Shown here: one piece after another, positions 1 through 64,000 of the stretch
How the letters are laid out: every line of letters starts with the position of its first letter
Position numbering within the stretch: position 1 is the stretch's first letter
DNA from: Squalus acanthias
Taxonomy: Eukaryota
Reading direction: 5' to 3'
Assembly: GCA_030390025.1 (NCBI GenBank)
Contig: CM059432.1
Span: forward strand, 85,314,001-85,378,000
DNA length: 64,000 bases
The notes under the pieces: model-generated
The model's input: the letters and a program-made list of their open reading frames with translations, nothing else
Database searches by the model: none
Told to the model about the DNA's origin: nothing
Program-made: the position numbers and the translations under genes

Positions 1-635
1 TGATTAGATCCCGATATCCCGGCCAGAAAGAGGCTGTCTGGGTTGCCTCCTTCCTTTCGCTTCCTCCTCTTCTGCTTCTTCCTCTTCTGCGTCTTCCTTT
101 TGTCTCTGCGAGCAGCTTGTCCCCTTTGCTACCTCTGCTTCATCTCCATGTGATGTTCCCAAGGGGAACTGCAACTAGAGCCCCCAGGACTGTGAGCAAG
201 TGATATTCTCAGAGATCGTTCTTTAACACCAAACCCTTGCAAGCGTCCAGCAACACTCCCTGCACACTTTAACAACTTTTTAAATCTATTGCACCAAGCC
301 ACTACTCCAATAAAATGTTAAAAGAAGTCCAAAAGCTAAGATCTAAACTTATCTGAAAGTTGTGTCTGACCCTTTAAGAAGCGTTTGCAGCATCTCTGTA
401 GTACTGCTGCACACATGTTCTTCCATGCGTGGTTTAGAGAGGGCAGTATCCAGAGCGCCGACGTCCAAAATTACAGTCATGTGACAATTCAGGCATTGCA
501 TCGGCAGCACTAACGACCTACCCAAAATGGCGGCCTCCATGTTCCGCGCCGGAAGCGGGCGGAAGTTAGGCGGCCCTCATTTTTTCATCAAAACCGGCCT
601 TAACGGCCGGTGCTAGACCTCCGAATTTCACGGTC
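1..635 (-). mobile_element. Internally deleted PIF/Harbinger fragment, truncated by the window start
   Basis: The reverse complement of 1-190 aligns to both the C-terminus (41040-41115) and the N-terminus (40131-40170) of the Harbinger transposase at 40 kb, fused together. A CpG-rich terminus ends at GAATTTCACGGTC. Confidence 0.6.
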
Positions 636-879
636 ATTTATTCTTACATTCTCACAAACCCATTGAAGGCACTGACTGTCACATCTCCATCTAATTGCCA
701 GGCCAGAGTGAAAGCCAATTATGGGCTTGACTTCTTTTTCTTGTATTGTTAAATACTGAATGTTGGCTCGTCCTCCTGCAGTAGCCTGGCATTCCCCGGC
801 ATTGTGTGTTGTCTTTTTCTGGAAGAGCAATGTTTAGTGTTAATTGGGTGCTGCAGTCTCCAGATTCTGCAATCAAAAG

Positions 880-2612
880 GGCCGCGATTTCCCCTACCTT
901 GGCAGGTCCGTGGCGGGCGATGTCGGTGGCGGGTCCCGACTCCAATGCTGGCTCCATCCCGGCCTCTGAAATGAATTTCCGTTGATTGGGCTTGTTAAGC
1001 CCGCCCAGTGAGTTTCCCAGCCAAATGAAGGAAGCAGGTCTGATGATGTCATTTGATGACGCGTCATCAGCCGGTTTCCTTAAAGGGGCCATGCACAAAT
1101 TTATTATGACATGTGTGCTGTCAGTGTTCTACAGCATTGAGGTGCTACAAACACTGACAAGCACTGCACAAAGGTGCATGGCTGCACCCAGGCTCTCCCA
1201 TGACTATGGAGGGAGTCACAGCACGCAGGGAGGTTCTCTTCCCTTCCAATGGGTGGAAGAGACCTCCCCAAGAGACCAACGCAGCCTGGTTGCACATTGC
1301 ACAGGAGGACACAAGCAGGGATGTCGTCAGGAGGACCAGGCTGCAGTGGCGCAAACTTTTCAATGATCTCAGTAGATCATGAAAGGTTAATGCAAAGCCA
1401 CACTCAACCTCATCCTGCTGTGCCACTCATCACATCCCCATCACTCTGCCTTCCCTACCCTACTCCTGCACATCTTTACTCACACCAACGTACCTTGCAC
1501 CTCCACCCATCCCTCTCTATCTACATTATCACTTCCCCATCTCACTAGCCACCTCTCACACTCACTCTCATCCTAGTGCAATCATACCAACTAACAAGAC
1601 ACAAGGGTATGCATTTGTGTGTTTTAGCCAATGTTCATGTGAAGTTTCTGTTAATGTGCTGTCAAACATTGAACTCTTTATTTTCAACGCTTTGCGTTCT
1701 TGGACAGATTGCTGTGCACCTTTGGAAGTGGTTTAGTGAGTTGCAGTGAATGGTGAGACATAACGGTACCCCCCACAATGGTGATGAGTTTAAAAGGAAT
1801 AGCTTGGGCATTGTAGGGATGCTTTATGATGTTGGTGTGGGGTGGTGTCAACCTGGCACATCATGTGGCAGCCGGTGTGTACAGTGTCAAGTGAAGTAAA
1901 TCTGGCCATGGTGAGGCCATCCCTGGTGTCCCGGGCAACAATGTGGTCGGGTGCTGATGCCCTGTGTCCTGTGCAGCATCAGTTGATTGCGAAGAAGGTT
2001 AGTGGTGTTGTTGGTGCTGCTGGTGTGCCTGGTGATGCTGGTGTTGGGGCTGATCGTGGTGGGATTCTGAGGACCAAGGTGAGAGAGTTTCAACGGCACC
2101 AATGCTGATGGAATAGATGGCAGGTGAACTAGAGATGACAGAAGCGATCTGTCAATAGTGGGAGAGGTAATGAGGTCAGACTGGATGGAGACTTGTGTAA
2201 AGATTTGCAGCATTCTGAATCTGTAGTAGAAGTGCAGTTTAGAGAAGCTAGTGGCTAAGGATAGTTATCTGAATCAGCTGGGAACTTTGATTTGACATTT
2301 GAAGCTGTCAACTCATCAGCTGAAACAATGGTAAGTGACCTCCCGCCTCAGCTTCACTGACGAGGTCTAGGCACAGCGGGAAAACAGTGGGCGACCTGTC
2401 AAAATCAAAAAGCTGGAAAAAAAGCATTGTTACGTGGCTGTAAACAAGCCACTAATGATTTCAATTACCTCCCCTACCACTGCATGTCGGGTCTGCTCAG
2501 CGCTGACAGACCCAACATTTGGTGGCGGCGGGTTGACAGCGGGGTCCCAACCCGCTGTCAAAAAAAAACATTTTCTCACCCGATCCGCCACCGCTCGTAC
2601 CTGCTGACCCCC
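880..2612 (+). mobile_element. Non-autonomous Harbinger deletion derivative (~1.75 kb), copy 1
   Basis: Colinear reverse-complement match to 45831-47618 along its length. Carries a Myb/SANT exon remnant and a Q-rich transposase N-terminal remnant on the opposite strand. Confidence 0.8.
1178..1385 (+). pseudogene. Harbinger Myb/SANT-like DNA-binding protein, exon 1 remnant
   Basis: EGVTARREVLFPSNG..W..IA....SRDVVRRT..Q.RK.FNDL aligns with exon 1 at 53654-53893. It ends at a donor-like AAG|GTTAAT. Confidence 0.7.
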
Positions 2613-3752
2613 AAGCAGTCAGTATATAGGTGGAATGGATCGTAGTAAGGGTAGGTGTCAGGGCGCAAGGACCTAGGCTGTGAGACTTCAGTGTGCTAGC
2701 ATGTATTGCAGGATGTGAAACACTGAACATGAGTGCTGTCAAGTGCCTTTGCTACAGGGACAAGATACATATGATACCCTAAAGGGCAATACTTGACACA
2801 TGTGCTTTTGGCGTTGTGGCGGTCCCACTCACAACCACAGCCACCTGCTTAGATAAGGCCCTAGCTGCTGCAAGTAATGGCTTCTTTCCTGGTATTCCAA
2901 CAATAGCATTCCTCTGTTTTCTAATTTATGGCAGCAGCAGTTCCACATCAGCCTCAGTAACTATTAGAACAATGTTAGATTTTTGCTTGACAATTTTAAG
3001 GACCAATATCAATTAAGAAATAATCCATGGTTATCCACATTCTCTAATTCTATTTTGCAACATTGAATATAAGAGCCTAGAACTTTGCTCCTTCTTGGCC
3101 GGAAGTCAGTAGTGCCGGCGTTGGGACTGCATGTTGGGGCAGAATCTTTCACTGCCAGATTTCCACCCCATGGAAGCAGCCACGGTAAATTCTGTTGTGG
3201 TGGACATGGGTGCTTCTTGCTTCCATGCCTTCCTGCCCTGACTTCAGTTTGGGGGCATATCTGGTGGCAATCTCAAACTCCCCTGAAAATACCGCTAAAT
3301 ATCCTGCCATAAGACCCAGTGGTACCTCCGGCTGCAGAAAGCAGGCATAGCTGAGCCAGATGTGTACCCACCAAGGGATCGACTGCTCTTCTGGATCTGC
3401 CAGTAAGGGATCAAATAAGAAAGTAATTTTCTACCTAAGAAACTTGGGCCGGCCTGTGTATCCCTCTGATGGCGTGGTACCATGTTGCTTTGACATTCGT
3501 TGGAGCGGTGTTCCTGTAGAGCTGCTACTTTTATGAGTCCCCCCCCCCACTCCCCCAATATGTTAACGACTCTGGTCCTGGGATTTGACAGAGCCAAGCC
3601 ACAGGCAGAAGTTCTGCCTCGCCACACTTCTGGCAACACCATTGCACCACCAGAATTTATACCCTTAGAAAATTACAGAAAATAATTTGTGGTGGTGTTA
3701 TATAGCAGAAAAGATGTGTTTTTTTAAAAGTTGCCCCAAATATATTTACATT

Positions 3753-4496
3753 GGCCCAGAAATTGATCTCGCTCTGTTCCCGCGGGGGTAAGGCTTCCCC
3801 GCGATCTCTCACTCCGCGTGTGCTTTTTCAGATCCAGCTCGCACGAACTTGATGTTCCAGACATCAGCTGGGCAGTGCTTGCGTATCCCAGCGGCGTAGT
3901 GAATTCGTGCGAGCTGTGGGATCACGTGACTCAGTTAGAGCCAATGGCAGCACACCATCTTCCATTCATAAGTTTTACATACGTGCTGTGAAATCTATGA
4001 ATCTTACACCCCCCCAAAATAACAGCTAAACCTCAATTAATTTTTTTTTAAAAACCATCACATTAATAAAATAAGTATAGTTAAATAAATTAACCATTTT
4101 AAATAAAAAATTAAATTTTTGAAAAAATTTAAAATCTTTTAAAAAGTTATAAAAATAAACTTACCTGTCTTTAAAGTCTCTAAAAAAGATATACCTGTTA
4201 AAAAAAAATCAAAAAAATACTTAATTCACTACTTACCTTGTTAAAAGTGGGTCTTACTCCTCCTTTTTCCATTTCTAAAATCTTCCGTACTTACCTGCGC
4301 GTCCAAAGCACAAAGTGCACAGCGTGCGCGCAGCCTGTAGCGCGCACGCGATGCACCGAGGAACCGCCCCCTTTTCAAAAGACCAAGTGCCGGTTTTCAG
4401 CGCATGCGCAGGGCATGCAGAAAACCGGCAATTGGAGAGAGAATACGCGAGAGTACGCAGTGCGTACTCTCGCGTCGCGGGATGAATTTTTGGCCC
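3753..4496 (+). mobile_element. Harbinger-type MITE family A, copy 1
   Basis: Imperfect TIR GGCCCAGAAATT/AATTTTTGGCCC with ATT TSD. Homologous to 15456-20684 and 27788-28552. Confidence 0.85.
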
Positions 4497-5005
4497 ATTA
4501 TTTCACTAATGGTAGGTGATAAAGATTAGGCCATAACTCTAACTGAAGTATGTTTTAATAATATTTGGAGTACTCTTACCTCAAATTAATATCTTTTCAA
4601 ACTATAATATGTTTTCTCTATCTGCTCTATGTCATGATCCTCTTAACAATATATGCCAATCTAAAATCATAAGGTTTCCCCACCCGAGAATGCACTCCTC
4701 CTTCATCCTGGGTGGGCCCGCTAGTTAAAATCTACACTATTTTGTAAATTTCAATTGGTTTCTGTCATTTTGGCTTTTTATTGCTCAACTGCCAGTCTGT
4801 GTAATTAAATGTTTCAAATCATTGAAACAAAATGCGATGCTGGCAGTATGTCAAAAATTAAGGGCCTTTGTCTGTCAAACTCACAGCAAAGATTCCTATT
4901 CAAATAGTTGCAGGACCTTATAAAATTCTTTCAGGTTTTTGGATTGCTAATGTGATGTCTTGTTGCTGTGTACTCTTTAGGGTCTATTTTATTGAAGAAA
5001 ACAAT

Positions 5006-6368
5006 GGGGCAGAAATTGCTGGGATTATAATGACACATTACCAGCGCTCATTAATTTGTAAAAAATCCAACAATTTGCGGCGTAAAAGAGATGCGCCATG
5101 TGTTCCGATTTGCCGCAAATTCCTGGACGATTTGTGCCGTTATGCCGTTAGCTTCGCCAAAGCAGATAAAACCTTCTCGCCGTGCGGCTGCCCATTGAAA
5201 TTAATAGCAATCATGAAATTGCTGGATTTACGACGTTAGTACGAATTATTCCCACCACAGCCATTTAGGGCTCATAATTAATATCACAGAGGACTCCCCT
5301 GTTAATGATGTGATTTATGGTCCTGACATTACAATCAACCTTGGAGGCCCAGAAAGGGAACAATGAAGCTGAGTCTCACTCCAGCAGGTAGTGAATTGCT
5401 CCGAGAGGTTTTTTAAACTTTTTATCTGTCTTGGCAGTATTTTTGTACCAGGCTTGCCATCCACACTCCTGTTAGTGTCAGAAGGCAATAATTTTCAAGA
5501 TGCAAAGCTGTTATGACACCCAGAAATGCAATTTAGATAGATTTCTTACAGAAAATAATATTTTGAGATGCAGTATAAGAGTAATTTGATACATGACGTG
5601 GCAAGTACAGCATGCTTGGGAGGAAAAAGGTGATTTTGGACTTATGGTTCCCAAAGCACTCCACCACTGGGGTTTTCCTCATGTCATTTGTAGACTAATT
5701 GATAGAGACTGATTGCTATGATTAGTCAACAACTCTATTATAATATCATGTGACTTTCAGGATGGTAGAAGGCGAACTAGATGGATCTTGGTCTTTTTTC
5801 ATCTAGCAATTCCTATATTCCTATGAAAGCAGTGCAATGATGTACCAACTGGGTGTTCCACTGTTTCTGATCATGATGGACAGGTCGCTGGTTCTATACT
5901 TCATAGGTCAAGAATGTTTGTACACTTCATACACCTACTTTGCCATTCACTCAACTTCTCAAGACCCAATACAATTCCCAAACACAACCGGGTTACAATA
6001 TCCTCTTCTGCTGATTTAAAAAAAAATCTTACTTTTCCTTTCTGTCTCTTTTTTCTCTCTCTCTTAATCCACTCTCTTTCTCTCTTTATTTTTCTTTCTG
6101 TCTCTAATTTGACTCTATTTCTTTCTCTGTCTTTCACTCTGTGCCTTTCTCTATTCTTATCTTTAATGATTCTATGATTGGTTAAGGAGATAAGTCATTG
6201 GGTATGATATTCATGAGATCCCAGATGCAACATTGACATCACTGCGCCATTAACCTATCGACGTTCCAGCAGCTTGCAGCGCAAATATAGTATGATATGA
6301 ACGGTGAGGTAAAAAGTCCAATTAACATCGTTTGCCATGAGATCCGCCATTACGTCTATATCTGGCTC
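5006..6368. mobile_element. Degenerate MITE-like element interrupted by a LINE 3' fragment
   Basis: GGGGCAGAAATT left end. 5950-6360 resembles the MITE family at 50174-50916 and 31046-33406. Confidence 0.4.
5520..5825 (+). mobile_element. CR1-like LINE 3' end fragment
   Basis: Ends in a TTCCTATATTCCTATG-type tail. Homologous to 29230-29495. Confidence 0.55.
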
Positions 6369-8597
6369 ATTGTCTTTGACCCTGAGGAAGCTTTAATTAT
6401 GCAATGCATGATCCGAGTCACCTGAAAGTCAAATGTTGTGAATCTATGCTAGACTGGCTTATCGCCCAAAGGCAGTTCTGTATATGAGAGTTAGAAGATC
6501 AATTTTAAATTGCTTTATTAAAGTACATTTTGGCTGTGCGATACCATTCATTATTATCTGGTTCCCCTAAGGGTCTGTTTACTAGAATTATCTATAAAAA
6601 TTTCAATTTACTGGTTGCTTTAAACATCCAAACCATTACAATTTAGTTTCATTACTGCTAATGATGGCATTTCTCTGCAGTGATGGAAAATATGACAATG
6701 GATGTCATGTCAATGGATCTGTATTTTATGTGAGTGATAATATGTTGCAGCAGAAACAATTGTTCAATTTTTAAATTGAATTTTTTGGGTGCACAAAACT
6801 AAATCACATTCAGCTCCTATCCCCAAAGTAGACTAGAATAATATTATTGTGCTATAATACACTATTAGTATGCAAACGTTCTTTTTTTAGATTATATCCA
6901 TATATTACTGTTAATCGGTGAGTAACATAGAAGACAAAATCATTCAGCTCATTACATTATCCAACTCCTGTTTCAAGACCCGATCTGACAGTTTTTCTTT
7001 CTGACCAGATCTGGCTTTCTGATACTAAACCCATATTCCTCTGCTCTTTGCTGATTCTGGAATTGATACAATTCTATTTTGATTGCTTTAACTGAACTTG
7101 CATCCACTGTACTAAGTAACAGCCTATTCCACAAATAAAAATGCTAAACATGAAGAAGTTGGGGAGATTTTTCATACCATTAATGGTCCATGTGTACCAG
7201 TTCACAGGGTACAACGGTATGGAAAAAGAGGCAGAGATCTGTATTGTTGGGTCTCTTCCCCTTTTGTGCCTGACAGACATTTCTGGAGGGCAATTGCAGG
7301 AAGCTCCTTCCTGAAACAGGTGGGACCATCATTAAGATATTGGGGTAGTGTTTCAGCTTTGGGCGCAATTTGTGCCAGAATCGCCGAGTTGAAAAGTGTT
7401 CTTTTTCCCCCGAGTTTCCGCTCAAACTCATTTGCATATCGGCGAACGCAAAATCTGCTATGAACCAGTACAATCAGGCATCATTTTAAAATGTAATTTT
7501 AAAAAATTTGCTTGAAAAAATATTCCTTGATATATTTAAGAGTGGTAACTTGGTAAAGTTTGATTAATACAACTGAAAATGTGTTTATCACAAAAAATAA
7601 GCATATTTAATCACAGTGTCAATTCACCACCTGTGAGTAAACCCCATTTTAAATTACTGAAAATGAATTTTAAAAAATGTACAAAAATATTTTCTAGTTA
7701 GTTTGGGTTCAGTACTCAGTTCCTTAGTAAATTAAAAAAAAATTACTTTCAAAACCTTTCAAAATGTACCTATTAGCGCCCAAAAGATCCAGCTTAATTT
7801 TTAGAGCCTTTTCGAACGCCTGCAAATGAGCGCAATTAGCGCAAACTCCCAATGATGATGAATTCACCCTGGAGGCCGTGGCCAGTTTTGTGGGTGGGCC
7901 TGCTTCTAGCGCAATGTTTTTAAAACTAGCACTAAAGATTGCGGAAACGCTAGTTGCGCTTAAAATTCCGCAATCTTTTACGCCGATTTCGGGCAAATTG
8001 CGACAGAAAAAACAGTGCAATCGAGCAGAAACTCCAGGCCTCTAGAATAAAATCAGAGTTCTTTGACCATCATAACGAGTCAGCGACAGGTGCAAATTGC
8101 ACCTATGTATAATGGTATTCAGGGTTTATAGGTGCTGAGCTCGATACGGCAGTACGTTTACAAGGCTCTTAAGAAGACTCATCCAACAGATTTTTGGCCA
8201 TTTCTGCACTATTTCTCTTCACTTTTCTTCTGCTGGCACTTAGATTCTCACAATTGTACCAATTGGCACTTTTTTTCCCCTTCAGCACCATTAGGAACAG
8301 AGGAATGTACAGGACTGGAAAAGTCCATTGACATTCATCCAGTCCACCCCAACGTCTGGAAAATTTATCCCACGATACCTGTCATAACCTCTGTCCATTA
8401 TTTCTCTAGGTAGTTATCCAACTCTTTTGAATTGGGTGATACAATCAGCTGCCACTGTTTCTACTAAGCAGTCCATGCCATATATTCACCACCCGCTATG
8501 TAAAGTAGTTAAATTTAAACTGGCTTTTCACCCTCCTGCTTCTACGTTTAAGGCTATGCTTTTTTGGTGTAGAATCTGTGACCATGTTAAACATATT

Positions 8598-8874
8598 GGG
8601 CTGGATTTTGTGGTAAAAATAATGGTGAGGCTAACAGTGCTCACCTCTGTTGACATGTAAATCGGACAGCAACTTCCGCCGACCGCACATGCATAGTTAA
8701 ACACGGAAATCAGGAAGTTGCTATCCGAGATGCCCTTCTCCGCCAGAAGCTGCACAATACCGAAAGACTCACCATTCAAATACATTGAATGGCGTGAAGT
8801 TCCAGTGCAAAAGCGCATGAAAAGTCTAGGGGCAAGTGCAAGTGTAACGAATGGCTGGTGCAAAATCCAGCCCC
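8598..8874. mobile_element. Short Harbinger-type MITE
   Basis: 13-bp TIR GGGCTGGATTTTG/CAAAATCCAGCCC with ATT flanks. Confidence 0.75.
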
Positions 8875-9199
8875 ATTGACGTTCATCTTGTCAGTACCCT
8901 TTAGGTTTTTAAGTACTTCTTTAATGTCCAACTGAACCTTCTCTTCTCATTCCCCAAAACTGAAGAAAAACAGCTGGCCTGTACCTGTCGCAACACCATT
9001 AGTGCTGTAGACTTGCTCAACTTCTCCATCACCTCCTCTTTGTTCCCACCAAATGATTCATCATTCCCCGCCCCTGCTATTTTCCCTTATTAAGTCCCCA
9101 TTTTCATGGCCTTAAGTCTGAGGCACCAAACTTAAATGCTCCTGGCACATGACTGTTCTTGTCATTTATCGTCAGATCTGAAGCACTGTCATGCCCACT

Positions 9200-10650
9200 T
9201 CTCCTCAGGCAAGGTTTCCGACCACTCCAGATTATCATGAAGGGCAATGATAATGATGAATATCTGATCAAACCTCTTGCCCCTGCCCCCTCCATCCTCA
9301 CCTCCAATAACAAGTGTGAAGTGGTTATGTATTTCTTTGTTGCTAACATTTAGATTATTTGTACAGCTATCTCTGTAGCCATTTTAACCTCCATTTCTCC
9401 CCTTGCTCCAACCATCCTCAGCTCTGATCCACCCTACCTCTGATGACCCATCACGCCACAGTTTCTCCCTCATCTGCCTCCTTGCCCTCTCCAAACTCAC
9501 CTGTCCCATGAGACTTACTTCCTTCTCCATCAATCCCCTCACCACTCAACCTTCCCTCCTGCTGCCCATGCTTGCTGATATTGTTAATGGTTCCCTTTCC
9601 TTTGTTACAGTCCCTCTTGCTTTCAAAAGGAAATTAACCTCTCCATGACATTTAATACTGTTGACAATGCCATCCTCTGCAACTGCCTCTCCGCTGTTGC
9701 CCAGCTCCGTGGGACTGCCCTTATAAGGTTCCATTTCTGCCTGTTTCAATGCAGCCAGTGATTCACCAGCAATATCTTCTTTCCCACCCCACATAATCCA
9801 TGTTTCCCTCCTCTTCCTCATCATATGTTACTCTTCAGTAACATTTTTTGCAGGCTTGAAGACAATCTCCAGTGTATGCTGATGATCCCCAAATTTACCA
9901 TTCCACCATTTCCCTCAACCCCACGATTCGAACACCTCCATGCTGGAAGACTGTCTGTTTTACATTGAGTTCTGGATGGGTAAAAATTCCTCCAACTGAA
10001 TACAGGAAAGACCCAGCGTTTTTAGCTGCTGCCATAAATTCTGTTCGCTTGCCATTGAATCCATTCCTCTCTCTGGCCACTCGCTCAGGCTATATCAGGC
10101 CATGCTAAAATGGATGTCCTGTTTGCCTAAGAGTTAAGTTTTATACCTTATATTCTATTCATCACCAAGACTCCTTACTTCTAACTCTCCTACTTCACCC
10201 CCACTGTTGCTAAAGTCCTTATTCATGCTTTTGTCACCTCTAAATTTCTCAAATACCCTGTTTTGCGGCCTATCATCCTTTAACTTGTCCAAAACTCAAT
10301 CTCCTGTACCACACTAAGTTCCATCACACCTCACCCTTGCTGACTTATATTGGTTTCCTGTCCCGCAGTGCATTGAACTTAAAAATCTTTGTCCTCATTT
10401 TCTGATCTCTCAGTGGCTTTATCCCACCCTACAACCTCCTCCCACTTGAATCAGTTCTCCAACTTTTGTGCATTCCCACCCCACCCCACCCCCCAGTCGC
10501 AAACATCAGTGGCAAAGCCTTCAGCCGCTTCAGTCCTACTCTCCAGAACTTTCTCCCTAAACTCCTCCACAGGCTACTTCTCTCTGCATCTTTAAAAACC
10601 TTCTTAAAACCCATCTGTTTGGCCAGTCTTTCCGTCATTTCTTCTAACCC
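9200..10650 (+). mobile_element. Degenerate L2-like LINE
   Basis: C/T-rich decayed RT with YADDPQIY at ~9875. An L2-type 3' tail resumes at ~11560-11660 after an inserted MITE. Confidence 0.65.
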
Positions 10651-10656
10651 TCACAC

Positions 10657-11560
10657 GGGGAAATTTTAACCTAAAAAAACGGGTAGGGGTAGTTAAAGTG
10701 TTAAAAATTGGTATCCTGATCTGAATCCGCCTCCAATGTGCCCACTTCCAACGGAGATGGGACGGTGGGGGGGGGGCGGAGGGGGTGGGGTGGGCAGCCA
10801 ATCTGCTGCCAGGAGGTGGGTCATCTATTTAAATATTATAATGAGGCTAGAAGCCTCTGCTTTAACCTCCATTTTGAATATTTACTTTAGCTGGTCGGGT
10901 TTTGCACGCCTTGTGAAACCCGCCAGCTAATGCAAGGCGAAGACTGCTGGATCCTGGAGGTAAGTGCCTTTACACTTAGCTCCTGAATCCAGGGTCCCTG
11001 CTTAACCCACCCCCTGCAATCGGAGACCCCCCACGAGGCCTCTGATCACCCCCCCCAGGCCTCCCCCCCACCGCTCCTCCGGCCACCCCGTGCTGCTCCT
11101 CCAGCCCCCGAACCCTTCAGACCTCCTCTCCCGTGCTGCTCCTCCAGCCCCCGATCCCTTCTGCATACCCCCACCCACCATGCTGCTCATCCGGCCCCTG
11201 ATCCTCTTCGGACCCCCATCCGGCCGCTCCCCAACCCCCAATCTTCTTCTTGGCCTCCCCAATCTTCTACCCAGCCCCCGATCTTCTTGCCAGCCTTCCC
11301 CCCCCCCCCCCCAATCTTCTACCCGGCACCCCCTCCGATCTTCTTCCAGGCCCCCCCTCCTCCCGATCTTCCCAGCCTCCCCGATCTTCTACCCGGCCCC
11401 CCGAACTTCTTCACCCCCCCCCCGATCTTCTTGCCGCCCCCGGCCCCCACCCAATCCCTCCCTCTCTCCTCTGTGCGGCCTTGTGCCGCAGGACTACCCA
11501 TCCGGAGCCAGCCAGCCTCTCAACCGTCCCCAACCCGCCTTCCCCATTAAAATTCAGCCC
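10657..11560 (+). mobile_element. MITE with C-rich CCGATC low-complexity core (family C)
   Basis: GGGGAAATTTTAA...TTAAAATTCAGCCC ends. The left end is homologous to 47824 and 58455. It interrupts the L2. Confidence 0.7.
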
Positions 11561-12667
11561 ACAGTGTTATCATTCCCTTGATTTTACTTTTCCCCCTTTG
11601 TAAAGCAATTTAGCACATTTTCTATGGTAACAGCGCTATGTAAGTGCAGGTTGTTGTTGTACTATCTAATTACATAATCTAAACTATTCTGAATTTTTTT
11701 TAAGTACTGGATGAAAGTTTAAATGTAATTTTTGTGTTAATTTGCACTGCATCTTTAATTTAATTAGCAGTGAGTTTATGATCTCCCTTTAGAACTTTGA
11801 CATAGCTAAAACGTGTGAGGATTTACATTTTTGATTGACACTCAAATGCTGTTCTGGAAGTAGAGCTAATCTTGTACAAACAGTATTGAAGTAAATCCTG
11901 GGATTTCAAGTGTTATAATTCAATTGTGTTTCTTTTTTTGCTTTTGCGTTGCTTTTATCATTAAACTTTACTACAGTGTGTCAAACAACTTATTTCTTTG
12001 TATTACTGACAATTCATTTACCTTTTTTAATCTGTTCATGCATCATCCAGCAACTGGGAAAGCAGAAAAAGGGGTTATGAACTTCCCTGAGACTTTTGAC
12101 AGCTGTGCAACCCCGTGACTTGGCAGCAAATCAGAGTTAGAAGTTTCACATTCTGTCATATGTAGAGTTGAGGATAACCATATCAGAATAGCGTGGATAT
12201 AAACACAAATGTGTGGCATATAAAATCCAGAGGGAATGTGTGTAATTTATTTGTGTTTGTGTATGTGCTTAAGATTAGCTGTTGTCTATGTGAGCTGTGT
12301 CAGTTCTCAACATATAACCTATTCATCTGTCTGGTATGTTAAGCCCTATATGTGTTATACCCCCAACAACACTAAGTCAGCAATGAGCGCCTGTTCTTCA
12401 CTTTTCTGTGATCTGATCATACTTCAGTGACACAATCTAATGGAATTGATCAACCCCACGGGTTAAAAATGAATAAAATTGATGAAAAGGATCAGTGCAA
12501 AATTTAAATTAAAACATATACCACAACATAGAGATATAAGAGGCAATTTTACAAAATGTTAATGGATTGAAAAAGATGAGGAACATACCTGAGATTTTCC
12601 AAACAGTAGTCCCAGGAGGTGAGGCTCCATATCAGGAGCTTACATTCATAAAATTATCCCAATAAAG

Positions 12668-12785
12668 TAAACTACAAATGCTGGAAATCTAAAATAAAAT
12701 GGAAAATACCAGAAATGCACAGCAGACCAGTCAGCATTTGAAGGAATAAGATAGGTTAAACTTTTAGGTGGGGCCCTTTTGAATT
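12668..12785 (-). mobile_element. Degenerate Penelope-like terminal fragment
   Basis: Similar to 61985-62100 (ATGCTGGAAATC...CAGCAG). Confidence 0.45.
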
Positions 12786-13118
12786 GCAATATATAGTGTC
12801 TTCAATGAACCCTCTGATATCGATAATCCTCTCTCTGATTACAACTACAATTTTACTGAAATATTTTCTTCAGCCATGTTAAAAGTGATCCACTTGGCAA
12901 CCTAATGAAGGTTGTAGAGGAAGTCATTATCCTACTGTATTCTGTGTCCACAAGAGACAGCAACAATGATGATTCGTTACTCTAAATGGGGAGTTTCTCA
13001 ACAACCCCTGAAAACCCTATCTTAGGAGATATCGCAAGCTTCCGTTTTACAAGAACGCAGATTTCAGGATACTGCAGGGCACTCTGCAACTCTAGCACAC
13101 TCTGCCATTGAGTAGTAG

Positions 13119-13317
13119 AAAATTGAGAGGTCGCACAACACCAGGTTATAGTCCAACAGTTTTATTTGAAATCACAAGCTTTCGGAGCTATCGATCGCCC
13201 CTTCCTCAGGTGAAGTAGTAAAGAAATACAGACTCGACAAAGCATATATAGATAGAGAACAATGCATGTGTACCTTACAATTTTGTCCACCCCAGTCCAA
13301 CACCGGCATCTCCGCAT
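13119..13317 (-). mobile_element. Penelope-like retroelement fragment with 13-bp TSD
   Basis: CATTGAGTAGTAG direct repeat at 13106-13118 and 13318-13330. Contains a hammerhead core on the minus strand. Confidence 0.75.
13172..13213 (-). ncRNA. Minimal hammerhead ribozyme
   Basis: Minus strand reads TCAC-CTGAGGA-AGGGGC(gatcgata)GCTCC-GAAA-GC-TT-GTGA: stems I and II, conserved core, palindromic stem III. Confidence 0.7.
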
Positions 13318-13614
13318 CATTGAGTAGTAGTGCAGGGATTTCCTGATCTTACATGCATCATCATGGGGAGGTACCATACAGAGGCCAGACAAATTTCCCC
13401 ACAGTGAGGCAGGGAAAAATCAGAGGGAGAATCATTAAGAACTGCACTCACATATCTCCATCCATCGAGTAACATTGACAGAGGCCTGGGCGTGGGTTGC
13501 TTACCTGATCTCAGATTCAGTATGGCGCATGACTGGGAAGAGAGGGAACAAATAATGAAAAATATTGCTGAAATCGGTTTGCTTTATCAAAATATCACTA
13601 TCACGACATATATT

Positions 13615-14242
13615 GGGGGAAAATTGGGTCGCGCCCCCTTTGGGACTTTTAGCGCCTTGAAAAAGTTAGCGACCCGCGCCCGAAATTCACTGGTAGCGCC
13701 CCAAGAGGGAGGCGGGGACGCTACTAGAAGCGCCCCGCCTCCCTCTTGGAGCGCTGCGAGTGAATATCGCGGCGCTACGTGCCGCAGCGTTGCGGTACTG
13801 CAGGCCTTACTCCCCTTATTAAAGGGGAGGGGCCTAGCGCAGCGTGACCCGGGGCCCAGCTGGGCCACCGCGGATCGGAGTGCCGGCAAAAGAGCCCGGC
13901 ACTCAAAAGTGCCGGACTCACAGAGTGCAGCCGGCATTCCGCGAGGGGGGCTTCACAGAAGGCCGGGGACGGCAAAGCGGGCAGGTGCTGGCAGGCGGCC
14001 AGCAACAAAAATGGCCGCCCGGCACCTTCCCTTTAATTTGCGCTGCCCCGGCCTCAGGTAGGCTTCCCCTGACCCGGTCGGACATAACATCCAACGGTAA
14101 GTCAGGGAGCGCTACCGCCGGCGGCGCAGCGCCGCAGGGCGCTAACGGTTACCGTCGCCGCTAACCTCCCGCTGAATTTTGCGGGAGGCGTTAGCGGCGC
14201 CATGCCCAGGCGGGAGGCGCAAATCAACCAAATTTTTACCCC
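13615..14242 (+). mobile_element. GC/CpG-rich Harbinger-type MITE family B
   Basis: GGGGGAAAATT/AATTTTTACCCC TIR with ATT TSD. Reverse-complement homolog of 22326-23056. Confidence 0.8.
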
Positions 14243-14614
14243 ATTATCTTTATAGGAGGCTGTTATCAGGATATCCACTTACACTTGAATAATTCCACAG
14301 CTTAAATAACTGGCTTACATGAATGCTTTCCGTGTGTATTTACTATAATTACTAATTGTCTACCTTTTGTGTGAGCAGCCAGTGGTTTCAGTGGTTTCAG
14401 CTCCTCCTTGAACTGTTTGCGACTGGCTCAGAAGTCCAATCAATCTTTCTAACTCTAAGATCCAGCTTGAATCCTGTTTTCTGAGGAAATATGACTGAGT
14501 ATATCTGGCCTTGTGTGAGGGGTTTGCACAGATCTGAATTCTCATCCCAGAGCCCCTCCTAGGTTGGGTTTAAGGCAAAATAAAGTGGATTTGAGTAAAG
14601 TGAATAAAGTAGAT

Positions 14615-14725
14615 ATCCTACATTACAACAGTGACTACATTCAACAGTAATTCATTGGCTGTAAAGCACTTTGGGACGTCCTGAGGTCGTGAAAGGTGCT
14701 ATATAACTGCAAGTTCTTTCTTTAC
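14615..14725 (+). mobile_element. SINE 3' portion with L2-type tail (DeuSINE-like)
   Basis: GGCTGTAAAGCACTTTGGGACGTCCTGAGGTCGTGAAAGGTGCTATATAACTGCAAGT tail, recognised by recall only. Confidence 0.55.
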
Positions 14726-15788
14726 TATTGCACTTGATTGCAAAGATCCTTTTTGGAGCTCATTCGAATGACTGGGCCATCTTTATGCTTCAGTGGACAT
14801 TCATTCTTATCGCAATGACTAGTGAATAAGATAATTTAGGGGACAAAAGTACTGAGCTCAATTCTCTGCAAATAATAGTAACAATCTCAGCTGTTATTTT
14901 TTAAAAGCAAATGCCAAATGTCAAGGAAAAACAGGAACATGACTGGATCTCTTTTATTTTGAATAGTGAAAGTGGATGAAATCTTCTCCCACACTTTTGT
15001 GTACAGAATATAGCAGCCCACAGCTGGTAGAGCAAGTCTACCTAAGCTACATGCCAGCAATAGCCATTACATTCACCATTATCAGATCAACACAATACAA
15101 TTCTCTATAACTAATCAAACATTTGGTGAACAGCAAAAATGTTTAGTATGAGATGCTGACTTTCCTCTGTGTAAATGTTTCATTCATAATTGACCGAAAC
15201 AATAGTAATTAATAAGCAAACTAGAGTTATTAGAAAATTGATGTGTGTTGTGTTAATAGCTTTAGTGAGTTTGAATGCCACACCAGCTAGAGAGTTGTTC
15301 AAACCAGGCAGTTCAGGTCAGATCAATGAGATTAAAGGCCTGGCCAACCCAACCAGATGATCCCGTTTATTGTTCTCAGTGATGACAACCACCTAATGCT
15401 CAAAAGACAAGAAAAAAAGAGGGAACAGGACAATGAATAGAAGAGAAAAAACAATGGCCCAAAAATTAGTCTTGCTACGCGAGAGTATGCACTGTGTACT
15501 CTCGCGTATTCTGTCTCCAATTGCCGGTTTTCTGCATGCACTGCGCATGCGCTGAAAACCGGCACTTGGTGATTTCAAAAGGGGGCGGTTCCTAGGTGAA
15601 CCGCGTGCGCGCTACAGGCTGCGCGCACGCAGTACACTTAGTGCTTTGAACGCGCAGGTAAGCATGGAAGATTTTGCACATAAAGAAAGGAGGCGTAAGA
15701 CCCTCTTTTAACAAGGTAAGTAGTTAATTACGTATTATTTTGAATTTTTTTCAACAGGTATATCTTTTTTAGAGACTTTAAAGAAAGG

Positions 15789-15982
15789 TGTGGTAACACA
15801 ATACAGCTTCCTGTGACTCGAACTTTATTACATCACTTCCTGTGATTAGTCCAGGATAAATACTGGGCTGATCAGTTGGATCCTGGAGAGGCATAGAGTA
15901 AGACCTCTTTTGTATGTAGCACCTTTTTAGTTGATTAAAGCTTACTTTAAGTTCACCACGCGTAAGGCTCATTCTTACGACA
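15789..15982 (+). repeat. 5' LTR (194 bp)
   Basis: TGTGG...CGACA. Identical by eye to 20075-20268. Confidence 0.95.
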
Positions 15983-15983
15983 A

Positions 15984-15994
15984 TTTAATCAACT
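15984..15994 (+). promoter_or_regulatory. Putative self-priming primer-binding site
   Basis: TTTAATCAACT lies 1 nt after the LTR and is the exact reverse complement of LTR 15929-15939. There is no TGG tRNA-type PBS. Confidence 0.75.
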
Positions 15995-16060
15995 TTGAAA
16001 AACTTCGCACTCAAACTTTTTGGACGAACTCGGAACTAAGGATCCAAGGAATCACCCATC

Positions 16061-18811
16061 ATGGAAAACATCCTTAAACCATCGCGTCTTGACTTGGACC
16101 CAAACACCCCAGCAGCCGGTAAGGTGTGGAAACACTGGTATCGCACGTTTGACAATTTTCTCGAATATTGCAAGGCTGATGATGACTCAAAATTGCGGAT
16201 ACTCATCAACTGTGTCACCCCGAATGTATTTCAGTATGTCGAGGAATGGGGCAGTTACGAGGAGGCAATTCGGACGCTTAAAAGACTATATACTAAGACA
16301 CCGAATGAGGTCTATGCCAGACATCTACTAGCTACAGCCCAACAAGGGCCGGAGGAATCCATTGATAAATTCCTCCAAGAGCTTCGCAGACTTAGTATGG
16401 ACTGTAACTTTCAGGCGGCCTCAGCTGAGCTGTACCGTGAAGAAATGATCCGTGATGCTTTCATCTGCGGGCTTGCCTCCCCATTTATACGCCAGCGTCT
16501 ACTGGAAAGTAAGACACTTGAGCTTCAGAGAGCTTATGACATGGCTTGCTCTCTAGATCTGGCAAAAAGAAATGCAGACCTTTATACAGTGCCCAGACCT
16601 CGGTCTGCTGCCTTAACTACAGTCAGGCAATTTAAGAGGCCACAGGTGAACTCTATTAGGGAGGACTTTATCCCTGACGATCAATCTGATGACTTCACTG
16701 ATGAAGAGGATGATGACCCCACTGTGGCAGCCTCTTGGCAATCTAAGAAATGCTTCTTTTGTGGTGATGAGTTTCACCCTCGGAAATTCTGCCCTGCTCG
16801 CAATGCGTTTTGCAGTCATTGCAACAAAAAGGGTCATTTTGCAAAGGTTTGCCTATCAAGAGCCTCTACGAGGGCTTATCAAGCTAAGTCCTACCGAACT
16901 GCCCCGGTAAGGGCCTATCAAGATGTTCCGGCTAAAATCTATCGTGCTTCCTCTCGGGTTTTCTCTCGAAGAAACACACCTAGAGTTTCAGCCACTCTTT
17001 GTGCAACGACACCAATTACAGCTGCTTGTCCTCAGAACCTATTCCATGCAGCTACAAAAGCATCAATTAATGGACATACTTTAGATGCCTTAATTGACTC
17101 AGGTAGCACTGATAGTTTCATTAGGGAACAGATTGTTGCAGAGTTAAAGCTACATGTTTTCCCATCGGACCAGGCAATTGCGATGGCTCAGTCATCACTT
17201 AATACCAGAATTTCTGGCTTTTGTATGGTTGAAATAACACTTAATGGTCACAGGTATCCCTCCACCCGGCTTTCGGTGCTGAAGGACTTATGTAGTGATC
17301 TTATCTTAGGGCTGGATTTTCAAAAGCAGCATAAGAAGCTCACCATTGAGTTCGGCGGATCCAAACCTGAACTCACTATTTCTAATATACGACCTCGATT
17401 ACCGTTCTGTGCATTGTTAGCAGCTTCACTGGATGAACCCTCACTGTTTACCAGTATCCCTCCTCGATGCAAACCGATTATAACAAAGTCACGACGTTTC
17501 AGTCAGGAAGACCAGTCTTTTATTGCGGCTGAGATTTCTCGGCTTTTAGCAGAGGATATCATCGAGCCTTGTTCGTCGCCATGGCGCGCCCAGGTCGTTA
17601 TTGTTAAGAACCCTCTACAACCTCACAAGAAATGGCTGTGCATTGACTATTCACAGACCATCAATCAATATACGGACTTGGACGCATACCCATTGCCGCG
17701 CATCGATGATATGGTTAATAAACTGGCTGAGTACACGGTGTTCTCAACATATGATCTGAAAAGTGCCTATCATCAGGTACCCTTGAAGGTCTCAGACAAG
17801 CAGTATACGGCCTTTGAAGCCAATGGACGGCTGTATCAATTTCGTCGCCTCCCCTTTGGGGTCACTAATGGAGTGGCTGTCTTCCAGCGAGCAATGGATG
17901 ACCTGGTCAAACAGGAAGACTTAAAGGATACGTTTCCTTATCTGGACAATATTACTGTCGCAGGTCGCAATCAGCGGGAACATGACGCCAATCTCCAACG
18001 ATTTTGGGATGCACTCCAGCACCGTAATTTGACATTAAATGCGGCTAAATCCATTGAGTCACAACCAACCATCAACATCCTTGGCTATTGTGTGGGCAAT
18101 GGCATCATTAAACCTGACCCTGAAAGGCTTCGCCCACTCCAAGAACTCCCGCCACCTAAGAATCCGGCCTCCTTGCGCCGGGCCCTCGGCCTGTTTGCAT
18201 ACTATGCTAAATGGATTCCTAACTTCTCGGACCGAATCCAACCTCTACTGAAGGCCAGCACATTCCCACTCGACACAGCGGCTGTTGCAGCCTTTAACCT
18301 CCTGAAAAAACAGTTGGAGAAAGCGGCTCTTCACTCCATCGATGAGAGTCTTCCTTTTGTTGTTGAGTGTGATGCCTCGGAGGTGGCGATCTCGGCCACT
18401 CTGAATCAGGAAGGTCGTCCGGTGGCATTTTTGTCCAGGACTTTTCAAGGGGCTGAGCTACATTATCCTCCAGTCGAGAAAGAAGCTACAGCCATCATAG
18501 AGGCAGTACGGAAGTGGACTCATCTCCTAGCTCGCCAGCACTTTACCTTAATCACGGACCAGCGATCGGTCGCCTTCATGCTCGATAATCGAAAACGGAC
18601 CAAAATTAAAAATAATAAAATCCAGCTTTGGCGGCTGGAATTGGCCTCTTTTGGTTACACCATCCACTATCGACCTGGCAAGGAGAATGTGGCTCCGGAT
18701 ACCCTCACACGAGCATTCTGCTCCGCCATGGCACCCTCTACGCTCGTAGACATCCATGATGGGTTGTGTCATCCGGGCGTTACTCGCATGCTACACTTCG
18801 TGCGGTCCTGA
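16061..18811 (+). CDS. Gypsy Gag-Pol polyprotein (Gag, 2 CCHC knuckles, protease, RT, RNase H), ending at a premature TGA
   Basis: CFFCGDEFHPRKFC and CSHCNKKGHFAKVC knuckles; LIDSGS protease; DLKSAYHQ/LPFG/YLDN RT; CDASE RNase H; HDGLCHPG starts the integrase HHCC. Confidence 0.93.
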   Translation: MENILKPSRLDLDPNTPAAGKVWKHWYRTFDNFLEYCKADDDSKLRILINCVTPNVFQYVEEWGSYEEAIRTLKRLYTKTPNEVYARHLLATAQQGPEESIDKFLQELRRLSMDCNFQAASAELYREEMIRDAFICGLASPFIRQRLLESKTLELQRAYDMACSLDLAKRNADLYTVPRPRSAALTTVRQFKRPQVNSIREDFIPDDQSDDFTDEEDDDPTVAASWQSKKCFFCGDEFHPRKFCPARNAFCSHCNKKGHFAKVCLSRASTRAYQAKSYRTAPVRAYQDVPAKIYRASSRVFSRRNTPRVSATLCATTPITAACPQNLFHAATKASINGHTLDALIDSGSTDSFIREQIVAELKLHVFPSDQAIAMAQSSLNTRISGFCMVEITLNGHRYPSTRLSVLKDLCSDLILGLDFQKQHKKLTIEFGGSKPELTISNIRPRLPFCALLAASLDEPSLFTSIPPRCKPIITKSRRFSQEDQSFIAAEISRLLAEDIIEPCSSPWRAQVVIVKNPLQPHKKWLCIDYSQTINQYTDLDAYPLPRIDDMVNKLAEYTVFSTYDLKSAYHQVPLKVSDKQYTAFEANGRLYQFRRLPFGVTNGVAVFQRAMDDLVKQEDLKDTFPYLDNITVAGRNQREHDANLQRFWDALQHRNLTLNAAKSIESQPTINILGYCVGNGIIKPDPERLRPLQELPPPKNPASLRRALGLFAYYAKWIPNFSDRIQPLLKASTFPLDTAAVAAFNLLKKQLEKAALHSIDESLPFVVECDASEVAISATLNQEGRPVAFLSRTFQGAELHYPPVEKEATAIIEAVRKWTHLLARQHFTLITDQRSVAFMLDNRKRTKIKNNKIQLWRLELASFGYTIHYRPGKENVAPDTLTRAFCSAMAPSTLVDIHDGLCHPGVTRMLHFVRS

Positions 18812-20011
18812 AATCTCCCATTCTCTACCGGGGATGTAAAGAAGATGTGCTCAGACTGCAGAGTCTGTGCGGAATTGAAACCTCAGTTTTTCCGCCCCTC
18901 GGGTGGTATACTCATACATGCGACCCAGCCAATGCAACGGCTTAGCATCGATTTTAAGGGGCCGTTGCCCTCTTCAACTCGCAACACTTATCTATTGACC
19001 ATGGTCGATGAGTATTCCCGTTTTCCGTTTGCCTTTCCCTGCCCCAATATGCTGACGACCACGGTTATCAGCTGCCTTGAGCAGGTATTTGCTTTCTGTG
19101 GCATGGCATCCTATGTTCATTCGGATCGGGGCCCTTCTTTTATGTCAGGAGAACTCAAGGCCTATCTCTCGGAACGGGGTATTGCTGCCAGCAGAACGAC
19201 GCCTTATCATCCGGTCGGGAATGGGCAAGTCGAGCGTTTTAACGCTATCATCTGGAATGCGGTACGTCTGGCTTTGAGATCTCGGGGCCTACCCAACCAG
19301 CAATGGGAAGCAGTACTTCCAGACGCATTACACTCCACACGGTCCCTCCTTTCGACCGCCACAAATACGACGCCTCATGAACGGTTCTTCCGATTTCAGC
19401 GTCGCTCATCCTATGGGATATCTCTCCCGTCGTGGCTGACTGCACCGGGACCAGTGCTACTCCGAAGATATGTTCGGGCGTCTAAGAATGACCCCCTGGT
19501 AGATGAGGTTGAGCTCACTGACGTCAACCCTACCTACGCCTATATTCGGTATCCTGACGGTCGGGAATCTACCGTGTCATTGCGGGATCTGGCTCCCTGC
19601 CCGCCGAAACATAGAGGGACACCAGGGGATGATATTGTACCAGGCACATCTCTGGGCTCGCCAGGTGCCTCTCATCACGATCTGGATCTGACGCCGGCTG
19701 GTACCTCACTCCAGCGTGCCGACCTGGGGCAGACTGACTATGAGCCCGTCGGGGCTCGCACGCGCAGCCACGATCCACCCCGTACCGTACGCTCGGAAAC
19801 GGATCTGCCACAGCCCTGCCCGACACCCGTTCGGGCACCAGTACACAGTCAGGATCGTCCTGACCCCTCACAGAGCGGGCTGGATCACTCGGACTCTGGT
19901 CCACGGCCCGCGGCGGGTAAACGGGCTAGGGGCCCTCTACCGCTACGAGAACCCAAACGGGTGCGGCTCTCCCTCGTCCAGCGGCTACGAAATGGAGGGA
20001 GAATGTGGTAA
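18812..20011 (+). CDS. Gypsy integrase, in-frame continuation of Pol after the TGA
   Basis: Same frame as 16061. Motifs CRVC, DFKGP, DEYSRF, SDRG, GQVERFN (DDE), then a Pro/Arg-rich tail. Confidence 0.9.
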   Translation, partial: NLPFSTGDVKKMCSDCRVCAELKPQFFRPSGGILIHATQPMQRLSIDFKGPLPSSTRNTYLLTMVDEYSRFPFAFPCPNMLTTTVISCLEQVFAFCGMASYVHSDRGPSFMSGELKAYLSERGIAASRTTPYHPVGNGQVERFNAIIWNAVRLALRSRGLPNQQWEAVLPDALHSTRSLLSTATNTTPHERFFRFQRRSSYGISLPSWLTAPGPVLLRRYVRASKNDPLVDEVELTDVNPTYAYIRYPDGRESTVSLRDLAPCPPKHRGTPGDDIVPGTSLGSPGASHHDLDLTPAGTSLQRADLGQTDYEPVGARTRSHDPPRTVRSETDLPQPCPTPVRAPVHSQDRPDPSQSGLDHSDSGPRPAAGKRARGPLPLREPKRVRLSLVQRLRNGGRMW

Positions 20012-20040
20012 CACAATACAGCTTCCTGTGACTCGAACTT
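20004..20040 (+). repeat. Extra partial copy of the first 37 bp of the LTR
   Basis: TGTGGTAACACAATACAGCTTCCTGTGACTCGAACTT, preceded by the purine run GGAGGGAGAA. Confidence 0.9.
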
Positions 20041-20062
20041 CATCCCGGCCTCCTAATCTTTT

Positions 20063-20074
20063 GGGGGGGGAGAA
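20063..20074 (+). promoter_or_regulatory. Polypurine tract
   Basis: GGGGGGGGAGAA abutting the 3' LTR. Confidence 0.9.
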
Positions 20075-20268
20075 TGTGGTAACACAATACAGCTTCCTGT
20101 GACTCGAACTTTATTACATCACTTCCTGTGATTAGTCCAGGATAAATACTGGGCTGATCAGTTGGATCCTGGAGAGGCATAGAGTAAGACCTCTTTTGTA
20201 TGTAGCACCTTTTTAGTTGATTAAAGCTTACTTTAAGTTCACCACGCGTAAGGCTCATTCTTACGACA
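20075..20268 (+). repeat. 3' LTR (194 bp)
   Basis: Direct repeat of 15789-15982. Confidence 0.95.
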
Positions 20269-21089
20269 AAAGGTAAGTTTATTTTTATAACTTTTTAAAA
20301 GATTTTAAATTTTTTCAAAAATTTAATTTTTTGTTTAAAGTGGTTAATTTATTTAACTATACTTATTTTATTAATGTGATGGTTTTTTTTAAAAAATTTA
20401 ATTGAGGTTTAGCTGTTCTTTTGGGGGGTATAGATTCATAGCTTTCACAGCCCTTGCTCTGAAAACTATGAATGAAAGATGGTGTGCTGCCATTGGCTGT
20501 AACTGAATCACGTGATCCCACAGCTCGCACGAATTAACTGCGCCTGTGGGATACGGAAGCACTGCACAGCTGCTGTCTAGAAAATCAAGTTCGTGCGAGC
20601 TCGGAATTAAAAGGCAGGCGCGCAGTGAGATATCGCGGGGAAGCCTTACCCCCGCACGAAGGCTCCGTCATTAATTTCTGGGCCAATATAAACTAAAGAA
20701 ACAGGAAAGTTAGGTGGCTACGTTATACTGTGACTGCAATACATTAAAGCTCCAATGTTTTATATCATGGAGTGATATAATGTGAGTTAGCTTCTTGTAC
20801 TACAAAATACAGCGTATAACAAGCCAACAAAGTATATTGCTACCTCTCAGATTTCATACCTCTGAGTGCAGTGTGTGCTTTCAACAAGGTTGCTAGCCAC
20901 TGAACATTGTTAAGAGCACAAGATCTTCTACATTACTATTACAGTATCTAGTTTCCAACTTGAATCCAAGCAATGATAGTATTTGACATCAATGTAGGAA
21001 CGACTTTGTGTACCGTAGCCCAGAATCTATCACAGGAAATATAAGGAATTATAGATTTTACATTTTTTCACAGATTTTGCACAAATATT

Positions 21090-22203
21090 GGCCCGGATTT
21101 TGCGGTCAGCAGCGAAGGAATGGTGCTCACTGTTCACCTCGCTGACAGCTGCCCACAAAGTTTTCTTGGGCTTTTGAGCGCAGACTTGCTCTAATCCGCC
21201 ATCTGATCCAGCAAGGCGCCCTCTACAGGGGATTTGTGGCATGTGTGAGCAGGAAGAAACAACGAGGCTCTTCAACCAATCAGATTGAAGAATCCTCATT
21301 GAGACATGATGGGCTGGATTTTCATTGACCCGTGGAGGCTGGTTTGGAGGCGAGTGGGGGGTTAAAATTGCGAAAACTGGCGGGCGGGCACGAGTCCGCC
21401 TCCATCCCGCCTCCACGCAATTTTCATTAAATCGTGTCTGCTGGTCCCGACTCCGTCCCGCCTCTAAGAGGCAGGATAGGCTGTTAAGGCCCTTAACAAG
21501 CACAAAATTGCCTCTATAATGCCATTTTGAAAGGCCTTTGTGATTTTAACCCTTTTTCTACGTGAAGCACGCCTGTTCTGAACCACGAATGTGAAACCTG
21601 GCGGGAGCACATTTGGATAGATGACGCTGGCTGGCTGGTTGGCTGGCTGGCTGGCTATGGGGATGGATGGAAAGCAGACATATCTGGGAGTGGTGGTGTA
21701 AAAATATCTGGGAGCAGACTTAGGACTGCTGCTGCTCATTTTGCAGGTCCTCTCACAGCAAAGGCCAGGCAGTCTTTGAAGAGGTGGGATTAAGAGAGAG
21801 AAATAAAAGAGACAAACAGACAAAGTAAATCTCCAACACTAATTAACTTAGGAAAGAGTGAGACTCCACAGTTGTAAAATTAAAATTTCAGCGCCAGAGA
21901 GGTTGTTTGGCAGTAATTATCACTTATCTCGCCGTTAAAAATTCACTTCTGAATGCACCAGCTCTAACTTTTTCTGGCATCTTTAGTGGGGAACTAGTGG
22001 GTAAGTACCCCAAGTTTATGCCATTACAGTGATTTCAGTGCCGAGTCTATCAGCGAGGACTGTTACAGTGCACCCTGTGGAGGAGCGGGATATCTCTGAC
22101 AGCAACTTCCTGATTTCCGTGTTTAACTGCGCTTGTGTGGACGCCAGAAGTTGCTGTCAGATTTTCTCTGTTATAGCAGGATAAAAAACTCAAAATCCGA
22201 GCC
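21090..22203. mobile_element. Harbinger-type MITE with a nested Harbinger terminus
   Basis: TIR GGC(C/T)CGGATTTTG with ATT TSD. 21311-~21610 is a reverse-complement homolog of the right end of the 53374-57622 element. Confidence 0.7.
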
Positions 22204-22325
22204 ATTATTTCATGTTCTTATGCATCACTTGAAACTGAATTCATTTTCATACATCAGATATCCAGTTATAATCCTGTGGTACATTTTATTTTATTGCAGG
22301 ACAGAAGCATGAAATATGAGTCCTG

Positions 22326-23056
22326 GGGGGAAAAATTGGGTTGCTTTGCGCCTCCCGTTAGCACCCCGGGGAGGCACTAACGGGGCGCAAAGCCCCTAGG
22401 TGCCACGCCGCTAATGCCTCCCGCGAAATTCAGCGGGAGGTTAGCGGCGCCGGCAGCACCCCACGCGCTGTGCCTCCGGCGATGACGTCATCGCCATAGG
22501 CAGTGCCCCGCTCACGCCCCTGCCGCAAACTTCGGTTGCGCCCACTGACCTATCACCGGACGATATGTCTGACAGGGTCAGGGTGATGTTTTAGCGGCCG
22601 CGGCGGCGCAAATTAAAGGGCATGTGCCGGGCGGCCATTTTTTTTGGGCCGCCTGCCAGCACTTGCCCCCTTTCGCCTCCTGCGGGGTGCCGGCTGCGAT
22701 CAGTCAGCCCGGCACTCCTCTTGAGTGCCGGCTGTTTTCCCGGCACCCCACTCCCTGGTGGTCCAGCAGGGCCCTGGTGCGTGTTATGCTAGGTCGCTCC
22801 CCTTTAATCAGGGGAGGGAGGCCTGCAATAACGTGGCGCTACGTGCCGACGTGCGTGGCGCTGTTGCACGTAGCTCCGCGATATTGAATGGTAGCGCCCC
22901 AGGAAGGAGGGGGAGTGCTTCCAGTAGCGCCCCGCCTCCTGCTTGGGGCACTACCACTCAATTAACAGCGTAGGGGTGCTAACTTTTTCGGGGCGCTAAA
23001 AGTAGCGCCCCAGCGAATTTAGCGCCCCAAAGGGTACGCAACCGAATTTTTCCCCC
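22326..23056 (-). mobile_element. MITE family B
   Basis: Perfect 12-bp TIR GGGGGAAAAATT with CTG TSD. Confidence 0.85.
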
Positions 23057-23600
23057 CTGATTTTTTTGTGGACACCACTAGGCAGAAGTGTTTGATGGAG
23101 GTGTCTTGGAATCTTTTCCATTTTCAGCTTAGTTGCCAACTGTCCATTTTTGCGTGGACATCAACTTTTCCATTCTCCATTTGCGGTATTCACATGGGGG
23201 CTAGGCTGATTTGGGGTTAAAGTCCAATTAGTCGACCTGCGAAACTGACATATTTGAGTCAAGTGAAAACAGGATAGAGACTGAATTTGAGGGAAAATAT
23301 TCAGGAGACCCAGTGGACAATTAGGAGTCACAGAACAGGCAAGCATTTGGGGCTAGTACATGTCACAAGAAAAACAGAGTCAAAGAAGTGTTTTGCTGTG
23401 TAGAATTTGCACAGAAGATGCCAACTGGAAGAGCTGGAACCTCTGTGCTGTATTCAGATAGGCATTAATGATGGGAGTTTTTGGTAGCAGTTAGTTTAAA
23501 TTAGTGGTGTATGGTTAGGCTACACAAGCACATTTCATCACTACCTGACTTCTGAAGCCCCAGTTATGAGTTGAATTTAGATAATTAGTGTACAGACTTA

Positions 23601-24460
23601 GGGGAAGAAATTCGGTATCGCCCCGTTTGGGACGCAATTATCGGCCGGGCGCAAAGTTTAGCGCCTGGCGCTAATTATCGCCTCCGACTGCAAACTTGGC
23701 TTCTATCGCCCCTGGAGGTGATTGCAGCGCTAAATCAGGCGCTACACACCTCTCTTAAGGCGCTAATGCCGAGGAGTGAGGCGCTACCTCAGAGCGCTGG
23801 CGAAGCTCATGTGATGTCAGTCAGCAATGGAACACAGACACACTGGCGCCGGCCAGTTCTTAAAGGGGAGGGTCGAGATTGCTGTCCATCCACACCCTGC
23901 TCATTGCAGCCTTGAATCTTGGCCTGGAGAGACCTGTACATCAAATCTGCTGGAAAGAACAATGGAGAGGCCCAGGGAAAGAGCTCAGAGTGCAGCCCCC
24001 AGAGTTTCTTCTAAATCGATGCAAGGAAGGTCAAATCAAAATGAACCTGCAAAGTGCTGCTCAGTACCCAAAACTCCTTCACACAGCATTGAATCTCAAC
24101 AGAAGTCTCTCTCTCTCTCTCTCAGAATGCGTGGTGCAAAAATGTCGCCGACAAAAAAAGGCAGGAAGAGGTCGCCTTTAAATAGCGCTCCCCCAGTCCC
24201 TTCCCGACTGCAAAACGCTCCCCTCAACCTGTCGTTGCTCACGGCAGGCGGTAAGGCAGGGGGCGCCACTCAATATCCGGTCCGGGGTGCTACCGGGGCG
24301 TTGCACGCTCGACTGACATCATGATCTGCGGGCGCAGGAAATCATGGCGGTAGTGTTTAGCGCCGCTGCAAAATGTCTGGTCAATTTCGCGAGTAGCGCA
24401 AACATCGCCGCGCCCTCTTAGGGCACTAACGGGAGGCGCAAAGCAACCAAATTTTTCCTC
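23601..24460 (+). mobile_element. MITE related to family B
   Basis: GGGGAAGAAATT...AATTTTTCCTC ends. The right end matches the ends of the 14.2k and 22.3k copies (ACGGGAGGCGCAAAGCAACC). Confidence 0.7.
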
Positions 24461-24705
24461 ATTAGTGTACAGTGTCTCTTTATGGATACCATACAAGTTA
24501 CATTGGAGCCTCTTTATTGCAGTACGGTATCTTGGAGCATTGGTGATGTATGTACAAACTTTAACCAAATGTTGAATTCAGGGTGAGACTTGCCTGAGTT
24601 TGGTTACTTGGAGTAATGGCTATACAGCGACACGGGTAACACATTGAACACATTCAGTACATTTCTGCCACATCTGGGTGACCTGCTTATGTTGCCATTC
24701 TGCAG

Positions 24706-24804
24706 GGTGACTGAGCGGGCTATTGTGAACGGGTCTTACTGTTCAGTGGAGATACATCCTCTTGAACAGCCTCTTGTTCTATCTTCAGGAGTTTTGAAAC
24801 TTCT
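24706..24804 (+). CDS. Candidate 99-nt host exon (unrecognised; VTERAIVNGSYCSVEIHPLEQPLVLSSGVLKL)
   Basis: TTGCCATTCTGCAG acceptor, GTTAGT donor, open frame, length a multiple of 3, non-repetitive context. Confidence 0.25.
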
Positions 24805-26039
24805 GTTAGTAAATGAGACTCACAAAAGGTTTTCATTTTTCAAGAAAAAACAAACTGAATTACAGAATGTAACCCTGAAACATTAATAAAAATACAATAA
24901 AAATAAAAATAAGTTTAACTTATTCAGTTGCTTTTAAATAGTAGCTTTAGTTATGGACCTTTATTCAGAGCTGTTTTTGAGTTTTATGTTGTTTTTCTGA
25001 GTTGTCTGGGGCTGTGCCAGATTTTTGAAGTTGTTCAAAAGCTTTTCTGAGTTTTGTAGGTTGACATGTATGATGTATGTATTTGCAATGTCCACATTTT
25101 ACAGTGGATTCAATTAAGTTCCAGTGAGTACATACCCATTAATAGTAAGATGTATAAAGTATGCCCTCCTGTTGCAAATACCTCTTGCCAATATGAGAAA
25201 TGTCCAAAGTTATAGTATAGTCAAAGTTGAGGAATCGGTGTTCTCCGGTTGCAGTGAAGAAGAAAAAGGGGTACTTTTTAACCAATGTTTTGTCCAGGGA
25301 TTTCCTTAGGGATGTAACTGGGCCTGCACCTGTAGTAATAGCACTCCTATTATAATGAGACAGGAGGGGTTATGTTAACATAAAATTTAGGGTGAGCTCC
25401 AGAAATCAAGAATACTTCTAACTGAAAGCTTGCCTGTTGAGGAGCAGGAAATAATGTAGAATTTAAAGGCCTGAAGCAGCTTAAGGAGCCAAGTAACTTG
25501 TTTGCCAAAAATTGTCTGAGGTCAGCTGCAGGACTGCTTCTTGGATGCAGTTCTAGAAATGCTGTTGCAGATGGTGAGTCAGGGAAAGAAGACCCTGTTT
25601 AGAAATGCACAATACAGATTTGGAAGGACAGACACTCAGGAGAAATAGAAAGTGGCTAAGCATTGAATGCCAACTCCAACATCCCACAAATTGCCAGTCA
25701 GCACCAAAAAAGTTTAATGATCTTCCTAGGTCAGGCAAGGTAAAAGGAGCCAGCGACACTTTCCAAGAATGCACTGAACTAAACATGTTTGCCATTTATA
25801 ATGACCGCTCATGTTTTTCAGTGTGAACGGGGTGATAACGAGATGAAAATACTAAAAATAAACTTATCGCTGACTTTCCACCTAATGAGATTTTCAATCA
25901 GGCCTTGAGTTAGATGGCCTATAATTACGTTATTTCGTTCCAGCACACCCCTGCAAAAGTTGCAGTAGGAGATCAATGGAAGGACTATGTACCTTTGGCC
26001 CCAAAATGCTAGAAATGCACACAATGGGTTAATCAGCTT

Positions 26040-26572
26040 TTTTTTAATTTGTTTATGAGATGTGGGCGTTGCTGGCAAGGCCAGCATTTATTGCCCATCC
26101 CTAATTGTCCTTGAGAAGGTGGTGGTGAACCGCCTTCTTGAACTGCTGCAGTCCACGTGGTGAAGCTACTCCCACAGTGCTGTTAGATAGGGAGTTCCAG
26201 GATTTTGACCCAGCGACGATGAAGGATCGGCGATATATTTCCAAGTCAGGATGGTGTGTGATTTGGAGGGGAACTTGGAGGTGGTGGTGTTCCCATGCAC
26301 CTGCTGCCCTTGTCCTTCTAGGTGGAAGAAGTCGCAGGTTAGGGAGGTGCTATCAAAGAAGCCTTGGTGAGTTGCTGCAGTGCATCTTGTAGATGGTACA
26401 CACTGCAGCCACGGTACGCCGGTGGTGGAGGGAGTGAATGTTTAAGGTGGTGGGTGGGATGCCAATCAAGCGGGCTGCTTTGTCCTGGATGGTGTTGAGC
26501 TTCTTGAATGTTGTTGGAGCTGCACTCATCCAGGCAAGTGGAGAGTATTCCATCACACTCCTTACTTGTGCC
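26040..26572 (-). mobile_element. LINE 3' fragment (CR1/L2-group, jockey-like RT family)
   Basis: MEYSPLAWMSAAPTT...IQDKAARLIG...YKMHCSNSPRLL. Same family as 42522-43808. Confidence 0.8.
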
Positions 26573-27074
26573 TCATACTATCTTCATACTATCTCTGCTG
26601 CATCAGCCAAGGAACTTATATCATTTCTATTTATGGAGGCAATGTTTTTTTCTTACCCATATTGCCACTCCTCCACCTACTTTATTGCGCCTGTTATGAT
26701 GTTTAGCTGCTTAGATTGTTCTATGACTGGTATTTTAATTTCCTGTTTAATGTCCTGATTTGAATAGGTCTCTGTTATTCCTATAACATCTTACTTTTCC
26801 TTGCACCAGACACATTTCCAATACTTTAAACTTAGCATTAGAATAAAAACATGTTTAGCTTTTCTTTCTCTGTTTTATTATTGCTCCACTCTGTTTTGGT
26901 TCTTAATTCTTTGTCCAAATGTTATTTATCTCTACACATAGTATTCTTGTGATCAGTATTTCCCCTTACTATTACTACGGCCCTTCCCATACACTCGTAT
27001 AAAAAAGTGACCACGTCTTTATTTTATAAAGGTGGCTAGTCTATCTTCTTTTGCCATCATATATAGTCATCAAA

Positions 27075-27166
27075 CATTCTGATGAAGTTTCAGACCCAAA
27101 ACGTTAACCTATCTTTCTCTTGCAGATGCTGATCAATCGGCTGTGTCCATTTCCAGCATTTTTCAG
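27075..27166 (+). mobile_element. Degenerate Penelope-like terminus with a decayed hammerhead
   Basis: CTGATGA...AAACGTTAAC. Reverse-complement homolog of 61990-62112. Confidence 0.55.
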
Positions 27167-27787
27167 CAAAGTCCACAGCACTTCCAGTGCTCACCCACTT
27201 TAGCTTTGGCAGTCCAAGAATTTAGGCAGGGACCCAGATACACCGAGTCCTGGCCTTGCAAGAGATTCCGCCAACCCCAAACAAGGACAGTGGCGTAAAA
27301 GAGAGTCCGGGGCGGAAACTTCCCAAACCAGGTGTTCCTCTGTCTACAGCCCTCAGTGGGATGACGTAGGGTTGGCTATAGTACACCTGGTGAGACCAGA
27401 GGTATCATGCCGCCAAACAGCGGAAGTAGAGCTCAGCTGGAGGCCCAGGCCAGGATTGTGGCTTCAAGCCCCAAAGAAAAAAATCTATTGTTTCTAATTA
27501 TTTCAAGCGGGCCTCCTGCCGCTGTGGGAATCTCAAACTTTTTTCCAGGAGGAAGGACCCAGCATGTCCCCTCCCGAAACTGGGATTCTCTGCTGTAATT
27601 TGTGGTCTGCGGGGCAAAGTGAGCACCCTAGATGCACCCTAGTGGTGGCCGTGCCCGCCAGTGAAATTTAAGTTAAGGGACCGTCCCTTGACCTTGTGAA
27701 CTTTGGCGATTTCAACGCTAGAGGTCCGGGGTGGGTGCATCCCGGCACATGCTGGAATACGTCCTTCCATGTATTTTCAGTTACTTT

Positions 27788-28552
27788 GGCCCAGAAATTT
27801 GACTCGGAGGCTTGCCGCGGGGGTAAGGATCGCGCGCGATATCACACTCCGCGCCGGCCGTTGTGTTTTGGGCCCACAGGAACTTCGGGTCCTGGGCTTC
27901 TCCCTAGTGCCGGCACGCAGTGTGTGCATGTCCCAGGGGCGCAGTTAGTGCGATGCGACCTCTGGGATCACGTGGGCCATGGAGAGCCAATGGCAGCACA
28001 CCATCTTTCATTCATAGATTTGACAGGAGAACTGTCAAATCTGTGAATTGAAAGAGACCCCAAAAGAACAGCTAAACCTCAAATATTTTTTTTTAAAAAC
28101 CCATCACATTAATAAAATAACTATAGTTAAATAAATTAACCACTTTAAACAAAAATTTTAATTTTTGAAAAAATTTAAAAAAAATTTTAAAGTTATAAAA
28201 ATAAACTTACCTTTCTTTAAAGTCTCTAAAAAAGATAAACCTGTTGAAAAAAATTAAAAATTATACTTAATTAACTACTTACCTTGTTCAAAAGGGGTCT
28301 TACGCCTCCTTTTTTCTTGTGTAAAATCTTCCATACTTACCCTCGTGTTGAAACCTGAAAAAAAAACTAAGTGTGCTGCGTGCGCACAGCCTGTAGTGCG
28401 CACGCGGTTCACCTAGGAACCGCCCCCTTCGCCATACCAGAAGTGCCGGTTTCCCGCGCATGCACAGTGCATGCAGGAAACCTGCACTTCAGGACCGAAT
28501 ACGGGTGAGTACGCAGCGGGTACTCTCCCGTATTCGGCCGAATTTTTGGGCC
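27788..28552 (+). mobile_element. MITE family A, copy 3
   Basis: TIR GGCCCAGAAATT/AATTTTTGGGCC with TTT TSD. Shows the empty Gypsy target site. Confidence 0.85.
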
Positions 28553-29229
28553 TTTGTTTTTCTTGCGTAGCTCACGTTATGCACAGGTAGTTTGGATTCT
28601 GGAGCATAGCCGTGAACTTTACCTGCTAAGGTGGAGTTGTGTTTAACCTGGCATATCCATTTAAGAGCACTACTCAGATGGTCCTTTTGGGGAAATGGTC
28701 TAAACAAGCACATCTTTTGGCCAATTAGAGATGATTGTTTTAGAGAAGATTCTATAGAATGGCAGCTGCTTGTAAATAGTGGCTTCTCCGCTTGGCGAGC
28801 AGCCAAGTTATCAAGGACAGAAAAAATAGCATAAATGGATTTGGTTTCCTGGGCGGGAATACGACCAAGGTTTCATTGTGGGACCTGGAGGAGCACTCCT
28901 GCTCCTCGGGTCCCACAAGGAAACTAAAAGAAAATTAAAAACTTACCTTGCTGGGCTTCATCTGGTCCTGGTTCCTGCTCCCAGGCGGTTTGGCCTGGCG
29001 GGCAAGCCACCACTGCTCCCCCCGCTCAGGCCTCAGGTTAGAATAGCAGATCGGACTCCAATGACATAGTTGGTGCCCGATCCAAATACTTTAAGAGGAC
29101 CCCACTGGCTTCAGGCAGGTATCCTTGCCTCATGCAATTTAAAATTATAATCAGCCTAATCGGGGCAGGAACAGAATGAGTAAGTCTCCCATTTTATTTA
29201 ACTGCCCCTGCCCGGTTTCTGCCAATGTC

Positions 29230-29495
29230 AGGGAGCGGTGATTCATTCAAATGCAAAATTAATAGATTTCTTTCCAAAAATAATATTTTAGGAGAAGGTA
29301 TGTTTCACAAACTTTTTCACCACTGGCGGGTTTTCCTCACCCCATGTCTGAGTCTGTTATAGATTAATTGATAGAGATTGATTACCATGCTTAGTCATCA
29401 ACTCCATTATTATTGTAGTGTGCGACAACCAGGATGATAGAGGCAAACAAGATGGACCTTGACCTTTCTTTGTCTAGCAATCCTTAGCTCCTATA
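29230..29495 (+). mobile_element. CR1-like LINE 3' end fragment
   Basis: Homologous to 5520-5825. Confidence 0.5.
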
Positions 29496-31324
29496 GTGTG
29501 CTCTGTATACAAGATATATATATAGAATTCAAGGTTTTCTTTTTATATCAGAAGTTTGATGACAGTTTTTTTTATCTATGTGGAAAGGCAGTGAAACCCA
29601 GGGCATAACTGCTTGTAAGACAGGTCTCTGGGATGCGTAGGTTTGATTTTAAAGAATGCCGCCCGTGGGTCTGCTAATAAAGTGAAAATGCACCTTTAAA
29701 AGAGAACCGAATTCTCATATGATTCATTTGCATACCAGCTGCATGCTCAATTCTTCAAAATATTCCTTTGAAGTTAACAAAATTATTTTGTTTTGGTATG
29801 GCTGTAGGAAATGGTATCAGCAGTTTGGGCTTTAGCAATTGGCTGCAGTCCAATATTGCACTGAATTGCACTATAGTGATTGGATTATTTCATCTGTAAG
29901 TTTTCTGTTTATCAAATATTACAATTAGTTTCCTTTGTTTCTTGCTGACATTAAAATTTATATTTAAGCAAACAAATTTGTAATTATCCTGAGTCTTTCT
30001 GTGGCGAATGTAATGACATTCTATGAATTACATGGATAGATGGTTTCTTTATTCAGAAACAGATTATTCCCTTCTTTGCTATATCCATGAGCCTAACATT
30101 CTAAAATCTTATTAAAATTAGCATTTGCAAATGATATCTGCCTGTTAACACAATTTTCTAAATATTACAGGGGTATATTCCTCGACCCTACACGTAATGC
30201 CATATAGCAAAGTGAACAAAAACATGTACAATTTTCAAACAGTCACTTAGTAGATAAAAATATACTGGAAAAACAGTGATTAAGCATATGTTGTGTTTTG
30301 ATAGGATATTGTATGCAGGACTTCCATAGCAACGAATAATCATAGAAAGCCAGAAGCTTGTTAGCCCAAAATAAACCACACATGAGTCATCAGCATTATA
30401 TTCTGTGCCACTACACTATACTTTTATGTTTCTGACCATTTGTGAGTTAAAGATGCTAGGATGTTTCAGAACATAAGTAAGCATAGGAAAATTGTAATGG
30501 TACCAATAGCATCCTCAAAAGGGTAAATTTTATGTCAGTTCAACATGGTATCCTTAGCATTCTCAACACTCAGGATTGTCAGTGGCAAGCACTTGCAGTG
30601 CCCAAGTGGAAGCTGACGGAATCATTCAGCTTCACTTTAGCACTATTTTGAGTCCTGCTTGGACAATGCATCAAGACTCTCTTGAGTATTGGAAAGTAGT
30701 TTTCAGTTCACAGTGACAGTGACTCTGTAGTTTGTTGCACCTTATGTCAAATTGACTTGCAGTCAGAGTGAGACCACCTCACTCAGTGAGATCAAGAAAC
30801 ACAACATAGACTGGACATTGAATCTGTTACCTTCCTGATTTGCACACTGACTTTTCCAAGGGAATCATCAGGGCAACTATCTGGGAACTTTCAAAAGTTG
30901 GCTTTATATGTATTCTGACCCAAAACTGGTGCCAAACCATACATAGAATACTCATGTGGACAAGTGAACAGTATATGTATTGGCCCACGTCCAAACTGAT
31001 GTCACCTGTATTTATACACAAATTTTCACATTGCTGAGATATGATGGACCAAATATTGCTGTAGCAGGACATGTAACAGCGTTTGCCATTAGTTAGACTT
31101 GCCCGTGCACGTTTAGGTTTTAAAATTTTAAAATTTTTGCAGGCAAGTTACGCGCAGCGAGGGAAACTGGGCATCTGGGAGCTGAGTGAGCAGAGCAAGC
31201 AACTGTGTATCTCCTTAAGCAATCAGATTGAAGGATTGTGAAATTAACAGTGCAAGGACTGAGAAGGAAGTGTAAATTAGAGTGGGTGAATTCAATGTCA
31301 AATCAGGTACAAAAAGAAATAGAG

Positions 31325-32965
31325 GGGGGATTTGTACCTAAAAAAATGAGTGTTTGGGAGCGGGCGGGTGGTTAAAAGGAATGAAACTGACAGCAGGTTG
31401 GGAAGCCGGCTTGAACCCGCTGACTTCCGCTTTTAACTGCAGCGCTTTTGGTTGCGTGCGAGAAATCCCCATGGGAGAGGCGGGTTGGCAATTGAAAGAT
31501 ATAAGAGGCAATTAGGAGCTGTTAAGAGGCAATTAGGAGCTGCAGATGTGAACTTTAACTCTTGAGTGCACATATTTTACGTGCTTCCTGGAACTCGCCA
31601 GTGAAAGCAAGGTGTGATGACAGCATGAATTGAGGGGGTTGACCAAATGACAGGCAAACAATCCAACAAGTACTCAGACCTCAAACCTGCTTCCTTGCCT
31701 AAGTGAAAGGCTTCTGGAGAGTGTGCTTTCACTGCTTTGCAGCTGATTTCCACTACTTTGGAGGTCATTTCTGCTACCTTGGCCTTTTTGAGCCTGATCT
31801 ACGCTTTCCATCTGTCAAGCATCAGTTCAGCATGGGTGCCACTTATGCAGCTTTACCTTGGACCTCAGATGCAGACCAAGATGAGCATCAGCAGCAACAG
31901 CATCGGCAGCAGGAGAAGCACCAGCAGGAGCAGCAGCAGCCTTCTTCTCACCGACCTGCCACTCCACAGGAGAGCAGGGATGAGCACAGGAGTGCAGCTC
32001 GCAGGAGGCGATACCCCCACCACAGGGTATATAGGCAGAGGATCAGCTTCCTGGAACACAAGTGCCTCAGGAGGCTCAGGGTATTGCGTCAGGTGGTCGC
32101 AGACATTTGCAGCCTTCTGGAAGAAGGAGATATCTGCAGAATCTCTCAATCTGCTGCCCACAAATGCATCACTCAGGTAACCGATGCCATGTTTGCTAGG
32201 GCTGGTAATTATGTGCACTTTGCAACAGATGAGGTCAGTCAGAATGAGCGGGTTCTCAGCTTTGTGGCTCTGGCTGGCTTCCCTACAGGTCCAGGGAGTC
32301 ATCGATTGCATACATGTGGCGCCCCCAGATCACCCTGGAGTATTCATCAAGCAGAGTTATCGACTAGCTTCTTGGAAACAAGTGCTACCCCTGAAGACGT
32401 GGCTGATGACACCCGTTAGGAGCCCAAACAATGAGGCCCAGGAGAGATACAATCAAAGCCACATGACCACGAGAACTGCCATCGAGCAAGCAATCGGAGT
32501 GCTGAAGATGCGCTTTAGGTGCCTGGACAGATAGGAATGAAGTGCACCTGCAAGATAAGTACGTATGAGGAGTGATGTGCTGGAGTCGGCATGGGAAGAG
32601 AATCTCCCAGCGGGCCCTTACAGAACACAGCATCAGCTCTAGGGAGGCATCATTTAAGCAAGGTGCAGCCTTGCTGCGATGGGACTCCATTAATGCAGTT
32701 TCTTCCTCTGTTTCCCCACCGGGACAATCCTTCAACATTCATCTTCGCAGGATCCCTTTAAATAGTTGAGCTGGAGCTGGAATAGACTCATGCGTGACGT
32801 CATCACGCCCGCTCATGTTAATTGGTCAGGAAACCCGGAAGTCAGGTGCAAATGCAGTGGCTTCGTTAAAAAGCCACTGACAAACGTGCTGCTGAAACTT
32901 CCGGGTTCTCCACGCGCTCCAGGGCTCCCCCACTGCCAACGGGTTGGACAGTGAAATTTCCGACC
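31325..32965 (+). mobile_element. Internally deleted Harbinger transposon
   Basis: Contains a transposase pseudogene and GC-rich termini. Confidence 0.75.
31832..32534 (+). pseudogene. Harbinger (HARBI1-like) DDE transposase, deleted and frameshifted
   Basis: [50 protein letters not shown]. Confidence 0.85.
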
Positions 32966-34251
32966 AAAGAGAGGGAAAGAAAGAGTGAATTAAGAAAGAG
33001 AAAAAGAGACAGAAAGTTCAAAAAGTTAAAAAAAAAATTTACATTTTTAAAATCTCCAACAACAATTAAAGTGCAAGAGAGGTTGTTGGGCAGTAATTAA
33101 CATATATCACGTCATTAACAGGGTACTTAGACTGGAGTGGACAAGCCTTAGGTTTCTGTGGCATGTTTAGTTTGTATCTACCGTGCAAGTACAGCAACTT
33201 CATGCCGTTCAATGCATTTCAATGGTGAGACATACAGCAAGATGCCGTTTTCGCAAAGCTAATGGTGGAGCAACTTGGAAAGCAACTTTTGGATATTTGA
33301 GTTTAACCACACATCTGCCTCTTGTCTGAAGTTGCTGTAGCATTTGCGCATAAATAACGGCGAGCACCATTAGCCTCGCCGTTATTTTGACAGGAAAATC
33401 TGGGCCAATGTACTTTCATTCATAACATTATTGAGTTCAAACTGATGTCCTCCCCTAACTAAGAACGGTTAATTTTCATCGATGCCTGTTGATGATTGGA
33501 GTTTCCTAGCATAGCACAAAAAGAAATTTAGCCATCTACCTTAATCATATAACAGTTAATTGTTTTCTGCTGTCTGTCTGGCATCATTGTTTTCAGTGCA
33601 GCGCTTGGAGTCACATTTTGAATAACATCATTTGTTAAAGGGTTGTGCTGTATAGTGCCGGATATTAGTTGCAGTACCGAGAAGAAAGTGAGGCACTATA
33701 TGCTGATCATCTATTATTTAATTGGTACACCTAATTTTCCTGCACTGTGCGAGGTTACTAACATATAAAGGTAATAAGGAAAACAGACAAATAAAACTGT
33801 TTCATTACTTATGTTTATATTACTGCTGATTATGCAACAGATATCTGCAAATGCAGTAAGTAATAGCCAACAGAGTATAAAGTACAGCATTTGGTCAAAC
33901 ATTCCTACGCGCGTTTAACCATTTCTTGTGAAACTCCTATTCTATGATATGTAAACAGTATCAATATCATATTGCCTATTAACAAGAGCCTACAGCTGAA
34001 CATTTTACATGCACTGTTCTGGGTCTGCCATTAGCAGCAGTGTCACATACTTTTACTAGGGATAAAAAGGAGACTAATTTTCCTCACTCTAATTAGAATA
34101 ATTATTCATTACTGAAGTAGGGATTTCATGAGTAGCCAGTTAATCAAATACTGTGTGCTATTCCATAAACAGGAGTAGCTTAAACTTTAATGTGCCTGTA
34201 TCATGCAAATACTTCTATAAGTGAGACTTATGAATATTAGCCCCAATTTTC

Positions 34252-35920
34252 AATGGATAATCAAGGGGCCACAGGGAGGGGGGAACTAAAGACAATCACT
34301 ATCACTAAGGAAATAGTACTTGGTAAAATAATGGGACTAAAAGATGACAAGCCCCCTGGACCAGATAGCCTGCATCCCAGGGTCTTAAAAGAAGTGGCTG
34401 CAGAGATAGTGGATGCATTGGTTTCAATATACCAAAATTCCCTGGACTCTGGAGAGGTCCCAACGGATTGGAAAACCGCAAATGTAACACCCCTATTTAA
34501 GAAAGGAGGGAGACAGAAAGCAGGAAACTATAGACCAGTTAGCCTAACATCTGTCATTGGGAAAATGCTGGAGTCCTTCATTAAGGAAGCAGTAGCAGGG
34601 CATTTGGAAAATCATAATGCAGTCAAGCAGAGTCAGCATGGTTTTATGAAAGGGAAATCATGTTTAACAAACTTGCTGGAGTTCTTTGAGGAGGTAACAA
34701 GCAGGGTGGACAAAGGTGAACCAGTGGATGTGGTGTATTTGGATTTCCAGAAGGCATTCGATAAGGTGCCACATAAAAGATTACTGCATAAGATAAGAGC
34801 TCACGGAATTGGGGGTAATATATTAGCATGGATAGAGAATTGGCTAACTAACAGAAAGCAGAGAGTCGGGATAAATGGGTCATTTTCCGGTTGGCAAACA
34901 GTAACTAGTGGGGTGCCACAGGGATCGGTGCTGGAGCCTCAACTATTTACAATCTACATTAATGACTTGGATGAAGGGACCGAGTGTAATGTAGCCAAGT
35001 TTGCAGATGATACAAAGATGGGTGGGAAAGCAAGTTGTGCAGAGGACTCAAAGAACCTGCAAAGGGATATAGACAGGCTAAGTGAGTGGGCAAACATTTG
35101 GCAGATGGAGTGTAATGTGGGAAAGTGCGAGATTATACACTTTGGAAGGAAAAATAAAGAAGCAAATTGTTATTTAAATGGAGAGAGATTACAAAATGCT
35201 ACAGTTCAGAGGGACCTGGGGGTCCTTGTGCATGAAACACAAAAAGTTAGCATGCAGGTACAGCAAGTAATCAAAAAGGCAAATGGAATGTTGGCCTTTA
35301 TTTCAAAGGGGTTGGAGTATGAAAGCAGGGAAGTTCTGCTACAACTGCACAGGGTATTGGTGAGACCACACCTTGAGTACTGCATACAGTTTTGGTCTCC
35401 TTATTTAAGGAAGGATATACTTGCATTGGAGGCAATTCAGAGACGATTCACTAGGTTAATTCCAGAGATGAGGGGGTTGACTTATGAGGAAAGGTTGAGC
35501 AGGCTGGGCCTATACTCATTGGAATTTAGAAGAATGAGAGGTGATCTTATTGAAACATAAGAGACTGAGGGGGCACGACATGGTAGAGTCAGAGAGGATG
35601 TTTCCCCTCTTGGGAAAATCTAGAACGCGGGGGCACAGTTTTAGAATAAAGGGTCGCCCTTTTAGAACTGAGATGAGCAGGAATTTCTTATCTCAGAGGG
35701 TCGTAAATCTGTGGAATTCTCTGCCCCAGAAAGCTGTGGAGGCTGGGTCATTAATTACATTTAAGGTGGAGATAGACAAATTTTTGGAAGATAAGGGAGT
35801 GAAGGGTTATGGGGAGCGGGCGGGGAAGTGGCTTGGAGCCCAAAATCAACCATGATCTTATTGAATGGCGGAGCAGGCTCGAGGGGCCGAGTGGCCTATT
35901 CCTGCTCCTATTTCTTATGT
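34252..35920 (+). mobile_element. 5'-truncated CR1 LINE
   Basis: RT ORF plus a 3' UTR ending CCTGCTCCTATTTCTTATGT. Confidence 0.92.
34253..35560 (+). pseudogene. CR1 ORF2 reverse transcriptase (partial; frameshifted continuation to ~35830)
   Basis: NYRPVSLTS, QHGF, DFQKAFDKV, GVPQGSVL, FADD, RPHLEYC. Confidence 0.9.
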
Positions 35921-36509
35921 CGTGCGAGAGTTAAAATAGGGACATCATACTTAACTCCTCATTTGCGCTGCATTGCTGCCAGCCGCTATTTTAACTCCCA
36001 GGTTTCGAGAAGCATGTGAGGCCCTCGTCAATTAATATTGTAAAGTTGGTGTCCAATTATGCCATTCGGACCCCAACGCAAATTTAACCCCCAGCCAAGT
36101 GAGTCGCAGGGAAAGCTGTGAGATATGGATCCAGGGCCAGAAGAGGCCCAGGTAAGTATGATTTTTTTAAGTTTAAATGGTTTCCTTATGGACCAGGAGG
36201 AGCAAGAGTGCTCCTCCAGGCCCCACAAGGAAACTGTGGGCCTCTCCACCCCACCATGATCGCATCCTGATTTCAACCCCTCCCCCTGAACCACTTACTT
36301 GACTTCCGGGGACAGTTCCCTCGGGCCCTCAGTGGCGACTTCCTGCCACTAGCTGGCTAGATAGTGATTCTGGCCAGGTTCAGTGGGAGAGTCGGCTCCA
36401 GAATCCAAGTGAGGCCCAGTGATTAAAATAGTCCAAGATTCATACAGGCATCACCGTGCGCTTTTCGCTCGTACCACTACCCTCCCGATGTCGCACTCAC
36501 GCTTCGAGA

Positions 36510-37990
36510 TGAGATTTATCCTAGGTTGCTGAGGGAAGCAAGGTTGGAGATAGCAGAAGCTCTGACCACAATCTTTTAATCCACCTTGGATATGTGTGTC
36601 AGAGAACTGGAAGACTCCAAATGTTAAGCCGCTGTTCAAAAAAGGGGAGATGGATAAACCTGGTAACTACAAGCCAGTCAGTCTATTATCAGTGGTGGGA
36701 AAACCATTGTCAAGGACAAAATTAATTCTCACTTGGACAATCTTGGATTAATAAGGGACAGCCAGCACAGATTTGTTAAAGGCAAATTGTGTCTGACTAA
36801 CCTGATTGAGTTCTTTGATGTAATAACAGAGAGGATTGATGAAGGTAATGCAGTAGATGTATATATGGACCTTTAAAAGGCATTTGATAAAGTACCACAT
36901 AACAGACTTATTTAGAAAATAGAAGCACATGGGATTAAAGGGACTGTGGTAACTTGGATACGTAATTGGCTAAGGGATTGGAGGCAGAGAGTAGTGGGGA
37001 ACGGATGTTTTTCTGACTGGAGAGAAGTATGCAGTGGGGTCCCCCAGGGGTCGCTATTAGGACCAGTGCTTTTCTTGTTATGTATAAATGATCTGGACTT
37101 GGGTATAGGGAGTACAATTTCAAAGTTTGCAGATGATACAAAACTTTGAAACATAGTAAATAGTGAGGAGGATATTAGCAGACTTCAGGAGGAGTTAGAT
37201 AGGCTGGTGAATTGGAAAAACAGATGGCAGATACAATTTAATGCGGATAAGTGTGAAGTGATGCACTTTGGGAGGAACAACATGTAGAGGCAGTATAATC
37301 TAAATGGTACTATTTTGAGGGAGTGCAAGAGCAAAGGGACCTGGGGGTACATATTCACAAATCTTTGAAGGTGGTAGGGCAAGTAAGGTGGTAAACAAAG
37401 CATATGGGATACTTGGCTTTGTAAATAGGGGCATTGAATACAAAAGAAAGATAGCCATGCTAAACATTTACAAATCTCTGGTTAGGCCTCAGCTGGAGTA
37501 TTGTATATAATTCTGAGCACCATACTTTAGGAAAGATGTCAAGGCTTTAGAGAGGGTGTAGAGGAGGTTTACCAGGGTGATACCATGGATGAGGGACTTC
37601 TGTTATGTGGAGAGATTGGAGAAGCTGTGATTGCTCTCCTTAGAGCAGAGAAGATTAAGGGGAGATTTAATTGAGGTATTCAAAATTATGAGGGTTTTTG
37701 ACAGAGCAAATAGGGAGAAACTATTTCCTCTGGCAAGTGGGTTGGTAACCAAAGGTCATAGGTTTAAAATAATTAGCAAAAAGACTAGAGGGGAAATGAG
37801 GGCTGTTATGGTCTGGAACACACTACCTGAAAGGGTGGTAGAAGCAGATTCCATAGGAACTTTCAAAAGGCAATTGGGCATGCACTTGAAGAGGTCTAAT
37901 TTGCAGGGTTATGGGGAAAAAGCTGGGGTGTGGAACTAAATTGGACAGCTCTTTCAAAGAATCGGCACAGACATGACAGGCCAAATGACA
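36510..37990 (+). mobile_element. Degenerate CR1 LINE
   Basis: [18 protein letters not shown] and LEQRRLRGDLIEVFKI, with many stops. Confidence 0.85.
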
Positions 37991-38419
37991 TATTCCCTTC
38001 TCTGATTCAACTAAGGACTTCTAAGAATAATATTAGCAGACAAATGCAGAGAGCTTTTTGGCCAAGATACCCCACAGGGCAGGTACATTTTATTTTATGT
38101 GCCTACAGATCATCTGCACCCATATGAATATACGAATAATCTCAGTTTTGGACCCTAGTTGCTGTACAACTCATAAAAGTGCCATTTATGGTGAGCTTAT
38201 TCAGAATGTCTAGGCATAATTGTTTGTTTCCTAAGTGCCTGCAACTTTTTAGAGTTTGTTTCTAATTCCCTACACCAGTTGTTCTTTAGTTTACTTTATG
38301 GATGCATGGCATCAAGGACAGCACTGTGGACATAAAATCAAGCAAAGTATATCCATAATTTCCCAATATGTACTTTGAGCAGGTGAGGCTTCCTACTAGC
38401 AGGGTGCGTTTTGAAAATT

Positions 38420-39030
38420 AGACCCTTGAAGTTTACCCATCACCAAAGTAAGATTAATTGACCTGTAATTTCCTGGATTATCCTTTTCCCTTTCTTGAAT
38501 AGGAGTGTAACATTTGCCATCTTCCAGTCCTTTGGTACAATTTTTATTTCCAAAGACTTTTGGCAAATTATTGTTCGTGCCTCTATTCTCCCACCTCTTT
38601 CAGTAATCTGGGATGCACACCATCGGGGCCTGGTACTTTTCTATTTTAGTCCCACTAACTTTTTTAATACAGTGTCCTTTTCATTACTTATCTCCAGTGG
38701 CGGCTTGTCCGCATCCTCAGTGATTCCTACAGTCCCATTTTCACTTTCCTCTGTATACAAAATACTTGTGAAGCATTTCCACCATTTCATGCCACCCCAT
38801 CTTTGATTATCTTGTACTTTATCCATCTCATATTTAAATATCTTCCACTGCTTGATCTGCCATTTTTCCAACCAAGTTCTTCTTTCATCCCACTGAAATG
38901 AGCTAATTTCTAGTCCAACACCTTTATCATGAACTCTATCTTCTCTTTATCTATTTTCAAGGTGAACTTAATTAGGTTATGGACAGTATTCCCAAATCAC
39001 TATTTCTCCTACCTTTAAATCACTTACCTG
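38420..39030 (-). mobile_element. Old CR1 fragment
   Basis: The minus strand gives decayed DW..ANVT..FKKG...NY.....S motifs. Confidence 0.6.
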
Positions 39031-40130
39031 AAAGAAAGACTTTGTAACTCTGTTGCCAAGCAGAGAGGCACATTGATTAGTAGATTGCATCATGTATTAT
39101 TGTCAATTGGCTGGGAGAGCCACCCCCGACAAATAATTCATCCACAAATAATTATTCTACTTAAGATCCTGTTTATACAGATCCCTATGGATCTTAGTGC
39201 ATTAGGAATTTCACATTTCTCAGTATTTTCATTAGTCTCTATATATTAGATCTATGACTGCCATACTCATGTGTCTAAATTTATGATTACTGAATGCAAC
39301 ACTTTTGGAGCAATTCTCAGGGTTAATTTTGTTGGAGGTAACTTAGGGTTATGCATTTTATTAAAGCTAAGTTTGAATACAGAAGCTGAGCTGTTAATTT
39401 CATCTGAAGAAATGGGATGCTTGTGTTCTCATTGTATTAGCCTGCTCTAGTCAAAATAAAATAAAAGCGGCCTTATGCAAGGCTGAAAGAGGAAAGCTAT
39501 ATTGAGTTTCTGCTAAAAAAAACTTGCTTAAAGTTAGGCATCCCTCTGATTTTCTAGATTGCATAGGTTACCTTACCTATGTTACATGAAGGAGAATGAA
39601 GGAAGATAAATCACAATCAGCACAAAATTTGGAATTGTAGCGCCTGTTTTTTAGGCACTACGAGTGCCCTTAGAGGTTCATAATGGCATCCGTGGCCCAT
39701 GCGCATACTTCTGGTCCAAGTCGCGCGGACACCATATTGGTGAGGGTATTAGCATGGGCGCAATGAGCGTCCGCCAGAAGTATGCAGAGTAGGTAGATCA
39801 TGACGTCAATCAGCATGTAATGCTAATTTGACGCCAGCGCTGCCATTTTGGAGCTCAATGCTCCAGCTAATTCCCTCCCTTAAGCTCACACAGCTGAAGC
39901 ACTCATTCAGCAGCAGGTAGGACCCCCCACCAGTGCTATTTAAAGGGATCGTCAACTATTTACAGGTTAGTTGCTGATTGATTTCTACTGGCTGTTGCTG
40001 CAGTTGTACTCATGTTTGGTGCTTTCTAGAGTTCTTTAAAGTTACGAAAGTCTTCAGGGAGTGGTGTGGCAAGTGCTGAAGGACTTTGTCCTAACTTGAA
40101 GGCTTCTGTACAAACCACTTGCTCCCAGAC

Positions 40131-41150
40131 ATGGGTGCAGTAGTAGGCGTTCCCCTTGGACTAGAACATGACTGGGAGAATGAACAAAGGCGACACAGAG
40201 CAGGGCAAGCTGCTCGAAGAGTGAGGAGGAGGAGAGAGAGAAGGGGTCTCAGCAGGAGGCCAGATCTGCCCAGGGTGTTTAGGGAGCAATTTTTCTACCT
40301 GAACCTCAGCGAGGAACAGTGTGTCAGACATCTGCACTTCACTAAGGATGTCCTCACTGAAATCTGTTACCTGCTACCACAACAGCAACCTCAGAGCACG
40401 GCAAGGACCATATTGCCAGTGGCTGTGAAGGTGACCATGGCCATGAACTTTTATGCGTCGGGCTCCTTGAAGGCTAGAGCTGGAGATATTTGCAACATCT
40501 CGCAGTTTGCCGTCCACTGTTGCGTAAGCGAGGTCACTGAGGCTCTCTGTTCCAGGAGAGCTAACTACAGTTCATTCTCTCTTGCCAGAAAGCCGAAAGG
40601 GATTCCACTCCCCCAACGTCCAGCTATTGTGCGACTATACGCAGCGAATCATGCAGGTCAATGCCCGGTATCCTGGCAGCAGTTATGATGCCTTTATTCT
40701 GCAGCAGTCCACCGTGCCATCTGCATTTGAGCCACCACGACAAACCAGAAGGTGGCTACTGGGCGGCAAGGGCTATCCTTTCATGACATGGCTCGTGACT
40801 CCGGTGCGCAACCCATGCACACGTGGGCATCATGCGTACAACAAAAGCTATGCTGCCACACAAAATGCAATAGAGCACACCATTGGCATGCTGAAACAAT
40901 GCTTCCACTGCCTGGACCGCTCTGGAGGAGCCCTGCAGTGCTCGGCAGGGCGGATGCCAAGATTCGTGGTGGTCTGCTGCATGCTGCACAACCTCGCCGT
41001 CATGAGGGCACAGCCCTTGCCACCAGCTATACAGTGACCAGCTGAGGAGCAGGAGGAGGAAGAGGAGGAGCAAGAAGGGAGGAGGCAACCTAGACAGTCT
41101 CTTTCCAGCCGGGCTGTCCATGAACGACTCATCGACTGCGATACCAGTAA
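40131..41150 (+). pseudogene. Harbinger DDE transposase pseudogene
   Basis: [49 protein letters not shown]. An internal deletion lies near 40585. Confidence 0.88.
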
Positions 41151-41314
41151 ATGCAACCCCAATTCCCCATTCACCAACAGTCCCACACCTTACCTTCCCT
41201 CAGTTACTGACCATCACAGTGTCCGCTTGCGACAATGCAAAAATAAAAGCCAACATAAAATAAACATTCCAAACCAAGTTTATAACTCAAAGTATGCCAT
41301 GTTTCATACAAATG

Positions 41315-42500
41315 TCAACTAATCATATTTGTGAATTCCATTAGTGCCTGTCTTCCATGTGCCTTTGTCCTAGTGCTCCTAGGCAGTGCTACCCCAGTGG
41401 CTGCAGGATGGCTGGTGGAAGGCTGCTTACTTTCCATGGGGGAGACTGCAGATGGCCTTGGGGGACGATCTCGAGCAGCTCTGGGCCTAGAAGGTCCGTT
41501 TTCAAACAGCACCATCTCGGCATGGGCAGCAGCAGTCTGGGCTGGCTGGCTGACAGGCAACCGCAAGGGCACTGGCAGAGTAGCAGGGGTGGGAGGACGA
41601 ATGCTGTAAGAGAGGACAGCAGGATCCTGCTCCATGGAGCCACGGCCACTCCCCCAGGGCGGTGCCTCAGCAATCCTATAAATCTGTTGGAGGGCAGATT
41701 GCTGGACTGTTGTGACACCCTGCAAGCCCTTTTGAACCCTGGTATCCGCAGCCATGATGGCAGCAGTCTGAACTTGCGTGGCAGCAAGCTGACCTTGCAT
41801 GGCAGAAGTCTGAGCTTCCACTTCAGCTTCCAGACTTTGGGTGGCTTCTACTTGTGCTGCAAAGGAAGCTGAGACATCGGTCATCAAACTCTGCATCATG
41901 GTTGGGTCCACAAGTGTGCTACTGGAGTTGGCCACCACTTCCATGCTGGAAAGGCTGGGCTTCAAGCTCTGCAAAGCCTAGTGCCAAGTTGGTGCCAGAC
42001 CCCTCTATGCTCCTTGACATTGCACGCAGGCTTCATGGCAGGCTTGCCAATACACCAGTGTAAAATTCGGATCCGTTGTGCCCGTTTTTGGGGCGCTACA
42101 AGTGCCCTTAGAGGTCCAAAATGGCGTCCGCAGTGTGCCCTCATACTTCTGGTGCGAGTATCCCCGGACACCATATTGGTGAGGGCGTTAGCACGCACGC
42201 AGTGAGCATCTACCAGGAGTATGCAGGCTTTCTGGCAGGCCTGCCAATACACCAAGCATTTCTTTGTGCGTACCCATCAGCCTTCTTCTGTAGCCCGCCC
42301 CATCGAAGTCCTCGTCTGAGTTCTCTGCAGCCCAACTCGTGTGCGACCTCGCCCTCCAGTGAGCTGGCACCTGCGCTACCCTTGTTCCCTTCCTTGGCTG
42401 CAGGCCACTCGTGCCCGTTGTCTCACCACATGCAGATCCCACCTCTAAGCTCCAATAATGGCGAGTACCGTCTCCTCCATGCGGCTAAGGACATGCAGCC
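41315..42500 (-). pseudogene. Harbinger Myb/SANT partner protein, 3' exon remnant
   Basis: Coiled-coil and P/S/A-rich tail ending A.G...RSTR.K, like the 55.5k copy. Convergent with the transposase. Confidence 0.6.
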
Positions 42501-42521
42501 ACTCATGTCCCCCGTCGCCGC

Positions 42522-43808
42522 TTAATCCGGCCAATTACCACCCCATCAGCCTATTCTCAATCATCAGCAAAGTGATGGAAGGTGTCGTTGACAGTCCTAT
42601 TGAGCAGCACTTACTCACCAATAACCTGCTCACTAATGCACCGTTTAGGCTCTGCCAGGACCACTTGGCTCCTACATCATTACAGTCTGGGCCCAAGCAT
42701 GAACAAAAGAGGTGAGAGCGACTGCCCTTGACATCAAGGCAGCATTTGACCGAGTGTGGCATCAAGGAGCCCTAGTAAAATTGAAGTCAATGGGAATCAG
42801 GGGGAAAACTCTCCACTGGCTAGCATCATACCTAGCACAAAGGAAGATGGTTGTGTTTGTTGGAGGACAATCATCTCAGTCCCAGGACATCGCTGCAGGA
42901 GTATCTCAGGGCAGTGTCCTAGGCTCAATCATCTTCAGCTGCTTCATCAATGACCTTCCCTCCATCATAAGGTCAGAAGTGGGGATGTTCCCTGATGATT
43001 GCACAGTGTTCAGTTCCATTCGCAACTCCTCAGATAATGAAGCAGTTCATGCCCACATGCAGCAAGACCTGGACAACATTCAGGTTTCAGCTGATAAGTG
43101 GCAAGTAGCATTCACAGCACAGAAGTGCCAGGCAATGACCATCTCCAACAGGGACAGTCTAGCCACCTCCCTTTTACATTCAACGGGATTACCATCACCG
43201 AGTCACCCACCATCAATATCCTGGGGGTCACCATTGACCAGAAACTTAATGGGACCAGCCACATAAATACCGTGACTACAAGAGCAGGTCAGAGGCTGGG
43301 TATTCTGCGGCGAGTGACTCACCTGCTGACTCCCCAAAGCTTTTCCACCATCTACAAGTCACAAGTCAGGAATGTGATGGAATACTCTTCACTTGCCTGG
43401 ATGTGTACATCTCCAACAACACTCAAGAAACTTGATACCATCCAGGACAAAGCAGCCCGCTTGATTGGCACTCCATCCACCACCTTAAACATTTGCTCCC
43501 TCCACCACCAACGCACCATGGCTGCAGTGTGTACCATCTACAAGATGCACTGCAGCAACTCACCAAGGCTTCTTTGACAGCACCTCCCTAACCTGCGACC
43601 TCTTCCACCTAGAAGGACAAGGGCAGCGGGCACATGGGATCACTACCACCTCCAGGTCACACACCATCCTGGCTTGGAAATATATCGCAGTTCCTTCATC
43701 ATCGCTGGGTCAAAATCCTGGAACTCCCTCCCTAACAGCACCTTGGGAGTACCTTCACCTCACGGACTGCAGCGGTTCAAGAAGGCGGCTCACCACCACC
43801 TTCTCAAG
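42522..43808 (+). mobile_element. LINE RT fragment (CR1/L2-group, jockey-like)
   Basis: NPANYHPISL, DIKAAFDRVWH, QGSVLG, FPDD. The 3' region matches 26040-26572. Confidence 0.85.
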
Positions 43809-44665
43809 TGTATCTTGGTGACTATCTTATATTGGTGGCCTCTAGTTTTGCTCTTCCCCACAAGTGGAAACACTCTCTCTGTATCTACTCTATCAAAACC
43901 TTTCATAATTTTAAAGAACTCTATTAGGTCACCACTCAGCCTTCTCTTTTCAAGAGAAAGGAGACCCTGCCTGTTCTTCCTTTCCTGATAGGTATACCCT
44001 CGTATTTCTGGTATCATCCTTGTAAATCCTTTTTGCACCCTCGCCAGTGCCTCTATATCCTTTTTATAATATGGCAACCAGAATTGTATGCAGTACTCCA
44101 AGTGTGGTGTAACCAATGTTCGCTACAAGTTTAGCATAACTTCTCTACTTTTCAATTCAATCCCTCTAGAAATAAAGCCTAGTGCTTGGTTTGCTTTTTT
44201 AATGACTTTGTTAACCTGTGTCGCTACTTTCAGTGATTTGTATATTTGTACTCAATGTATGAATGGTGGAGCAGGCTCGACGGGCCGAATGGCCTACTCC
44301 TGCTCCTAGTTTCTATGTTTCTATGTTTCTATGTACTCCAAAGGTCCCTTTGCTCTTCTACCCCACTTAGATTCGTATTTTCCTTTGCTCTTCTACCCCA
44401 CTTAGATTCGTATTTTCCAAGTAGTATGTGACCTCCCTATTTTTCTTACCAAATGTAATACCTCACATTTATCTGTATTGAATTTCATTTGCCAATTATC
44501 TGCCCATTCTTCAAGTTTATTAATGTCTTCTTGTACTTTGTTGCAGTCTTCCTCAGTATTGACTAACCCCCAATTTGGTGTCATCTGCAAATTTAGAAAT
44601 TGTGTTTTTGATTCCAAAGTCTAAATTGTTAATATAAATTGTGAACAACAGTAGTCCCAGCACTG
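43809..44665 (-). mobile_element. CR1 fragment with a nested CR1-type tail (44255-44332) and a 35-bp tandem duplication (44347-44418)
   Basis: PHLEYCIQFW and RRLSGDLIE. The nested tail ends (TTTCTATG)3 and is flanked by a TGTACTC repeat. Confidence 0.8.
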
Positions 44666-44894
44666 ATGGCGCTAAGGGGTCGCGTGCATGGTAATGACGT
44701 CATTGCTGGAGGTGTGGTGGCCCAGGGCGCTTCCAGCGGGAGCGCAGCACTATCGGGTAGTGCCTCAGCAACGCCCAGCCGAATTTCGCGGGAGACGCTT
44801 TTTTCGCCCCCCCTTGGGCAATAACCCCTTTGCGCCCTGTTAACGCCCCCCGGAGGTGCTAACGGCAGGCACAAAGGAGCCGAATTTCGCCCCC
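44666..44894. mobile_element. Partial family-B-like MITE end
   Basis: Reverse-complement homolog of 47894-48100. Confidence 0.65.
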
Positions 44895-45830
44895 TATATA
44901 TCATAATATGTGGCAGTGTGGCCTCATTTGCCTAGCTCTAAACAGTTATAACACACAGAATATGTTAATTTCTGCTGTTGAAGGAGCAAGGATTGTGATT
45001 CTTTTTCAGTACAGTGCAGATGTGGTATTTGGGTGGTTCGGGGAATGATAAAAAGACAGAACCAGCTAGCCTGCTGGATTGGGAATACAATGTTTTCAAA
45101 ATCTTGCAAGGAATAGCTTTCTCAGACCAGTGAAGAGGAAATCTGATTATTTTCCAGCATGCTCATCTGAGTTTCCACCTGCAGAGAAGCATTTACAGTC
45201 ATTATAAGAAATATGCAGGCCCAGACTAACCTATCTGGAACACGTTGCTTGGATGTGAGCAAATGAAAGAATAAAACATTTTCATTTAAAAAGAAATTGA
45301 ATAAAAACTTGCAGAATGCACACTCAGTAATTTCAAATATTCTCCCTCCCAAGATTTAAAAATAGCCTTAGGTGATCAGACATTTTAAGCTAAATTGTTA
45401 TTACATTTTCCACATTGTAGATAATTACAGATTGAAACATAAAACCTTTGCAGGAGAAATGAAGTCAGAACCACCTCCTCCCTTTCTAAAAATGTCATAT
45501 TCTTCCAAGAACACATTACCTTAATTAGAAAAATAAAATAGAAATGTGACTACCAGAAGGCAGCTCCATTTATTTATTGATACCAGAAAGAACCCTTATA
45601 AATTCTTAGCAGCAGAAGGGTTATTATGCAGTGCCATTAGCTGGGAACAAAAATACCTCACAGAATTATACTAAAGCTAATGCATCTGTAGCTTTACGTA
45701 ATGCTATAATCCATTGGAAAGCTGCAGTATATATATTATAATAAAATGTCCAGCATCATAACCTGCAGTTTTATCAGCATTTCTAATTTTATGTAAAACT
45801 ACACTGTATATAAGAAAAAAAGCAAATGAA

Positions 45831-47618
45831 GGGGGGAATTTTTCGGGGGGTCAGCGGGCATGTTCGGTGGCGGGTCGGGTGCGAAACTTTTTTTGACAAC
45901 GGGTCGGGACCCCGCTGTCAACCCGCCACCTTGTGACTTTCCCAGATGTCGGGTCTGTCAAGGCTGAACAGACCCAACACGCAGCGATGGGGGAGGCAAT
46001 TCAGGTCATTATGACCTTGTTAACAGCTCATTAAAAAGTATTTTGAGCTCACCTTACCATATTATGAGGTCGCCCACGGGGTCCACGCTGCTCAGGAATC
46101 AAGTAAGGAGGTCGGGAGTTGTATGACCATGGAATCATCTCATTACTTGACAGCAGCAAATGTGCTATAAAAGCTCCCATCTCACATCTGTTCACTTTCC
46201 AAGCTCAGAAGCTGTTGCTTACTGCATTTGGAAGACAGATTGAGCTTTGTGCAGGTTGCAAATGTTTGGAGCAAACTCTCTATCCAGTGTCACCTCATTG
46301 GAACAACCTCTCTCACCATTGACAGATCGCTTCTGTCATCTCAAGTTCACCTGCCATCTATTACATCAGCATCGGTGCCCTTGAAACTATCTCACCTTGG
46401 TCCTCAGAATCCCACCACGATCAGCCCCAACACCAGCAGCACCAGGCACACCAGCAGCACCAACAATAACACCAACCTTCTCCGCAATCAACTGATGCTG
46501 CACAGGAGAAAGGGCATCAGCACCCGACCACTTTGCCAGCCGGGACGCCAGGGATGGCCTCGCCATAGCCAGATTTACTTCACTTGGCCCTGTATACCTT
46601 AACTGCCACATGATGTGCCAGGTTGGCACCACCCCACACCAACACCATAAAGCATCCCTACAATGCCCAAGCCATTCCTTTCACACTCATTGCCATTGGC
46701 GGGGGGGGGGGGGGGGGTACCGTTTTGTTTCACCATTCACTGCAACTCACGAAGCCACTTCCAAAGGTGCACAGAAATCTGTCCAAGAACGCAAAGTGTT
46801 CAAAATAAAGAGTTCAATGTTTGACAGCACATTAACAGAAACTTCACATGAACATTGGCTAAAACACACAAGTGCCTTCCCTTGTGTGTTGTTAGTTGGT
46901 ATGATTGCACTAGGATGAGAGTGAGTGTGAGGGATGGCTAGTGAGATGGGGAAGTGATAATGTAGATAGAGAGGGATGGGTGGAGGTGCAAGGTAAGTTG
47001 GTTTTAGTAAAGATGTGCAGGAGTAGGGTAGGGAAGGCAGGGTGATGGGGATGTGATGAGTGGCACAGCAGGATGAGGTTGAGTGTGGCTTTGCATTAAC
47101 CTTTCATGATCTACTGAGATCATTGAAATGTTTGTGCCACTGCAGCCTGGTCCTTCTGACGACATCCCTGCTTGTGCCATCCTGTGCAATGTGCAACCAG
47201 GCTGCGTTGGTCTCCTGGGGAGGTCTCTTCCGCCATTGGAAGGGAAGAGAACCTCACTGCATGCTGTGACTCCCTCCATAAGCATATGGAGGGAGTCATG
47301 GGTGAGCCTGGGTGCAGCCGTGCACCTCTGTGATTGCTTGTCAGTGTTTGCAGCACCTCAATGCTGTAGAACACTGACAGCACAACTGTCAAAATCAATT
47401 TGCGCATGGTCCCTTTAAGGAAACCGGCTGATGACGTGTCATCAAATGACATCATCAGACCTGCTTCCTTCGATTGGATGGCAAACACGCTGGGCGGGCT
47501 TAACAAGCCCAATCAATGTAAAATCATTCTACACAGCGGGCTGGAGCCAGCATTGGGGTCGGGACCCGCTACCGACGTCGCCCACCACGGACTCGCCGAG
47601 GTAGGGTAAATCACGGCC
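45831..47618 (-). mobile_element. Non-autonomous Harbinger deletion derivative, copy 2
   Basis: Inverted homolog of 880-2612. Myb exon 1 remnant at ~47101-47320 (-). Confidence 0.8.
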
Positions 47619-47823
47619 ATAGATTCTGTAGGGAAAGCTATTTTGCAAATGTTCATACTCTTAACTTCATCTTGCAGCATGGAAGAAGTACAGTTTCTTT
47701 CTTCCCCCTCCAACCTCCATTGATGGGCATATAATCAGTGGTTATTTTTACACCATTCTTTAAGTTAATTTCTCCTGAATCCTTAGGTCCTCCTACACTA
47801 TTCCATTCTACAATAGAGACAGT

Positions 47824-48790
47824 GGGGGGAATGTTAACGCCAAAAAATGGGTGGGTTGGGGTCGGGTGGCAAGCTGAAGTGTTAAAAGTCTGAGGGGGCG
47901 AAATTCGGCTCCTTTGCGCCTGCCTTTGCGGCAACGGGGCACAAAAGGGTTATCGCCCAGGGGGGCAAAAAAAGCTCCTCCCGCAAAATTCGTCAGGGCG
48001 TTGCTGAGGCGCTTCCCGATTGCGGCGTGACCCCGCCGGTAGCGCCCCAGGCCGCCGCGCCTGCAGCGATGACGTCATCACCATGCGCGGTGACCCCTTA
48101 GTGCTCCGCCACATCCCCTTACCGCCCCACGGCAGAAATTCGGCTGCAACCACGAGGCTGCCTCAGGCGGTGTCAGCGCCAGCCTCGCAGGTCGCGAGCC
48201 GGCCAGACCTCCACCTGCAGGGCGGTAGTTAAAGGGGAGGTGCGGCCATGACCCGTGCCGCCATTTTATTTTTTTTGGTCGACCTCCAGGTCAGCCCTCC
48301 GTGGTGTGCCGCGGCGTGGTCCTGGCCACCATTGTGTAGCCCGGCACTGCGTCTCAGCGCCGGGCTGCTGCCATGGCACCATGCCGCCCTGGTGGCCTAG
48401 TTGGGGCCATCGGAGGCCCTGCAGCGTGCGCAGTGGCCGTCCCCTTTAACTGAAGGGGGGGGACGTTGAAACACGGCAGCACTCTGCAGAGTGCTGCCGA
48501 TCGCGCCCCGACATTGCCTCAGTTACCGCCCCACCAGGAAGTGGAGCGCCCGACATTGTGCTCCACTTCCTGGGCGGGGTGGTAAGGCGAATTTCGCAAC
48601 TGGGGCGGGACTTCCTTGCCAGGTGCAGGATGTCCTGCCTCGTCAGTGTTACCGCCCCGAAACAAGACGCTACCGAATTTCACGCCCTGAATCTCGACCC
48701 CAACCCACCTCCAACCTGCCCACTTCTAGTTTTAATGGAGGCGGGCGAGCAGCCATCCCGCTCACAGGAGGCGGGTCGCCCACTTAAATA
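47824..48790 (+). mobile_element. Family C MITE fragment with a nested family-B-like MITE (47894-48687)
   Basis: The nested element has GGG.G.GAAATTCGG TIRs and a TGA TSD. The rejoined flanks match 58455-58630. Confidence 0.75.
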
Positions 48791-49469
48791 GTGTAGTGTA
48801 CCAATGTGCTGCACCTCCAATTCATTTTAATTACCCAAGTAAGATTAAATGAACCAGAAATCAGTATTCATGAACGCAGCTATACAATTCAATTTATTTA
48901 ACTCAGATTGATAAGATGGTATTTGGGTATAAGAGGCAGAGAGGTTATAGATATCAAACCTCCTTACAAGAGATGCCTAATTGGAGCAAATTATCTGTCT
49001 CCTCAGAATACAAAATAGCTGGGTTGTACTTTATTCTGCATTTTTGTCTAATTTGCTATTGTACATAAAATTCTAGTTTATAAACAATCCATAAATTATG
49101 GCATTGCCAGCGTAGGCTAGAGTAACTCATTGGCAGTTCCAGTTTCGTTATTTATGCAAAATGTTTTAGAGAAATTGATTTTTTCCCTTGAGTAACTCCT
49201 GTTCAGACTTCTGTATTCATTTTTTCCTGAATTTTGCAACATAAAATATGTATTCCTGTTAACAAATTGACAAATTTGAATAAATCAATGTCTTGTTTTA
49301 AATCACTAACTTTAAAGGAGATGTTCTTCTTCCCCAGTAGTCCAGTGAGCTCCAGTAAGTAATTGAACCATACAGACCAGTTTTCAAATCTCAGCCAGTG
49401 CATCAGTAGAGTATTACAGTTGGCCTCAGTATCCCTGGTTTAGGAAGGAGAAAATTTAGGTTTCTATTG

Positions 49470-51285
49470 AGGGTGGATATGTGCCAGAGTACTGGAGAAT
49501 GGCCAAGGTAATGCTCATTTACAAAAACGGAGTCAGAGCTGACCCAGATAATTACAAGCCAATTAGTATAACATCTGTGATAGGAAAAATGTTGGAACCT
49601 TGAACTGAAGATTAAATTACCAAATATCTAGATGAATAGAAAATAATTAGAAGCAGTGAAAATAGATTTCAGAAAGGAAAATTGTGCTTGACAATCCTGA
49701 TAAGAGTACTTTGATGGATAGGGGAGATGCAGTGGATGTGATGTATTTGAATTTTGAGAAAGCATTTGACAAGATGCCACACAGGAGACTATTGAAGAGA
49801 TTAAGTTGTATAAAATTAGGGGAAGGGTAGTAAACTGGATTAAAAACTGGTTATAAGGGAGGAAACAGAGAGTAGGAGTTAAGGGCAGATTCTCAGAATG
49901 GTTGGGAGTAGGTAATATTACCCACAAGGTTTTATTCTGAGAGTGCTTCTATTCACTGGTGCATCAATGATTAGGAGATAGGGCTCAAGGGAGAGGTGTC
50001 CAAATTTGCAGACAATACTAAAATAGGAGGCATACTAAATAGTTCTGAGGATCAAAGGAAACTGCAAGAGGATATTGATAAGAAGGTGAATGAGCAAAAA
50101 AGTGGCAGATGGAAATCAATGTCAGTAAATGTGAAGTGGTACATTTTACTAAAAAAATTAAAGTAATAATTATGACCCATAATTTGCTTTCAAAATAAAG
50201 GCAAGGCTAATATAGCTTGTTGTTATTTAAGCGCAAATGCTACAGCAGCTTTCAGTGAGGGCAGATGTGTGGTTAAACACCTAAATCCAAAAGTTGCTGT
50301 CCGAGATGCGCCACTCCGCCGTTAGCGTCGTAAAAATGGCATCTTGCTGACTGCCTCAGCATAGAAATGTATTGAATGGCATGATGTTCCTGTATTTGCT
50401 AGGTAGATACGAACTAAACTCACCATAGAAATTTAAGTCTTGTACATTTCAGTCAAAGTACCCTTTTAACAATGTGATAAGTGTTAATTACTGCCCAACA
50501 ACCTCCCTGGCATTAAGTGTTATTCTTTCAGGTTTTAATTGTTGTCGGAGAGTTTAAAAATATAAAATTTTAAATTTCTTTTTACTTTTCCTTTCTGTCT
50601 TTTTTTTTTGCTCTCTCTTAATCCAATCTTTCTTTATTTCTCTTTCTGTACCTGATTTGACATTGAATTCACACAGTCTATATTACACTTCCTTCTCAGT
50701 CCTTGCACTGTTTATTTCATAATCCTTCAATCTGAGATGCACACTTGCTTGCCTGGTTCACTCAGATCCCAGCTGCCCGGTTTCCCTCGCTGCGACGTTA
50801 TCAGCTTGCTCTTTCAGCAACTTGCCACACAAAAATGTTAAAAACCTTAACATGATGGGGCAAGTCTAACTAACAGCAGATGTCATTAGATGCCCTTCCA
50901 TAGCAAATTTTGGCCCATTACTTTGAATGAGGGAAGAGCTGGGTAATGTGGAAGAGCGGAGGAATTGGGAGGTTCAGGTTCACAGACATTAAAAGATGCA
51001 CCTCAAGTGGATAAGGCCATAAAAATGCAAATGGAAAGGAAAATTGGGCAGGATGTATAATGGGCGGGCAATCCAATATTGCCCGTTTTACATGCCAGTC
51101 GAAATTGAAAGTTCCGGTATTAGTGATTGAATCAAAGTGCATGTCAACATTTAAGGCTCGGTTAGATGATGGTTGAAAGAAAGAGGTATAAATGGTTATG
51201 GGAACAGTTTGGATGATAATCACCAACACGAATAATTTGTGCTGAACGGCCTATTTCCATGTTGTAATTTTCATGTAATTCCATA
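49470..51285 (+). mobile_element. Old CR1 LINE interrupted by a MITE
   Basis: Decayed NY.PI...S, F.KAFDK and FADN motifs. CR1 tail at ~51240-51285. Confidence 0.7.
50174..50916. mobile_element. Harbinger-type MITE
   Basis: GACCCATAATTTGC/GCAAATTTTGGCCC ends. Homologous to the 31-33k flanks. Confidence 0.65.
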
Positions 51286-51856
51286 ACAGTACTTAAGATG
51301 GCTTTTAAAAAGTCCACTGGCCAGACATACAAAGCAATTTATTGGCCCAAATTTTCCAGGGCCTATAACCACATACGCATAGCGTACGCCATCATAAGTG
51401 CCCCGCAAGTTCCGGGTTTCCGCATGTGATGTGCATGCGCGAAAACCCGGGACTTGCAATCTGTCAAGGCCTTCTTTTACCAGCGTAAGGGTTTAAATAA
51501 ATATTAAAATAAATTTTTAAATTATTTAACCATACAAAAACCTTTAAAATTAGTTTAGGTTATTTTTGGCCCCTTGAAAAATTGTTACATTTATTTTTCC
51601 AAAAATTTAATTTTGTTTTAAATGTTTAATTACATTGTTTTTTTTAATTCATTTTGACCATGTGATGATTTATTTTTATTTCAGTGTTGTGAAAGTGTGT
51701 TTTAGGGGATTCCTATTATGTTTATGGAGATTCAATGGAATCTCCATAAGCATAATGGGAATCCCCTTTGTGATTGGTTGGGCCGGCCCACATGATCCCA
51801 GGGATGCTCGCGAAAGGCATGCGCCCTGGGATACGTGGGCCTTTACACAGGCGTAC

Positions 51857-52140
51857 ACCTGCTCTTGTTGCCACAGTATTTATGTGACTGGTCCAGTTAA
51901 GTTTCTGGTCAATGTTGACCCCCAGGATATTGATGGTGGGGGATTCGGCGATGGTAATGCCGTTGAATGTCATGGGGAGGTGGTTAGACTCTCGCTTGTT
52001 GGAGATAGTCATTGCCTGGCACTTCTGTGGCATGAATGTTACCTGCCACTTATCAGCCCAAACCTGAACGTCGTCCAGGTCTTGTTGCATGCGGGTATGA
52101 ACTGCTTCATTATCTGAGGAGTTGTGAATGGCACTGAACA
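51857..52140 (-). mobile_element. LINE RT fragment (same family as 42522-43808)
   Basis: MQQDLDDVQVWADKWQVTF..QKCQAMTIS. Confidence 0.8.
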
Positions 52141-53653
52141 ATTGTTACATCAGCAGGGGGGAGTTCTGTTGGTTTAGAGGGGGGAGTTCATTCTGCAGGG
52201 GGAGTGGATTTGTGAGCTTAGGGGAGGGGTTCCCAGAGAGTGCATTTTGCCTCAGTGGGGGAGGGCATGCTGGAATATGAATTTTGGCTGACTGAGAATT
52301 CTTCCTCAAAGGGATGTCAAACTTGGATTTTTGCCTCACTGTGGGGGGGTCATTTTGCATTATTTGAGCGAAAGTGGAGTACTGGCATATTAGCAGAGTA
52401 TTTTATCAGGTTCTAGTGGTGGAATGAATTTGGGTGAATTTCTCCACTTCACGGATGTGTTGTTGAGGGGTGTGATCATGATTCATCATTCAGCTGCTTT
52501 GTTTCCTCTTCTTTGCATGGGAATGCAGCTTTTCAGGTAATTGTTCTGCTACCACAGACTCATCCGGTCTCTGGATATTGTTGTGCAGAGGCTGAATTTG
52601 CTTACCTCAAGCTCTTTACTGCAGGTCCAATTGCTAGTTCTGTTGTACGATGAGGTATTCAGCCATCTTTTTGCAGTCCATGCTCAGCCATGGCCGGCCG
52701 AAGGTCCCTTTCAGCTTGTTCCTTAACTAACCTTTCTATTGATTTTCCATGTCCAGCATCCTGCAGATTTTTAAGGTGCTTTGCAATTTTTTAAAGAACC
52801 TTTTTAAAAAAACATTTTCCCTCTTGCATGATATCAAAGGTGGCTTACTTATTTTTGCTTTGGGTGACCCTATCAGACAACATTATATCATGTAATGTTA
52901 TGCTCACAGTACCACCCACAGGTGCAACCTTTAGAATACTGTGATCAAACACCATTTTAAATATATAAAAGATTTTATCTGGTTCTCTGTATGTAATCTA
53001 TATCAATTAAAAAGTATCAGACATATCTTTCCTCCCTCTTCTAGGACACACACATCAGGAAATTGGATTGGAATCTACTATTCATGTCTAAAGTTTATAA
53101 GATGCCCAAATTAGCCTGCCTTTGGACTGATCCACATAACCCAGTCCAAATAATACCAGTAGGTAACCAAGCCAAGTTAAATCCAACAGAGCTGCAGACA
53201 ATGCTGAGTGAAGTGTACTTAACTCCCACTTATCAGTCATGAAAGATGAAGTTGGACACAGAGGTGCATCTATTTAATAACATGTATGATAACACAATTA
53301 ATACCATCACAAGGTTAAGCATTGAGAATTACATAAAGCACTTGGATATGTACTATTAATTGGCATAGTCTTGGGGCTGGATTTTGCCAGTGTGGGAGGG
53401 CTGGGGCGTTTCAGGTGGTTTTCCTGTCAGGACCCCGACTCCGATGTGATGTGGGAAAAATGTGTGATTTTCCCCTAATTGGGCACTTGAGTTCCAGCGT
53501 GTGGGAACCCCTGGCCCAATTAGTCTTTCCATCCAGAAAGTCGCCTCCGATGACGTCATCAGTGCTGCTGCTTTTAAGGCCTGCAAGCAGCCTTGCTTCT
53601 TCTGGAGACTGCAATCTTTATGCTGATTGTACTGAGGAATTTATTGTACGAAT

Positions 53654-55594
53654 ATGTCCACCAGCAGGCAAAAATGTGCTCCACGATTTGATGAGCCCTC
53701 CCTCCAAGCTCTGGTGGAGGGAGCAAGAACCAATAAGGAGGTGCTCTTCCCTTCCTCAGGGAGAAAAAAGCCACCACAATAAACTAAAACTGTGTGGCTA
53801 CAAGTGGCCCGGGAGGTCAATGCCATCTCTATGTTCCGCAGAACCTGGCTGCAGTGCAGGAAGAGGTTTCATGACCTTCTCCGCACAGGAAAAGTGAGTA
53901 TGACTTTCTCATCACCCTCAATCTCATCCCCATCGCCTCTCCTCACCAGCACTCTGCTTTGCCAACCTCTTTCTCCACATCCCACTTGACACTGACATCC
54001 CTGCACCCTTACCCATTCCCTCTCTCTCTATGGTCACATTCACTTAACTATTTGACCATGCAGCCCTCACACTCTCTATCACTGTGATGCAATGACAACA
54101 ACTTACAACACACAGGGAGGGCCCTTGGTATCCTTCTAAGCATCTATGCTATAGATTCTCTTCACTCACTCCTTCATTCTCACTCAAACTCCACTTCTGT
54201 CCCTCATTGCAGGAAAAGAGAGCCCACAATAAGAGGGAAAGAGCGAGGACAGGAGGAGGGCCACCCTCAGTAGCCCAGCTCACCATTTCGGAGGAGGCGG
54301 CCCTGGAAATCACCGGGATCGAGGAGGATTCCCAAGTGGGGGGCGGACAGGCAGGGCGCATCACAGCAAGCTGGTGACAGAATAGTTTGGCATCTCTCAT
54401 TGACATTGCATGAGTCACTGATAATGAATCTGATGCTCTAACACATTGACTTCTGATCAACTGCACTATTCAATGTGCATGTAACCTTGACCTCACAGCT
54501 CTAACTCTTTCCTTTACTCCACCACAGGACCATCGAGAGCCCCCGTCCCCACTGTCCATGAGGAAGAGCCTGAGCTTCCAGACTCCTCAGAGGAAGCTGC
54601 AACCTCTGAGGGTGCTCCGTCACCAGAATTAAGTGCACACATCACCAGCGCAGACACTCACACCTCGGTGGGACCTTCGGGACATAGAGTAGAGTTGTCA
54701 CCTGGTGTATCACAGCTCACAAGTGAGCATCAGCAGATGGTGGAGACAGGGACAGCAGTGGAAAGTCCTCGTCGGAGGGCACAGGATTCTGCCAGCTCGG
54801 CTCAGCTGCATGTCGACCCTGTGCCTCCGGGTCCATCCAGAAGGAGAGCGGTGCTGGAACTCCAGGAACAGGCGCAGGACTCTCTGTCAGGTTTTGTCTC
54901 CAGGGTCGCTGCGAGTGTGGAGCGAATGGAGGAGTCCATCGCGAACATGAGCAGAGCCTTTGTGGAGGCATTGGCGCATGAACGCATCACCACGGAAAGG
55001 ATGGCAACCTCCGTGGAAAGGATGGCTACAGTAGAGGAGAGGATGGCTACGGCCATGGAGGAGCTAAGTCGCCAGAGTGTAGAAAACATGGTCATTGTTT
55101 AGAATAGACTGGCATCTCTTGAGGAGCGATGGTCAGCTATTGAGCATAGAAACCAGACCTTCATGGAAGTCCTCTGGAGTCGGACTTCCAGTGCAGAAAC
55201 GGGTCCTCATGGCCCCCCTGCAGTGCAGCAAGGTGCTGTCCAGCCACTTGCTAGCTCTGAAGTGGGGCTGACCCATGAGAGGGATGTTGGTGGCAGACAA
55301 CAAGGAAGTGGGGGCTCCTCTCCAAGCGCTCACACGACCATGCCACTGCAGAGCCCTCGGCCAGAGCCCCACCAGAGTCCTCACCCAACTGAGATCGGCG
55401 TCTCAACCCCTGCACAGCCGCAGGAGCAGCAGACTGTTGCTGAGCCCTCACAGGCTCACAAACCCAGAGGACGCCCGCCAAAGGTGTTGAAGCAGGAGCA
55501 ACAAGAGAGTGAGCAAGGGGCCTCCACATCTGCTGAAGCCACAGGGGAAGCACCACGTAGGAGCACGCGTAAGAGGAAGATAATGCACAAATAG
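53654..55594 (+). pseudogene. Harbinger Myb/SANT-like protein, 3 exons (53654-53893, 54213-54373, 54528-55594)
   Basis: PRFDEPSLQALV..W.QVAREVNA....RTWLQCRKRFHDL and ERARTGGGPP; GT-AG introns; in-frame stops at 53780 and 55100; phase mismatch at the exon 2/3 junction. Confidence 0.85.
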
Positions 55595-55852
55595 TCACAA
55601 GGGTAGTCACTTGGGTGTAATGTTGTGTTTAATTTTGAAAAGCCATCAGGTGCTTATTGTCATAAAAAATTCTGATGGCAAACTGTTGCAGTTGTGGCGT
55701 GTGTCATTTCGCTAATGGGACTTCCACATTGAGGGCTTAGGGTGACTTGCAATTGTCAGTATGGTGGTCAGAGTGATAGGAATCCACAGGTTCATGGCCA
55801 TTGTCGATGCTCTGGTAAGAGGCTGCGAGGCAAAAGTGCTTGATTGTCTAGG

Positions 55853-57093
55853 CTAAGCAAATCTGGCCAAGTTGAGTGCGTCCCTTGCATCCTGGGCAGC
55901 AATGTGCTCGCATGCTGCTGCCGCTGGTTGATGCGCCTCTGCAAGCTGTTCGTTGTCGCTCTCCTCCTCCTCCTCCTCCTCATCTGAGGAGGCTATGTGA
56001 TGAGCCACTTGTTCCTCATCATCTGCAAGCCACGATGCTGTGCCATGTTGTGAAGTGCACAGCAGACCACGACCATTCTGGAGACCCTGGCTGCTGAGTA
56101 CTGCAGGGCTCCACCTGATCTATCAAGGCATCTGAAGTGCATCTTCAGCAAGCCGATGGTTTGTTCGATTATGGATCAGGTGGAAATGTGGCTGGAGTTG
56201 TAGCGCTCCTCAGCTTCGTTGGATGGGCTCCTCAATGGCGTCATTAGCCACATCTTCAGGGGATAGCCCTTGTCTCCAAGTAGCTATCCGAAAAGTTGGT
56301 CTGGTGGACTGAAGAGTGGATGCACACTAGACTGGCGCAGGATGAAGGAGTCATGGCAACTGCCAGGGTACTTGGCGCAAACATGCAAAATTTCCTTCTT
56401 GTGGTCACACACCAGCTGTACGTTGAGGGAGTGGAAGCCCTTGCGGTTGACAAAAATACCTGGATTGTGATGGGGTGCCTTAAGGGCCACGTGTGCAGTC
56501 AACGACACCCTGCACCCTTGGAAGCCTGCCAGATTGTCAAACCCAACCGTACGCACAGTTACACTGGCTTGATCCTTGGAGAAATTGATGTAATTGTGAG
56601 CGATGGCAAAGAGGGCATCGGTTACCTGCGTGATGCAAGTGTGTGCGGCCACCTGGGAGACGCCGCTAATGTCTACTGCTGATCCCTGGAATGAGCCTGA
56701 AGCAAAAAAGTTGAGTGCGGTGGTGACTTTGACGGCCACTGGTAAGGGGTGTCCACCTGCTCCTCTGGGCTCCAGCTCTTGCTGCAGCATTGCACAGATG
56801 TCACCCACTGCCTCCCGCGAAAGTCGGAGCCTCCTTTGGCACTGCTGTTCAGTCATGTTGAGGTAGCTGATCCTCTGTCTGTAGACCCTGTTTTGGGGGT
56901 ATCTCCTGCGCCGACGTGCTTCCATGTGTTGGCGCCTTCTGGCCTGTGCAGCTTCAGGTGGGTGAGCAGCAGGTTGGAGCTCCTGCTGTTGCTCCTGCAG
57001 TTGGTGCTGCTGTTGTTCAGGGTTCTGCTGCTGCCGCGGCTGGTCTTCGTCCAAATCTGATGTCCAGGAGGAAAGGAAATAAATAGTTCCCAT
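55853..57093 (-). pseudogene. Harbinger (HARBI1-like) DDE transposase
   Basis: [49 protein letters not shown]. Two stops, plus compensating frameshifts around the first catalytic Asp. Confidence 0.9.
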
Positions 57094-58276
57094 TCTTCTG
57101 GTATATACCTCAGTTGAGGAAGCACTCATTAAAGGTGGGGAGAGGGGTTTCCCAGGAGGTCACACTGGAGATGGGTGTCAGGCTCCAAACTTCCAGAACA
57201 ATGAGTAGGCCTGCTAAAAGTTCCCCCAGACCTGAGACAACAAAGTTCTGCCACCTGCAAATGATGATTGCTGAAAACTCCTTTTTAATGGTGGAACTGC
57301 AGCTGTTAGTAAGCAGTCCACCTGTGACGCCGCCAGGATTCACTGGCATGTTCCAGAGGAGACGTGCAGCACGTGGGAAAAGTGTTAAAATCAGAAAGGC
57401 CTCTCAAAATGGGATAATAGAGGCATTAAGTGGTTGTTAAGGGCCTTAAGGGCCTATCCCGCCTCTTGGAGGCGGGATGGAAACGGGGTCACAAAACACG
57501 CATGTGGGAAAATTGCTCGGAGGCGGGATGGAGGCGGGATCAGGCCCGCCCGCCATTTTTGGCGATTTTAACAACTCACACGCCTCCAATCCCGCCTCCT
57601 CGGGCCTGGCAAAATCGAGCCCTTGGTCTTCATAGGCACAACAGTAATTTAAGTATCTCAATATCTCAATATTAGTTGGGTTTTGTTTAATAACACTATG
57701 ATAGATGTTCAATGTCTAAGATTACAGTACGGCTTAGCAGGATTAAGTTGACTGTGGCATTCAATGTATAACTGATATATTTCCAATATTCAGGCTATCC
57801 CTCTGTGATAAGACATACAACTTCATCCTTTGTAGTAGGTTAGCTGCTGTAGCATTGAGGTGTTCTGCCTTCCTCTAAGATGGTTGGATTTCACCTCTGG
57901 AAATGTCTGCCACATGTCACTGTCCATAGTTATTCTTCAGTCATCTTCTCCTACCTTAACTAACAATGCACATATGTCTTTTTATTGTTATGTTATCTTT
58001 TACTCAGAAAATTGCAATACATTTTACAAGTTTACTTCTTTTTTATTGAACACAATCTTTCTTACCCTTCTAACTTTCACTCTTAACACTTTCTCATGCT
58101 TGGAGACCTGTTTCCAAATGTCTTTGCAGTTTCCTTTTCGCTTTCTAACCTTCCCAAAAAAGCTTCAGATTTTGGTAGGCACAGCAGTACCTTAAAAAGC
58201 TTTATTTTTACTAAATAAATTCCATTTGTGGGTACATAGTCATCGAGGACAAAGATGACCTATTCTGTCCTTTTTC

Positions 58277-58350
58277 AGAGAGCCCACAATAAGAGGGAAA
58301 GAGCGAGGACAGGAGGAGGGCCACCCTCAGTAGCCCAGCTCACCATTTCG
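58277..58350 (+). repeat. 74-bp exact duplicate of 54217-54290 outside the transposon
   Basis: Identical sequence at offset 4060, bracketed by TTTCAGA on both sides. Confidence 0.9.
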
Positions 58351-58454
58351 TTTCAGAAGTTATAATTGCTCAAGTTTGACAAGGAACAAGTTTTCAATTA
58401 AGTGTTATACTTCTTTCTGCTGTTCAGCTATTAAATTATGATAAGGAAGACATC

Positions 58455-59361
58455 GGGGGCAATTTTAACCCCAAAAAACGGGTGGGTTGGGGTCAGGTGG
58501 GATGTTAAAGAGTTAAAAAACTGAATCCTGACCCCAACCCGCCTCCAACCCGACCACTTCCAGTTTTAACAGAGGCGGGACAGGGTGGCGGGCAGCCAAC
58601 CCACTCCCAGGAGGCGGGTCGCCTATTTAAATATTATAATGATGCTCCATGCCTCATGGTGATCCACCATTTCAAATTTAACTCTGGCTGGCCAGGTTTC
58701 CCAGGCCTCGGGGAACCCGATCGGACACCCCCCGAATCTTCCGATCTCCCCCCGAACACCCCCCGAGCCCTTCGATCCCCATCCCGAGACCACCGACCCC
58801 CCCACCCATGAGGCCTGCAACCCCCCACCCCTCACAAGGCCTCCAATCCCCTCTTCAGCCTCCGATCCTCAGCCCATGCCCCTTCGTCCCTGTTCTGGCC
58901 TCTGATCACTCCTCCGGCCTTCTGCCATCCTCGCTCCAACCCCGAACACCCCTACAACCTTCCAACCTCCCCCCTTCGGCCTCCCCCCCCAAGCCCTGAT
59001 TCCCCTCCGGTCTTCCCCCTCCGGCCCCGATCCTCCTTCGACCTCCCCTCTCCACCCCAAGTCCCCTCCGGCCTCCTCCCTCCGGCCCCGATCCTCCTCT
59101 GGCCTCTATCACTCCCCATCCCGATCCTTCCCTCCCTCCTCTCTGTGGCCTGGTGCCACAGGCCTACCTGCCCGACAGACAGCCAGCCAGCCAGCCTCTC
59201 CATCTGGCTGGCTGCGGGCGGGAATCAGTGCTTCAAAATGCTAATCGGACCCTGCCTTTAATTCGGCATGGCCTGGCCCCCCGGGTTTCCCGACCACTTT
59301 CCAGCACCCCCGCCCATCCCTCCCCACCGCTCCCTACTCGCCTCCAAATTAAAATTCTGTT
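58455..59361 (+). mobile_element. Family C MITE with C-rich core
   Basis: Homologous to 10657-11560 at both ends. Confidence 0.7.
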
Positions 59362-59364
59362 CAT

Positions 59365-61447
59365 TGTCCCCGATATTTGTTGGGAGGGTGAAGACCCGGC
59401 AATGCCGGGGGCGCAGAGATCCTGACGAACTTAATGGCAGGACCTCATCATTTTTTTGATCTGTTTCCTGCTCGGCCGGCCAAATTGACAGCCTGGCTGG
59501 CTGGAGGGATACCTGTGGCAGTAGGTCGCAATTGGGGGCCTTTGGGGATAGTCCTGACAATCGGGATGGGGGGGGGTGCGGGTAAAATCAGCCATCACAC
59601 CTCAGAGAAGAGATCGGCCATTGCAGCATGGGAGGGAGATCGGCCATCGCCACAGAGGGAAGAGATCGTTCTTCACAGCTTGGGGCAGAGATCGGCCATC
59701 ACAGCTTGGGATAGAGATCGGCCATCACAGCATGGGAGGGAGCTCGGCCATCACAGCTTGGGATAGAGATCGGCCATCACAGCTTGGGGCAGAGATCGGC
59801 CATCACAGCTTGGGGCAGAGATCGACCATCACAGCTTGGGGCAGAGATCGGCCATCACAGCATGGGAGGGAGATCAGCCATCACAGCTTGGGATAGAGAT
59901 CGACCATCACAGCTTGGGGCAGAGATCGACCATCACAGCTTGGGGCAGAGATCGGCCATCACAGCATGGGAGGGAGATCGGCCATCACAGCTTGGGGCAG
60001 AGATCGGCCATCACAGCTTGGGGCAGAGATCGACCATCACAGCTTGGGGCAGAGATCGGCCATCACAGCTTGGGGCAGAGATCGACCATCACAGCTTGGG
60101 GCAGAGATCGACTATCACAGCTTGGGATAGAGATCGGCCATCAAAGCTTGGGGCAGAGATCGACCATCACAGCTTGGGATAGAGATCGGCCATCACAGCT
60201 TAGGGCAGAGATCGGCCAGCACAGCTTGGGGCAGAGATCGACCATCACAGCTTGGGGCAGATATCGACCATCACAGCTTGGGATAGAGATCGGCCATCAC
60301 AGCTTGGGGCAGAGATCGGCCATCACAGCTTGGGGCAGAGATCGGCCATCACAGCTTGGGATAGAGATCGGCCATCACAGCTTGGGGCAGAGATCGACCA
60401 TCACAGCTTGGGATAGAGATCGACCATCACAGCTTGGGGCAGAGATCGACCATCACAGCTTGGGATAGAGATCGGCCATCACAGCTTGGGGCAGAGATCG
60501 GCCATCACAGATTGGGGGAGAGATCGGCCATCACAGATTGGGGGAGAGATCGACCATCACAGCTTGGGGGAGAGATCGGCCATCACAGATTGGGGGAGAG
60601 ATCGGCCATCACAGCTTGGGGCAGAGATCGGCCATCACAGATTGGGGGAGAGATCGGCCATCACAGATTGGGGGAGAGATCGACCATCACAGCTTGGGGG
60701 AGAGATCGGCCATCACAGATTGGGGGAGAGATCGGCCATCACAGCTTGGGGGAGAGATCGGCCATCACAGCTTGGGGCAGAGATCAGCCATCACAGATTG
60801 GGGGAGAGATCGGCCATCACAGCTTGGGGCAGAGATCGGCCATCACAGCTTGGGGGAGAGATCGGCCATCACAGCTTGGGGCAGACATCGGCCATCGCAG
60901 CGTGGGATAGAGATCGGCCATCTCAGCAGGGGGAGAGATCGGCCATCGCGGTGGGGGGAAGAGATCGGCCATTGCAGAGCGGGGGGAGGTCAGCAATTGC
61001 AGCAAAAAGGGGAGATTGCTGATCCCGGCAGGGGAGAGAGGCCACGATCAGCAGGGGAGAGGCCAAAGGCTGTCTTGAGGGACTGGAGGGAGCCCTCCTG
61101 CTTCTCCTGGCCCATAAGGAGTGCTGTAAAAGGCACTTACCTTGTTATGCCTGCAGCTCCCGCCTCTCTTTCACTGTCGGGGTTCCAGAACCCTGAGAAA
61201 CCTGCACAGCAGCAGTGAATTTTAAATCAGGCTCCCAATTGCACTGTGGGAGCCCTATTTAAATATTTTAATGAAGTGTCCCGCCTCTCCACAGCAGGAC
61301 GTTCGGACGCCACGGTATCCACCGCCGTAACAAAGGCGGTGGGTGCGGCGTGATGTGTTGGGGACATGTCCCCCATATTTATGTTTTTAAACGCCCCCTC
61401 CCACCGACCCTCTCCCGCCTGTCGTGGGGGGGGTTAATATTGAGGCC
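59365..61447. mobile_element. MITE-like element hosting the minisatellite
   Basis: Imperfect inverted ends GTCCCCGATATT/AATATTGAGGCC and GC-rich subtermini. Confidence 0.45.
59609..60975 (+). repeat. 26-bp minisatellite (AGAGATCGGCCATCACAGCTTGGGGC), about 52 units
   Basis: Contiguous tandem units without spacers. Confidence 0.95.
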
Positions 61448-61976
61448 ATTGTTCGTCATATCAGACTTTCTCAACGTTCTTGCTAACTTGATAGTCGGAA
61501 CTGCTCAAGTACCATGACACATCGATTAGTCTCTCAGTGAGTAGTTTTTCTCAGGCTCTACTTCAAACTGGCACAAATCTTAATTAGAAGCCCCTGATGA
61601 TACTACAGTGCATGAGCTCTGTTTCTGTGTTTCAGATTTCCCAGCATGCAAGATTAACTATGTTCGCTTTTTTCAGAATGCCTATAATATGTACGAAATG
61701 TCTACTATTACTACAAATGTATGCAAAATGACCCTAGTTTCCATGCAGCAACCTTTCCTGCTTTTTCTTTATTTATCAATATTGCTGTGTCATGCTTTCC
61801 CCTCTTGTTTCTCGAGCTCCATATATGTCATGATACGTGGTCTTCTTCCTTTCTACATCCTCATTGTGTTAAAATCTCCTGCTCAAGTTCATTTTCCCAG
61901 GACCTTAAAACTGTCTTTCATTTCAACTACAATCTTCACTTTCAAAACCCAGAATAGGCATTAACTAATCACTACT

Positions 61977-62484
61977 ACGATAGCAAAATACTGCGGATGC
62001 TGGAAATCCGAAATAACAACAGAAAACGCTGGAAAAACTCAGCAGGCCAGGCAGCATCCGTGGAGAGAGAAAGAGAGTTAACGTTTCAGGTCGATGACCT
62101 TTCATCAGAACTGGGAAGAGCCGGAAATCAAATAGATTTAAGGCCAGGGTAAAGCTGGGAAAAGGGGGAGGGGATAAAGGAACAAAGGGGGAGATGAAGA
62201 GACATTAAGAGACATTAAGAGATATGCAAGGCTAGAGTTGGTGTTAATGTGACAGATTAAGGCTGAATGAAGTGTGAAATCCACTGGCAGAATGAAGGAC
62301 AGCTGCCAGCTTCTAGGAGGAAAAAAAAAAGGTGGGGCGGGACAAATAAAAGGGTGGATAAAATAAAATATAAATGTGATTGGAGCTGAGGTTATGATCT
62401 AAAATTGTTGAACTCGATATTGAGTCCAGAGGGCTGTAGCGTGCCTAAACGAAAGATGAGGTGCTGTTCCTCGAGCTTACGCTG
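61977..62484 (-). mobile_element. Penelope-like element 3' fragment with 14-bp TSD
   Basis: The minus strand encodes RKLEEQHLIFRLGTLQPSGLNIEF (GIY-YIG C-terminus). AACTAATCACTACT occurs at 61963-61976 and 62485-62498. Confidence 0.88.
62076..62112 (-). ncRNA. Minimal hammerhead ribozyme
   Basis: Minus strand reads AGTT-CTGATGA-AAGGTC(atc)GACCT-GAAA-CG-TT-AACT. Confidence 0.75.
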
Positions 62485-62959
62485 AACTAATCACTACTTC
62501 CTGATTTACCACATCTTCTCTTCTACTTTTTCCCAGCCATGGCAGTATTTTTCATGATGGAGCTTTAGCTAAGTATCTCAGTTTAAAAAAAAAGTCTTTA
62601 CTCTTCTATTAGTAACTATCACTTCCATGAAGAACTATTTGCACTTGAAAGCACTTCAATGATGTAGATTATGAGTGGCCCATTTGTATACTGGAACAGT
62701 TCCATTCATTAACTCAGAGATTCGTGCTTCAAACTAGGCTGGGGGCCATTGTGGAGGTGCCAGAGCAGGCAAAGTTTATCAGCTCGGTACTGCTATGTAC
62801 TGACTTTGCCTGGTTCAGGTGTCTGATCTGAACTGACAATTCCATTCTTGGTGAATGGAGCTGCTCGGTGTGCACTTAGACCACCGATCACCTACATTAT
62901 CAGAACAACTTCAGTTTCAAGTCTAGACTCAGATTGGTTGCTACACTTTATACTGAATA

Positions 62960-64000
62960 TCATAGAATGGTTACAGCACGGAAGAAAGCCATTCAGCCCG
63001 TCGAGCCCGTGCCAGCTCTCTGCTAGTCCCACTCCCCCGCCCTTTCCCCGTAGCCTTGCAATTTTTTTTCCTTCAGGTACTTAACCAACTCCCTTTTGAA
63101 AGCCGTGATTGAGTCTGCCTCCACCACCCTTTCAGGCATTGCATTCCAGATCCTAACCACTCACTGAGTAAAAAAGTTTTTCCTCATGTCGTCTTTGGTT
63201 CTTCTTCTCTGTTTCCTGTCACTTAGCCAATTTTGTATCCATGCTGCCACTGTCCCTTTTATTCCATGGGCTTCAACTTTGCTGGCAAGCCTATTATGTG
63301 GCACTTTGTCGAATGCCTTTTGGAAATCCATGTACACCACGTCAACCGCATTTCCCTCATCAACCCTCTCTGTTACCACATCAAAAAACTCGATCAAGTT
63401 GGTTATACACGATTTGCATTTAACAAATCCACGCTGGCTTTCCTTAATTAATCCACACTTGTCCAAGTGACTGTTAATTTTGTCCCTGATTATTGTTTCT
63501 AAAAGCTTCCCCACTACTGAGGTTAAACTGACTGGCCTGTAGTTGCTGGGTTTATCTTTACACACTTTTTTAAACAAGGGTGTAACATTTGCAATTCTCC
63601 AATCCTCTGGCACCACCCCCGTTTCTAAGGAGGATTGGAAGATTATGGCCAGTACCTCTGCAATTTCTTCCTTCACTTCCCTCAGTGTCCTAGGATGCAT
63701 CCCATCCGCTCCTGGTGATTTATCTACTTTAAGTACAGCCAGCCTTTCTAGTACCTACTCTTTATCAATTTTTATCCCATCCAGTATCTGTTCTACCTCC
63801 TCCTTCGCTATGTCTATGGCAGCATCTTCTTCCTTGGTGAAGACAGATGCAAAGTACTCATTTAGTACCTCAGCCATACCCTCTGCCTCCATGCGCAGAT
63901 CTCCTTTTAGGTCCCTAATCGGCTCCACCCCTCCTCTTACTACCTGTTTATTATTTATATGCCTATAGAAGACTTTTGGATTACGTTTTATGTTAGCTGC
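62960..64000 (-). mobile_element. CR1 LINE with an internal deletion near 63205, running off the window
   Basis: DWRIANVTPLFKK, NYRPVSLTS and DFQKAFDKV are fused directly to the RKNFFTQ C-terminal region and the 3' UTR. Confidence 0.88.

Follow-up and report, generated by a model that had tools for sequence, protein, structure and literature searches.

The primer-binding site of a young Ty3/Gypsy retrotransposon in Squalus acanthias pairs with a segment of the element's own long terminal repeat (LTR), and the lineage to which this element belongs probably primes reverse transcription from its own RNA, in the style of Tf1, instead of from a tRNA. The pairing has its inner end fixed one base past the terminal CA of the LTR, it covaries across related families, and rare aberrant insertions switch direction exactly at this point.

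The element, its family and its primer site

The element is complete and occupies positions 15789–20268 of the 64-kb stretch of DNA that was analysed (the window), on the plus strand. Its 5′ LTR (15789–15982) is 194 bp long, runs from TG to CA and is identical to the 3′ LTR (20075–20268), which is preceded by a polypurine tract (20063–20074); the pair is flanked by the target-site duplication AAAGG (15784–15788 on the left, 20269–20273 on the right). A single gag-pol frame (16061–20011), delimited by open reading frame and Pfam analysis, encodes gag, protease, reverse transcriptase (RT), RNase H and integrase in this order, carries two CCHC knuckles at about 16751–16852 and is interrupted by one in-frame stop (18809–18811). 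The TG...CA LTRs, the target duplication and the order of the domains place the element in Ty3/Gypsy, and the best solved relative is the RT of Ty3 (E 1e-51). An extra purine tract (19994–20003), followed by a copy of the LTR's initial 40 nt (up to 20043), is polymorphic among copies. The 3′ end of the family (19994–20074 in the window; L299–L303 and L310 elsewhere) thus comprises two purine tracts with the 40-nt copy present or absent between them, and in at least one copy, L303, the first tract runs directly into the LTR; these variants are probably slips of reverse transcription.

The family is young and abundant, as all 40 scored matches, drawn from 1,196 candidates in the 3.7-Gb genome, are about 100% identical over 612 bp. 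Flanking sequences differ among the 30 top-scoring copies that were fetched, with no target-site preference seen among them, and the 5-bp duplication was present in three of five full copies checked, absent in one and not reached in one. The window copy was inserted into a high-copy host repeat of about 760 bp (15449–15788 plus 20269–20709), of which uninterrupted copies lie at 3745–4503 and 27764–28561; empty-site joints of this repeat are found in public contigs. Three contig sets cover the element, contigs being a kind of evidence that cannot show RNA ends. Elsewhere the window contains a LINE-like frame of 439 aa with a reverse transcriptase domain (34241–35560, plus strand), an exact 74-bp direct repeat (54217–58350, the copies 4,060 bp apart) that encloses a DDE_Tnp_4 (Harbinger-type) frame (56284–57159, minus strand) and frames on the plus strand, and a tandem array of at least 49 copies of a 26-bp unit (59483 to about 61000).

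Because the 5′ LTR ends at 15982, a single base, A15983 (A in 19 of 23 families), separates it from the primer-binding position TTTAATCAACT (15984–15994), which is the same in 30 of the 30 fetched copies. This sequence is the exact 11-nt reverse complement of AGTTGATTAAA (15929–15939), the predicted self-primer, which ends in the hexamer ATTAAA; in the window the pairing extends on neither side. A previous sequence-only reading of this DNA had located the 11-mer and its complement at these positions, remarked that no TGG follows the 5′ LTR, and pointed to the strings TTAGTT and ATTAAA; the coordinates and the missing TGG proved correct, and both strings are present, as sequence. At least 11 paired bases, with the start no more than 5 nt from the LTR end, arose in 3 of 20,000 dinucleotide shuffles of the LTR. 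Under the same test, 34 of 9,109 positions of the repeat-rich window (0.37%) reach 11 bp, and this background, together with the AT-richness of the stretch, is what speaks for chance complementarity in an AT-rich LTR or for a later rearrangement of the DNA.

Other Gypsy elements of the same genome differ at this site. Fifteen stretches yielded nine repeat pairs. In seven of these a TGG lies no more than a few bases from the LTR end, and self-pairing exceeds 7 nt in none of the nine. Older Gypsy families (L284–L298), with very short LTRs of about 120–137 bp, have a primer site of the TGGCGA type. Host tRNAs were collected via Rfam (63 scored genes; 12 of 30 loci could be typed, all Lys or Cys), and the longest complement to the primer site was 5 nt in what is a rough check of Lys and Cys genes only; the 64-kb window has no tRNA genes, and 15700–16200 gave no Rfam match over threshold. 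The restriction of this check to two tRNA types leaves some room for a reading in which the true primer is a host RNA, a tRNA fragment or another, and the duplex mainly hides the poly(A) signal of the 5′ LTR or packages the RNA.

Covariation and folding across related families

Homologous polyproteins, 44–64% identical among the 120 listed, have crustaceans, a moth, a nematode, a fluke, a sea anemone and a sea cucumber as named hosts, with a snail found separately. DNA of relatives was taken from 80 metagenome and 13 genome contigs, and primer sites were read only in metagenome or contaminant contigs. Gypsy-type retrotransposons were also present in contigs filed as bacterial genomes (L111–L123), most likely by eukaryotic contamination. 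The start of gag was placed in 40 loci, four of them without upstream sequence, which left 36 relative loci. In an unanchored test, an inverted repeat of at least 10 bp was found upstream of gag in 28 of 37 loci (window included), the corresponding counts being 0 in 106 coding windows and 1 in 185 shuffles.

For the anchored comparison, three of the 36 relative loci were dropped for want of a recognisable junction, and the 33 that remained were joined with the window element and with family B, a second family in this genome, and collapsed into 25 LTR families. When 11 nt starting one base past the LTR end were matched with the family's own LTR, all 11 paired in 18 families and 10 in a further five; pairing was weak in the last two (8/11 and 7/11). 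The unanchored test is the cleaner one, because the motif used to anchor the junction (placed manually from the 3′ LTR in three loci) was derived from the same data. The 25 families have 20 different primer-site sequences, perfect cross-pairs between families are limited to 15 of 600, and none of 100,000 permutations reached 18 perfect matches. In a MAFFT alignment of 24 sequences, which excluded the two weak families and contained one misaligned row, 97.7% of cells in the 11-bp helix pair and 8 of the 11 helix pairs show two-sided changes, a result matched by none of 500 shuffles; slid-partner controls pair 49% at most. Pairing continues for 1–7 nt beyond the outer end of the 11-mer in 22 of 23 families (mean 3.1, compared with 0.9 in cross-pairs), so that 11 nt is no constant of the clade. 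The total in relatives is 11–18 nt, 13–18 nt in most, with a fixed inner and a variable outer end. The covariation between LTR and primer site for which an alignment of relatives had been suggested is therefore present, and the pairing is lineage-wide. Chance is refuted by the unanchored inverted repeats, the matching of each site to its own LTR and the covariation across families, and we consider it, together with rearrangement, vanishingly improbable.

Family B (L205–L253; 49 fetched copies) is a high-copy family of the same clade with a 215-bp LTR. The N-terminus of its Gag is 66% identical to that of the window element and its U3 cannot be aligned with the window U3; the primer core is shared and is paired over 13 nt. 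Primer and site show 0 differences in 1,274 nt among the 49 copies, which are not independent, against a divergence of 1.3% for the leader and 0.66% for U3 of the same copies.

A canonical hexamer, ATTAAA or AATAAA, closes the paired stretch in 13 of 23 families, other hexamers taking its place in the remaining 10, and the duplex would form only at the 5′ LTR, where it may also hide the ATTAAA. Both features are what a role in masking a poly(A) signal, with priming left to a host RNA, would lead one to expect. However, such a role gives no account of the 10 families without a canonical hexamer, nor does masking need an inner end fixed one base past the LTR. The 20 different site sequences follow their own LTRs and not one host RNA, and the aberrant copies described below show a plus-strand switch at the site and a template end at about 15940. 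We accordingly hold a host primer to be quite unlikely, and the hiding of the 5′ LTR signal to be a plausible second role of the duplex rather than a general explanation of it.

A hairpin is predicted directly behind the primer (15940–15944 with 15948–15952), and its pairing probability is at least 0.7 in 14 of 23 families, with a mean of 0.65 versus 0.28 in shuffles. The 6-bp hairpin formed by CGTAAG (15961–15966) and CTTACG (15974–15979), which had been singled out in the sequence-only reading, exists here and recurs in family B, but it is not universal and cannot fit the shortest loops. The loop between primer and site ranges from 24 to 68 nt among families, and this second hairpin is absent from the 24-nt loops; the hairpin at 15940–15952 is the better conserved of the two. 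The 66-nt segment with the 11-bp duplex folds at z = −3.6, a signal that weakens once flanks are included (z −2.3 to −0.6).

Inverted insertions, the predicted cut and the start of the RNA

In Tf1, the RNA's first 11 bases pair with the primer site and RNase H cuts between bases 11 and 12 (PMC7175516 and PMC4600332, in part). A corresponding scheme for the window element would start in the RNA, where 15929–15939 of the 5′ LTR would fold onto 15984–15994 and stack on the hairpin that begins at 15940. The RNA would then be cut behind A15939, probably, by analogy with Tf1, by the element's own RNase H, whose domain is present and whose activity is presumed. Extension of the new 3′ end would copy A15983 and U5 as far as the cut end, at about 15940, giving strong-stop DNA that would transfer to the 3′ LTR. 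Plus-strand DNA would later copy the primer and could end in TTTAATCAACT; rare annealing of such an end to another copy of the 11-mer would give inverted insertions.

The genome was searched, with two patterns, for copies whose sequence changes right behind the primer site. The first pattern gave six matches, comprising two point variants, one internal deletion and three inverted copies (L304, L306 and L309), in which the primer site is followed by LTR sequence from upstream of 15929 in reverse complement. The second gave five, namely two found before and three family-B copies, two of which share a flank. The independent inverted insertions thus number five; the 5-bp target duplication is perfect in four of them and a 4-of-5 match in the other. 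Since they combine target duplications with matching LTR pairs, the inverted copies are integrated products of reverse transcription, which counts against a later DNA rearrangement. Searches for poly(A)-tailed retrocopies found none, and a search for copies beginning at the 11-mer gave one internal LTR deletion only. L306 (G000:C4, near 24,611,000) is a mini-element of about 280 bp with two deleted LTRs of 60 nt, an inverted piece of U3, a purine tract and a 5-bp target duplication.

The form of these insertions bears on where the primer is cut. L309 is a palindrome that ends exactly at the TG of the LTR, which fits the product expected if plus-strand DNA ending in a primer copy had folded back on itself. 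About half of Tf1 cDNA retains a copy of the primer site at its 3′ end (PMC11042837, in part), and the inverted insertions imply a retained copy of this kind in the present lineage. In L304 and L306 both LTRs measure 60 nt and are joined via AGCTT, at 15805–15809 and 15939–15943; seven microhomologies of at least 5 nt were available, including AGTTG at 15929, and both copies used the one at 15939–15943. These junctions fit a template cut behind the 11-mer, although they represent two events. We infer from the same two events that minus-strand strong-stop DNA may have ended at about 15940 and jumped too far upstream, with the U3–R RNA acting as a plus-strand decoy.

The same insertions could be read in another way, with self-priming from the copy of the 11-mer in the 3′ LTR, of the same or a partner RNA. 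A cut behind ATTAAA would leave this primer joined to U3 and pol, and the inversions would arise when the plus strand reads through into it. In family B the inverted part (L312 and L314/L315) does cross all of U3 and the purine tract into pol before it rejoins the element, a structure that fits mis-annealing to a second RNA and a 3′ LTR primer equally well, and a 3′ LTR primer would tie the LTR deletion to the inversion in L304 and L306. However, the deleted LTRs are without 15929–15938, which puts the end of the 5′ template at about 15940; L309 breaks off precisely at the TG of the LTR, the outcome expected of a DNA snap-back; and such products are rare, with five events against hundreds of normal copies. 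A 3′ LTR primer is therefore unlikely in our judgement, and the 5′ LTR duplex, with its predicted cut behind 15939, remains the preferred source of the primer, on the complementarity, the covariation and the deleted-LTR junctions.

Where the RNA begins is a separate question, for which the sequence-only reading had proposed A15929. The 11-mer begins with AG in the majority of families (A in 17 of 25, G in 21 of 25), and in most of them no TATA lies about 30 nt upstream of it, features that would fit an initiator-type start at the 11-mer. The window element itself has a TATA-like box, GATAAATA (15855–15862), in a block (ATAAATACT and GTCCAGG) that is shared with the family-B U3 and lies 73 and 91 nt upstream of the 11-mer in the two same-genome families. 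The usual spacing from TATA to start is 30 nt, which would put the start at about 15885, and the last position reached by the inverted part of L304 is 15884, with two bases unmatched. We give an RNA 5′ end at A15929 and one at about 15885 roughly even odds. The tRNA-independent, self-complementary geometry that had been proposed is thus upheld by covariation, by the same-genome control and by the aberrant insertions, but a start at A15929 is not established in view of the TATA-like box, the stop at 15884 and the outward pairing. A start at about 15885 would leave a 5′ flap on the primer. Such a flap need not be lethal, because in Ty3 a later plus strand takes over from the first one, which copies into the primer and is displaced (PMC5371799, in part), and because Tf2 uses alternative starts (PMC5341516, in part). 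A primer at a splice junction, suggested by a T-rich tract and an acceptor-like AG, was considered and rejected, as the pairing includes the AG and continues upstream in unspliced sequence.

Placement among Gypsy lineages and significance

Self-priming, which has been demonstrated experimentally in Tf1 of fission yeast, is commonly taken to characterise the Tf1/sushi branch. In a quick IQ-TREE analysis, which gave long-branch warnings, all the self-complementary families and the named proteins form one RT–RNase H clade (SH-aLRT 100), set on a long branch. The RT phylogeny that had been called for recovers this single clade against outgroups of unnamed Gypsy and retrovirus-like sequences. Almost all Tf1/sushi chromoviruses carry a chromodomain at the C-terminus of integrase (PMC2774666, in part). 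Pfam assigned no family to 19301–20008 at E up to 5, which agrees with the earlier remark that the element has no chromodomain; four full-length relatives have none either, and the 120 listed homologues include no match to PF00385 or PF24626. On this one defining feature tested, the chromodomain, the element is not a member of Tf1/sushi, and the missing chromodomain and the two CCHC knuckles together argue against membership. A search of the own genome with PF16297 gave nothing, and viral contigs contained no relatives. The own-genome matches to PF24626 that were fetched (L174–L178 and L185) are retrovirus-like pol regions with long downstream frames.

The window element resembles Tf1 and Tf2 of Schizosaccharomyces pombe and Tj1 of S. 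japonicus in that its primer site is complementary to a segment of the LTR. In contrast to Tf1/sushi elements, it has no chromodomain and two CCHC motifs, pairing in most relatives spans 13–18 nt, the primer end carries a poly(A)-like hexamer, the hosts are animals of several phyla, and the system is known from sequence alone. Self-priming has also been predicted, from complementarity between LTR and site, for the plant elements Tcn1 (Gypsy) and TAR/Houba/Osr-1 (Copia) (PMC6317226, in part), so the signature was already known outside yeast. However, Tcn1 clusters with Tf1/sushi and TAR is a Copia element, and neither belongs to an animal non-chromovirus Gypsy clade. The Saci2/lennie and CsRn1 clades are, like the present one, non-chromovirus animal Gypsy. 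In Saci2 families Gag and Pol are fused and the primer sites vary (PMC12471100, in part), and CsRn1 combines a CHCC Gag with a TGG site for tRNA-Trp (PMC2582038, in part); both are interpreted in these partial sources as tRNA-primed and duplicate 4 bp of target, whereas here the duplication is 5 bp, CCHC occurs twice and TGG is absent. Membership in either clade was rejected on duplication length, Gag motif (CCCH or CHCC there) and primer site.

Related proteins form multi-copy families in Biomphalaria glabrata, and Cigr-1 presumably resembles the window element in its size and single frame. The same species hosts the Cigr-1 and MolGy2 families (PMC6238403, in part), and the main text of that source, in the portion available, makes no mention of a PBS or of priming. 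The Cigr-1, MolGy and Mag clades are candidates on host overlap alone, their sequences not having been compared, and should be taken as a lead only. A literature search found no report of self-priming in a non-chromovirus animal Gypsy clade; key older papers (the original Tf1 work, Butler 2001, Saci-2 and Cigr-1) fell outside its scope and may note it.

Because the tree holds no named Tf1 or sushi RT, the case for an independent origin is made from architecture. We put forward, tentatively and as the less probable part of our interpretation, that self-priming had a second, independent origin in Ty3/Gypsy, in a pan-animal non-chromovirus clade. The primer there would be the poly(A) signal region, situated inside R and not at the cap (or taken from the 3′ LTR); it would double as a switch that silences polyadenylation in the 5′ LTR, and mis-copied insertions would record the cut site.

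A widespread animal Gypsy clade that primes in the way of Tf1 but has a different architecture would imply either a greater age or repeated origins of tRNA-free priming. Such a clade would also explain why annotation finds no primer site in these elements, and the elements might be expected to escape silencing by tRNA fragments. The presence of two young, high-copy families in one large animal genome makes RNA ends and cDNA intermediates measurable, and aberrant insertions provide a purely genomic means of mapping cut sites in any such family.
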